Source: a virus
Taxonomy: Duplodnaviria; Heunggongvirae; Uroviricota; Caudoviricetes
IMG/VR virus record: IMGVR_UViG_2778261502_000005
Coordinates: 1-11,987 of that record
Length of the DNA stretch: 11,987 bases
Direction: 5' to 3' (one strand)
In this document: piece after piece, positions 1-11,987 of the stretch
Layout of the letters: every line of letters begins with the position of its first letter
Position numbering within the stretch: the stretch's first letter is position 1
The notes under the pieces: generated by a model
What the model saw: the letters and a program-made list of their open reading frames with translations, nothing else
Told to the model about the DNA's origin: nothing
The model's database searches: none
Translations under genes and position numbers: made by a program

Positions 1-516
1 ATGAAATTTAAAAAATGTCTTCTGCCTGTAGCAATGTTAGCGTCATTCACTCTGGCAGGATGCCAGTCAAATGCTGACGATCATGCCGCCGATGTTTATC
101 AAACCGATCAACTGAATACCAAACAAGAAACTAAAACCGTTAATATTATTTCCATTCTTCCCGCAAAAGTTGCCGTAGACAACTCCCAAAATAAACGGAA
201 CGCACAAGCCTTCGGCGCGCTTATTGGCGCAGTCGCTGGCGGTGTTATCGGCCACAACGTCGGTTCTGGCAGCAATTCCGGAACGACGGCAGGGGCAGTT
301 GGCGGCGGAGCTGTAGGCGCGGCAGCGGGTTCTATGGTGAATGATAAAACCTTAGTGGAAGGTGTTTCTTTAACGTATAAGGAAGGCACCAAAGTGTATA
401 CCTCCACCCAGGTGGGTAAAGAGTGCCAGTTTACGACAGGTTTAGCCGTTGTTATTACCACGACGTATAACGAAACGCGTATTCAGCCAAATACCAAATG
501 TCCTGAAAAGAGCTAA
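1..516 (+). CDS. Outer-membrane lipoprotein with a glycine-zipper region (SlyB/PCP-like), 171 aa
   Basis: ATG at window position 1. N-terminal signal peptide with lipobox L-A-G-C (MLASFTLAGCQS). Central Gly/Ala-rich run (GALIGAVAGGVIGHNVGSGSNSGTTAGAVGGGAVGAAAG) typical of glycine-zipper lipoproteins. Family assignment is from memory of the motif pattern, not alignment. Confidence 0.7.
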   Translation: MKFKKCLLPVAMLASFTLAGCQSNADDHAADVYQTDQLNTKQETKTVNIISILPAKVAVDNSQNKRNAQAFGALIGAVAGGVIGHNVGSGSNSGTTAGAVGGGAVGAAAGSMVNDKTLVEGVSLTYKEGTKVYTSTQVGKECQFTTGLAVVITTTYNETRIQPNTKCPEKS

Positions 517-531
517 TAATCAGGAGGAGTC

Positions 532-1071
532 ATGAAGAAAGTTTTTCTTTGCGCCATCTTGGCCTCCTTAAGCTATCCGGCTATCGCCTCATCATTGCAG
601 GATCAACTCTCGGCTGTCGCAGAAGCGGAACAGCAAGGTAAAAATGAAGAGCAAAAGCAGCATGATGAATGGGTCGCGGAGCGCAACAGGGAAATCCAGC
701 AAGAGAAGCAACGTCGCGCAAATGCCCAGGCCGCCGCTAACAAAAGAGCGGCAACGGCAGCAGCAAATAAGAAAGCTCGTCAGGATAAACTGGACGCCGA
801 AGCCTCTGCGGACAAAAAACGCGATCAAAGTTATGAAGATGAGCTACGCAGCTTAGAGATTCAGAAACAAAAACTGGCGCTGGCAAAAGAAGAAGCCCGC
901 GTTAAGCGAGAAAACGAATTTATCGATCAGGAACTGAAGCACAAAGCTGCGCAAACCGATGTGGTGCAATCTGAAGCTGACGCCAACAGAAATATGACTG
1001 AAGGCGGTCGCGATCTGATGAAAAGCGTGGGCAAAGCAGAAGAGAACAAATCGGACAGCTGGTTTAATTAA
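532..1071 (+). CDS. Secreted, highly charged coiled-coil-type protein of unknown function, 179 aa
   Basis: Strong SD AGGAGG 6-7 nt upstream of the ATG. Cleavable signal peptide ending AIA|SS. Lys/Glu/Gln/Ala-rich low-complexity body. Lies 15 bp after the lipoprotein, so probably co-transcribed. Confidence 0.7.
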   Translation: MKKVFLCAILASLSYPAIASSLQDQLSAVAEAEQQGKNEEQKQHDEWVAERNREIQQEKQRRANAQAAANKRAATAAANKKARQDKLDAEASADKKRDQSYEDELRSLEIQKQKLALAKEEARVKRENEFIDQELKHKAAQTDVVQSEADANRNMTEGGRDLMKSVGKAEENKSDSWFN

Positions 1072-1110
1072 TCGATGTTAGTAACTTCAAGCCTATGATT
1101 CTTGAAGATA

Positions 1111-1141
1111 AAAAACCCTCTGTAGTAACAGAGGGTTTTGT
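1111..1141. terminator. Bidirectional rho-independent terminator between the convergent secreted-protein gene and the Rz gene
   Basis: Hairpin CCCTCTG (1116-1122), loop TAGTAA, CAGAGGG (1129-1135). Flanked by AAAAAA upstream and TTTTGTT downstream, so it can terminate on either strand. Confidence 0.65.
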
Positions 1142-1290
1142 TCATTCATAGTGCAGGGATTAAAATCATTCCCACTCAATTATTTACGACAACCATAACC
1201 AATTGAGTGATAACATTTTTCCAAAACTTCATTTTTCTCATACCGTTTTATATACCGTCACCGGAAATCAGTACCATGAAAAATGCCATG

Positions 1291-1773
1291 CTATCTGGTC
1301 AGGGTGTCGTACTGTTTTTCACAGACTCTTCCGGCTTCGGCTGCCCGGTCAGCATACTCTGCCAGTTGTCTGTTTCTCTCGAGAGATTTGCTGAGCACGT
1401 CGGCAAGCAAAACTCCGGTGTCTGCGGCTGACGTCCCAGCGCCGACAATGGCGTTATACTGCCTGAGTTGCTCACGGATGGCAACGAGCTGTTGCTGCAA
1501 CCGGCCAGCGCGAGCGGCAGCATCAAGAGCATCATTGCGCGCCTGGTCGATCCTCTGTTGCGCTTTACGTTCATTGATCGCTTTCTCCTGTTCGTAGTGC
1601 TGACGAACTTTCTCATCTTCGGCTTTGCGCTCTTCCTTCGCCTGTGCATACCCGGCGTCGTACTGTCGGCTACCATGCACATTCCAGGCAACAACTCCTG
1701 ATAGAGTCAAAACAGCAAGCATCGCCACGATAACCAACTGTTTCCAGTATGCTTTTACGAATGCCAAGATCAT
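1291..1773 (-). CDS. Rz-like inner-membrane spanin (i-spanin), 160 aa
   Basis: N-terminal transmembrane anchor (LVIVAMLAVLTLSGVVAW) followed by a long charged coiled-coil region. Start overlaps the endolysin stop as ATGA (1770-1773). Last gene of the lysis cassette. Confidence 0.7.
   Translation of the reverse strand: MILAFVKAYWKQLVIVAMLAVLTLSGVVAWNVHGSRQYDAGYAQAKEERKAEDEKVRQHYEQEKAINERKAQQRIDQARNDALDAAARAGRLQQQLVAIREQLRQYNAIVGAGTSAADTGVLLADVLSKSLERNRQLAEYADRAAEAGRVCEKQYDTLTR
1299..1535 (-). CDS. Candidate Rz1-like outer-membrane lipoprotein spanin (o-spanin) embedded in the +1 frame of Rz, 78 aa
   Basis: Internal ATG-ATG at 1535/1532 in the alternate frame of Rz. Short signal peptide with lipobox LALAGC, then a Ser/Pro-containing mature part. 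Weak SD (AGG) upstream. An embedded o-spanin is the standard Rz/Rz1 arrangement. Confidence 0.4.
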   Translation of the reverse strand: MMLLMLPLALAGCSNSSLPSVSNSGSITPLSALGRQPQTPEFCLPTCSANLSRETDNWQSMLTGQPKPEESVKNSTTP

Positions 1774-2399
1774 ATCGCCAGCACCTTACTGGCAGTGATG
1801 TATCGCTCACGCCTGTCGTCGATGCCGTTCCGGCCACCATTGATAATCAGAGTTACACGTGCAATATCGCCGGTATACTTCATGCAGCCTTTGCTGGAGA
1901 AAAACCACGCCGCGCTACGAGCCGCATATTCGTCCTGAGCCAGCAGTTCAGGACTCTCCAGCAGGTCAACCTTCAGACCGTTTCCACAGTCACGATAGTT
2001 ATTCAAACCGGTAATCTGGATAAGTCCGCGCCCACGGTAATTCCAGCCATCGCCGGGAGCATTGTTCCCCATGCGTTTGCTGTACACCAGATTTGCGATC
2101 GCGCGCTGGCGCTCAAGTGACAATGGTGGTTCGCCTGCGCGTCGCCCCAATACGTTGGCCTGTCCCTGAGTGAGACGCCCAGCCCGAACGAAGTTAACCA
2201 GTCCGCTGACGCTGTAGTTGAAATTCTCCTGCAACCGAGTGAAGCCCACAGACTCATGCCCGACCTGAGCAATAAACATTGCCTGATCTTCGGTTTTGCT
2301 GATACCAAACTCTTTCATCGCAGAAATTATATGCGAGAACCAGCGGTCGGCCAGCGACTCGCTGATACCAGCAGCTCGCTGAAATTGTTTAATCTCCAT
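1770..2399 (-). CDS. Endolysin, glycoside hydrolase family 19 (chitinase-like lysozyme) type, 209 aa
   Basis: Contains NYRGRGLIQITGLNNY, which matches the GH19 catalytic-region signature as I recall it, and a downstream AAWFF motif. No signal peptide. Sits between the holin-like genes and Rz with overlapping start and stop codons. Confidence 0.8.
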   Translation of the reverse strand: MEIKQFQRAAGISESLADRWFSHIISAMKEFGISKTEDQAMFIAQVGHESVGFTRLQENFNYSVSGLVNFVRAGRLTQGQANVLGRRAGEPPLSLERQRAIANLVYSKRMGNNAPGDGWNYRGRGLIQITGLNNYRDCGNGLKVDLLESPELLAQDEYAARSAAWFFSSKGCMKYTGDIARVTLIINGGRNGIDDRRERYITASKVLAI

Positions 2400-2697
2400 G
2401 TTTAGACCTCGCTAATTTGAAAATCTGAACGACGTTACCGCGTGTTTTAATAACCGCAGCAAGCATGACTACGTTGATAATGACCTCAGATAAATCCACT
2501 GCCATTGGCATGCTGAACCAGATTGCATAGGCGACACGAACCGGAATACTAGCCGCAGCAACAATCAGGAAATAAGCAAGCCAGCCACCCCATCGTCGGT
2601 GTTGAGATCCATTGCGCCGGAAAGTAACAACACGAATAGCTATGCCAGTACAAATAACTGCATTGGTGATAAGCAAAAAAATCTCATGCGTTACCAT
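2389..2697 (-). CDS. Holin-like small membrane protein (second of two), 102 aa
   Basis: Three predicted hydrophobic helices and a charged C-terminal tail (KTRGNVVQIFKLARSKHGD). SD GGGAG about 8 nt upstream of the ATG. Overlaps the upstream holin by 14 nt and the endolysin by 11 nt. Confidence 0.55.
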   Translation of the reverse strand: MVTHEIFLLITNAVICTGIAIRVVTFRRNGSQHRRWGGWLAYFLIVAAASIPVRVAYAIWFSMPMAVDLSEVIINVVMLAAVIKTRGNVVQIFKLARSKHGD

Positions 2698-3088
2698 CGT
2701 CTTTTCTCCCAGGAATCAACTCGCGTGGATTATCAGAACGATGATAGAGCCATATACCAATACGAACGGCGACAATTGCCGACACGAACGCACCTGTAGA
2801 AAATGCAATCCCTTTCTCGAATGAGTCCTGCGTGATGGTAGGGATCAGGCTGGCTACACCGATAAGGATGGATGCTGTAGGTTTGTAAAAGAGAAGGCCG
2901 CAGAGGAAGCTGAGCATCGACAGAAGAACACGACGACGGATTGGGTATTCTACTGCAGAGGTAACAAAAATTACCGCACCAGCCAAAGATCCCAAAGCGA
3001 CCTCTGGAGGAACTCCTGCTATCACCGACACTAAAGAACCAACGCTAAGCCACTGATTTAAAGATTCATTGGTTAACTGTATTGACAT
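2684..3088 (-). CDS. Holin-like membrane protein (first gene of the lysis cassette), about 134 aa
   Basis: Three to four hydrophobic segments. Start placed at the ATG at 3088, which has a GGTGG SD-like sequence 5 nt upstream. In-frame alternative starts exist at ATG 3100 and GTG 3118 (M-V-V-F-M spacing), so a dual-start holin/antiholin pair is possible but not demonstrated. Confidence 0.55.
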   Translation of the reverse strand: MSIQLTNESLNQWLSVGSLVSVIAGVPPEVALGSLAGAVIFVTSAVEYPIRRRVLLSMLSFLCGLLFYKPTASILIGVASLIPTITQDSFEKGIAFSTGAFVSAIVAVRIGIWLYHRSDNPRELIPGRKDDGNA

Positions 3089-3384
3089 AAAAACCACCAT
3101 TTTTGAGCATAATGACACTCTTAGCTAGTGAGTTCATTATACACAGCGAACCTTATATGGATTAGTGGTGGTTTATTTTAACGCTTAAAAAGCATACGCT
3201 GCTAATAGCACAACGCCTTGCAATCAGATGCAAACCTTTGTCCACTACTAATCTCAATGAAATAGATCAGCAAAGCATTTGACTCTCCCCGTTGGATGAT
3301 GTGTGAAGTGCTGACTAGAATGCTGCAAATATGATATGATGTTTGGCATCCATTGACTTTAATTTGTTATATAGATAAATACAT

Positions 3385-4386
3385 ATGAAAGAAATAAAAT
3401 CACTAACAGGTGTTAGAGGAATAGCTGCAATTTACGTAGTTCTTTATCACTTTACAAACGCAAAAATACCTTTTCTATGGAACGGATATCTAGCAGTAGA
3501 TCTTTTTTTCGTATTAAGCGGATTTATAATGTGTATGGTATACTCTAAAAATTTCACACAAGAAATATCTGTTAGTGAATTTGGAAAATTTATTTGGCAT
3601 AGATTTTCAAGAATATATCCATTATATTTATTTGTTTTATTATTAACAATAGTTATTCAAGTAAATCAATCATCGCCACCATCAACTCAAAATCTCATAA
3701 TAAATTTTATGATGTGGCAAAATTTATTTAATAATGGAATGGTTGGTGCATCATGGTCTGTTAGCGTTGAATTAATTGCGTATTTAATATTTCCGCCTCT
3801 AATATTCTTATTAACCGATAAGAAATGGTTATGTTTCATAATAATTTACACATCAATGTCAATGTTGTTTTATATTACAACAATTGACAACCCTGGTAGT
3901 AGCGGGCCACTTGATATATATAGCGGAATCCCTTCAATAATGAGAGGTGTTTGTGGTTTCACTATAGGTTGTTGTTGCTATGTTTTATTTGATAAATACA
4001 AACACACATTTAATGTTATTGCATATACTCAAGATATTTTGGCGGCTTTAGTAATAGCGTGTTTACTAACAAAAGGAATGGATGTTGTTTTTGTTATTTT
4101 GACCGGATTATATATATCATCGCTTTATTATAGCACTGGAATAACAGGATGGTTACTATCAACAAAACCTATTCATTATTTGGGGGAGTTGTCTTTTTCA
4201 ATTTACCTTACGCACCTGATGATACAAAGGCATTTTATATTTGAAGTGAATGCAATAACTGAATGGTTAAATGTTAGTTATATAAATGATGTGTTTGTTA
4301 TGGTTATATCTACACTGATGTTTTCTATATTAACATTTCATTTAGTAGAAAAGCCAAGCAGAAATATTCTAAGAAAACTAAAATAA
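3385..4386 (+). CDS. Acyltransferase-3 family integral-membrane O-acyltransferase (Oac-like O-antigen acetylase candidate), 333 aa
   Basis: N-terminal RGIAAIYVVLYHF and DLFFVLSGF motifs characteristic of acyltransferase-3 (R-x10-H and V-x2-FF-x-S-G). About ten hydrophobic helices. Very AT-rich (about 31% GC in the first 100 nt). No SD. Convergent with the tailspike gene. Confidence 0.8.
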   Translation: MKEIKSLTGVRGIAAIYVVLYHFTNAKIPFLWNGYLAVDLFFVLSGFIMCMVYSKNFTQEISVSEFGKFIWHRFSRIYPLYLFVLLLTIVIQVNQSSPPSTQNLIINFMMWQNLFNNGMVGASWSVSVELIAYLIFPPLIFLLTDKKWLCFIIIYTSMSMLFYITTIDNPGSSGPLDIYSGIPSIMRGVCGFTIGCCCYVLFDKYKHTFNVIAYTQDILAALVIACLLTKGMDVVFVILTGLYISSLYYSTGITGWLLSTKPIHYLGELSFSIYLTHLMIQRHFIFEVNAITEWLNVSYINDVFVMVISTLMFSILTFHLVEKPSRNILRKLK

Positions 4387-4393
4387 ACAAAAA

Positions 4394-4428
4394 ATGCCGA
4401 CGGATACTTAAACAATCTATCGGCATTA
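4394..4428. terminator. Bidirectional hairpin terminator between the convergent acyltransferase and tailspike genes
   Basis: AATGCCGA (4394-4401) pairs with TCGGCATT (4421-4428), with an inner GATA/TATC extension. A-run on the left and a T-rich tract on the right. Confidence 0.5.
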
Positions 4429-4434
4429 AATTTA

Positions 4435-6864
4435 TTAAGGATTACTTACCAACCCCTTCCATCCTCCACTTCCTGCGCTTGTGCATTGATAGAAGTATCC
4501 TGTGTTTTTGTCAACATATAATCCTCCTGGCTTACCATTAATAACTCCGTAAGGAGTTCCTGAACCGCTTATCAATGAAATACCATGTATAAAAGAAACA
4601 TTCTGACTATATGTTCCTGTCCCTGGAGCTCTGGCCATATCATTAATAGCACAAAGCCATGATCCAGCTGTTGATATGTTTGATATATTATCATCATCAT
4701 TTGGGACAATGGCTATCATTGGTATTGTTGCGTTTTTACCATAACCTCTAATATTACTTATTCCTCTTTGAACTCTTGAGTCTGTCAAATCTCTAATCAA
4801 TGGAACACTTACGCTATCTTCACAGATAAAGTTATTTATCGTGTAGTCATCACAGCTTGAATCAGTTTCTATATGAACCAATCCCTCGGCATCAGTATCG
4901 GAAGCTCCTGAGTATCCACCATCCCAAAAAATGCCATCTATGTTTATATATCTTGCTCCGCCGCTAATATATATATTACCAGCACCTCCGATAACCCTTA
5001 ATTCATTTATATAAATACCGTAGAACCCTAAAATTTCAACAACCCTTGCATGGTTTGATGTGTATTTTGAGTTGTTTGCGTTTTCAACCGTACAACTTGC
5101 TATAACGGAATACCTGGCATTTTGATGCCGCCCCGATGGTATTGATGCTGTATTAATGTGCTCAATTTGGAATCCATGAACACAATTTTTTGCATAACAT
5201 CTATAAAATTTAACACATCTTGCGGGCATTGTTGTTGAGTGGCCCTTCTGCTGAAATCCAGTCATTACCCCATCCGCATAACAATCCATCACGGTAACAT
5301 TATAACTTCCTTCATCAATTTCAATACCATGCTGATTCCCTGTCCATACCATATCAGGGTCATCGTTCCATACTCGGCAGCGGTTAATTACAATATCACT
5401 GCTATTATGCGTTGTAATGAGATCGTCAAGTTGACTGTTTTGAACAAAAGTGTCTTCAACAACAATGTCATAGCTACCACCAACTGCATTATTATTAATA
5501 TTCCCATCATCGAAATAATACCCAGCACAAATATCTATACCATGCTGCAAACCACGCTTACAGTAAACGTTTTTGATGGAACTGTGGCTGACAGTAGAAA
5601 ATAAAATAGTAGTCCCCTGTGTGGCATCCATCCATGTTTCTGACGGATTTCTTGCTCGATTGTTAGCATCTACACATAAGTCTTCTATGTGGATAGAAGT
5701 ATCGTAGTTTGTCCTGAATACCCTGTATTCATAAAGCTCGTTCTGAATACAGTTTTCAATTATCGGCATTGTTGGTAGTGCTAGAATAACGGTCTTAAAT
5801 TTCCCCACCCCACGCAATCTAACGTAAGATGGTACTTTCAGTGCAGAGTTAATCCCGTAAGTACCTTCAGAAAGAATAAGCTCTTTCACCGTTGCCATTT
5901 TTGCCGCTTGCAGTGCTTTGTTCAATTTATCATGACAATCCGTTACTCCATCAGGAACAATTCCGTAATAATCAGCATACACTTCATTGCAGATTCTTTT
6001 CCAACGCTTTCCACCAGGCGTCACAATTATCATTCCATCATCATCAATTGTTGTTAAATCAGTGCTATCATAATAAAAATACCCACCTCCAATACCAGAG
6101 CCTAAAGTATGCTCTAATACATATATTCTTTGCTGTAAATTTGTTGGTTCTATATTGCGTAAATTAGAAATGGAAGCACAATTGCCAATAAGTTTTAAGC
6201 CATCACTTGCTGCTAGCTGAATCATTACATCGGATGCAGATCCAGACTGTGGAAGGACCATAATAGGATTACCATTGTCATCCATCGCTACCACTTTGTT
6301 TTTACGATTCTCAGCATCAGGCAAACTTGGTATTGGCTCAGGCGTTCTAAGAGTACGACCTAGATTTGTATTAGCAAGTTTATCGACATAATTTTTAGTT
6401 GCCGCATCCTGTGGGCGCACAGGGTCTCGCAGATTTCTGATGTAGTTGTTAATAGCGTCATAATAATTCGACACAAAAGATGGCTTACGAAGAGCAAGTG
6501 AAAACCAACTTCTTACCTGCTGGATCAGCATCGTTAGCTTATCAAACGCGTCTTCGTGCACCTCAGCAAAAAACTTACCCTGGTTTCTAAGATCTGTTTC
6601 CTGAGTAACCGATAGTTCTCGCAATATGGAAATCTGATAACCATTAGCCAGTGCCTTCGACAGAATTACATTGCCACCGTTATACCCTCCCGCACCAGTG
6701 ACTGTGTAATCAGTATCAAGATCCAGCACAGTGATATTCTCGTCAAGGTCAATCACCTGCACTACTAAATCAGATTTATTGAAAACCCTAAAGGTATAAG
6801 GGAATGATGTCGTAACGCCGTTACCGGTGTATTCGTTGTGGTTAACTTCGGTTGAGACCGTCAT
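4435..6864 (-). CDS. Tailspike/tail fibre with T7-tail-fibre-like N-terminal anchor domain and C-terminal beta-helix (pectate-lyase-like) domain; probable polysaccharide depolymerase, 809 aa
   Basis: N-terminus (YTGNGVTTSFPYTF...DLVVQV...DYTVT...IRNLRDPVRPQDAATKNYVDKL) follows the conserved pattern of the T7 gp17 N-terminal domain. The remainder is rich in Gly/Asn/Ser/Thr/Ile as expected for a right-handed beta-helix. SD GGAG 7 nt upstream of the ATG. GC drops after roughly the first 170 codons. Confidence 0.8.
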   Translation of the reverse strand: MTVSTEVNHNEYTGNGVTTSFPYTFRVFNKSDLVVQVIDLDENITVLDLDTDYTVTGAGGYNGGNVILSKALANGYQISILRELSVTQETDLRNQGKFFAEVHEDAFDKLTMLIQQVRSWFSLALRKPSFVSNYYDAINNYIRNLRDPVRPQDAATKNYVDKLANTNLGRTLRTPEPIPSLPDAENRKNKVVAMDDNGNPIMVLPQSGSASDVMIQLAASDGLKLIGNCASISNLRNIEPTNLQQRIYVLEHTLGSGIGGGYFYYDSTDLTTIDDDGMIIVTPGGKRWKRICNEVYADYYGIVPDGVTDCHDKLNKALQAAKMATVKELILSEGTYGINSALKVPSYVRLRGVGKFKTVILALPTMPIIENCIQNELYEYRVFRTNYDTSIHIEDLCVDANNRARNPSETWMDATQGTTILFSTVSHSSIKNVYCKRGLQHGIDICAGYYFDDGNINNNAVGGSYDIVVEDTFVQNSQLDDLITTHNSSDIVINRCRVWNDDPDMVWTGNQHGIEIDEGSYNVTVMDCYADGVMTGFQQKGHSTTMPARCVKFYRCYAKNCVHGFQIEHINTASIPSGRHQNARYSVIASCTVENANNSKYTSNHARVVEILGFYGIYINELRVIGGAGNIYISGGARYINIDGIFWDGGYSGASDTDAEGLVHIETDSSCDDYTINNFICEDSVSVPLIRDLTDSRVQRGISNIRGYGKNATIPMIAIVPNDDDNISNISTAGSWLCAINDMARAPGTGTYSQNVSFIHGISLISGSGTPYGVINGKPGGLYVDKNTGYFYQCTSAGSGGWKGLVSNP

Positions 6865-6968
6865 GTTAAATCTCCAGATAGTCGCAGCACCCGTTGCGCC
6901 GCATATCCGATTATTCTATTACCCGAAAAACCATATATGGATAGATAGACCATGAATACAAACAGATA

Positions 6969-6983
6969 TTACCTTTCAGGTGA
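6969..6983. promoter_or_regulatory. Operator-like palindrome TTACC-N5-GGTGA upstream of the tailspike gene
   Basis: TTACCtttcaGGTGA, a 9/10 match to the TTACC-N5-GGTAA motif found around the repressor gene. Lies about 105 bp upstream of the tailspike ATG, next to a TTGCAA hexamer on the minus strand. Confidence 0.4.
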
Positions 6984-7012
6984 TTTGCAAAACGTGCTGG
7001 ATAGCAAACAAA

Positions 7013-7708
7013 TTATTTGATACTGTATAAATATACAGTTATTGCATGGAGAAGATAAGATGCAGCAGTATCACTATCCACTGGAAGACGGATTTTCCGA
7101 AGAAAGTCATCTGATGGCTGCCATTGTTCATGCATGACAAATTTGCCTAATTGCCCTGGCCCACCAGGAGGAACAAAGTTATTCATCACGGCGTTGTTTG
7201 CGCCGGGGTCATGATGCACAGAATCCCCGTTTTTTGTCCTGCTCTCCCTCTCTTGGTTAAATGACTGGTTATATGACTGGTTCTGGATCCCGTTTTTGGG
7301 ATCATTCAACATCCCGTTTTTGGGATCATTCAACATCCCGTTTTTGGGTATATTCCCGTTTTCGGGTATATTCCCGTTTTCGGGTATATTCCCGTTTTCG
7401 GGTTCATTGCCCCCCTCCCGGTTGCCTTTAATGTTCCCGTTTTTGGTTATATTAAGAGAGAAAACCCGCACTCTTTTTGTCGCTCCCTTTCTATCTCCGG
7501 TATCTGAAATAAGCCCCATTTTCATGAGCGATATAAGCCCGGCCTGCACGGTTTTTTTATTCAGGCAAGTGTCTTTAACGAGGCGTTCTATGCTGGGGTA
7601 GCAGAGGTTATATTCATCGGCTCTGTCAGCCATCGAGAGCAGTATGAGCTTTAATGATGAGCTACCTGGATCTGTCTCCCAGGCCCAATCTGTTGCATGT
7701 CTGCTCAT
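7013..7708 (-). CDS. Phage replication initiator, O-like, with N-terminal winged-HTH domain and internal repeat region, 231 aa
   Basis: N-terminal region (LKLILLSMADRADEYNLCYPSIERLVKDTCLNKKTVQAGLISLMKMGLISD) has the pattern of phage and plasmid replication-initiator HTH domains. The central part is a tandem peptide repeat (ENGNIP x3, NDPKNGML x2) encoded by iteron-like DNA repeats. Starts 13 nt after the upstream gene. Confidence 0.75.
   Translation of the reverse strand: MSRHATDWAWETDPGSSSLKLILLSMADRADEYNLCYPSIERLVKDTCLNKKTVQAGLISLMKMGLISDTGDRKGATKRVRVFSLNITKNGNIKGNREGGNEPENGNIPENGNIPENGNIPKNGMLNDPKNGMLNDPKNGIQNQSYNQSFNQERESRTKNGDSVHHDPGANNAVMNNFVPPGGPGQLGKFVMHEQWQPSDDFLRKIRLPVDSDTAASYLLHAITVYLYSIK
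7021..7040. promoter_or_regulatory. Candidate LexA (SOS) box
   Basis: TACTGTATAAATATACAGTT matches the consensus TACTGTATATATATACAGTA at 18 of 20 positions, with perfect CTGT-N8-ACAG arms and an all-A/T spacer. It lies within the last 9 codons of the O-like gene, about 157 bp upstream of the tailspike ATG. Confidence 0.55.
7289..7453. repeat. Iteron-like direct repeats (candidate replication origin) inside the O-like gene
   Basis: Seven tandem units sharing the core CCCGTTTT(T/C)GG(G/T): 24-bp units at 7289 and 7313; 18-bp units at 7337, 7355, 7373, 7391 and 7436. The core CCCGAAAACGGG is itself palindromic. A further 12-bp tandem (ATGACTGGTT-AT/CT) lies at 7261-7284. Confidence 0.65.
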
Positions 7709-7723
7709 GATTAATCTCCGCTA

Positions 7724-7924
7724 TCAGCTTGAGTGTTGTGGGGAGGAATTAATCATGATCTGCTTAATCTCTGCCCTGATGCGACGGTTTGATTCCATGG
7801 TGCACTCAACACAGTGTCCGTTGTAAACCCAGCGTTCACTGTCATGTCCGTGCTTACATGGTTTTCCGGTGTAGTAGCGTTTAAGTCCGCGCTTTGCGGC
7901 ATCAATACGTGTAATGATTTCCAT
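7724..7924 (-). CDS. Small Cys/His-rich (putative zinc-binding) protein in the cII-equivalent position, 66 aa
   Basis: Start placed at the internal ATG at 7924 (MEIITRI...), with an AGGG SD-like sequence upstream; the longer ORF beginning at 7987 adds a hydrophobic leader. Motif C-x-H-x-H-x13-H-C-x2-C. Function not recognisable from sequence. Confidence 0.45.
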   Translation of the reverse strand: MEIITRIDAAKRGLKRYYTGKPCKHGHDSERWVYNGHCVECTMESNRRIRAEIKQIMINSSPQHSS

Positions 7925-8004
7925 GGTAAGCCCTGTTATTAGTATTGGGATTACGGTTATTTTGTGCTGACACAAAAAAAAGATCAACCATATTTGGTTT
8001 TTTA

Positions 8005-8019
8005 TTACCTTTGAGGTAC
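8005..8019. promoter_or_regulatory. Operator-like palindrome TTACC-N5-GGTAC between the cro-side terminator and the Cys/His gene
   Basis: TTACCtttgaGGTAC, a 9/10 match to the shared motif. Confidence 0.4.
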
Positions 8020-8029
8020 GGATAGATAT

Positions 8030-8053
8030 GAAAAGACCGCCGGATGGCGGTCT
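8030..8053 (-). terminator. tR1-like rho-independent terminator downstream of the Cro-like gene
   Basis: GC-rich 8-bp stem AGACCGCC (8034-8041), loop GGAT, GGCGGTCT (8046-8053). On the minus strand it is followed by TTTTCAT. Sits between the Cro-like stop (8075) and the next gene. Confidence 0.5.
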
Positions 8054-8074
8054 ACAGAGGGTTGTGGCTGGATA

Positions 8075-8305
8075 TCATGAGTAGAAGAAGTATGCCAGTT
8101 CTGCTTTTGAGCGCAGCCATTGTCTTGTTTTACAGGCTTTAAAAAGCCCATTCATCAATACTTTACCTGGCATTTTGCGCTTACCTGTTAAGTGAGTCTG
8201 GATATAGTGACTCGTCGTTCCGGCTTCCTGTGCGAAGGCTTCACGCTCATCCGGAGTAAGTGCAAGCCAGTGCTTTTTGAAATCGAAATGTCCGTTATCG
8301 CTCAT
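8075..8305 (-). CDS. Cro-like small HTH regulator (DicC/YdaS-like), 76 aa
   Basis: Small basic protein divergently transcribed from the repressor gene. Putative HTH around EAFAQEAGTTSHYIQTHLTG. The position matches lambda cro. Family call is tentative. Confidence 0.6.
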   Translation of the reverse strand: MSDNGHFDFKKHWLALTPDEREAFAQEAGTTSHYIQTHLTGKRKMPGKVLMNGLFKACKTRQWLRSKAELAYFFYS

Positions 8306-8341
8306 AGCTATTGCCTGATATTTATTTCAGATAATAAATAT

Positions 8342-8404
8342 TCACCTATAAGGTAACAAAAATCAAGGATAGTTACCCATGAGGTGCATTTACCTGTTGG
8401 GTAA
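8342..8404. promoter_or_regulatory. OR-like operator cluster of three TTACC-N5-GGTAA-type palindromes in the divergent Cro-like/repressor promoter region
   Basis: Sites at 8342-8356 (TCACCtataaGGTAA), 8373-8387 (TTACCcatgaGGTGC) and 8390-8404 (TTACCtgttgGGTAA, perfect). An AT-rich 9-6-9 palindrome ATATTTATT-N6-AATAAATAT lies at 8318-8341. Confidence 0.6.
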
Positions 8405-8459
8405 TATTGCTTTAAATTGAATCATCTACTGATTCATATATGAGGCGATTTTCCAGAAA

Positions 8460-9044
8460 ATGAAAAGTATCCAGGACGTCCGCAGGCAAAATCTCAACGA
8501 CTTGATCGACCGTGAATTCAATGGTGTTCAGACGCGGATGGCAGAAAAACTTGGAACTCAGGCAAATCTGGTAAACCGCTGGGCTCTTGGCAAGAAGGTT
8601 ATCGGCGACCAGGTTGCGCGAAAAATTGAAGCTGCCGCCAATAAACCCCGTAATTGGCTTGATATCGATCGCTCGCTTTCTCAGGAAGGTTTTCAGCCTG
8701 TCGGCCCGAGTGATATAGGTCAGCTGGCTGCTCACAACCTGGAACGCTGGATGAGCGAAAGCCGCGACCTTTCAACACAGGGAAAACTTCACCGCGCATC
8801 CGGCGTCGCCCAGGTGACAATCAGCCGCCTGTTAAACAATGAGGTCAGCGTTTCCATTTCCACCCTGGAGAATGTTGCATCCGCATTCGGGCGTCACGGC
8901 TATGAATTACTGATTCACCCGCACGACCCTGCGACTATCAACTATGACCGCTCGCGCTACGCATTGTTACCCGAAACAGAGAAGGCAAAGATCGAAAGTT
9001 ACATTGAATTTGTCATCAGCCAGAACGAAAAAAACAAACAATAA
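8460..9044 (+). CDS. Phage repressor with two tandem XRE-type HTH domains and no S24 peptidase domain, 194 aa
   Basis: First HTH around QTRMAEKLGTQANLVNRWALGKK, second around LHRASGVAQVTISRLLNNEV. No Ala-Gly/Ser-Lys autocleavage module is recognisable. The nearest SD-like GAGG is about 14 nt upstream of the ATG. Flanked by operator palindromes on both sides. Confidence 0.8.
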   Translation: MKSIQDVRRQNLNDLIDREFNGVQTRMAEKLGTQANLVNRWALGKKVIGDQVARKIEAAANKPRNWLDIDRSLSQEGFQPVGPSDIGQLAAHNLERWMSESRDLSTQGKLHRASGVAQVTISRLLNNEVSVSISTLENVASAFGRHGYELLIHPHDPATINYDRSRYALLPETEKAKIESYIEFVISQNEKNKQ

Positions 9045-9065
9045 AATCATATTTTTCAGTAAGTA

Positions 9066-9090
9066 AGCCGCCTTCTGGCGGCTTTTTTAT
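9066..9090 (+). terminator. Rho-independent terminator after the repressor gene
   Basis: AGCCGCC (9066-9072), loop TTCT, GGCGGCT (9077-9083), followed by TTTTTTATT. Confidence 0.75.
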
Positions 9091-9100
9091 TGCCAGATAG

Positions 9101-9123
9101 ATTACCTTACGGGTAATTTTTTT
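9101..9123 (+). terminator. Second hairpin with T-tract; also a perfect copy of the operator palindrome (OL-like distal site)
   Basis: ATTACC-ttacg-GGTAAT followed by TTTTTTT. The core TTACCttacgGGTAA lies at 9102-9116. Confidence 0.5.
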
Positions 9124-9135
9124 AACTCATATCTA

Positions 9136-9178
9136 TTGACACCAAACCAAATAAGCATAATTATTACCTCAACGGTAA
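9136..9178 (+). promoter_or_regulatory. pL-like early promoter with overlapping operator, driving the small ORF, methyltransferase and phosphatase
   Basis: Consensus -35 TTGACA (9136-9141), 17-bp spacer, -10 candidate AATTAT (9159-9164). Perfect operator TTACCtcaacGGTAA (9164-9178) overlaps the -10 and the predicted transcription start. SD GAGGT at 9185-9189. Confidence 0.55.
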
Positions 9179-9197
9179 CAGACCGAGGTAACAAGTT

Positions 9198-9347
9198 ATG
9201 CAGTGGAAAATCATCAACGGTTGGTACTGCGTTACTGCATGCGGATTCATGAGCTGGAAGTTCCGCACCTTACAGGAAGGTATTAAGTGGGCTTTCGTCA
9301 GCAAAGAAGCTCGCGATGTGGCCAACGATAACGAGATATGGGAGTAG
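9198..9347 (+). CDS. Small ORF of unknown function (first gene of the early operon), 49 aa
   Basis: ATG with SD GAGGT 8 nt upstream. Trp- and Cys-containing (MQWKIINGWYCVTACGF...). Absent from the ORF track because of its length. Coding status unverified. Confidence 0.4.
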   Translation: MQWKIINGWYCVTACGFMSWKFRTLQEGIKWAFVSKEARDVANDNEIWE

Positions 9348-9421
9348 GTTAGCAAATGAGTGAATTGTCAATCATCGAAATCACACCAGACATAGCGGCA
9401 TAGGATGTTGTGGGGTGGTTT

Positions 9422-10072
9422 ATGACTAAGAAATACACACTAATCTATGCAGATCCACCCTGGGTATACCGGGACAAAGCCGCAGATGGTAATCGCGGTG
9501 CCGGTTTTAAATATCCGGTTATGAGTGTGCTGGATATCTGCCGCCTTCCTGTGTGGGATTTGGCCGATGAAAACTGTCTGTTGGCCATGTGGTGGGTGCC
9601 AACACAACCACTCGAAGCACTAAAAGTTGTTGAAGCCTGGGGATTCCGTCTGATGACGATGAAGGGCTTCACGTGGATAAAATGTGGTAGTCGACAACCA
9701 GATAAACTGGTTATGGGTATGGGACACATGACTCGCGCCAATAGTGAAGATTGCCTGTTTGCAGTAAAGGGAAAACTACCTCCGCGCATTAATGCAGGGA
9801 TCGTTCAGTCATTTACCGCACCGCGGCTTGAGCATTCAAGAAAACCAGATGTCGTTCGTGAAAAACTTGTGCAATTGTTAGGCGATGTTTCTCGCATTGA
9901 ACTGTTCGCCCGCCAGTCGTCTCATGGCTTCGATGTTTGGGGTAATCAGTGCGAAGACCCGGCAGTGCAACTACACCCTGGATACGCGTTGGATATTGGC
10001 GGATTAACAAATGCATTCAGCAATGCTCCGGTGTCACCAATAGACAACCAGGGGCGGGAGCGTGCAGCATGA
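9422..10072 (+). CDS. MT-A70 family N6-adenine DNA methyltransferase, 216 aa
   Basis: Catalytic DPPW motif in [10 protein letters not shown]. Start placed at the ATG at 9422, with a GGGGTGG SD-like sequence upstream; the ORF track uses GTG at 9410. Stop overlaps the phosphatase start as ATGA. Confidence 0.8.
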
Positions 10073-10728
10073 ACCTATATCAACGCATCAATGGCGCTGA
10101 CTGGTGCAATATCTTCGTCGTCGGCGATCTGCATGGGTGCTACACGCTGCTGATGAACGAACTCGACAAAGTTTCATTCGACCCGGCGCGCGATTTACTT
10201 ATTTCCGTTGGTGACCTTGTTGACCGCGGCGCTGAAAACGTCGAATGCCTGGATTTGATTACTATGCCGTGGTTCCGAGCTGTTCGTGGCAACCATGAGC
10301 AGATGATGCTGGATGCACTGGTCAACGGCGGAAGTTTCGGACATTGGATGTCAAACGGCGGTGGATGGTGGCACCAACTTGATTCTGAGCAGGATGTGCA
10401 ACTCAAATACCTTCTGCCAAAGATTACCAACCTCCCGATGATTATCGAACTGGTTACCGGCAATAAGAAGGTCGTCATCTGTCACGCAGACTACCCGCAC
10501 AACGAATACGCATTCGATAAGCCAGTACCAGAAGAAATGGTGATATGGAATCGTGAACGGGTTAGCGACGCGCAGGACGGTATTGTCTCGGAGATAACCG
10601 GTGCCGATTTGTTCATCTTCGGTCATACGCCAGCACATCACCCACTGGTGTATGCAAACCAGATGTACATCGACACCGGCGCAGTGTTCTGCGGAAATCT
10701 GACGCATACCAAAGTCCAGGAAGGATAG
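10069..10728 (+). CDS. Lambda-type serine/threonine protein phosphatase (metallophosphoesterase, PrpA/PrpB-like), 219 aa
   Basis: Signature motifs GDLHG, GDLVDRG and GNHE. The ATG at 10069 overlaps the methyltransferase stop. The longer track ORF from 9949 is an out-of-context N-terminal extension. Confidence 0.85.
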
Positions 10729-10730
10729 AA

Positions 10731-11987
10731 TTATTTATTACTGTCTTCCATCCACTTCTCAAACTTCGACGGGGAGAACGGAATCAGATCCGTATGCTCC
10801 CCGTTAATCCAGGAATCAATCATATCGGCCCACTGCTGCAACATGTAGGCGCGCTGTCTGGCGTATTCCGCTTTGTTATATACGGCGCGCACACCTTTCT
10901 GCTCATGTGCCAGAGCCTTTTCAATCCAGTCTGAAGGATAACCAGCCTCATGCAACAACGTACTTGCTGTACGGCGCATATCGTGTACGGTGAAGTCCTG
11001 AATATGCTCACCATCTTCATTTATTATTTTCACCGTTCTGTCGATCAGAGAGTTCAGCGCGGCATTAGATAATGGCTTCCGGAAATTGTAACGACCAGGA
11101 ACCAGATATTCACTTCCACCAGCGCACATCTGCAACCCAACCAATATATCCTGTGCCTGTTTAGGCAGGTAAATAACGTGCGCCCGGCTTCCCTTCATGC
11201 GGTCTGAAGGAATTGTCCATGTCCATTTTTTAAAATCTATTTCATCCCACGTTGCATTGGTGAATTCGCCTTTACGAACCATAGTGATAAGCACCAGCTT
11301 TAAAGCCATTTTCATAGTGCCCATAGCACCAATGGCATCCAGCGTGCGGAAGAACAGGCCAATTTCTTCTGGTGTCAGTGTTCGCTCTCGTGGTTTAAAT
11401 ATGGCGATAGACGAAGGTTTAATGTCAGCCGCAGGATTAAACAAACCATGACCACGGTCATTGGCATGACGGTATACGCTGCTGATGATCTCCCTGGCCT
11501 GCACTGCTGTTGCCCGGCCACCGCGTTCGACAATCCGGTCACACAAATCACGAACCATCGATGTGGTAATTTCAGCCATCATTTTATTGCCAAGAACCGG
11601 AAGTATGTCACGGTCGATCACCGCCTGTTTCATTGCGCGGGTACTGTCAGCCAGGATGACGTGTTTCATATAACTGTCGGTATGTACCGCAAACGTCTCG
11701 GCACCACGAATCTTTTTGATACCGTCACGTTTAGCCGCAGCCGGTGACTGGCCTGCTTTAAGCAGCTTCTTTGCAGCAATCAGTTCTTCTCGCGCTTCTG
11801 CCAGGCTGATACCGTCACGCCCATACTGCCCGATTACCAGCGTTTCGCGGCGACCGTTGATACGGTAGTCGTAGCGAAACGAGACCGTGCCTGACGTAAG
11901 CACAGCTACATACAGCCCGTCACGATCGGAGACCTTGTACAGTTTGTCCTGCGGCTTGAGGTTTTTTAATTTTGTATCGGTAAGCAC
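10731..11987 (-). CDS. int: Tyrosine recombinase, phage integrase with N-terminal arm-binding domain, 418 aa
   Basis: N-terminus MLTDTKLKNLKP...DGLYVAV is typical of arm-type-binding integrase N-termini. C-terminal catalytic H-x-x-R (HDMRRT) and tyrosine in RAVYNKAEY. First codon is GTG at the window edge, so the true start may lie just outside. The 3' end is 2 bp from the phosphatase stop. Confidence 0.85.
   Translation of the reverse strand: MLTDTKLKNLKPQDKLYKVSDRDGLYVAVLTSGTVSFRYDYRINGRRETLVIGQYGRDGISLAEAREELIAAKKLLKAGQSPAAAKRDGIKKIRGAETFAVHTDSYMKHVILADSTRAMKQAVIDRDILPVLGNKMMAEITTSMVRDLCDRIVERGGRATAVQAREIISSVYRHANDRGHGLFNPAADIKPSSIAIFKPRERTLTPEEIGLFFRTLDAIGAMGTMKMALKLVLITMVRKGEFTNATWDEIDFKKWTWTIPSDRMKGSRAHVIYLPKQAQDILVGLQMCAGGSEYLVPGRYNFRKPLSNAALNSLIDRTVKIINEDGEHIQDFTVHDMRRTASTLLHEAGYPSDWIEKALAHEQKGVRAVYNKAEYARQRAYMLQQWADMIDSWINGEHTDLIPFSPSKFEKWMEDSNK

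Follow-up and report, generated by a model that had tools for sequence, protein, structure and literature searches.

A probable defective Uetakevirus prophage at the guaA site of an Escherichia coli strain

The window analysed here, a stretch of 11,987 nucleotides, is 100% identical over all its bases to E. coli assembly GCA_002233275.1. It very probably holds a defective prophage of the Uetakevirus (phiV10/epsilon15) type, inserted at the usual guaA attB and reduced by two deletions in one E. coli strain. Defective prophages of this sort are ordinary. The initial annotation had offered three readings (a cryptic prophage remnant, the integrase-proximal arm of a full prophage and a helper-dependent element) and favoured none. 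Only the first is supported by the data, as two deletion junctions were mapped to the base against full-length relatives. The features of the window are listed in Table 1; L003 and L017 are loci of related prophages.

Table 1. Features of the window, with supporting matches
Feature	Position	Strand	Remarks
yfgH, host gene (outer-membrane lipoprotein), outside element	1-516	+	annotated yfgH in E. coli AF56 and AST205; 100% aa identity to L003
yfgI, host gene (DUF5384), outside element	532-1071	+	
attR core, reverse complement of ATTGAGTGGGAATGATT	1164-1180	-	17-bp direct repeat with guaA 3'-end copy in L007
attP-derived arm, repeated ACGGTAT/GGTGACGGTAT motifs	1181-1290	-	97% identical to phiV10 attP left arm
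Rz-like spanin (DUF2514)	1291-1773	-	phrog_312 at 7e-59; full length, 100% identical to L003
Rz1 lipoprotein, embedded in Rz-like gene	1299-1574	-	full length, 100% identical to L003
GH19 endolysin, 209 aa	1770-2399	-	PF00182; 100% identical to L003
Holin (Phage_holin_3_7)	2389-2697	-	
Putative second holin or membrane protein (Phage_holin_8)	2684-3088	-	PF16931 at 2e-11; phrog_198 holin
Acyl_transf_3 acyltransferase, 28-31% GC	3385-4386	+	PF01757 at 2.8e-25
Tailspike, 809 aa	4435-6864	-	PF27114, PF12708
Operator-like site TTACCTTTCAGGTGA, between tailspike gene and p24 stump	6969-6983	+	conserved in phiV10
Truncated replication initiator	7013-7708	-	HTH_36 kept, DnaT domain (PF17948) lost
phiV10 p24 stump, first 13 codons	7061-7101	+	
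Deletion junction 1 (TTTTCCGAA)	7093-7101		phiV10 34032 joined to 20759; ~25.8 kb lost
Tandem iterons, candidate origin, inside initiator gene	7254-7403		Tandem Repeats Finder
phiV10 p42 homolog	7724-7924	-	phrog_1081; 100% identical to L017
Terminator-like hairpin after cro	8034-8053	-	terminator annotated at equivalent position in phiV10 record
Cro-like regulator	8075-8305	-	phrog_35; 100% identical to phiV10 p41
Right operator region, three TTACC-N5-GGTRA sites (8342, 8373, 8390)	8342-8404		
Promoter-like site in right operator region	8359-8331	-	
Repressor, two HTH motifs, no peptidase domain	8460-9044	+	HTH_3; 99.5% identical to phiV10 p40
Left operator region, two perfect sites (9102, 9164), downstream of repressor gene	9102-9178		
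Promoter-like site in left operator region	9136-9164	+	
phiV10 p39 homolog	9198-9347	+	phrog_898
Deletion junction 2	9389-9396		L017 12601-16262 (3.7 kb) gone, equal to phiV10 29053-31786 (~2.7 kb)
MT-A70 DNA methyltransferase, intact, 216 aa	9422-10072	+	
NinI-like Ser/Thr phosphatase	10069-10728	+	Metallophos; phrog_246
P4-type tyrosine integrase, intact	10731-11987	-	Arm-DNA-bind_3, Phage_int_M and Phage_integrase domains

Locus and attachment sites

The whole window had been taken as the element. Positions 1-1163, however, are host DNA (yfgH and yfgI), and homology to phiV10 starts exactly at the attR core. phiV10, epsilon15 and vB_EcoP_ZX5 have the 17-bp core ATTGAGTGGGAATGATT as their published attP/attB (PMC9782041). 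The element carries this core and is integrated at the 3' end of guaA, in the final codons of the gene. An attachment site had been expected just past the right edge and lies there in the guaA 3' end, with the attL core 191-207 bases past the window end (positions 4671-4687 of the source locus, L007) and guaA beginning 192 bases past it. The two cores are 11 kb apart in L007, and the element measures 11,031 bp from att to att. Both att sites are perfect and their arms are 97-99.5% identical to phiV10 attP. The repeated motifs at 1181-1290 may be integrase arm sites.

The flank on the guaA side in L007 is guaA/guaB/xseA, and yfgI, yfgH, yfgG, pdeF, ppx and ppk lie to the left of attR. A tRNA next to the integrase, which the initial annotation proposed to look for, was not found by a tRNA search of the window and the 22-kb source locus; the att site is in guaA. 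Rfam at the gathering threshold returned no RNA family. In silico excision produces a guaA/core/yfgI junction that is found in E. coli genomes at 486 of 486 bases (100%), and the empty guaA-yfgI site is present in 4,569 of 5,426 complete E. coli genomes.

Gene content and deletion junctions

The closest known phages are phiV10 (Uetakevirus; NC_007804), epsilon15, vB_EcoP_ZX5 and TL-2011b. The window aligns to phiV10 in five colinear blocks at 82-99% nucleotide identity, and the gene order of both arms is the same. Amino acid identity to phiV10 is 99.3% for the integrase, which is of the P4 type in phiV10 itself, 99.5% for the repressor, 100% for Cro and 97.7% for the methylase. The lysis cassette is also that of phiV10 (79-94% aa identity) and lies wholly on the minus strand, with gene overlaps of 14, 11 and 4 nt. 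In both elements an acyltransferase adjoins the tail fibre or tailspike gene. The acyltransferase at 3385-4386 occupies the position of the phiV10 moron gene oac, but the two proteins are unrelated at the blastp level (no match to Oac at 1e-5). The tailspike combines a conserved N-terminal particle-binding part with a pectate-lyase-type beta-helix; its N-terminal 326 aa share 72% identity with the phiV10 tail fibre, whereas the receptor-binding part differs. The phosphatase stands in place of the phiV10 DUF1382 gene. A PADLOC search matched only the methyltransferase (Type II MTase model) and found no defence system.

Coordinates and domain families bear out the integrase, the repressor/Cro switch with its operators, the tailspike and the lysis cassette with its overlaps, all of which had been proposed at the outset, together with the lack of capsid, portal, terminase and P genes in the window. 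Beyond that list the window contains the acyltransferase, the methyltransferase and the phosphatase. The lack of N, Q and P had been pointed out. A lambda-P-like gene is indeed expected and absent; N and Q are not expected in the genus and none is annotated in phiV10. A scan for operators found 14 hits spread over 8 distinct positions, where chance would give about 1 match. The repressors of phiV10 and ZX5 are reported to be identical in sequence, the ZX5 protein has been shown to block the lytic cycle, and this related phage uses an antirepressor (PMC9782041). Because the repressor has HTH domains only and ZX5 relies on an antirepressor, SOS-type induction through repressor self-cleavage is unlikely.

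Apart from two gaps the window is colinear with phiV10, and the junction segments overlap at 7093-7101 and at about 9389-9396. Junction 1 was mapped from overlapping blastn segments and a three-way alignment that included L003 and L017. The sizes of the deletions are measured against phiV10 (39.1 kb) and L017. Relative to phiV10 about 25.8 kb and 2.7 kb are missing; no part of the window aligns with phiV10 1-20758 or 34033-39104. The alignments show a central, illegitimate deletion at a short microhomology that fused codon ~205 of the initiator gene to the region in front of the tailspike gene, 237 bp upstream of it. The homology of all relatives splits at this junction. Lost with it were the C-terminal DnaT domain of the initiator, the lambda-P-like loader, the nin-type genes, a candidate late regulator, the terminases and all particle genes. 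A second deletion, as read from the same comparisons, removed the PerC-AlpA-RecT-nuclease block and other genes, leaving a PerC stump. The genes that phiV10 has and the remnant does not are P, the nin-type genes, the regulator p55, the terminases, portal, capsid, tail, Bro, p24, PerC, AlpA and RecET. Both junctions fall in unique, non-repeat sequence with only short microhomologies.

The initiator had been described as bearing an origin. The iterons are there (18-bp units x3.8, 24-bp x2.6 and 12-bp x2.4 in Tandem Repeats Finder). The protein is not intact: it is cut after residue ~205-208 of ~271, and its last ~25 residues are read-through into foreign sequence. The other genes are full length and 99.5-100% identical in amino acid sequence to those of full-length relatives, which indicates a recent loss. 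The intact overlaps and operators had been cited against advanced decay; the argument is valid and points to recent deletions, not to a functional element. Among the ORF families the packaging and virion module (TerS, TerL, portal, protease, major head and tail proteins) is completely absent, so the element is a defective derivative and not a functional phage. Internal deletions of a full-length phage would yield it, and genes are truncated at the junctions.

Relatives and rival explanations

The identical 809-aa tailspike occurs in nine other assemblies, within full-length prophages at the same guaA site, and the protein is recorded on 24 contigs. These nine prophages match window positions 1-7101 at 98.1-99.7% and diverge exactly at 7101. 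Over 7093-11987 the identity to full-length relatives reaches 99.9%, except for the 3.7-kb block. The left arm has its nearest match in L003-type prophages, the right arm in L017. Because no sampled full-length prophage is the best match for both, the direct parent is unsampled or recombinant. It was sought in the 5,426 complete E. coli genomes, where the tailspike/acyltransferase region is absent and neither gene is present.

Three E. coli strains, AF56, AST205 and FG31-1, carry defective Uetakevirus prophages between guaA and yfgI with the same att cores, both ends kept and the middle lost. Their breakpoints differ from those described here, the deletions are partly multiple and the tail fibre genes are different. 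FG31-1 has lost the tailspike and keeps TerS, and AST205 keeps the RecT block that is lost here. They look like independent events. In AF56 and AST205 homology to the phiV10 P gene stops at one and the same base, possibly a preferred breakpoint. In the annotation of AF56 the P reading frame continues for another 105 bp, so the common base may be a mosaic boundary and not a shared deletion.

Cryptic prophages of E. coli K-12 (DLP12, e14, Rac and Qin) retain an integrase and scattered modules after internal deletions and make no particles. Compared with these the remnant is much younger, as damage is limited to the junction gene and the att sites are both perfect. PICI, cfPICI, P4-like and PLE satellites resemble it in having about 11 kb, an integrase, a repressor and an origin-type region. 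A compact helper-dependent satellite, which would own its integrase, immunity, origin, tailspike and lysis genes and borrow capsid, packaging and replication from a related helper, is nevertheless very unlikely. The intact att cores and integrase, the iterons and initiator HTH domain, the lack of decay in retained genes and the broadly similar compact layout of AF56 and AST205 would all suit it. Against it, the architecture is a singleton and does not recur as a conserved compact element: throughout the gene index the truncated fusion initiator occurs on the source contig alone, and junction 1 is absent from all 5,426 complete E. coli genomes. The junction severs the replication gene and leaves the 13-codon p24 stump, and in other strains the homologous loci have breakpoints of their own, independent of this one, and truncated genes. 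PICI and cfPICI are recognized by an AlpA/Stl/MerR-type regulator, a primase-replicase and TerS and/or capsid morphogenesis genes, whereas holin and tail genes, which the remnant has, mark phages and not satellites (PMC10085698). Among the ORFs scanned, Pfam and PHROG showed no PICI/cfPICI marker, thus no AlpA/Stl regulator, primase-replicase, TerS or capsid-redirecting gene, and none of the P4-like markers Psu, Delta, Sid, epsilon (Ash) and alpha primase-helicase. P and any packaging-module sequence are also missing, and the AlpA homolog of the relatives falls inside deletion 2. Two recent deletions seen in one strain only do not make a satellite.

It is highly improbable that the deletions are artefacts of assembly in a strain that really has a full-length prophage. 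The source is a draft assembly, the only one with this arrangement, but the junctions are not in repeats, the contig is 135 kb long and recorded for 2 samples, and similar real remnants are found in closed genomes. The reading of the window as the integrase-proximal part of a full prophage whose structural genes lie to the left has a negligible probability. It draws on nothing but the lack of structural genes inside the window, and the L007 flanks already refute it: host genes fill 1-1163 and continue leftward from the attR core, and guaA follows on the right.

Functional outlook

In the integrated map of these prophages the guaA end holds the integrase, early-left genes, immunity and replication, the yfgI end holds the tailspike, acyltransferase and lysis genes, and the genes for packaging and particles are placed between the two. 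The defective prophage looks functionally coherent because it consists of just these two ends. From its gene content it should be incapable of autonomous replication, since the P-like loader and the initiator DnaT domain are gone, and of packaging its own DNA or building particles. Autonomous excision is probably lost as well with the AlpA-family candidate excisionase, if that role is assumed. The remnant would still make its repressor and so confer immunity to homoimmune phages, and the acyltransferase, presumably still produced, probably modifies a surface polysaccharide.

The early-right operon (cro, p42 and the truncated initiator) is on the same strand as the tailspike, with no predicted terminator between them. 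The deletion might have created a new unit in which this repressor-controlled operon reads into the tailspike and towards holin-endolysin-spanin, serving as a suicide module or tailspike donor; we regard this as unlikely. If true, the antirepressor of a related phage could switch on the tailspike and lysis genes in an abortive-infection-like suicide. Alternatively, the tailspike/acyltransferase arm could pass to an incoming phage by homologous recombination and change its host range.

Beyond correct annotation the defective prophage itself matters little. A coherent, compact set of modules can arise from prophage gene order and one central deletion, so any satellite call needs a comparison with full-length relatives and a test of whether the element recurs in other genomes. 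The uncommon pair of tailspike and acyltransferase has been kept, and remnants of this kind may plausibly serve incoming phages as reservoirs of host-range genes.

Attachment sites and host locus

The window is present at 100% identity over 11,987/11,987 bases in contig NLUV01000011.1 of the E. coli assembly GCA_002233275.1. On the right in this contig, guaA starts 192 bases past the window edge and is followed by guaB and xseA; the left flank carries yfgG, pdeF, ppx and ppk. One copy of a 17-bp direct repeat (ATTGAGTGGGAATGATT) overlaps the last guaA codons at 191-207 bases past the window, just beyond the right edge as the initial annotation had predicted for an attachment site; the second copy is at window 1164-1180. 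The same 17-bp att core is experimentally established for phiV10, the full-length Uetakevirus reference phage, and its relatives epsilon15 and vB_EcoP_ZX5 (ZX5), with the guaA 3' end as attB (PMC9782041). The inner DNA next to the two repeats is 99.5% and 97% identical to the phiV10 attP arms. No tRNA was found in the window or the source locus.

When the outer flanks are joined via a single core, the resulting 486 bases match, at 100% identity, E. coli genomes in which guaA and yfgI are direct neighbours. This empty guaA-yfgI site is carried by 4,569 of the 5,426 complete E. coli genomes. Because the join matches real empty sites, the att-to-att length of the element is exactly 11,031 bp, its host is E. 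coli, and window 1-1163 is host DNA.

Two side observations concern these sites. The identical 418-aa integrase is encoded by a prophage outside guaA, in an aroM-like ORF downstream of aroL/yaiA (locus L020, 9900-9960, CP195580.1); its junction (GTGGGAATGATT) has 12 of the 17 core bases in common and, from the sequence, looks like a secondary attachment site. The att-adjacent host genes are damaged in two other E. coli strains with short remnants at guaA-yfgI, with yfgH frameshifted in AST205 (locus L013, 2498-3017) and an internal stop in yfgI of FG31-1 (locus L014, 3032-3571).

Derivation from a phiV10-type phage

Megablast of the window against phages and E. coli genomes identified phiV10, its relatives and approximately 540 E. 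coli genomes with such prophages. The phiV10 map begins with the terminases and all virion genes (41-19485), followed by Bro and p24 on the opposite strand, the tail fibre gene (20996-23623), oac, two holins, endolysin and Rz/Rz1, and then attP and the integrase. DUF1382, methylase, PerC, AlpA, RecET and repressor genes follow on the opposite strand, and the map ends with cro, p42, a DnaT-like initiator, a lambda-P-like protein, nin-type genes and the regulator p55. When the map is opened at attP, one end carries the integrase, early-left, immunity and replication genes and the other the tailspike, acyltransferase and lysis genes, with the packaging and particle genes in the middle. Any single internal deletion retains integrase plus immunity from one end and tailspike plus lysis from the other, which already explains the functionally coherent module set without morphogenesis genes that was correctly observed in the initial annotation.

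Genes of the window (order from the ORF list and domain scans) and blastn blocks colinear with phiV10
Feature	Window position	Strand	phiV10 position	Remarks
yfgH	1-516	+		
yfgI	532-1071	+		
Rz-like spanin	1291-1773	-		Rz1 embedded at 1299-1574
GH19 endolysin	1770-2399	-		
Holin	2389-2697	-		
Second holin-like membrane protein	2684-3088	-		
Acyl_transf_3 acyltransferase	3385-4386	+		GC 28-31%
Tailspike	4435-6864	-		809 aa
Replication initiator	7013-7708	-		231 aa
phiV10 p42 homolog	7724-7924	-		Small gene of unknown function
cro-like gene	8075-8305	-		
Two-HTH repressor	8460-9044	+		
phiV10 p39 homolog	9198-9347	+		49 aa
MT-A70 methyltransferase	9422-10072	+		
NinI-like phosphatase	10069-10728	+		
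P4-type tyrosine integrase	10731-11987	-		
blastn block	1164-3160		26736-24738	
blastn block	6185-7101		21675-20759	
blastn block	7093-9344		34032-31787	
blastn block	9392-10074		29052-28370	
blastn block	10748-11987		28166-26927	

Two joints follow from the five-block layout. At joint 1 (window 7093-7101), phiV10 34032, a position within the initiator gene, meets 20759, 237 bp ahead of the start of the tail fibre gene. The loss amounts to ~25.8 kb, and blastn found no phiV10 packaging-module sequence left in the window. At joint 2 (window about 9389-9396) the missing block is 2.7 kb relative to phiV10 and 3.7 kb relative to L017, the closest integrase-side locus, and comprised PerC, an AlpA-family protein, RecT, nuclease and small genes. 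In three-way alignments each joint lies in short imperfect microhomology, TTT(T/A)CCGAA at joint 1 and GAC(T)AT(A/G)GC at joint 2.

Full-length relatives cover both sides of joint 1. An identical tailspike protein occurs on 24 contigs in the gene index; among the ten loci shown, one is the source contig and the other nine have virion genes directly upstream and the same yfgI-side junction. Over window 1-7101 the nine are 98.1-99.7% identical (8/9 at about 99.7%), and the match stops at 7101. The integrase protein is widespread in identical form. In the ten integrase loci shown, the genes after it are phosphatase, methylase, (PerC), one for an 82-aa protein located like the phiV10 AlpA-family gene, RecT, nuclease, repressor, cro, p42 and the initiator, with a 258-261-aa lambda-P homolog next in 9/10. 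The closest of these, L017, is 98.7% identical to window 7093-9396 and 99.9% identical to 9389-11987.

The tailspike relatives differ in other respects. Four of them (L004, L006, L010 and L011, about 12479-13336) have the acyltransferase called at 285 aa, not 333 aa, a shortened allele; the remnant has the long one. A Bro-N antirepressor gene lies between the virion genes and p24 in phiV10, ZX5 and L008 (7571-9235) but is absent from the closest full-length relatives (L003-L006, 9365-9805).

The window initiator keeps HTH_36 at residues 18-67 and has lost the DnaT DNA-binding domain, which spans residues 184-252 of the 271-aa L017 protein. Homology stops at ~residue 205-208, and the final ~25 residues are read-through. 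On the other strand, p24 is reduced to a 13-codon stump. All remaining phage genes are full length with no internal stops, and each protein is 99.5-100% identical to that of some full-length relative. Because the retained genes are undamaged and this similar, the deletions are recent, which is why no decay was seen in the initial annotation.

Several finer features described there are real: the lysis-gene overlaps (14, 11 and 4 bases), the operators (TTACC-N5-GGTRA, 14 matches at 8 distinct positions against a chance expectation of ~1) and the origin-type tandem 12-, 24- and 18-bp repeats in the initiator gene (7254-7403). The interval from cro to the repressor gene contains three operator sites, with two more just downstream of the repressor gene. 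At window 6969-6983, between the tailspike start and the p24 stump, is another repressor-operator-like sequence (TTACCTTTCAGGTGA), which phiV10 conserves; from this site the divergent p24/Bro (antirepressor) operon may also be under phage repressor control. The initiators of the integrase loci range from 263 to 285 aa, and that of the window exceeds the L017 one by 6 residues, equal to a single 18-bp repeat unit, which suggests that iteron copy number is polymorphic within the coding sequence.

Remnant, prophage arm or satellite

Three origins had been proposed for the window. The arm of a full prophage is refuted by the att cores at both ends and the host genes on both flanks. For a compact helper-dependent element, the markers of PICI and cfPICI are an integrase with AlpA/Stl/MerR-type regulators, primase-replicases, and TerS or capsid-redirecting genes, those of P4-like satellites are Psu, Delta, Sid, epsilon and alpha, and holins and tail genes are found consistently in phages only (PMC10085698). 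Apart from the integrase, Pfam and PHROG scans of window ORFs found none of these satellite marker genes. Unlike satellites, the window has holin and tail genes, and it retains nothing of the packaging module. Joint 1 can be traced by its 231-aa fusion initiator, for which the whole gene index records a single contig (2 samples). The joint is spanned in none of the complete E. coli genomes, where every relative's match breaks at window 7093-7101. The satellite reading is therefore unsupported.

Truncated homologous loci, which the initial annotation took to speak against a satellite, do exist. Other short elements occupy the same site in three closed genomes, each differently built. In AST205 a partial P gene is fused to a point 79 bp ahead of a tail fibre gene that differs from the window's, and the RecT block is still present. 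In AF56 the P gene is also partial, the tail fibre gene is different again, and the methylase is truncated at the N-terminal end. FG31-1 has undergone several deletions, which spared TerS and took most of the tailspike. The three elements decayed independently, and the compact form is not a family. The cryptic prophage remnant was thus the right reading: the element derives from a well-known type of temperate phage, at the known attachment site of that type, through recent deletions private to this strain.

In AF56 (locus L001, 10890-10900) and AST205 (L013, 9884-9890) homology to the phiV10 P gene ends at the same base (TATCACATACG, phiV10 about 34730-34733), although the tail-fibre sides of the two have no relation to each other. 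This base may mark a shared old deletion, a mosaic boundary or a preferred breakpoint.

Host-range module and probable present function

None of the 5,426 complete E. coli RefSeq genomes contains this tailspike receptor-binding part or acyltransferase (window 3200-6200); matches there are limited to about 220 bp at 85% in two genomes. With the tailspike protein on 24 contigs of the larger gene index, this is an uncommon host-range module. The acyltransferase occupies the position of phiV10 oac, annotated in the phiV10 record as an O-antigen acetylase blocking superinfection, and has no close homology to it. Its putative role, a likely one, is surface-polysaccharide acylation.

Replication would call for a P-type loader and a complete initiator, and excision probably depends on an AlpA-family protein; the window has none of these. 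The tailspike and lysis genes are probably silent because p55, the candidate late regulator, is deleted. The early-right operon now continues into the tailspike gene, with no terminator predicted on the minus strand from 7013 to 6864. A domain scan found no self-cleaving peptidase domain in the window repressor; the induction switch of the relatives would be an antirepressor from the p24/Bro region, a part of the phage lost from this element.

The repressor is 99.5% identical to that of phiV10. The phiV10 and ZX5 repressors are reported to be the same in sequence, and the ZX5 protein has been shown to shut off lytic genes (PMC9782041). Because a near-identical repressor is retained together with intact operators, the strain is probably immune to homoimmune phages.

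Follow-up and report, generated by a model that had tools for sequence, protein, structure and literature searches.

Which gene does a near-consensus LexA box serve when it lies upstream of a tailspike gene and, at the same time, within the apparent last codons of a replication initiator gene? The stretch of DNA that raises this question (11,987 nt, hereafter the window) aligns for most of its length with phage phiV10 and other podophages of the epsilon15 type (genus Uetakevirus). The initial annotation had proposed that LexA controls the tailspike gene. The box is instead found 19 nt before a plus-strand ant gene, and comparison of nine phages showed no conserved leftward promoter at the box. 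We put at roughly 0.9 the probability that positions 7021-7040 are the LexA operator of P_ant, the antirepressor promoter of a temperate podophage of the epsilon15/phiV10/SPC32H type (Uetakevirus), and that ant has been cut here by a deletion. The evidence for this reading comes from the box itself, from the gene that follows it and from the rearrangement that brought an initiator gene up to it.

The LexA box and the gene that follows it

The sequence TACTGTATAAATATACAGTT at 7021-7040 departs from the 20-nt E. coli SOS consensus at two positions, which is the 18/20 match initially described, and its inverted repeat extends slightly beyond the 7-bp arms first noticed, with 8 perfect base pairs per arm (7022-7029 and 7032-7039). 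It is the only site in the window with three or fewer mismatches to the consensus, and also the only perfect CTGT-N8-ACAG; such a site with at most three mismatches arose in none of 200 dinucleotide-preserving shuffles of the window. Scoring with a palindromised LexA position weight matrix, a check that had been suggested at the outset, gave 26.3 bits for the box and 10.4 for the next site in the window, while the best of 300 shuffles reached 20.2. The matrix was trained on 25 E. coli LexA sites, which score 11.6-25.8 bits, and the box stands above every one of them. The palindrome with its AT-rich spacer, scoring at or above the level of these training sites, thus reads as a genuine and very strong LexA (SOS) box. 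Because it is identical to functional-looking copies elsewhere, this copy probably still binds LexA.

The initial annotation had taken loss of the palindrome from related elements as a sign against LexA control, and the palindrome turned out to be maintained. Among 80 IMG/VR contigs encoding Ant, 78 could be evaluated, and CTG-N10-CAG stands 19-20 nt before the ant ATG in 77 of them. These 77 loci display five spacer variants and no arm variant, the exact sequence of the window being the commonest form (54/77). The Ant proteins of these IMG/VR relatives are 98-100% identical, and the count describes conservation within E. coli phages; conservation across genera is documented by nine GenBank phages of Escherichia, Salmonella, Enterobacter and Klebsiella hosts, in which the box and a nearby Rep operator occupy the same positions. 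In the Klebsiella phages, the left arm reads ATGT instead of CTGT and the score falls at 17-18 bits, and LexA control may be weaker or absent in these relatives.

On the plus strand, an ATG at 7060 begins 19 nt after the box and is preceded by GGAG (7048-7051), the Shine-Dalgarno sequence of ant, which does not vary among relatives. The ATG opens MQQYHYPLEDGFS..., the N-terminus of phiV10 p24 and epsilon15 gp19. The p24 protein is 88% identical to the product of the SPC32H and SPC32N gene annotated as "ant: anti-repressor protein", and it matches chain E of PDB 5D50, "Anti-repressor protein" (E=3e-46). In the stretch around the operator, the box and the ribosome-binding site, the intergenic DNA between tailspike and ant of SPC32H aligns base for base with the window. 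In the window, the truncated gene, ant' (7060-7137, plus strand), keeps codons 1-13, which are homologous to phiV10 p24 and SPC32H Ant; 12 junk codons come next, and the frame ends with a stop codon at 7135-7137.

The control of ant by LexA and the antagonism between Ant and Rep in SPC32H are taken here from the literature. The SPC32H ant gene is reportedly repressed by LexA, and Rep is said to stay uncleaved during the SOS response and to be inactivated by the small Ant protein. In SPC32N, the LexA site, which overlaps the ant promoter, reportedly carries a one-base substitution that makes the phage constitutively lytic, an effect said to have been attributed to constitutive Ant synthesis. 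Comparison of the two genomes reveals two differing positions over 2646 bp, one of which is a C-to-A change in the ACAG arm of the homologous LexA box; this difference fits the LexA-site mutation reported for SPC32N. Among the relatives of the window, a lone contig (IMG/VR contig 2563366870_000004) has the left arm of the LexA box upstream of ant replaced by the unrelated CCATAAACATACAGTT, and it is a candidate for a natural LexA-blind ant promoter, like that of SPC32N.

The Bro-N protein p23 of phiV10, encoded downstream of ant (15303-15887 in locus L001), matches the Ant family phrog_450 over its C-terminal residues 148-181, and there is also a weak match between Ant and the C-terminal end of phrog_1760, a family of larger antirepressors. 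These C-terminal matches suggest a shared module.

Deletions in the prophage remnant

The apparent position of the box inside the initiator gene is the outcome of a deletion of about 26 kb, through which a shortened ant and a shortened DnaT-like gene became joined. Deletions were defined by synteny with phiV10. The larger one joins window position 7101 (phiV10 20759, in p24) to position 7093 (phiV10 34032, in p43, the DnaT-like replication initiator gene). Lost with it are the remainder of p24, the gene for the Bro-N protein, every virion and packaging gene, a P-like gene and the initiator gene's 3' end. The junction at 7093-7101, TTTTCCGAA, is a stretch of 8/9 microhomology shared by codons 12-14 of ant and the DnaT-like gene at about codon 204, and the deletion was microhomology-mediated. 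The minus-strand open reading frame at 7013-7708, a truncated DnaT-like/O-like initiator gene, is native over 7093-7708; its match to the phiV10 initiator ends at ...QWQPSDDFLRK (about codon 204). Its last 27 codons (7013-7092) read through into the opposite strand of p24, that is of ant', and of the LexA box. The overlap of the box with this reading frame, as first reported, is therefore real, but the codons concerned lie past the junction and are not native initiator codons.

An exact protein look-up located the fused reading frame in one NCBI draft assembly, GCA_002233275.1, in which the remnant is flanked by guaA on the integrase side and by yfgI/yfgH-type host genes on the lysis-gene side. 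A search of 5426 complete E. coli genomes did not recover the ant'/dnaT' junction, nor did two exact-match scans of GTDB representative genomes. E. coli genomes with both halves of the junction have them at separate sites, with some 28 kb between them in CP028578. By comparison with phiV10, a second deletion, at 9344-9392, has taken p38, recET, an AlpA/Xis-like gene, the gene for a small membrane protein and perC, and the remnant keeps its integrase gene and has lost xis.

Taken as a whole, the window reads as an 11-kb Uetakevirus prophage remnant accompanied by host DNA (1-1071). A match to phage TL-2011b had raised the possibility that 1-1071 is phage DNA, which was rejected: its two genes, the first of the window, encode a glycine-zipper lipoprotein and a DUF5384 protein and are of the yfgH/yfgI type that flanks the integration site in the host. 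The GenBank record of TL-2011b includes the same host flank, with one gene mislabelled "DNA methyltransferase". The ends of the window fall exactly at two start codons, and an Rfam scan of the whole window returned no RNA family. A gene encoding an Acyl_transf_3 protein (O-antigen acetyltransferase-like) at 3385-4386 has a GC content of 28-31%, against about 45-50% elsewhere, and is oriented opposite to its neighbours; it resembles a serotype-conversion cassette of the moron type.

Inside the DnaT-like initiator gene, three iteron arrays lie at 7254-7403 (12 bp x 2.4, 24 bp x 2.6 and 18 bp x 3.8) and translate as NG(N/M)(I/L) repeats. As in lambda O, these iterons constitute an origin embedded in the initiator gene.

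An independent deletion of structural genes is observed in E. coli AST205 (locus L011, 6111-6200), in which the tail-fibre gene is joined to a truncated P gene. Rep operator, LexA box and ant are all lost there, and a conserved block described below as the putative tail-fibre promoter is kept. Together, AST205 and the window suggest that prophage decay recurs with retention of the tail fibre, acyltransferase and lysis genes and of the immunity region.

Rep operators, promoters and competing readings

The repressor gene (8460-9044, plus strand) encodes a Rep protein identical to phiV10 p40 at 193 of 194 positions and homologous to the SPC32H repressor, as indicated by its match to PDB 5D50 chain A, "Repressor" (E=4e-42). 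A search for domains in this protein returned helix-turn-helix domains only and no S24 peptidase domain, in keeping with the initial description of a repressor devoid of a recognisable RecA-dependent autocleavage domain. The accompanying suggestion, that SOS input arrives through LexA instead of through repressor cleavage, holds for the phage family, for which it was already known. Matches to TTACCTNNNAGGTAA with at most two mismatches number seven in the window, versus 0.39 expected by chance. One of them is the palindrome copy TTACCTTTCAGGTGA at 6969-6983, as originally located, which belongs to the family TTACC-N5-GGTAA and keeps its position in 9/9 phages. The other six, at 8005, 8181, 8342, 8390, 9102 and 9164, lie around and downstream of the repressor gene, two of them (8342-8356 and 8390-8404) within the rep/cro-like intergenic region (8342-8404). 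In the epsilon15 RefSeq record, the site homologous to 6969-6983 is annotated "protein_bind: repressor", with an IHF site adjacent, and three more repressor-binding sites are annotated downstream of the repressor gene.

The copy at 6969-6983 is a conserved Rep site in the divergent control region of ant and the tail-fibre gene. It lies upstream of both candidate core promoters, and it could repress the tail-fibre promoter, possibly together with IHF and a conserved TATTACC half-site at 6918-6924, or serve as a second lock on ant, or both. A tail-fibre promoter made of TTGCAA ... TATCTG, with the operator between the two hexamers, was considered and found unsupported, the hexamers being neither good nor conserved.

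The initial annotation could place no convincing sigma70 -10/-35 pair by eye, and two scans concur. A sigma-70 consensus scan of 6865-7060 returned no promoter, and in a matrix scan of both strands all candidates scored at or below the median tile of the window, none being convincing. With no promoter confidently placed, the strand of LexA action is deduced from geometry, from conservation and from published work on SPC32H, and not from this DNA itself. We infer promoter positions, as we do the binding of LexA to this copy and the role of the operator. The best plus-strand candidate, with a weak score like all promoters near the box, spans 6998-7026 and combines a -35 TGGATA (6998-7003), a TG extension (7018-7019) and a -10 TACTGT (7021-7026). 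This -10 overlaps the left arm of the LexA box, and the key positions are invariant in nine phages. Such a promoter would place LexA over positions -10 to +7 of the rightward transcription unit.

On the minus strand, the tail-fibre or tailspike gene (4435-6864, 809 aa) diverges from ant. Its candidate promoter (6913-6941, minus strand) comprises a -35 TCCATA (6941-6936), which reads TCCATA or TTCATA across relatives, a 17-nt spacer and a -10 TAGAAT (6918-6913). The surrounding block 6913-6942, ATTCTATTACC...ACCATATATGGAT, is nearly invariant in the nine phages from four host genera and is retained in the AST205 prophage, which has independently lost operator, box and ant. It holds the operator half-site TATTACC (6918-6924) and lies about 51 bp from the full operator, with the IHF site annotated in epsilon15 falling in between. 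We infer that this block would be the most plausible tail-fibre promoter.

The competing reading closest to the initial annotation is that 7021-7040 is a bidirectional SOS operator at which LexA directly controls the minus-strand tailspike gene, with or without ant. The box does lie upstream of the tailspike on that strand, 156 nt from its ATG (6864), and the inverted ant module separates the tail-fibre gene from the late operon, such that the gene needs either its own promoter or read-through. A leftward -10-like TATATT (7035-7030) inside the box, paired with a -35-like TTATCT (7058-7053), moreover has the highest promoter score of the region (8.3). This score, however, equals the median of random 226-nt tiles of the window; the -10-like hexamer is probably just the AT-rich spacer of the box, and the -35-like hexamer lies in the spacer between the ant Shine-Dalgarno and ATG, where relatives do not keep it (AGATAA in the window, AGAAGA in SPC32H and epsilon15). 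Some 90 bp separate the strongly conserved tail-fibre promoter candidate from the box, a distance beyond the reach of occlusion by LexA bound there. The effect of the SPC32N box mutation was reportedly put down to constitutive Ant synthesis. Direct LexA control of the tailspike is thus unlikely, with only a small chance of being correct, and the same small chance applies to the broader proposal that the LexA box, with the Rep operator beside it, makes up a control region serving both directions and placing the Uetakevirus tail-fibre gene under direct LexA and/or Rep control. Were the bidirectional reading true, SOS induction in the remnant would still turn on either the retained tailspike or the synthesis of RNA antisense to the truncated initiator gene, iterons included, and the orphaned site would have a domesticated function instead of none.

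Two further explanations bear on whether the box and its present surroundings are what they seem. The palindrome might be a chance AT-rich inverted repeat, or the site of another protein, with no LexA function: the promoter predictions near it are weak. Against this stand the shuffles (0/200), the score above all training sites, the invariance of CTG-N10-CAG around a variable spacer in 77 of 78 loci and the position of the natural SPC32N C-to-A variant in the CAG arm, all of which make a fortuitous or foreign site extremely improbable. The ant'/dnaT' junction, for its part, might be an assembly chimera, the real genome having an intact ant downstream of the box. Its source is a draft assembly, and it is missing from the complete E. 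coli and GTDB representative genomes scanned. However, the 135-kb contig that contains the junction midway along its length shows the proper host flanks to either side, and two samples are listed for it; the repeats usually responsible for misassembly are much longer than a 9-bp microhomology; and that such decay occurs is shown by the second, independent deletion in the same element and by an analogous deletion, with a different junction, in the complete AST205 genome. A chimeric origin is accordingly very improbable.

The LexA-Ant-Rep circuit and known switches

In the preferred reading, that of a LexA operator before ant, the circuit of an intact phage would operate as follows. LexA bound to the box would block rightward (plus-strand) transcription of ant. 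Upon DNA damage, activated RecA would promote the self-cleavage of LexA, and once LexA is gone P_ant would fire and the 86-aa Ant protein would be made. Ant would then bind the non-cleavable Rep and break up its DNA-binding tetramer, the TTACC-N5-GGTAA operators would be vacated, and the lytic promoters would be released and lytic genes expressed. The window still holds a Rep without an S24 domain, Rep operators at both rep/cro and ant/tailspike, and the LexA box before ant. What it no longer holds is an intact ant of about 86 aa, 13 native codons being left, and the switch is disabled here because ant is cut after codon 13. The remnant also has no helicase-loader gene, xis, recET or virion genes. 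Its LexA-gated promoter would now yield only the 25-codon junk reading frame and an RNA antisense to the truncated initiator gene. Most likely, the box at 7021-7040 is a regulatory fossil in a cryptic prophage between yfgI and guaA.

These results are mainly a correction, in that what looked like LexA control of a structural gene is a known antirepressor switch, masked by a deletion and assigned to the wrong strand. They allow phiV10 p24, epsilon15 gp19 and their many E. coli prophage homologues (in about 10% of complete E. coli genomes) to be annotated as LexA-controlled Ant, and the prophage of the window as non-inducible and defective. The locus also provides an example of regulatory sites that outlive their genes in decaying prophages.

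The LexA-Ant-Rep switch itself is already known, and its target is ant, not the tailspike; the control by LexA that the initial annotation regarded as unusual corresponds to the published system of SPC32H (Kim & Ryu 2013, J Virol 87:11775; Kim et al. 2016, PNAS; PDB 5D50/5D4Z), a phage of the same genus, Uetakevirus. Passages of PMC7380047 restate the general finding of the work on LexA and ant in SPC32H, and passages of PMC9638917 and PMC9986798 restate the Rep-tetramer/Ant mechanism (Kim et al. 2016 PNAS). SPC32H and the window share the order leftward tailspike, Rep operator, LexA box and rightward ant, as well as an equal distance from box to ant ATG, a homologous Rep (E=4e-42) and homologous first 13 codons of Ant. 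They differ in that ant is deleted after codon 13 in the window, where no Ant can be made, in their hosts (Escherichia for the window, Salmonella for SPC32H) and in the spacer of the box, which reads ATAAATAT in the window and ATGTTTAT in SPC32H. The phiV10/epsilon15 region of p24/gp19 is another close relative, positions 6185-7101 of the window being 82-99% identical to phiV10 and E. coli prophages. In the records of these two phages, p24 and gp19 are called "hypothetical protein" and no LexA site is annotated; both phages are intact, whereas the window is a remnant.

Beyond the genus, host LexA represses the promoter of a small antirepressor that acts on a non-cleavable repressor in coliphage 186 (Tum) and in the Gifsy and Fels phages (Shearwin 1998; Lemire et al. 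2011, PMC3121763). The logic of these systems is shared with the window-type switch, yet their antirepressor proteins are unrelated and their morphotypes and gene contexts differ. The Ant of SPC32H has reportedly been described as structurally distinct. In the temperate podophage P22, the antirepressor module of immI (mnt-arc-ant) lies directly beside the tailspike gene 9. P22 Ant is large and is controlled by Mnt and Arc, not by LexA, and the P22 c2 repressor is RecA-cleavable. The window thus resembles P22 in the placement of an antirepressor module adjoining a tailspike gene, and differs from it in that P22 Ant is unrelated to Ant of the SPC32H type.

Follow-up and report, generated by a model that had tools for sequence, protein, structure and literature searches.

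A probable lambda-type replication origin inside the truncated initiator gene of a phiV10-like prophage remnant

We identified an array of seven short repeats inside the replication initiator gene of a viral DNA stretch of 11,987 nucleotides (hereafter, the window). This array is, with high probability, the iteron set of a lambda-type origin that a phiV10-like temperate phage (Uetakevirus) carries within its initiator gene, the copy in the window having been killed by a deletion. The window consists of Escherichia coli chromosomal DNA (yfgH, yfgI) and a deleted phiV10-like prophage, the integrase of which adjoins guaA. Phages of the phiV10 group infect E. coli O157 and convert its serotype. 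An initial annotation, made from the sequence of the window, had proposed that the repeats are probably a replication origin placed, lambda-style, inside an O-like gene; this proposal gains comparative support from the position of the repeats, the reading frames in which they are read, the match between repeat type and initiator clade, and the loader or helicase genes downstream.

Motifs of the CCC(G/A)AAAACGGG type, identified as matches to the pattern CCCRAAAACGGG with at most one mismatch, occur seven times at 7289-7447, all on the minus strand, compared to 0.07 expected from shuffled sequences, and none of 200 shuffles reached this count (Table 1). Tandem Repeats Finder (TRF) delineated a 24-bp unit (2.6 copies at 7287-7348, 100% matches), an 18-bp unit (3.8 copies at 7336-7403, 98% matches) and a 12-bp unit (2.4 copies at 7254-7282), and the start-to-start spacing of the iterons is 24, 24, 18, 18, 18 and 45 bp. 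The units encode the peptides PENGNI (three times) and PKNGMLND/PKNGIQ (three times). Seven non-random units, thus, lie within the initiator gene and encode the linker of its product, as the initial annotation had stated, but their description is to be revised. The exact CCCGAAAACGGG core, previously ascribed to all seven units, is present in only three, another three starting with CCCA and one with ACCA; it is not a true palindrome but an inverted repeat, CCCG/CGGG, flanking a non-symmetric AAAA; and the tandem periodicity of 18 or 24 bp holds for six units, the seventh being set apart by a G+C-rich spacer. A counterpart of this first, isolated iteron, CCCAAAAACGG(G/A), was found in phages GF-2, H20, AB1, AP22, PPompW and EPP-1. 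The degenerate distal unit was considered as an eighth iteron and rejected, its key position being variable among close relatives. A half-site, TACCCGAAAA, at 6920-6929, upstream of the tailspike gene, is an isolated partial match that we dismissed as a chance occurrence. No Rfam matches were obtained anywhere in the window.

Table 1. Coordinates of the features discussed, numbered from the first letter of the window
Feature	Position	Strand	Evidence or remark
Tailspike gene, pectate-lyase-like fold	4435-6864	-	Downstream neighbour of the initiator
Truncated initiator ORF, 231 codons	7013-7708	-	HTH_36 1.9e-10; phrog_1032 3e-77
Remnant of a small gene, about the first 12-14 codons native	7060-7137	+	Alignment
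Deletion junction, microhomology TTT(T)CCGAA	7093-7101	.	Four-way alignment
Stub of DnaT-like C-terminal domain, aa 190-205	7093-7141	-	17 of 69 profile positions
Degenerate distal unit ACAAAAAACGGG, doubtful iteron	7226-7237	-	Residue varies in close relatives, TK[N/S/T/A/I]G
CAGAAC box (7280-7285), then 12-bp direct repeat x2.4 (CAGTCATATAAC / CAGTCATTTAAC)	7254-7285	-	TRF; candidate unwinding region
Three iterons CCCAAAAACGGG	7289-7300, 7313-7324, 7337-7348	-	Last two intervals 24 bp; TRF, motif search
Three iterons CCCGAAAACGGG, 18-bp spacing	7355-7366, 7373-7384, 7391-7402	-	TRF, motif search
G+C-rich 33-bp spacer between first iteron and tandem array	7403-7435	-	GC 0.58-0.60
First, isolated iteron ACCAAAAACGGG	7436-7447	-	Motif search
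N-terminal domain, aa 1-86, putative origin-binding	7451-7708	-	HTH_36 at aa 18-67 (7508-7657)

The repeats follow an N-terminal HTH_36 domain (PF13730; E = 1.9e-10, aa 18-67) and occupy the linker-coding stretch between two Pfam domains. The second of these, a DnaT-like domain (PF17948), is represented in the window only by positions 1-17 of the 69-position profile (E = 0.05), compared to positions 1-66 in phiV10 gp43 (1.1e-15), and the ORF spans positions 1-220 of 281 of phrog_1032, annotated "replication initiation protein" (3e-77). By its profile matches, the window protein is a truncated member of the HTH_36 + DnaT-domain phage initiators (PF13730 + PF17948; phrog_1032). The N-terminal domain shows 43-58% identity in an alignment with seven distant homologues. 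When the native 205 aa were used as a protein query, the best 120 matches were all near-identical E. coli proteins; the distant relatives were gathered by tblastn against phage genomes. The initial annotation had named Phage_rep_O and HTH_36 as families for HMM comparison, and only the latter matched: for Phage_rep_O (PF04492), there was no match to the window protein even at E <= 1, whereas lambda O scored 5.7e-36 in the same run, and a profile comparison of the N-terminal domain with that of lambda O yielded an hhalign probability of 3%. The protein does match PHROGs families named "replication initiation O-like" (phrog_391, 2.8e-19). The initial annotation had missed that the gene is a truncated fusion, in which codons 1-205 (7093/4-7708) are native, with 17 of the 69 DnaT-like positions, and codons 206-231 (7013-7092) form a tail from foreign sequence, these last 26 codons being antisense of another gene.

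The junction was mapped by a four-way alignment. The window is 96-98% identical to phages of the phiV10 group rightwards from 7093, which is also the leftward limit of homology to phiV10 gp43. On the right of the junction, the sequence corresponds to the initiator gene, and on the left, to the DNA upstream of the tailspike gene, so that codon 205 of the initiator is joined to the latter. The small gene on the plus strand was cut as well; its intact 85-aa homologue matches phrog_450 and, weakly, an anti-repressor family. These alignments indicate that an illegitimate deletion at 3-9 bp of microhomology took the last ~70 codons of the initiator gene, the loader gene and ~20 kb of late genes up to the tailspike gene. 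The window has, thus, lost the loader gene, the structural genes and all but a stub of the DnaT-like domain; the prophage also lacks a second, 2.7-kb early block, and the iterons, the N-terminal domain, and the repressor and Cro-like genes are retained. The junction is absent from all 5,426 complete E. coli genomes, and the exact protein sequence is present on one contig only.

This deletion accounts for the gene order that had been found puzzling. As stated in the initial annotation, the next gene downstream of the initiator is the tailspike gene, and no loader, helicase (DnaB) or primase gene is present within the window. The tailspike gene adjoins the initiator solely because of the deletion, and the loader is missing due to the same event that cut the initiator gene short. 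Of the two explanations offered initially, truncation of the replication module is, therefore, borne out. In phiV10, gp43 is a 275-aa protein with HTH_36 and DnaT domains, and its stop codon overlaps gp44, a member of the Phage_lambda_P family (1.5e-56); this module is annotated as "replication initiation protein / DnaT family" and "replication protein P". A P-family loader is encoded immediately downstream of the initiator also in GF-2 and MD8, and a DnaB-like helicase in AB1, AP22, Ab105-2phi and PseuP_224. Thus, the question raised initially about the partners of HTH_36 initiators can be answered: a loader or helicase gene directly follows the initiator in most intact relatives. In Vibrio phage H20, neither type of gene is annotated next to the initiator.

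Compared with the window, phiV10 gp43/gp44 is 96.9% identical at the DNA level over 7093-9344 and has the same N-terminal domain, iteron types and 12-bp repeats. However, phiV10 carries two units of the 18-bp type, three of the 24-bp type and three 12-bp repeats, as opposed to 3 + 3 and 2.4 in the window, and encodes the full protein and the loader, both of which the window lacks. Among 81 IMG/VR loci together with phiV10 and phiv142-3, the initiators are 263-295 aa long, except for three shorter outliers of 114, 153 and 182 aa. Across 74 distinct gene sequences, iteron copy number varies from 4 to 9, so the exact number is unconstrained. Within the window's own clade, the units are nearly identical and all in one reading frame, a state for which recent slippage alone could suffice. 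We gave no weight to within-clade conservation at synonymous sites, given that most of the core positions were fixed by the search pattern itself.

An alternative is that the repeats are only a slippage-prone, low-complexity, N/G/P/E/K-rich peptide linker between two folded domains, without any function at the DNA level. The location between two Pfam domains, the free variation of copy number in close relatives (18-bp units x1-4, 24-bp units x1-5) and the common reading frame of all units in the window's clade are consistent with such a linker. The distant homologues argue against it. The survey covered 16 such genes, which represent roughly a dozen lineages, and CCC-(A/T-rich)-GGG arrays were found at nt ~260-460 of the gene in all homologues with 42-57% identity in the N-terminal domain, that is, in phages of Edwardsiella (2), Vibrio, Acinetobacter (3), E. 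coli (PPompW) and Burkholderia, and in one metagenomic podovirus. Two or three reading frames are used for the motif in GF-2, PPompW, EPP-1, Bcep176 and EBPR podovirus 1, so that one DNA motif yields unrelated peptides (e.g. TQKRES vs TPKNG), and spacings of 17, 22, 25 and 26 nt, none of them a multiple of three, occur among these phages. The motif is also kept across hosts of very different G+C content. In contrast, the corresponding gene segment of initiators with only 28-35% identity (Stx2a_F403, SF10, PseuP_224, Aeromonas 51, MD8) contains a repeat of another type, CCCCGCAG..CTGC; the repeat sequence, thus, changes with the DNA-binding domain and is replaced exactly where that domain belongs to a different clade. 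The proven iterons of lambda behave likewise, the four annotated ones falling into three reading frames. A single DNA motif read in several frames, at the same gene position and with a clade-specific sequence, points to selection on DNA, and hence to iterons rather than a peptide linker, which we consider very improbable. The initial annotation had held that its reading would fall if homologues showed a peptide linker without DNA-level conservation; in five homologue lineages, the motif is conserved as DNA. Additional evidence comes from GF-2, a natural chimera in which an N-terminal domain and iterons of the window's type are followed by a C-terminal half that is 62% identical to lambda O and then by a P gene, the fusion point lying just past the repeats.

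Location of iterons inside the initiator gene is known for lambda, P22 and L (PMC8022706, PMC7466680), and the parallel drawn initially between the window and the lambda O gene holds. In both, inverted repeats are located mid-gene, between the N-terminal DNA-binding and the C-terminal partner-binding domains; the lambda core, TCCCTCAAAACGAGGGA, is alike in design to (A/T)(C/T)CC(G/A)AAAACGGGA of the window; the units are similarly spaced, at about 18-24 bp; and the P loader gene directly follows the initiator in lambda, as it does in the window's intact relatives. Furthermore, the lambda junction after the last iteron, GGGGGACACAAAAGAC, is similar to that of GF-2 and Bcep176, GGGACACAGAA(T/C). 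The differences are substantial, too. Lambda O has a Phage_rep_O N-terminal domain, without significant profile relationship to the HTH_36 domain of the window, and its own C-terminal domain in place of the DnaT-like one; the iterons of the window, with a core of 12-14 bp and 6-7 copies (4-9 in relatives), are shorter and more numerous than the 18-bp iterons of lambda; and the window copy, unlike lambda, is truncated and lacks a loader. Gene 18 of P22 and that of phage L each contain their own set of repeats, interpreted as the origin, and the repeat sequence co-varies with initiator specificity (PMC8022706); in these phages, gene 12, encoding a DnaB-type helicase, takes the place of a P-type loader gene after the initiator, and the repeat sequences differ from those of the window. 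In its C-terminal domain, the intact phage initiator matches the solved C-terminal structures of E. coli DnaT (4OU6, 4OU7, 6AEP, 9ZBT) with E about 1e-20, the best at 7e-21. However, DnaT has neither a sequence-specific origin-binding domain nor iterons, and the window keeps only a stub of ~17-22 residues of this domain. In the literature, the phiV10 and epsilon15 genome papers lying outside the scope of the search, no description of this iteron type was found.

By analogy with lambda, dimers of the N-terminal HTH_36 winged-helix domain of the initiator would, in the intact phage, bind the CCC(G/A)AAAACGGG inverted repeats and assemble into an O-some-like complex, the adjoining CAGAAC box and 12-bp repeat region would open, and the DnaT-like C-terminal domain together with the downstream lambda-P-family loader would bring in the host DnaB. 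The box and the 12-bp repeats occupy the position of the A+T-rich tract of lambda. We searched for a strongly A+T-rich unwinding tract beside the iterons and found none: over about 40 bp (7254-7288), the A+T content is 60-67%, compared to 77-80% in lambda, so the unwinding site is not obvious. The CAGAAC box starts 4 nt past the 10-nt search motif, that is, 3 nt after the GGG of the last iteron, and has the same offset in 11 of 11 clade-A genes, in three reading frames. A box of this kind, C(A/G)GAA(C/T), is located after the last repeat in Stx2a_F403, SF10, PseuP_224 and MD8 as well, although these phages have iterons of another family, and it is reminiscent of the lambda junction GGGACACAAAAGA. 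We tentatively suggest, as a possibility rather than an expectation, that HTH_36-type phage origins share a second, previously undescribed element, a C(A/G)GAA(C/T) box at a fixed distance from the last iteron, followed by 2-4 phased repeats of 9-13 bp containing GAAC(C/A) (7254-7285 in the window). This element could serve for sequence-specific unwinding or for helicase entry, and could attest to common descent of these origins with ori-lambda.

Two further explanations concern the present state of the window copy. One is that it is still a working origin, the 231-aa protein recruiting host DnaB/DnaC directly without the need for a phage loader, which was the first option in the initial annotation. 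The iterons, the adjoining repeat region and the N-terminal domain are indeed intact, and at least one distant relative, the H20 phage, lacks an annotated loader or helicase next to the initiator. However, the ORF is a deletion fusion without 52 of the 69 DnaT-like positions, spanning only part of its PHROG family; the P-family loader gene overlaps the initiator stop codon in all close intact relatives, which speaks against direct recruitment; the allele is private to one assembly; and the structural genes and the 2.7-kb early block are lost. This possibility, therefore, appears extremely unlikely, and 7013-7708 alone, encoding a truncated fusion, is expected to fail as a self-replicating unit for a trivial reason.

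The other is that the iterons that remain, either alone or together with the DNA-binding stub of the initiator, form a replication-interference element that titrates or poisons the initiator of incoming phiV10-like phages and protects the host. Ectopic copies of ori-lambda or fragments of the lambda replication region reportedly inhibit the cognate phages (PMC4488673, PMC3349717), which would favor such a role, as would the joint retention of the iterons, the N-terminal domain, and the repressor and Cro-like genes, and the persistence of the initiator region in AF56 and AST205, two further remnants at this locus. However, the truncated allele occurs on a single contig, suggesting that the deletion is recent and neutral and not a state maintained by selection; the early promoter region upstream of the initiator gene is repressed; and the prophage repressor already confers immunity to homoimmune phages. 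We regard interference as very unlikely. The window copy is, as its alignment with intact relatives indicates, a dead remnant in an ordinary decayed prophage in which the origin DNA and the DNA-binding domain survive; unable to fire alone, this origin could, at most, respond when a related phage provides the proteins in trans.

To conclude, this analysis defines, at the sequence level, the probable origin of the phiV10 group and that of a wide set of HTH_36-type initiators from Edwardsiella, Vibrio, Acinetobacter and Burkholderia phages. This definition can be used for annotation, for phage-derived replicons and for predicting replication incompatibility of co-resident prophages. The initiator without a loader in the window reflects prophage decay, not new biology. 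In GF-2, the iterons and the N-terminal domain travel together, combined with a different C-terminal domain and partner gene, which is the modular rule of lambdoid phages in another initiator family.

Window positions 1–1071 comprise Escherichia coli yfgH and yfgI, and the remainder is a prophage. Its integrase gene (10731–11987) lies next to guaA both in the source contig (GCA_002233275.1 NLUV01000011.1) and in related genomes. Identity to phiV10, phiv142-3, PAS61 and other Uetakevirus phages is 96–98% over the DNA that starts at 7093 and continues to the right. The window initiator is a homolog of phiV10 gp43, a 275-aa protein annotated as 'replication initiation protein / DnaT family', with HTH_36 at aa 18–67 and DnaT at aa 188–256 (1.1e-15); the C-terminal domain of gp43 also matches solved structures of the C-terminal domain of E. 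coli DnaT (~1e-20). The gp43 stop codon is overlapped by gp44, which matches Phage_lambda_P at 1.5e-56.

The initial annotation had placed seven repeat units with a palindromic core inside the initiator gene. Tandem Repeats Finder and a motif count against shuffled sequences bore out the array: a 24-bp unit is present in 2.6 copies at 7287–7348 (100% matches), an 18-bp unit in 3.8 copies at 7336–7403 (98% matches) and a 12-bp unit in 2.4 copies at 7254–7282, and CCCRAAAACGGG, with at most one mismatch, has seven matches in the window, from 7289 to 7447 and all on the − strand, against a chance expectation of 0.07 and with 0/200 dinucleotide-preserving shuffles reaching seven. The units, three CCCGAAAACGGG, three CCCAAAAACGGG and one ACCAAAAACGGG, the last set apart from the other six by a 33-bp G+C-rich spacer, encode PENGNI three times and PKNGMLND/PKNGIQ three times in ORF 7013–7708 (−). 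Their core is not a true palindrome but an inverted repeat around a non-symmetric A4.

Layout of the probable replication origin inside the window initiator gene, listed in coding sense
Feature	Position	Strand
First iteron	7436–7447	−
G+C-rich spacer	7403–7435	−
Three iterons, 18-bp spacing	7355–7402	−
Three further iterons, last two intervals 24 bp	7289–7348	−
CAGAAC	7280–7285	−
12-bp repeats	from CAGAAC side to 7254	−
Degenerate unit, doubtful	7226–7237	−

Three GATC (Dam) sites lie within 42 bp (7286–7327) flanking the 24-bp iterons, compared with a window average of one per ~307 bp. GATC is also present in each 24-bp unit of Edwardsiella phage GF-2, and the prophage has its own MT-A70 adenine methyltransferase at 9410–10072.

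Repeat copy number changes rapidly among close relatives (81 IMG/VR loci, phiV10 and phiv142-3; full-length proteins of 263–295 aa, with three shorter outliers of 114, 153 and 182 aa), which carry 1–4 units of the 18-bp type and 1–5 of the 24-bp type, with 4–9 motif matches per gene across 74 distinct sequences. These genes are too similar to tell DNA-level from peptide-level selection; therefore, we retrieved distant relatives by a tblastn search of phage genomes and read their initiator genes individually. All examined initiators with 42–57% identity in the N-terminal domain (clade A: Edwardsiella GF-2 and EPP-1, Vibrio H20, Acinetobacter AB1, AP22 and Ab105-2phi, E. coli PPompW, Burkholderia Bcep176, and EBPR podovirus 1) carry CCC-(A/T-rich)-GGG arrays that start directly after this domain, at gene nt ~260–460. 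Five lineages read one DNA motif in different frames. For example, in PPompW and EPP-1 one copy of ACACCCAAAAACGGG is translated as TQKRES and a second as TPKNG, GF-2 obtains TQKRDD from the first copy and DPKIG from the others, and three frames are in use in Bcep176, where the units are spaced at 17 and 22 nt; the spacings in EBPR podovirus 1 are 25, 34, 33, 22 and 23 nt, and the four annotated iterons of lambda fall in three frames. Because one DNA motif is kept across different frames, constraint on a peptide linker cannot explain its conservation. Furthermore, initiators with 28–35% N-terminal domain identity (clade B: Stx2a_F403 O, SF10, PseuP_224, Aeromonas 51 and MD8) carry another repeat, CCCCGCAG-N4-CTGC, where clade A has its array. 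Thus, the repeat covaries with the DNA-binding domain, as would be expected of cognate binding sites.

The origin of lambda lies inside its initiator gene, an arrangement that the window probably shares, and the lambda iteron core TCCCTCAAAACGAGGGA resembles the window (A/T)(C/T)CC(G/A)AAAACGGGA. However, lambda O belongs to a different sequence family: the window initiator matches HTH_36, not Phage_rep_O (hhalign probability 3%), and the C-terminal domain in its family is DnaT-like. The authors of the MD8 study made brief mention of 'repeats within the O-like gene' (PMC8508860); we found no description of phiV10-type iterons in a literature search that did not extend to the two most relevant genome papers. 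The GF-2 initiator is a natural chimera, in which a window-type N-terminal domain and iterons are joined to a C-terminal half that shares 62% identity with lambda O (E = 2e-67); a lambda-P-like gene comes next. The GF-2 gene (locus L086, 2501–3343) has an HTH_36 N-terminal domain, and the crossover lies just past the repeat region. Most intact relatives have a partner gene directly downstream, of the P family in phiV10, GF-2 and MD8, or coding for a DnaB-like helicase in AB1, AP22, Ab105-2phi and PseuP_224. The N-terminal domain and its repeats act as a single module of specificity, and the C-terminal domain goes with the partner protein. By analogy with lambda (PMC7466680, PMC8022706), initiator dimers would occupy each dyad-symmetric unit, wrapping the DNA, the region adjacent to the iterons would open, and the C-terminal domain together with a P-type loader would deliver host DnaB.

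The tract past the window iterons shows no evident A+T-rich element of the classical kind, its A+T content being 60–67% versus 77–80% in the unwinding tract of lambda. A C(A/G)GAA(C/T) box is conserved there, starting 4 nt past the 10-nt last-iteron motif in 11/11 clade-A genes, where three reading frames run through it, and lying directly after the last repeat in four clade-B genes (the MD8 position was read by eye, as the automated scan mislocated its last repeat). It is followed by 2–4 GAAC(C/A)-containing repeats at 9–13 bp spacing, and the hexamer occurs only 41 times in 12.7 kb of these genes. The box may be a second origin element; alternatively, because GAAT occupies the equivalent offset in every inter-iteron spacer of the 24-bp arrays, it may belong to a longer iteron unit, of which it would form the right flank. 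The box with phased GAAC(C/A) repeats is found at window 7254–7285 and in comparison loci L087, L092, L096, L097, L098, L099 and L101, immediately past the repeat arrays of these loci, and the box is present even with the other iteron family.

In a four-way alignment, the window follows the tailspike-upstream region of the prophage in E. coli 2013C-4538 up to ~7095 (~99% identical over 6700–7101) and a phiV10-type initiator gene from 7093 on, and the two matches overlap in a short microhomology, TTT(T)CCGAA. Native initiator sequence is limited to codons 1–205, and the final 26 codons run antisense to a small + strand gene (ATG 7060) at its 5' end; the DnaT remnant covers positions 1–17 of 69 (Pfam, E = 0.05), and the protein covers positions 1–220 of 281 in phrog_1032. 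The initiator remainder and the loader were lost in this deletion, together with the remaining early-right genes and every gene for packaging, head and tail as far as the tailspike. The junction is absent from 5,426 complete E. coli genomes, and only a single contig is on record with the exact 231-aa protein. Of the two alternatives in the initial annotation, the second, a truncated replication module, therefore holds, with the truncation extending into the initiator itself.

Just upstream of the ribosome-binding site and ATG of the small + strand gene, of which only ~12–14 codons are left, is the sole LexA/SOS-box-like palindrome in the window, the perfect TACTGTATAAATATACAGTT (CTGT-N8-ACAG; 7021–7040, +). 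An intact 85-aa homolog (locus L005, 3361–3618) falls in phrog_450, with a weak match to an anti-repressor family (3e-7). The gene thus resembles an antirepressor under LexA control that would serve phiV10-type phages as their induction switch. The body of the tailspike (4435–6864, −) has no megablast-level similarity to that of phiV10, and its 5' end (~5981–7101) alone matches other prophages (87–96% identity). It adjoins, on the opposite strand, an acyltransferase gene of the O-antigen acetylase type (3385–4386, +). Serotype-conversion and receptor-recognition genes and a lysis cassette (1291–3118) were kept despite the loss of virion genes. Between the methyltransferase and integrase genes, a calcineurin-like serine/threonine phosphatase gene (9949–10728, +) replaces the DUF1382 gene of phiV10 (window 10074–10748).

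The window keeps the origin DNA and a DNA-binding stub, and the effector half and loader are gone; this origin is expected to stay inactive except where a related phage provides the proteins. Interference is one possible role of the remnant, with iterons or stub titrating the initiator of an incoming phage, as parts of the lambda work hint (PMC4488673, PMC3349717); however, our analysis yielded no support for such a role, and the rarity of the allele speaks against it.

Prophage decay accounts for the initiator without a partner, the feature that had made the locus look unusual. The ~11 kb remnant carries at least two deletions, the second of which (window 9344–9389 versus 7318–10049 of the phiV10 locus, L001) eliminated ~2.7 kb of early-left genes, including gp38, the RecE/RecT fusion, and the AlpA-like and PerC-like genes. 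At the same yfgI–guaA site, E. coli AF56 carries a prophage remnant with a separate deletion (locus L003, 7793–9192), in which the initiator is complete and P is cut and joined to a tail-fibre gene. This independent event suggests that the structural block has been lost repeatedly in this prophage family.

What the first reader, a model, noticed from the sequence alone, without database searches (positions are those of the whole stretch)
8342..9178. Recurrent 15-bp palindrome TTACC-N5-GGTAA forms an operator network flanking the repressor gene
The palindrome occurs three times perfectly (8390-8404, 9102-9116, 9164-9178) and four times with one or two mismatches (8342-8356, 8373-8387, 8005-8019, 6969-6983). 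A 10-position motif is expected about 0.01 times by chance in 12 kb. Three sites sit between the divergent Cro-like and repressor genes, as OR1-3 do in lambda, and two sit after the repressor gene, one of them overlapping the -10 of a consensus TTGACA promoter. That is a lambda-like OL/OR layout built on a different operator sequence, presumably read by the tandem-HTH repressor, the Cro-like protein, or both.
Basis: seen in the sequence. Interest (0 to 1): 0.65.

Follow-up and report, generated by a model that had tools for sequence, protein, structure and literature searches.

The report
Repressor operators of phiV10-like prophage
The repeated TTACC-N5-GGTAA palindrome is real. It is the operator of the immunity repressor of a defective phiV10/epsilon15-type prophage in E. 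coli. The same sites are already annotated as repressor-binding sites in the epsilon15 genome record, so this is a correct rediscovery and not a new system.

Summary
There are three perfect TTACC-N5-GGTAA sites against 0.01 expected. The four imperfect sites are not significant on their own, but each sits at a position where related phages also carry a site.

The window is a deletion-bearing phiV10-like (Uetakevirus) prophage at the guaA attachment site. Its 194-aa repressor matches the structurally solved Salmonella phage SPC32H Rep over its full length (PDB 5d50, E=4e-42). That protein binds palindromic DNA as a tetramer and is inactivated by an antirepressor, not by RecA-dependent cleavage.

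The same palindrome occurs at the same positions in phiV10, Tyrion, BUCT554, epsilon15, SPC32H and a Klebsiella phage. The epsilon15 GenBank record annotates eight such sites as 'protein_bind: repressor'.

In whole genomes there are 14-15 sites against about 0.6 expected. Nearly all are intergenic and precede most transcription units, so the network is larger than OL/OR. Paired sites lie 62 bp apart (63 bp in one case) and bracket a TTGAC/TTGAT -35 element.

In 80 related loci the palindrome arms are almost invariant and the N5 spacers vary freely.

Three corrections apply: the repressor is not CI-type, only its N-terminal HTH is the DNA-binding domain, and the operator sequence is not new.

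Verdict: already known, low interest.

The parts
8342..8356 (.). OR operator nearest the cro-like gene, TCACCTATAAGGTAA (1 mismatch). It overlaps the predicted core promoter of the cro-like gene.
   Evidence: A syntenic site is present in phiV10, Tyrion, BUCT554, epsilon15, SPC32H and Kp711. Arms are invariant in 16 haplotypes.
8373..8387 (.). Middle OR operator, TTACCCATGAGGTGC (2 mismatches). The deviant arm GGTGC is itself conserved in the phiV10-type lineages.
   Evidence: The site is a perfect palindrome at the same position in epsilon15, SPC32H and Kp711. Arms are invariant and the spacer is polymorphic.
8390..8404 (.). OR operator nearest the repressor gene, a perfect TTACCTGTTGGGTAA. 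Its right arm runs into the conserved GGTAATATT, a candidate -10 for the repressor promoter.
9102..9116 (.). Distal OL operator (perfect), 19 bp upstream of the TTGACA -35.
   Evidence: It lies 62 bp centre to centre from the proximal site; 12 of 13 such pairs are 62 bp apart and one is 63 bp.
9164..9178 (.). Proximal OL operator (perfect). It starts at the last base of the -10 and covers the expected transcription start.
8005..8019 (.). Single operator (1 mismatch) just downstream of the cro terminator and upstream of the gp42/replication genes.
   Evidence: In the six-lineage alignment the GGTAAT arm and the ACC core are invariant.
6969..6983 (.). Single operator (1 mismatch) in the divergent region between the tailspike gene and the antirepressor (ant) gene.
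   Evidence: It corresponds to phiV10 20877-20891 and to epsilon15 19895-19911, which GenBank annotates as a repressor-binding site.
8460..9044 (+). Immunity repressor Rep (194 aa). The N-terminal HTH is the DNA-binding domain, the middle HTH_3-like domain serves dimerisation, and the C-terminus serves tetramerisation and Ant binding.
   Evidence: PDB 5d50, E=4e-42 over residues 1-190. Pfam hits are HTH families only. 99.5% identical to phiV10 gp40. Domain roles are taken from PMC9986798.
8075..8305 (-). Cro-like gp41 (76 aa), first gene of the rightward early operon.
   Evidence: phrog_35 'transcriptional repressor', E=5.6e-13. 76% identical to epsilon15 gp39, with AGTTSHYIQ.HLT invariant. 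The five-helix model resembles YdaS and 434-type HTH domains, but only weakly.
9136..9164 (+). Early-left promoter: TTGACA, 17-bp spacer, AATTAT.
   Evidence: 10 of 12 matches. The -35 is conserved in all lineages.
8331..8359 (-). Candidate promoter of the cro-like gene (TTGTTA-17-TATTAT). An alternative -35, TTGATT at 8370-8365, is invariant in six lineages.
   Evidence: Which of the two is used is not resolved.
9065..9084 (+). Intrinsic terminator after the repressor gene.
   Evidence: Annotated at the same place in phiV10.
8034..8053 (-). Intrinsic terminator after the cro-like gene.
   Evidence: Annotated in phiV10.
7959..7987 (-). Candidate promoter for gp42 and the replication genes (TTGATC-17-CAAAAT). 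It is followed by a lone TAACC half-site (TTACC in four of the five relatives aligned).
   Evidence: Inferred from conservation in the six-lineage alignment. It falls below the threshold of the promoter scan.
7023..7038 (.). LexA box (CTGT-N8-ACAG within TACTGTATAAATATACAGT) in front of the ant remnant.
   Evidence: Syntenic boxes lie upstream of ant in SPC32H, epsilon15 and phiV10.
7060..7137 (+). Remnant of the antirepressor gene ant (25 codons), cut off by the internal deletion of the prophage.
   Evidence: phiV10 p24 is the ortholog of SPC32H Ant.

Best explanation
The palindromes are the operators of the prophage immunity repressor Rep, the 194-aa protein encoded at 8460-9044. This is an SPC32H/epsilon15-type repressor.

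Binding (inferred from homology). Pairs of the N-terminal HTH domain read the two TTACC arms of each 15-17-bp site. The protein acts as a tetramer, so one tetramer offers two such pairs and can hold two palindromes at once.

Action at each place (inferred).
- After the repressor gene, two operators 62 bp apart (about six helical turns) bracket the early-left promoter. One lies 19 bp upstream of the -35 and one covers the -10 edge and the start site. Occupancy should shut the promoter.
- Between the repressor and cro-like genes, one operator lies on the cro promoter. Two adjacent operators, 17 bp centre to centre, lie over the region from which the repressor gene must be transcribed. This would give repression of the lytic operon and probably autoregulation.
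- Single operators extend control to the replication genes (after the cro terminator) and to the divergent tailspike/antirepressor region.

Release (inferred). Induction in this family comes from a small antirepressor whose gene carries a LexA box. In this copy that gene is truncated, so the repressor would stay bound.

Shown here: the sites, their excess over chance, their synteny, spacing and selective constraint, and the homology of the protein. Not shown here: binding itself, its stoichiometry, and the assignment of promoters.
For: - Excess over chance. There are 3 perfect sites against 0.01 expected in the window. At up to 1 mismatch, phiV10 has 14 sites against 0.64 expected and epsilon15 has 15 against 0.58. 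In phiV10, 12 of the 14 lie in the 6.5% of the genome that is intergenic (binomial P=4.5e-13).
- Synteny. The OR triplet, the OL pair, the site after the cro terminator and the tailspike/ant site recur in phiV10, Tyrion, BUCT554, epsilon15, SPC32H and Kp711, although the repressors are only 42-78% identical.
- Conserved module. The arrangement operator, 19 nt, TTGAC/TTGAT -35, about 17 nt, -10, operator has 62-bp spacing in 12 of 13 instances and 63 bp in the other.
- Constraint. Among 80 phiV10-like loci the arms are polymorphic in 4 of 60 columns, the N5 spacers in 16 of 30, and other intergenic columns in 75 of 365. Fisher tests give arms against spacers P=1.5e-6 and arms against other P=0.011. 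This is the pattern expected for half-site recognition by a protein.
- The protein. It matches SPC32H Rep over its full length (5d50, E=4e-42). The motif NLVNRW in the N-terminal HTH is invariant in all six lineages. Published summaries state that SPC32H Rep binds palindromic sites as a tetramer and is dismantled by Ant (PMC9638917; PMC9986798).
- Prior annotation. The epsilon15 GenBank record annotates eight of these palindromes as 'protein_bind: repressor'.
- Distant relatives. Phages whose repressors have a related N-terminal domain carry TTACC-N4-GGTAA (PseuP_224) or TACC-N5-GGTA (pOW20-A) on both sides of the repressor gene.
- Function of the protein. The identical repressor protein of phage ZX5 shifted the phage towards lysogeny when overexpressed (PMC9782041).
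Against: - No binding experiment for these exact sites could be read. The primary SPC32H and epsilon15 papers are not held. That the experimentally bound SPC32H operator is this palindrome therefore rests on the GenBank annotation and on sequence.
- The epsilon15 annotation is itself a prediction.
- The promoter of the repressor gene could not be located with confidence, so autoregulation is conjecture.
- The Cro-like protein also has an invariant recognition helix and could be the main reader of some sites.
- The haplotypes used for the polymorphism test are related to one another, so its P-values are optimistic.
Confidence: 0.85

Rival explanations
1. The palindromes are read mainly by the 76-aa Cro-like protein gp41 acting as a lytic-phase repressor or temporal regulator, with Rep binding elsewhere or only to a subset.
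For: gp41 matches a phage 'transcriptional repressor' family (phrog_35). Its predicted helix-turn-helix segment AGTTSHYIQ.HLT is invariant across lineages that share the palindrome. Its predicted fold resembles Cro/CI-type HTH domains. In lambda-type switches Cro and CI share operators (established knowledge).
Against: Distant phages with a Rep-like N-terminal domain keep TACC-type palindromes around the repressor gene; whether they encode a gp41 homolog was not checked. Published summaries say SPC32H Rep binds palindromic DNA. The fold matches for gp41 are statistically weak (E of 1 or more). Shared use by both proteins remains possible and is compatible with the best explanation.
Confidence: 0.07
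2. The palindromes are sites for a host factor, or act as RNA or DNA hairpins (attenuators, processing sites), and are not operators of a phage protein.
For: The sites lie next to terminators and within 5' leaders. The epsilon15 record also annotates IHF and RNase III sites in the same intergenic regions.
Against: The stems are only 5 bp with no T-run. The arm sequences themselves are invariant, with no compensatory changes, while the loop or spacer varies. The sites keep fixed positions relative to -35 and -10 elements. The motif is conserved across phages of E. coli, Salmonella, Klebsiella and Enterobacter and follows the repressor N-terminal domain into Pseudomonas and Psychrobacter phages. 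A 50-kb sample of the E. coli K-12 chromosome has no perfect site.
Confidence: 0.04
3. The recurrence is chance or a by-product of base composition.
For: At 2 mismatches the count in the window (11) is only about twice the expectation (4.7). One-mismatch hits occur about once per 10 kb in the K-12 sample.
Against: Perfect sites number 3 against 0.01 expected, and 0 of 200 shuffles reached 3. Whole phage genomes carry 14-15 against about 0.6. Strict synteny and 62-bp spacing hold across lineages.
Confidence: 0.01

Closest known systems
Repressor-binding sites annotated in Salmonella phage epsilon15 (GenBank AY150271.2; Kropinski et al. 2007)
   Same: The palindrome is the same (ATTACC-N5-GGTAAT). 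The positions are the same: after the repressor gene, in the tailspike/gp19 divergent region, and before terS, gp3 and RuvC. The flanking genes are homologous.
   Different: The window repressor is only 42% identical to epsilon15 gp38 (53% in the DNA-binding domain). epsilon15 has three OL sites where the window has two. The epsilon15 record does not annotate the OR triplet, although the sequences are there. The window copy has lost most of the dispersed sites through deletion.
Rep-Ant immunity system of Salmonella phage SPC32H (PDB 5d50/5d4z; Kim & Ryu 2013; Kim et al. 2016)
   Same: Rep is homologous over its full length (E=4e-42). The same palindromes occur at the same positions in SPC32H DNA. 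The small ant gene lies divergent from the tailspike gene and is preceded by a LexA box. Rep binds palindromic sites as a tetramer and is inactivated by Ant (PMC9638917 and PMC9986798).
   Different: In the window ant is truncated to 25 codons, so the induction arm is missing. Biochemistry has been done only on the Salmonella protein.
Lambda CI/Cro switch with OR1-3 and OL1-3
   Same: The repressor and cro-like genes are divergent with three operators between them. A second operator cluster lies beyond the repressor gene on a promoter that fires away from it. Operator strengths look graded, because the deviant arms are themselves conserved.
   Different: There is no S24 autoprotease domain and no RecA-dependent cleavage. 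The oligomerisation architecture differs. The operator sequence differs. Operators also precede late, lysis and integrase genes in intact relatives, so control does not pass through an antitermination cascade alone.
Dispersed multi-operator repressors (P1 C1; mycobacteriophage L5 gp71 'stoperators')
   Same: A dozen or more sites for one repressor are scattered over the phage genome. The comparison itself rests on established knowledge of P1 and L5.
   Different: The sites here are symmetric palindromes at promoters. They are not asymmetric sites, and they are not oriented sites inside transcription units. No protein homology was seen.

Membership tests
Uetakevirus (epsilon15/SPC32H-type) Rep-operator-Ant immunity system | Repressor homologous to SPC32H Rep over its full length (N-terminal DNA-binding domain, middle dimerisation domain, C-terminal tetramerisation and Ant-binding domain) | tested here: met
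   5d50_A, E=4.1e-42, query residues 1-190. Alignment with six lineages.
Uetakevirus (epsilon15/SPC32H-type) Rep-operator-Ant immunity system | Repressor lacks a LexA/S24-type autocleavage domain | tested here: met
   Pfam finds only HTH families.
Uetakevirus (epsilon15/SPC32H-type) Rep-operator-Ant immunity system | Operators are (A)TTACC-N5-GGTAA(T) palindromes, as annotated for the epsilon15 repressor | tested here: met
Uetakevirus (epsilon15/SPC32H-type) Rep-operator-Ant immunity system | Syntenic operator layout: a triplet between rep and the cro-like gene, and a pair 62 bp apart bracketing the promoter after the rep terminator | tested here: met
Uetakevirus (epsilon15/SPC32H-type) Rep-operator-Ant immunity system | LexA-controlled small antirepressor gene divergent from the tailspike gene | tested here: inconclusive
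   The LexA box is intact at 7023-7038, but the ant reading frame is cut to 25 codons by the deletion junction at 7093-7101. The feature was present ancestrally and is not functional in this copy.
Uetakevirus (epsilon15/SPC32H-type) Rep-operator-Ant immunity system | Rep binds the palindromes as a tetramer | not testable with these tools
   Known only from published summaries for SPC32H Rep.
Lambda-type CI/Cro switch | Divergent repressor and cro genes with a tripartite operator between them, and a second operator cluster beyond the repressor gene | tested here: met
Lambda-type CI/Cro switch | Repressor with a C-terminal S24 peptidase domain cleaved on RecA activation | tested here: not met
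   No Peptidase_S24 hit. The C-terminal half matches the SPC32H Rep oligomerisation domains.
Lambda-type CI/Cro switch | Repressor operators confined to the two early promoters, with late genes reached through antitermination | tested here: not met
   Intact relatives carry sites before terS, the head genes, the lysis genes, int and the tailspike gene.
Lambda-type CI/Cro switch | Cro binds the same operators as the repressor | not testable with these tools
   gp41 is HTH-like, but its DNA target is unknown.
Dispersed-operator repressors (P1 C1, L5 gp71) | Many operator sites dispersed over the genome | tested here: met
   14 sites in phiV10 and 15 in epsilon15. Seven remain in the deleted prophage of the window.
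Dispersed-operator repressors (P1 C1, L5 gp71) | Asymmetric operator sequence, orientation-dependent within transcription units | tested here: not met
   The sites are twofold symmetric, and 12 of 14 are intergenic.

The most novel reading that the evidence does not exclude
All Uetakeviruses examined share one operator code, a near-invariant Cro-like protein (58-84% identical to the window's), an Ant protein that is closely similar in the two lineages compared (phiV10 and SPC32H) and a LexA box, although their repressors are only about 42% identical. These phages infect E. coli, Salmonella, Klebsiella and Enterobacter. If the repressors cross-recognise each other's operators, the genus would form a single immunity group. 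Rep would then be a genome-wide silencer holding ten or more transcription units directly, through single sites and 62-bp operator pairs. Ant-less remnants like this one would act as permanently locked immunity cassettes against the whole genus; the immunity region is found in 562 of 5426 complete E. coli genomes. The second palindrome, CCWWATWWGG, would mark a second regulator that has not been described.
Probability: 0.3. Interest if true: 0.4.

Novelty: already known. Interest (0 to 1): 0.2.

Why it matters
The result gives a sound annotation. It identifies the immunity region of a widespread E. coli prophage type and transfers the epsilon15/SPC32H operator model to phiV10-like elements. 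The phiV10 GenBank record shows no operators, and the ZX5 paper, which tested this repressor, did not map them.

It also shows that this copy is a defective prophage that keeps an intact repressor, its operators, an O-antigen acetyltransferase, a tailspike and lysis genes, but has lost its antirepressor. That bears on superinfection immunity and on serotype conversion.

It does not reveal a new regulatory principle.

Tried and rejected
- Primary papers. I tried to read the epsilon15 genome paper (PMC2698709), Kim & Ryu 2013 (PMC3807360) and Kim et al. 2016 (PMC4983836, also by DOI). None is held. The experimentally defined SPC32H operator sequence could therefore not be quoted.
- Literature searches. 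Searches for the motif itself and for epsilon15 operators gave nothing usable. The LF82 prophage paper has no operator data.
- More relatives. The search for related loci with the repressor alignment returned only near-identical phiV10-like loci. They were useful for the polymorphism test but not for covariation.
- H-19B. The cI of H-19B shares 34% identity with the Rep N-terminal domain but has no comparable palindromes, so it was uninformative.
- Repressor promoter. I could not assign it. TAATAT at 8401-8406 has no credible -35, and TTGAAT at 8417-8422 has no -10. This is left open.
- gp41 structure. The single-sequence model gives only weak fold matches.
- Group-specific half-sites. I compared half-site logos for phiV10-type and epsilon15-type sites. 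The differences are small: A is preferred at position -1 and W or T at +1. This is too weak to claim distinct specificities.
- Extra GGTAAC. I considered the extra GGTAAC at 9185-9190 as a third OL half-site. It coincides with the ribosome-binding site of gp39, so it was not counted.
Full report
**Observation.**

The exact pattern TTACC-N5-GGTAA occurs at 8390-8404, 9102-9116 and 9164-9178. That is 3 matches against 0.01 expected, and none of 200 shuffles reached 3.

They are not significant by count. At up to 2 mismatches the window has 11 hits against 4.7 expected. A 50-kb sample of E. coli K-12 has 0 perfect, 5 one-mismatch and 23 two-mismatch hits. The four imperfect sites are credible because of where they lie, as described below. 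The remaining hits at up to 2 mismatches (2950, 6513, 8181, 10442) lie inside coding regions and look like chance; only 8181 was checked against relatives, and it recurs in phiV10 but not in the four more distant lineages.

**What the window is.**

The region 7093-9344 is 97% identical to Escherichia phage phiV10, and also matches phiv142-3, ZX5 and related phages of the genus Uetakevirus, the epsilon15-like podoviruses.

The phage attachment core ATTGAGTGGGAATGATT lies at 1164-1180. The bases to its left do not align to phiV10; I take them to be host DNA, and I recognise the two lipoprotein ORFs there as the E. coli genes yfgH and yfgI (from memory, not tested).

Aligning the window to the phiV10 genome shows a defective prophage. 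Window 6185-7101 matches phiV10 21675-20759, and window 7093-9344 matches phiV10 34032-31787. A deletion with a 9-bp overlap has therefore removed the 3' end of the replication initiator gene, the P-like replication gene, all head and tail-assembly genes, and most of the small gene p24. A second deletion removes p38, recET and their neighbours between gp39 and the methylase gene.

**The proteins.**

- **Repressor (8460-9044, 194 aa).** It is 99.5% identical to phiV10 gp40. It matches the solved repressor of Salmonella phage SPC32H over residues 1-190 (PDB 5d50, E=4.1e-42; the C-terminal fragment is 5d4z). Pfam sees only HTH families and no S24 peptidase domain.
- **What is published about SPC32H Rep.** According to papers that summarise the SPC32H work, Rep has an N-terminal DNA-binding domain, a middle dimerisation domain and a C-terminal tetramerisation domain that also binds the antirepressor Ant. 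It binds palindromic DNA as a tetramer, with each DNA-binding pair formed from different dimers. Ant breaks the tetramer (PMC9638917; PMC9986798).
- **ZX5 evidence.** The ZX5 paper reports that its ORF21 repressor has the same sequence as phiV10 ORF40, and that overexpressing it drives the phage towards lysogeny. That paper only speculates about operators (PMC9782041).
- **Cro-like protein (8075-8305, 76 aa).** It has no Pfam hit. It matches phrog_35 'transcriptional repressor' (E=5.6e-13). A single-sequence AlphaFold model (pLDDT 81.6, five helices) finds YdaS, 434-repressor and C-protein HTH domains as its best folds, at TM 0.56-0.62, but with E-values of 1 or more. 'Cro-like' is reasonable but not proven.

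**Comparative evidence for the sites.**

- **Same positions in other phages.** The same palindrome occupies the same positions in phiV10, Enterobacter phages Tyrion and BUCT554 (repressors 78% and 75-76% identical to the window's), Klebsiella phage BUCT711 (45%), and Salmonella phages epsilon15 and SPC32H (42%).
- **OR region.** In the alignment of the region between the repressor and cro-like genes, the arms of all three sites are conserved while their spacers differ. The middle site, which has two mismatches in the window, is a perfect palindrome in the epsilon15 group. Its deviant arm GGTGC is itself conserved throughout the phiV10 group, which suggests a deliberately weaker site.
- **After the cro terminator.** The site there keeps an invariant GGTAAT arm in all six lineages.
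- **Tailspike/ant site.** Site 6969-6983 corresponds to phiV10 20877-20891 and to epsilon15 19895-19911.
- **Commonest deviation.** The most frequent deviant half-site is TCACC.

**Whole-genome counts.**

At up to 1 mismatch, phiV10 carries 14 sites against 0.64 expected, and epsilon15 carries 15 against 0.58. In phiV10, 12 of the 14 lie in the 6.5% of the genome that is annotated as intergenic (binomial P=4.5e-13). The other two lie just inside the annotated start of terS.

The sites precede terS, the portal-side head genes, the tailspike/p24 divergent pair, the lysis operon, int, the early-left operon, the cro operon, the replication genes and the p45/RuvC operon. The network is therefore not just OL plus OR. 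In intact phages it reaches most transcription units. The window retains seven sites only because the rest were deleted or replaced.

**A conserved promoter module.**

After the repressor gene, and again in front of p45/RuvC in intact relatives, two operators bracket a promoter. The order is operator, 19 nt, CTATTGAC(A)/CTATTGAT (-35), about 17 nt, -10, operator. The centre-to-centre distance is 62 bp in 12 of 13 instances and 63 bp in the other. That is about six helical turns, so the two sites face the same side of the DNA.

In the window the promoter is TTGACA-17-AATTAT at 9136-9164, and the proximal operator begins at the last base of the -10.

**Selective constraint.**

Among 80 phiV10-like loci from IMG/VR, with distinct haplotypes counted once, the operator arms are polymorphic in 4 of 60 columns. 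The N5 spacers are polymorphic in 16 of 30 columns, and other intergenic columns in 75 of 365. Fisher tests give arms against spacers P=1.5e-6 and arms against other P=0.011.

Fixed arm sequence with a free spacer is what half-site reading by an HTH dimer predicts. It argues against a hairpin function, where compensatory changes would be tolerated. The haplotypes are related to one another, so the P-values are optimistic.

**Link to the repressor's N-terminal domain.**

The N-terminal domain is the better conserved part of Rep: 53% identity to epsilon15, against 39% for the C-terminal part. NLVNRW in its HTH is invariant.

Distant phages whose repressors share only this domain carry related palindromes on both sides of the repressor gene. 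Pseudomonas phage PseuP_224 (39% identical in this domain) has TTACC-N4-GGTAA. Psychrobacter phage pOW20-A (40%) has (A)TACC-N5-GGTA(T). This ties the TACC half-site to this DNA-binding domain independently of the other genes in the region.

**Already known.**

The epsilon15 GenBank record (AY150271.2) annotates eight of these palindromes as 'protein_bind: repressor, lysogeny' and cites the SPC32H Rep structure for the repressor gene. The annotated sites are three after the repressor gene and one each before terS, before gp3, in the gp19/tailspike region and before RuvC; one search lists eight protein_bind rows in all.

The phiV10 record itself annotates no operators, and the ZX5 paper did not map any. 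The window adds an annotation transfer, not a discovery.

**Mechanism (inferred).**

- Rep tetramers bind the palindromes through pairs of N-terminal domains.
- At OL, one tetramer could hold both sites and close the promoter.
- At OR, the site at 8342-8356 overlaps the cro promoter. That promoter is either TTGTTA-17-TATTAT at 8359-8331 or uses the invariant TTGATT at 8370-8365 as its -35.
- The adjacent pair at 8373-8404 covers the region from which rep must be transcribed, which suggests autoregulation. I could not locate that promoter.
- Single sites after the cro terminator and in the tailspike/ant region extend repression to the replication genes and to the tailspike and ant genes.
- Induction in this family works through Ant. 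SPC32H ant is the small gene divergent from the tailspike gene, and phiV10 p24 is its ortholog.
- A LexA box lies upstream of ant in SPC32H, epsilon15 and phiV10, and at 7023-7038 in the window. From memory, Kim & Ryu 2013 showed that LexA represses ant. I could not read that paper.
- In the window ant is cut to 25 codons, so this remnant has a repressor that its own SOS circuit can no longer remove.

**Rival explanations.**

- **Cro-like protein as the main reader.** This cannot be excluded, because its recognition helix is also invariant. The link between the N-terminal domain and the palindrome in distant phages, and the published DNA binding of Rep, favour Rep. Shared use by both proteins, as in lambda, is compatible with the main model.
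- **Host factor or hairpin.** This is unlikely given the short stems, the invariant arm sequence, the fixed promoter geometry and the spread across hosts.
- **Chance.** This is excluded.

**Verdict.**

1. The repressor is of the SPC32H type, not the CI type.
2. It has one DNA-binding HTH, not two.
3. The regulon is genome-wide in intact relatives.
4. The operator sequence is already annotated in epsilon15.

Novelty: already known. Interest: low (0.2).

The least ordinary residue is that repressors only 42% identical share one operator code together with a conserved Cro-like protein, Ant and LexA box. That raises the untested possibility of genus-wide cross-immunity. A second promoter-associated palindrome of unknown function was also seen (see the items noticed in passing).

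Noticed in passing
window 7023-7038 (box) and 7060-7137 (ORF): A near-consensus LexA box, TACTGTATAAATATACAGT, lies in front of the remnant of the antirepressor gene ant. Syntenic boxes precede ant in SPC32H, epsilon15 and phiV10. Here ant is truncated to 25 codons, so the SOS-inducible release of the repressor is lost.
   Followed up: yes
window 7093-7101 (junction), 1164-1180 (att core), 9344-9392: The prophage is defective. One deletion joins phiV10 position 20759 to 34032 with a 9-bp overlap, removing the replication P gene and all head genes and fusing the initiator gene to antisense ant sequence. A second deletion removes p38, recET and their neighbours. The att core marks the prophage end; the bases to its left do not align to phiV10.
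   Followed up: partly
window 3151-3160, 6931-6940, 7988-7997: A second palindrome, CCWWATWWGG, occurs three times against 0.26 expected. All three copies are in promoter regions: the lysis operon, the tailspike gene, and the gp42/replication genes. The copy after the cro terminator is conserved in six lineages and is followed by an invariant TTGATCTTTTTT. A degenerate ACC-N6-GG also sits in the spacer of the OL and p45 promoters. Its function is unknown. It could be the site of a second regulator.
   Followed up: partly
window 8418-8436 (within 8408-8447): A perfect 7-bp inverted repeat, TGAATCA-N5-TGATTCA, lies between the OR operators and the repressor start codon. As RNA, the leader folds so that GCUUUAA pairs with the UGAGGC that holds the only Shine-Dalgarno-like GAGG (-13 kcal/mol, z=-2.6). 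It is conserved only in part in Tyrion and BUCT554 and is absent in the epsilon15 group.
   Followed up: partly
window 7287-7403: Two adjacent tandem arrays lie inside the replication initiator gene: 24 bp x 2.6 copies and 18 bp x 3.8 copies, at 98-100% match. They encode NGNIPE and NGMLNDPK repeats. They probably serve as origin iterons, as in the lambda O gene.
   Followed up: no
window 7950-7959 (minus strand TAACCGTAAT): A lone operator half-site lies directly after the candidate -10 of the gp42 promoter. This is the position where the paired modules carry their proximal operator. It reads TAACC in the window and TTACC in four of the five relatives aligned. The second arm is missing.
   Followed up: no
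L089 (Pseudomonas phage PseuP_224) 1421-1474 and 2298-2337; L091 (Psychrobacter phage pOW20-A) 1377-1442 and 2285-2324: Distant phages whose repressors share only the N-terminal domain carry TTACC-N4-GGTAA or (A)TACC-N5-GGTA(T) palindromes on both sides of the repressor gene. The TACC half-site appears to be an old property of this DNA-binding domain.
   Followed up: partly
L002 (phiV10) 87-119 against the annotated terS CDS 41-715: Two operator-like sites fall inside the annotated start of phiV10 terS. In epsilon15 the equivalent sites (12-44) precede terS (47-643). The phiV10 start codon is probably annotated too far upstream.
   Followed up: no
E. coli genome collection: The immunity region (window 6600-9400) is found in 562 of 5426 complete E. 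coli genomes, and at 80% coverage or more in 420 of them. This repressor-operator set is therefore common in the species.
   Followed up: no

Follow-up and report, generated by a model that had tools for sequence, protein, structure and literature searches.

A probable SPC32H-type immunity repressor in a phiV10-like prophage remnant that has lost its antirepressor gene

Rep, the repressor of the temperate Salmonella phage SPC32H, belongs to a family whose induction logic was solved experimentally in 2013-2016 (Kim & Ryu 2013, J Virol; Kim et al. 2016, PNAS). In the 2013 work of Kim and Ryu, Rep is said to have remained uncleaved during the SOS response, and the constitutively lytic growth of the sibling phage SPC32N was reportedly due to a point mutation in the LexA site, which overlaps the ant promoter; the antirepressor Ant is likewise said to be structurally distinct from Tum-type proteins. 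SPC32H Rep has been crystallised both alone (PDB 5D4Z) and with Ant (PDB 5D50). According to one report on these assemblies (PMC9638917), Rep moves between a dimeric and a tetrameric state, of which the tetramer binds DNA, the DNA-reading pairs coming from different dimers, and tetrameric Ant takes two Rep dimers, breaking the Rep tetramer; another report (PMC9986798) assigns both tetramerisation and contact with Ant to the C-terminal domain of Rep. A review (PMC7380047, citing Kim & Ryu 2013) gives the order of events in several Salmonella prophages as self-cleavage of LexA, production of the antirepressor and inhibition of the repressor by protein-protein contact. On the E. coli side, overexpression of ORF21 of phage vB_EcoP_ZX5 brought free phage to zero and lowered endolysin transcripts by 99.99% and holin transcripts by 99.97% (PMC9782041).

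The window, by which we mean the whole stretch of 11,987 nucleotides that was analysed, holds a prophage of the phiV10/epsilon15 type (Uetakevirus) lying between yfgI and guaA in an Escherichia chromosome. Its gene order is that of phiV10: a lysis cassette, an acyltransferase and a tailspike are followed by three minus-strand genes (dnaT-like, p42 and cro-like), then by the repressor, p39, methylase and phosphatase genes, and finally by the integrase (Table 1). We conclude, with a probability of roughly nine in ten, that the product of rep is the CI-equivalent immunity repressor of this type of prophage and a member of the SPC32H Rep family, and that its partner gene ant has been lost here. 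A protein whose RefSeq label reads only 'helix-turn-helix domain-containing protein' can be named as a prophage repressor of the SPC32H type, a type controlled by an antirepressor. Earlier work had already described the protein together with its architecture and operators and the antirepressor switch of the family; the locus adds the remnant state and the loss of ant.

Table 1. Features of the rep region and of the deletion junction, in window coordinates.
Feature	Position	Strand	Details and basis
Rep-operator-like site, TTACCTTTCAGGTGA	6969..6983		Divergent tailspike/ant intergenic region, beside the LexA box; motif search
LexA (SOS) box of the ant promoter, TACTGTATAAATATACAGTT	7021..7040		18/20 against the E. 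coli LexA consensus
ant stub, first 13 codons (MQQYHYPLEDGFS)	7060..7101	+	Translation and alignment to phiV10 p24; the fused ORF runs to a stop at 7135-7137
Putative deletion junction	7093..7101		9-bp microhomology TTTTCCGAA (TTTACCGAA in phiV10 ant); ant codons 12-14 joined to the dnaT-like interior; three-way alignment
dnaT-like/replication-initiator gene, 5' part, 3'-truncated	7102..7708	-	phiV10 p43 orthologue; phrog_1032, E=3e-77, aa 1-216; Pfam HTH_36
cro-like gene, 76 aa	8075..8305	-	phiV10 p41 / epsilon15 gp39 orthologue; phrog_35 'transcriptional repressor', E=5.6e-13; phiV10 synteny
PR-like promoter, cro-like/replication operon	8331..8359	-	TTGTTA-17-TATTAT; predicted by consensus scan only; overlapped by operator 8342-8356
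OR-like cluster, cro-like gene/rep intergenic region	8342..8404		Predicted operators 8342-8356 TCACCTATAAGGTAA, 8373-8387 TTACCCATGAGGTGC and 8390-8404 TTACCTGTTGGGTAA
rep, probable immunity repressor, 194 aa	8460..9044	+	ATG start; phiV10 p40 / ZX5 ORF21 / epsilon15 gp38 orthologue, SPC32H Rep homologue
Rep N-terminal HTH domain (aa 1-62)	8460..8645	+	Likely operator-reading; recognition-helix motif NLVNRW; weak Pfam match, AF2, SPC32H Rep alignment
Rep second HTH_3-type domain (aa ~85-152)	8712..8915	+	Pfam HTH_3; AF2 helices 83-151; Foldseek to 5D4Z
Rep C-terminal tail (aa ~155-194)	8922..9041	+	Conserved I-x-Y-D strand and long helix; aligned to 5D4Z/5D50
Rho-independent terminator 3' of rep	9065..9092	+	Terminator scan; phiV10 annotated at the same place
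OL/PL-like region	9102..9178	+	Predicted operators 9102-9116 TTACCTTACGGGTAA and 9164-9178 TTACCTCAACGGTAA; predicted promoter TTGACA(9136)-17-AATTAT(9164)

The identity of Rep is carried by its relatives. A single residue separates it (99.5% identity) from phiV10 p40, from ZX5 ORF21 and from the repressors of O157 typing phages 9 and 10. The GenBank entry of phiV10 describes p40 as a 'putative transcriptional repressor; two helix-turn-helix motifs (PF01381); similar to epsilon15p38', and the epsilon15 record labels gp38 a repressor, citing an HHpred match to 5d50_A. With SPC32H Rep, BLASTP aligns 196 aa at 42% identity (E=2e-53); by module, identity is highest in the N-terminal HTH (55%), followed by the tail (47%) and the second HTH (32%), and the NLVNRW motif is identical. 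The depositor annotation of SPC32H names both rep and ant. A profile of the family run against the PDB found 5D50, entitled 'Rep-Ant complex', at E=6.4e-65 over positions 1-192 and 5D4Z, entitled 'Repressor from Salmonella-temperate phage', at E=1.8e-32 over the C-terminal half, and the same two entries were the best Foldseek matches of the Rep model (TM 0.77 to the Rep CTD of 5D4Z). PHROGs assigns Rep to families of transcriptional regulators and repressors. Among 5.8 billion proteins searched there were 86 relatives, nearly all of which measure 190-198 aa and come from Enterobacteriaceae, and in most homologues PF15943 and PF01381 occur together in the precomputed annotation.

Rep consists of two HTH domains and a third, short C-terminal module, and it has no S24 peptidase. 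In Pfam an HTH_3 match (aa 106-147, E=1.2e-9) stands above the cut-off and a YdaS_toxin/Cro-like HTH (aa 21-61, E=3e-4) below it, and Peptidase_S24 (PF00717) is absent even at E<=1. The AlphaFold2 model, built on an alignment of 28 homologues, is a monomer of moderate confidence (mean pLDDT 76.6, pTM 0.40), and the tetramer is beyond its reach. It contains two separate all-helical bundles (helices 4-59 and 83-151) on either side of a disordered linker (74-83), the helices of the N-terminal domain running at 4-19, 24-31, 35-43 and 50-59, and it ends in a tail whose residues 157-163 are of low confidence and are followed by a long helix (172-193). The beta-rich S24 fold has no counterpart in the model, no S24 structure appears among its Foldseek fold matches, and the PDB profile search for such a domain was equally empty. 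Because Rep aligns over its full length to SPC32H Rep (5D50), there is no space in it for a cryptic peptidase. A sequence-only reading of this DNA had claimed two HTH domains within the 194 aa and the lack of an S24 region, and on both points it was right; what it overlooked is the third module at aa ~155-194, which by alignment is homologous to the tetramerisation and Ant-binding element of SPC32H Rep ('CAD', 'TetDloop'). Residues Y162, L170 and F184 of this tail are invariant in the 28 homologues, as are N36, R40 and W41 of the N-terminal HTH. The oligomeric state of Rep and its contacts with Ant are extrapolated from SPC32H Rep at 42% identity (32% in the second HTH), and they would resemble those of that protein. 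An internal duplication of the HTH was considered and rejected: the two halves of Rep give no BLASTP alignment to each other, and this lack of mutual similarity points to two different HTH subtypes and not to a recent duplication.

The DNA on either side of rep carries repeated operator-like sites. The putative operator motif is a 15-bp palindrome, TTACC-N5-GGTAA, and sites that match it with at most one mismatch occur six times in the window against 0.31 expected, all of them within 6969-9178. Between the cro-like gene and rep there is an OR-like cluster of three (8342, 8373 and 8390, a count that includes one site with two mismatches), and each of them is kept in Enterobacter phage Tyrion, Klebsiella phage BUCT711, epsilon15 and SPC32H. 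Just 3' of the rep terminator, flanked by the two OL-like operators, a rightward PL-like promoter, with its TTGACA at 9136, is predicted to be strong and to serve an early-left operon whose first gene lies at 9198-9347; this TTGACA and both OL-like operators are kept in five genus members, and the epsilon15 record marks the equivalent OL sites 'protein_bind repressor, lysogeny'. The operator-like site beside the LexA box is identical in phiV10, SPC32H has TTACCTTACAGGTAA in the equivalent place, and the epsilon15 record annotates a repressor-binding site at the ant-proximal position. With their positions conserved in Tyrion, BUCT711, epsilon15 and SPC32H, the OR and OL sites are the predicted cognate operators of Rep.

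The annotated start of rep is supported by an MKSI N-terminus that is invariant across the 28 aligned homologues. As had been remarked from the sequence, only a distant SD, a GAGG 14 nt 5' of the ATG, precedes it, and a canonical SD was found in none of five aligned genus members, all with A/U-rich leaders. A leaderless mRNA in the manner of lambda pRM, which had been suggested along with this, is unsupported: a consensus scan placed no promoter so as to initiate at the rep ATG, and the only conserved -10-like element, TAAATT at 8414-8419 just 3' of the third operator, makes the best candidate for the -10 of rep and would give an A/U-rich leader of ~34 nt. A mini-ORF of seven codons (ATG 8440 to TGA 8463) overlaps the start of rep in an ATGA. 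Its ATG at -20 is present in SPC32H too, and since Tyrion has AAG and Klebsiella BUCT711 has CAG at this place, translational coupling was dismissed and the overlap put down to chance.

If Rep is not cleaved, its induction calls for another agent, and the sequence-only reading had proposed an antirepressor, LexA-controlled factors or another route, pointing for the LexA-controlled factors to an SOS box at 7021-7040. This box, with 18 of 20 positions as in the LexA consensus, is unique in the window (0 expected by chance), and its homologues are the sole LexA box of the phiV10 genome, 20-39 nt 5' of p24, and the sequence TACTGTATGTTTATACAGTG upstream of ant in SPC32H. The product of p24 is 88% identical to SPC32H Ant and 84-88% identical to the Ants of Salmonella phages, and Ant homologues are found alongside Rep in 35 of 37 phage records. 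As a side observation, conservation between E. coli and Salmonella phages is much higher for Ant (84-88%) than for Rep (42%). The proposal of a non-cleavable repressor induced through a LexA-tied antirepressor agrees well with the SPC32H Rep/Ant family. The expectation of an antirepressor gene under the box itself fared less evenly: in phiV10 and SPC32H the box does precede ant, but in the window ant is cut after 13 codons, and this copy of Rep is left without a route of induction in cis. The partner gene behind the LexA box, divergent from the tailspike, is present in the near-identical phiV10. Its absence here is the loss of a partner and does not change the identity of Rep.

The loss of ant can be traced to a putative deletion. 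Positions 6800-7101 align to the divergent tail-fibre/p24 region of phiV10, from 7093 onwards the alignment is to the interior of the dnaT-like p43, and BLAST matches from either side stop at 7093-7101. Judged by phiV10 coordinates the deletion would measure about 25.8 kb, and with it went the whole set of virion and packaging genes, those of the late region, gene P and p23, together with p24 from its codon 14 onwards and the 3' end of the dnaT-like gene. Also missing by comparison with phiV10 is a second region (recET etc.). The dnaT-like ORF now reads through the junction down to 7013. The LexA box lies inside this ORF (7013-7708) because the deletion joined foreign sequence to the dnaT-like gene, and a role for the box as a regulator of the ORF was rejected. 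The junction at 7093-7101 is spanned by none of the complete E. coli genomes that were searched; in the best-matching genome, that of E. coli AF56, the same chromosomal site carries a deletion other than this one, with rep intact and the LexA box wholly absent. By its gene content, then, the element in the window is a defective and predictably non-viable prophage remnant that would not be SOS-inducible by itself.

The agent that inactivates the repressor in intact E. coli phages could be a different one. The only experiment on an E. coli phage is that on ZX5, and the 'anti-repressor' of that study is ORF4, a Bro-N protein and not an Ant of the SPC32H type: under its overexpression repressor mRNA fell by 75% and the titre of the prophage, 1e9 before, dropped to 1e6 (PMC9782041). 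The phiV10 record calls the corresponding p23 a 'putative anti-immunity protein', p23 and p24 share a strand, with p23 the downstream one, and in SPC32H the interval from ant to the structural genes upstream contains no Bro-N-type gene. Taken together, these points would make the Bro-N protein (phiV10 p23 / ZX5 ORF4) the working antirepressor of phiV10-type E. coli phages, either in place of the small Ant or in addition to it, and would leave the mechanism of Rep otherwise unchanged. We consider this unlikely, however, given that p24 has 88% identity to an experimentally defined Ant, follows directly on the sole LexA box of phiV10 and co-occurs with Rep across the genus, that a terminator is predicted between p24 and p23, and that the ORF4 assay was one of overexpression without a binding test. 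Both p23 and p24 are deleted in the window, and the choice between Bro-N protein and Ant leaves the content of the window unchanged.

With the small Ant preferred as the partner of Rep in intact relatives, there is still the question of whether rep serves any purpose in an element as reduced as this one. Virion genes, ant, part of the replication module and the recET etc. region are gone, and rep might be a functionless relic of a decayed prophage, no longer expressed or needed. The state of the gene speaks otherwise: its ORF is intact and encodes a protein one residue away from functional phage repressors, the operators, predicted promoters and terminator of the region are all intact, and the AF56 remnant, differently deleted at the same site, also retains an intact rep. 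The relic reading strikes us as quite improbable.

Much less can be said for Rep as an antitoxin of the HigA/VapI type. In phage BP9 the protein is labelled 'plasmid maintenance system antidote protein VapI', the Pfam family name is YdaS_toxin, and the N-terminal half of Rep has weak PDB profile matches to HigA antitoxins (E=0.02-0.8); but no toxin gene adjoins rep, whose neighbours are a divergent cro-like gene on one side and, beyond a terminator, the early-left genes on the other, and its place between divergent early operons with repeated operators is that of cI. As Rep also matches a crystallised phage repressor strongly along its full length, and functional data exist for ZX5 ORF21 (PMC9782041), we give the antitoxin reading almost no credence. 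A cryptic self-cleavage that would let RecA induce Rep directly, as with lambda CI, is just as implausible, the linker at aa 63-84 between the domains being the sole consideration in its favour, against the missing S24 match, the all-helical model, the coverage of the whole length by homology to SPC32H Rep and the description of the family as antirepressor-controlled (PMC7380047, PMC9638917).

For Rep as the immunity repressor of a Uetakevirus prophage, we propose a switch in which tetramer binding, the action of Ant and non-cleavage are carried over from the family. The N-terminal HTH would read TTACC-N5-GGTAA in the rep/cro-like intergenic region, at the early-left promoter and beside the ant promoter, while assembly of Rep into dimers and tetramers, the tetramer being the form that binds DNA, would be the task of the second HTH-like domain together with the tail. 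Having no S24 autoprotease, Rep would not be cut by RecA*. In intact relatives, DNA damage would make LexA leave the single SOS box, the small (~85-aa) Ant would be produced, and Ant would bind Rep and strip it from the DNA without proteolysis. In the window the switch appears to be broken, with an intact rep, its operators and an orphan LexA box remaining after the deletion of ant. The Rep of the remnant may still silence the residual early promoters, it probably gives immunity to incoming phages of the phiV10 type, and it could presumably be inactivated only in trans, by the Ant of another prophage or of an infecting phage. Probable immunity to phiV10-type (O157-typing) phages bears on phage typing, on biocontrol and on the use of reporter phages against strains that carry such a remnant.

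The p24 product of phiV10 is 84-88% identical to the Ants of Salmonella phages while the Reps are 42% identical, and the same operator half-sites serve both immunity types. These observations allow the idea that Ant is a 'universal' antirepressor throughout the genus, acting through a few invariant surfaces of Rep, and that remnants without ant are locked immunity modules which can be switched only in trans. We offer this as a speculation that is possible but rather doubtful. If it is true, the element in the window and the independently deleted AF56 remnant would be switched off only by a co-resident or incoming Uetakevirus, and a network of crosstalk in the style of the Gifsy phages would exist in E. 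coli, possibly kept for defence, along with the retained genes for the tailspike, the O-antigen acyltransferase and lysis.

Set against known systems, the locus stands nearest to phiV10 p40, ZX5 ORF21 and the repressors of O157 typing phages 9 and 10, with which its Rep is 99.5% identical, although those phages are intact and plaque-forming and possess both ant (p24) and the Bro-N gene (p23). SPC32H Rep shares the genus Uetakevirus, the gene position, a near-equal length (198 versus 194 aa), the three-module layout and NLVNRW, and its phage has TTACC-N5-GGTAA operators at the OR, OL and ant-proximal positions and a LexA box 5' of ant; at 42% identity, however, the Rep of the window represents another immunity allele, one belonging to E. 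coli phages, and ant is deleted in the window. Epsilon15 gp38, also at 42% identity, has repressor sites annotated at the OL-equivalent and ant-proximal positions, but belongs to an intact phage of the Salmonella immunity type. Coliphage 186, with CI and Tum, and the Gifsy and Fels-2 prophages follow the same logic of a non-cleavable repressor, a small LexA-repressed antirepressor and possible crosstalk in trans (PMC7380047; Lemire 2011), although their repressors and antirepressors are unrelated in sequence to Rep and Ant. With lambda CI, P22 C2 and LexA, Rep has in common a position between divergent PR- and PL-like operons, triple OR operators and an immunity function. Where those proteins have a C-terminal S24 domain, with a Ser/Lys dyad and an Ala-Gly-type cleavage site, Rep has instead a second HTH-like domain and a tetramerisation tail, so that, unlike them, it would not undergo RecA-stimulated self-cleavage.

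The prophage in the window is a remnant, extending from about 1290 to 11987. A deletion of about 25.8 kb, with its junction in a 9-bp microhomology, TTTTCCGAA (7093-7101), has fused codon 13 of ant, the LexA-controlled antirepressor gene, to the interior of a dnaT-like gene, with the loss of all of the virion and packaging genes. None of the complete E. coli RefSeq genomes that were searched spans this junction. Another phiV10-like remnant occupies the same yfgI/guaA site in E. coli AF56 (NZ_OZ546963), where the deletion is a different one and a partial gene P adjoins a truncated tail-fibre gene (AF56 8040-8330). That remnant has an intact rep, the immunity repressor gene, and is devoid of both the LexA box and ant; the loss of ant and the retention of rep through a different deletion indicate that ant-less remnants have originated independently, more than once.

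The lysis cassette is likewise kept in the window, and together with the putative acyltransferase and the tailspike it may represent retained lysogenic-conversion or defence functions. In the dnaT-like gene, on the minus strand, tandem DNA repeats at 7290-7345 (TGGGATCATTCAACATCCCGTTTTT twice, with further short repeats) give the replication protein a repetitive NGNIPENGNIPE.../NGMLNDPKNGMLNDPK stretch.

Genes and operator-like sites retained in the window
Feature	Position	Strand	Remarks
Acyltransferase-like membrane protein	3385-4386	+	Assigned from position alone, that of the phiV10 O-antigen acetyltransferase gene (oac)
Tailspike	4435-6864	-	Full-length, 809 aa
Rep-operator-like palindrome	6969-6983		ant/tailspike divergent region; distance to the LexA box about 40 bp
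Operator-like site TTACCTTTGAGGTAC	8005-8019		One mismatch; between the post-cro-like terminator (8034-8053) and the p42-like gene

The palindrome beside the LexA box is kept in phiV10 and SPC32H, and the epsilon15 record carries an annotated repressor site at the matching position. The site suggests that Rep also acts on the ant or the tailspike promoter. In phiV10 a terminator hairpin is predicted between p24 (ant) and p23, the Bro-N protein gene (about 20394-20415), and its stem-loop holds a perfect operator-type palindrome, TTACC-GCAAA-GGTAA.

A seven-codon mini-ORF, MRRFSRK* (8440-8463), ends on a stop codon whose overlap with the start of rep reads ATGA. Its ATG, at -20 of rep, is present in SPC32H and missing from Tyrion and Klebsiella BUCT711, so the mini-ORF is probably a chance occurrence.

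The 'anti-repressor' assayed in the study of E. coli phage ZX5 was ORF4, a Bro-N protein of the phiV10 p23 type, and the Ant homologue was not assayed there (PMC9782041). ZX5 also encodes a p24/Ant homologue (MW722083, 2092-2346; 97.6% identical), annotated solely as a hypothetical protein. Between the E. coli and Salmonella uetakeviruses, Ant is 84-88% identical (phiV10 20543-20800 against SPC32H 1677-1937), whereas Rep is only 42% identical (window 8460-9044); the TTACC/GGTAA operator half-sites and the NLVNRW recognition helix are common to both groups. These sequence comparisons hint that antirepressors might cross-react, or that partial cross-immunity might exist, between the uetakeviruses of E. 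coli and those of Salmonella.

Follow-up and report, generated by a model that had tools for sequence, protein, structure and literature searches.

A probable deletion product of the Uetakevirus leftward early operon, with intact MT-A70 methyltransferase and lambda-type phosphatase genes, in a defective Escherichia coli prophage

Known Uetakevirus systems and identity of the element

In PAS61 (OQ921333) and the ETEC4090 prophage (NZ_CP122620), both of the genus Uetakevirus, the leftward early operon is intact and contains, in this order, a 49-aa gene, a 344-aa gene, p38 and genes for an exonuclease, RecT, AlpA, PerC, an MT-A70 methyltransferase and a phosphatase, and the integrase gene converges on it. 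A Bro-type antirepressor promotes lytic growth in this genus, and in ZX5 overexpression of the repressor, which is the same protein as that of the locus studied here, shut off the lytic genes (PMC9782041). The sequence ATTGAGTGGGAATGATT is the attP of phiV10, epsilon15 and ZX5 (PMC9782041).

The only studied close homologue of the methyltransferase considered here is gp5 of the Stx-phage PA8 (M.EcoPA8orf6770P). The activity of the PA8 enzyme on DNA in vitro was weak and non-specific, and together with its partner PNB-2 it has been reported as a 16S rRNA methyltransferase; lysogenic expression of the PA8 homologous gene pair has also been reported (PMC10810198). A related enzyme, M.EcoGV, methylated GATC in vivo when overproduced, as cited in PMC10810198.

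The window (the whole stretch of DNA analysed, 11,987 nt) consists of E. coli yfgH/yfgI and about 11 kb left over from a prophage of the phiV10/epsilon15 type (Uetakevirus) in the guaA att site. On either side of the gaps, the nucleotide identity to PAS61, phiV10 and ETEC4090 was 97–99%. The host flank is yfgH/yfgI, and guaA lies beyond the integrase gene in the relatives; the comparison of the element covers it from attL to the first codon of the integrase, where the window stops. The early-left synteny of Uetakeviruses was found (repressor, terminator, promoter, p39 ... methyltransferase, X, convergent integrase). The full gene set of the operon (p38, exonuclease/RecT, AlpA, PerC) and an entire phage genome were not, with deletions at 9389–9393 and 7093–7101. 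The element is a defective remnant of a member of Uetakevirus. All of the genes left in 7724–11987 are intact and 97–100% identical to genes of functional phages. An Rfam scan of the whole window gave zero matches. The features are as follows.

1164..1180, minus strand: attL core of the prophage, adjoining host yfgI; exact match to ATTGAGTGGGAATGATT
7093..7101, no strand: large deletion junction, from BLAST breakpoints against phiV10, PAS61 and ETEC4090
8075..8305, minus strand: Cro-like early regulator; 76/76 identical to phiV10 p41; phrog_35, transcriptional repressor
8342–8356, 8373–8387 and 8390–8404, no strand: three operator-type sites between the cro and repressor genes; TTACC-N5-GGTAA with 1, 2 and 0 mismatches, respectively
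8460..9044, plus strand: repressor of the prophage, with two HTH domains and lacking a peptidase domain; Pfam matches confined to HTH_3 and related families
9065..9084, plus strand: intrinsic terminator ending the repressor transcript; 8-bp stem with 6 GC pairs, T-run
9102..9116, no strand: promoter-distal operator, exact TTACCTTACGGGTAA, 20 bp upstream of the -35 element
9136..9164, plus strand: leftward early promoter (pL-equivalent); TTGACA, 17 nt, AATTAT; 10/12 match
9164..9178, no strand: promoter-proximal operator, exact TTACCTCAACGGTAA, abutting the -10 element and covering the expected transcription start
9198..9347, plus strand: 49-aa first gene of the operon, phiV10 p39/epsilon15 gp37 family; phrog_898, E = 5e-38
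9356..9403, plus strand: fusion remnant ORF of 15 codons, MSELSIIEITPDIAA; ETEC4090 aligns on both sides of the junction
9389..9393, no strand: internal operon deletion junction, ~3.67 kb lost; microhomology GAC(A/T)AT
9422..10072, plus strand: MT-A70 family methyltransferase, class beta, DPPW, 216 aa; PF05063, E = 7.6e-22
10069..10728, plus strand: lambda-type (NinI) Ser/Thr protein phosphatase, 219 aa; 1G5B, E = 8e-99, residues 1–217
10731..11987, minus strand: convergent P4-type tyrosine integrase with Arm-DNA-bind_3, Phage_int_M and Phage_integrase domains

Promoter and operators of the leftward operon

The repressor (194 aa) was identical to that of ETEC4090 (194/194) and nearly so to phiV10 p40 (193/194), and the Cro-like gene (8075..8305) is divergent from it. 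The terminator downstream of the repressor gene is annotated at the equivalent position in phiV10. The leftward promoter carries its -35 element (TTGACA) at 9136–9141 and its -10 element (AATTAT) at 9159–9164; the -35 element and an xATTAT -10 element were kept in phages as divergent as PAT1 and BUCT554. Exact TTACC-N5-GGTAA sites occur three times in the window, all within the two regulatory regions, and the sites between cro and the repressor gene (8342..8404) correspond to the repeat families D2, D3 and I5–I15.

Among 82 distinct upstream regions of related loci, 81 had kept the operator/-35/operator geometry, with the distal operator at -34 and the proximal one at +28 relative to TTGAC; the half-sites of the distal operator were conserved in 81/82 loci and its centre was variable. 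With three exact sites and this conservation, the operator layout exceeds chance. Comparison of the 82 loci now defines TTACC-N5-GGTAA at -34/+28 from the -35 element as the layout of the genus.

By sequence, this is a sigma-70 promoter with operators matching the repressor/cro type, i.e., a promoter of the pL type. The original prediction of a pL-equivalent, repressor-controlled leftward early operon was borne out by the gene order, which matches that of phiV10, PAS61 and many prophages. The consensus -35 promoter that it included is also present (10/12), upstream of the gene region 9198–10728 for which it had been described. An operator overlapping the -35 element was not found; the sites lie 20 bp upstream of this element and against the -10 element. 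A simple consensus scan of 9198–10728 detected no internal promoters or terminators.

According to the sequence and to what is known from the related phage, the resident two-HTH repressor would bind both TTACC-N5-GGTAA sites and the operon would be silent. If derepressed, the operon would yield a single transcript, with a junk peptide of 15 aa encoded between the 49-aa protein and the two enzymes (methyltransferase, then phosphatase), and this transcript would run antisense into int. Derepression would be possible only in trans, from a related phage, because the Bro antirepressor, the replication gene P and every virion gene have been lost. The idea of an induction-timed operon is not applicable here as such, since the repressor has HTH domains only and the Bro-type antirepressor is deleted. 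As derepression would come only in trans, the methyltransferase and the phosphatase most likely persist as cargo that is silent and still intact in a prophage undergoing decay. A weak promoter missed by the simple consensus scan could drive lysogenic expression, as reported for the PA8 pair (PMC10810198).

Deletion junctions and origin of the compact gene order

The junction at 9389–9393 was seen in comparison with the locus L007: the window up to 9393 matches L007 up to 6074, and from 9389 onwards it matches L007 from 9740 onwards. The sequence across the junction is CACACCAGACATAGCGGCATAGG. Through the ~3.67-kb deletion, the second gene now runs from its start straight into the last PerC codons, and the 344-aa gene, p38, the PD-(D/E)XK exonuclease, RecT, an AlpA-type regulator and the PerC-family gene are lost. 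The remnant ORF (9356..9403) includes the first ~12 codons of the 344-aa gene, followed by the 3′ end of the PerC-family gene, out of frame. This junction was absent from the complete E. coli genomes searched.

Based on the above results, we suggest, with a probability of about 80%, that the region represents the promoter-proximal and promoter-distal ends of a standard Uetakevirus leftward early operon, which became adjacent when ~3.67 kb was lost through a microhomology-mediated deletion. Two operon ends joined by a deletion in a defective prophage point to ordinary prophage decay rather than to a purpose-built module.

In line with the original description, the same region could be read as a compact, purpose-built three-gene early module, in which a Kil/N-like protein, an anti-restriction orphan DNA adenine methyltransferase and a host-signalling phosphatase are switched on at induction. 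The genes are indeed intact and seem to make up a single transcription unit downstream of a promoter under operator control; the methyltransferase matched a Type II methyltransferase model of PADLOC (E = 6e-77), and the GATC methylation by overproduced M.EcoGV mentioned above would fit such a role. However, the compactness results from the deletion in a 10-gene operon, with a gene remnant visible at a junction that no complete E. coli genome searched contains, and productive induction of the prophage is impossible because the virion genes, P and the antirepressor are gone. In addition, the nearest studied homologue of the methyltransferase reportedly acts weakly on DNA and favours 16S rRNA when combined with its partner protein (PMC10810198), and the 49-aa protein is unlike the Kil or N families. 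The junction analysis largely refutes the purpose-built module, to which we give hardly any credence: the gene order became compact through deletion, an artefact that is no evidence of design.

At the second junction (7093–7101), the region upstream of the tailspike gene meets an O/DnaT-like replication gene that is truncated. The join bears the microhomology TTxCCGAA, and past about residue 205 of 271 the O protein is divergent. All virion and terminase genes, the replication gene P, part of O and the Bro antirepressor gene were removed, the Bro-N gene falling inside the deleted block according to the phiV10 annotation and the breakpoints.

Further remnants at the same att site were found in AF56, AST205 and FG31-1, differently deleted: the methyltransferase is truncated in AF56, and the full operon is kept in AST205 and FG31-1. 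A deletion ancestral to the guaA remnants was considered and rejected for the window and AST205, each of which retains sequence missing in the other. The recurrence of such remnants with different junctions, the intact repressor and operators and the intact genes in 7724–11987 might suggest domestication, i.e., that the deletions were retained for the benefit of the host, the repressor provides immunity to related phages, and the antirepressor of a superinfecting Uetakevirus triggers a host-modifying or defensive operon. The gene content, however, differs from remnant to remnant, which argues for neutral decay and not for selection of the configuration in the window, and among the defence systems of PADLOC nothing beyond a generic methyltransferase model was matched. 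The high identity to live phages points to a recent event rather than long-term maintenance, and we consider domestication unlikely.

A further reading, which we regard as highly improbable, is a trans-activated switch: on superinfection by a related Uetakevirus, or on induction of one, its Bro-type antirepressor would free the shortened operon, and the MT-A70 enzyme (acting on rRNA or DNA) and the phosphatase would be produced at once and alone. If this were true, host translation or signalling would be altered to the benefit of the host or the phage, and the Uetakevirus MT-A70 enzyme would work without a PNB-2-type partner.

Under the preferred reading of operon ends joined by deletion, the locus carries little weight as a discovery: the operon is already known, being annotated in phiV10, PAS61 and more than 100 E. 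coli genomes, and the copy in the window is decayed. The features described originally were all confirmed to be present, and their context alters their meaning.

Encoded proteins and relation to known systems

The 49-aa ORF is a real, conserved gene, identical over 49/49 residues to an annotated gene of the ETEC4090 prophage. A nucleotide-level RNA or DNA element within it was considered, as the first 38 nt were invariant in five sequences. It was rejected: in 55 distinct DNA versions, the N-terminal residues were invariant and the codons varied synonymously throughout, which indicates selection at the protein level. No match to Pfam or NCBIfam was obtained, the sole family being the unannotated phrog_898, and a profile search against 1.84 billion representatives gave 18 short unannotated clusters only. 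The AlphaFold model (pLDDT 55, pTM 0.25) was too poor to use. The comparison with Kil- or N-like proteins had been drawn from position only; similarity to Kil, N or any annotated family was absent.

The methyltransferase is present and intact, as had been proposed: PF05063 was matched over profile positions 1–172 of 172 (78.5 bits against a cut-off of 23.9), the DPPW catalytic motif IV lies at residues 11–14, and 212/216 residues are identical to PAS61. The mechanically called ORF has its start at a GTG (9410); the annotations of PAS61 and phiV10 use the ATG at 9422, which is preceded by GGGGTGG. The enzyme was 83% identical to PA8 gp5 (155/187, residues 1–187). Both are MT-A70/DPPW enzymes encoded in an integrase-proximal left-arm position, with DUF1382 following the PA8 gene, as in phiV10. 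This position is the normal one in Uetakeviruses and Stx lambdoid phages, so the methyltransferase is not a displaced nin-region gene. The two proteins differ in that the alignment ends at residue 187, the C-terminal ~29 residues showing no relationship. No homologue of the upstream partner gene PNB-2 occurs in the window; the upstream gene is PNB-2 in PA8 and a PerC-family gene in Uetakeviruses, which is deleted in the window. Of the PA8 holoenzyme, a close relative of the catalytic subunit was found, and the PNB-2 neighbour and the gp5-type tail were not. Homology of the PerC-family protein to PNB-2 was rejected, as there was no similarity. Kinship to the non-specific phage enzymes M.EcoGII and Hia5 was rejected as well: these have DPPY and belong to other subfamilies (PMC5778455, PMC3299994), and MT-A70 is the only family matched by the window protein.

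The suggested anti-restriction role is unsupported, since the activity reported for PA8 gp5 is 16S rRNA methylation together with a partner, which is absent here. It is conceivable that the window protein is a DNA N6-adenine enzyme (Dam-like or relaxed) protecting phage DNA from restriction, and not an RNA methyltransferase. Phage records label members of the group as DNA methyltransferases, the class-beta DPPW motif is common to DNA amino-methyltransferases (PMC7544214), and M.EcoGV, as cited above, acted on GATC upon overexpression. Moreover, with a different C-terminal tail and no PNB-2 neighbour, partner-based rRNA targeting may not apply to the Uetakevirus enzyme. Against this, the PA8 enzyme was only weakly and non-specifically active on DNA (PMC10810198), and the solved structures nearest by sequence are eukaryotic MT-A70 enzymes that require partner subunits. 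PADLOC returned only generic Type II methyltransferase models. We treat the DNA-methyltransferase reading as tentative, with the odds somewhat against it. As the one close homologue studied is reported to be a partner-dependent 16S rRNA methyltransferase, annotators and readers should not assume an anti-restriction DNA methylase role for prophage MT-A70 genes.

The phosphatase is an orthologue of lambda phosphatase (144/217, 66% identity), and Mn2+-dependent activity may be expected from this identity. The lambda type proposed originally agrees with the end-to-end alignment to NinI/ORF221 (PDB 1G5B), in which all metal-binding and catalytic motifs (GDLHG, GDLVDRG, GNHE, H139, GHT), and with them the metallophosphoesterase fold and the two distal His ligands, were found; the Pfam Metallophos match had E = 1.4e-15. 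The ATGA overlap with the methyltransferase gene lies at 10069–10072, and the stop codon TAG (10726–10728) is separated by 2 nt from the integrase stop (10731–10733, minus strand), both as described. The listed integrase ORF opens with a GTG at the final base of the window. Similarity to phiV10 is lost exactly at 10074 and picks up again at 10748, and the boundary of the exchange coincides exactly with the ATGA overlap. The slot is occupied by different cassettes in a mosaic fashion, DUF1382 (p32) in phiV10 and a NinI-type phosphatase in the window and PAS61. The gene shares 79% nucleotide identity with the phi80 and HK225 copies. Unlike lambda phosphatase, which belongs to the nin region of the right operon, that of the window lies at the end of the left operon beside int, and it was acquired as a cassette bounded exactly by the neighbouring genes.

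The arrangement resembles lambda cI-rex-tL/OL-pL-N in having a repressor gene, a terminator and an operator-controlled leftward promoter in one orientation, with the operator type of the promoter recurring at the divergent cro/repressor region. It differs from lambda in that the repressor, with its two HTH domains, lacks a RecA-cleavable domain, the promoter is flanked by two operators rather than three, the integrase gene is convergent and not co-transcribed, and no N/nut system was identified in the window.

Of 5,426 complete E. coli genomes, 143 have the methyltransferase–phosphatase–integrase arrangement. phiV10 (NC_007804) shares in p40–p31 the synteny of the window, as well as the att core and the repressor, at 97–99% nucleotide identity; its first gene encodes 50 aa instead of 49. 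The closest systems are PAS61 and the ETEC4090 prophage, which retain both the 3.67 kb separating the first gene from that of the methyltransferase and the ~25-kb virion/replication block, each missing from the window. The repressor, terminator, promoter, operators and first gene are as in the window, the ATGA overlap and the 2-nt gap are identical, and in PAS61 the phosphatase (218/219) and the full-length converging integrase (416/418) are, like the methyltransferase, nearly identical to those of the window.

Organization and decay of the prophage

The window layout was derived from an ORF listing and family scans, with BLAST searches of phages and of the complete genomes of E. coli.

Features of the window
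1-1071: host genes yfgH and yfgI
1164-1180: att core, 17 bp, exact
1291-6864: phage lysis genes, acyltransferase gene and tailspike gene
9065-9084: intrinsic terminator upstream of the promoter, ending the repressor transcript
9136-9164: promoter, TTGACA (9136-9141), 17-nt spacer, AATTAT (9159-9164)
9198-9347: 49-aa ORF
9422-10072: MT-A70 methyltransferase gene, from the ATG annotated in Escherichia phage PAS61 and phiV10, not the mechanical GTG at 9410
10069-10072: ATGA overlap of the methyltransferase and phosphatase genes

The att core is that of phiV10, epsilon15 and ZX5 (PMC9782041). The tailspike gene is followed by a truncated O/DnaT-like replication gene and a small gene, then by a cro-like gene and the repressor, and lastly by the three operon genes and a P4-type integrase, directly past which guaA lies in related genomes. 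Based on this layout, the element is assigned to the phiV10/epsilon15-like (Uetakevirus) prophages, with a length of only ~11 kb versus ~39 kb.

At a second junction (7093-7101), which shows TTxCCGAA microhomology and is separate from the one in the left operon, sequence from upstream of the tailspike gene is fused to an O gene that breaks off after roughly residue 205 of 271. About 25 kb was lost here, including P, every terminase and virion gene, and the gene for the Bro-N antirepressor, whose place in phiV10 is just past the sequence retained in the window. The lysis genes, acyltransferase, tailspike, immunity region and integrase were kept. E. coli AF56, AST205 and FG31-1 carry remnants with different deletions at guaA. 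Since the window and AST205 each keep sequence missing from the other, their deletions are independent events; deleted remnants at this site are typical prophage decay.

Within 3150-6185, the phage collection offered no close DNA relative for the acyltransferase gene (3385-4386) or for the receptor-binding C-terminal part of the 809-aa tailspike, and the tailspike match to phiV10 and PAS61 was limited to the N-terminal ~240 codons. This region probably forms a distinct module for O-antigen modification and recognition. The truncated O/DnaT-like gene contains tandem repeats (7254-7403) of 12 bp x2.4 (7254-7282), 24 bp x2.6 (7287-7348) and 18 bp x3.8 (7336-7403), the last with one unit more than in the ETEC4090 prophage. 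They encode NGNIPE/NGMLNDPK peptide repeats and resemble origin iterons such as those of lambda O. The ORF at 7724-7987 has 87 aa mechanically versus 66 aa for phiV10 gene p42; because the conserved stretch starts at residue 22, translation probably does not include the N-terminal extension.

Origin of the short left operon

Every feature described in the original prediction was found in the window, including the phosphatase stop, which ends at 10728, two bases from the integrase stop. The idea of a designed compact module was not borne out. Two stretches of the window, 7093-9344 and 9388-11987, align with PAS61 (OQ921333), which has a further 2.7 kb between them. The 43-bp join does not match PAS61 and corresponds to the start of an alternative second gene found in the ETEC4090, AR_0085 and phiv142-3 prophages. 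In the comparison with ETEC4090 (NZ_CP122620), the left match extends up to 9393 and the right match starts from 9389, at locus positions 6074 and 9740, indicating a ~3.67-kb deletion at GAC(A/T)AT microhomology.

Gene order of the intact ETEC4090 locus
1: 49-aa gene
2: 344-aa gene
3: p38
4: PD-(D/E)XK nuclease
5: RecT
6: AlpA-type regulator
7: PerC-family protein
8: MT-A70 methyltransferase
9: phosphatase
10: integrase, opposite strand, convergent

The deleted block has left a 15-codon fusion ORF (9356-9403), and the junction at 9389-9393 was found in none of the 5,426 complete E. coli genomes. These comparisons identify the compact operon as a deletion product. The arrangement itself is already annotated in characterised phages and many genomes; the strain-specific deletion is the sole new element.

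The phosphatase aligns end to end with the lambda Ser/Thr phosphatase (1G5B; E=8e-99, 144/217 identical) and has the motifs GDLHG, GDLVDRG, GNHE, His139 and GHT. It shares 218 of 219 residues with the enzyme of PAS61, an isolated phage; its nearest DNA relatives outside the genus are ninI of phi80 and HK225 (79% identity). Homology to phiV10 (NC_007804) ends at 10074 and restarts at 10748, so the phosphatase is a cassette exactly replacing the phiV10 DUF1382 gene. The methyltransferase-phosphatase-integrase arrangement was present at >=80% coverage in 143 of the 5,426 genomes, and most of the other matches listed carried the DUF1382 variant.

The 49-aa protein, seen solely in Enterobacteriaceae prophages, belongs to phrog_898, a family without assigned function; it resembles Kil or N in position only. 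Searching 1.84 billion representatives with a profile returned only 18 short clusters, and its structure prediction was unreliable. In 55 distinct DNA versions, two to four synonymous codons encode each of the invariant residues I6, G8, T13 and A14; the ORF is a real gene.

Predicted control of the operon

The palindrome TTACC-N5-GGTAA occurs without mismatch three times in the window (8390, 9102 and 9164), with near-matches at 8342 and 8373; all five lie inside the two regulatory regions. One of the two predicted left-arm operators is 20 bp upstream of the -35, and the other abuts the -10, covering the expected transcription start. The half-sites, -35 and -10 are conserved in five phages, among them the divergent PAT1 (Salmonella) and BUCT554 (Enterobacter); operator centres and flanks vary. 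Operators at -34 and +28 relative to TTGAC were kept in 81 of 82 distinct upstream regions from IMG/VR relatives. Comparison thus gives strong support to the promoter and operators, and the proposed repressor-controlled, pL-equivalent operon is supported. The region is a single apparent transcription unit, and no promoter-like or terminator-like site was found within 9198-10728, nor before the integrase.

Two further palindromes with one mismatch (8005-8019 and 6969-6983) lie outside the main regulatory regions, one of them beside a terminator-like hairpin on the downstream side of the cro-like gene; they may reflect chance or be additional repressor sites. In PAT1 (L011 2440-2500) and a subgroup of related loci (L093-L122), ~70 extra bases separate the promoter from the 49-aa gene, and a third operator (-28 relative to the start codon) overlaps the ribosome-binding region. 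An inverted repeat at 9161-9194 (TTATTACCTC / GAGGTAACAA, arms separated by 14 nt) covers the proximal operator together with the Shine-Dalgarno of the 49-aa gene; since its 5' arm probably precedes the transcription start, the repeat may not act as an RNA structure.

The repressor is identical to that of ETEC4090 (194/194) and contains HTH domains only; in ZX5, repressor overexpression shuts lytic genes (PMC9782041). We suggest that the resident repressor would occupy the two operators and silence the promoter. The Bro-type antirepressor of intact phages would promote the switch to lytic growth, after which the left operon would deliver recombination functions, AlpA, PerC, methyltransferase and phosphatase, its transcript continuing antisense into int. 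With the antirepressor lost along with all that lytic growth requires, the induction timing originally proposed finds no support, and the shortened operon could be switched on only in trans, by a related phage. That the remnant works as a switch, triggered by an antirepressor and expressing a phosphatase with an rRNA or DNA methyltransferase, is highly improbable (about one chance in twenty); both enzymes are best seen as intact, probably silent cargo.

The methyltransferase and its relative in Stx phage PA8

The methyltransferase has a full-domain PF05063 match with DPPW at residue 11. The DPPY enzymes M.EcoGII and Hia5, also considered, are not related (PMC5778455, PMC3299994). Among studied enzymes, the methyltransferase is closest to gp5 of PA8 (M.EcoPA8orf6770P; 155/187 identical). 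According to Gong et al. (PMC10810198), gp5 shows weak, non-specific activity when alone. With the upstream-encoded PNB-2 it reportedly forms a 1:1 complex, which prefers 16S rRNA in 30S subunits as substrate and raises spontaneous induction; the related M.EcoGV methylated GATC when overproduced (PMC10810198). The Uetakevirus enzyme differs from gp5 in its C-terminal tail. In intact Uetakeviruses the position of PNB-2 is taken by an unrelated PerC-family gene, deleted in the window, which overlaps the methyltransferase start by 8 nt (9530-9781 in the ETEC4090 locus; 8776-9042 in related locus L002). Given the rRNA preference of gp5 with PNB-2, the different tail and the lack of a PNB-2-like neighbour, the anti-restriction role attributed to the enzyme is an assumption, which the studied homologue does not support. 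Nor does PA8 favour a methylase displaced from the nin region: its gp5 gene has the same integrase-proximal position and is followed by DUF1382, as in the phiV10-type order.
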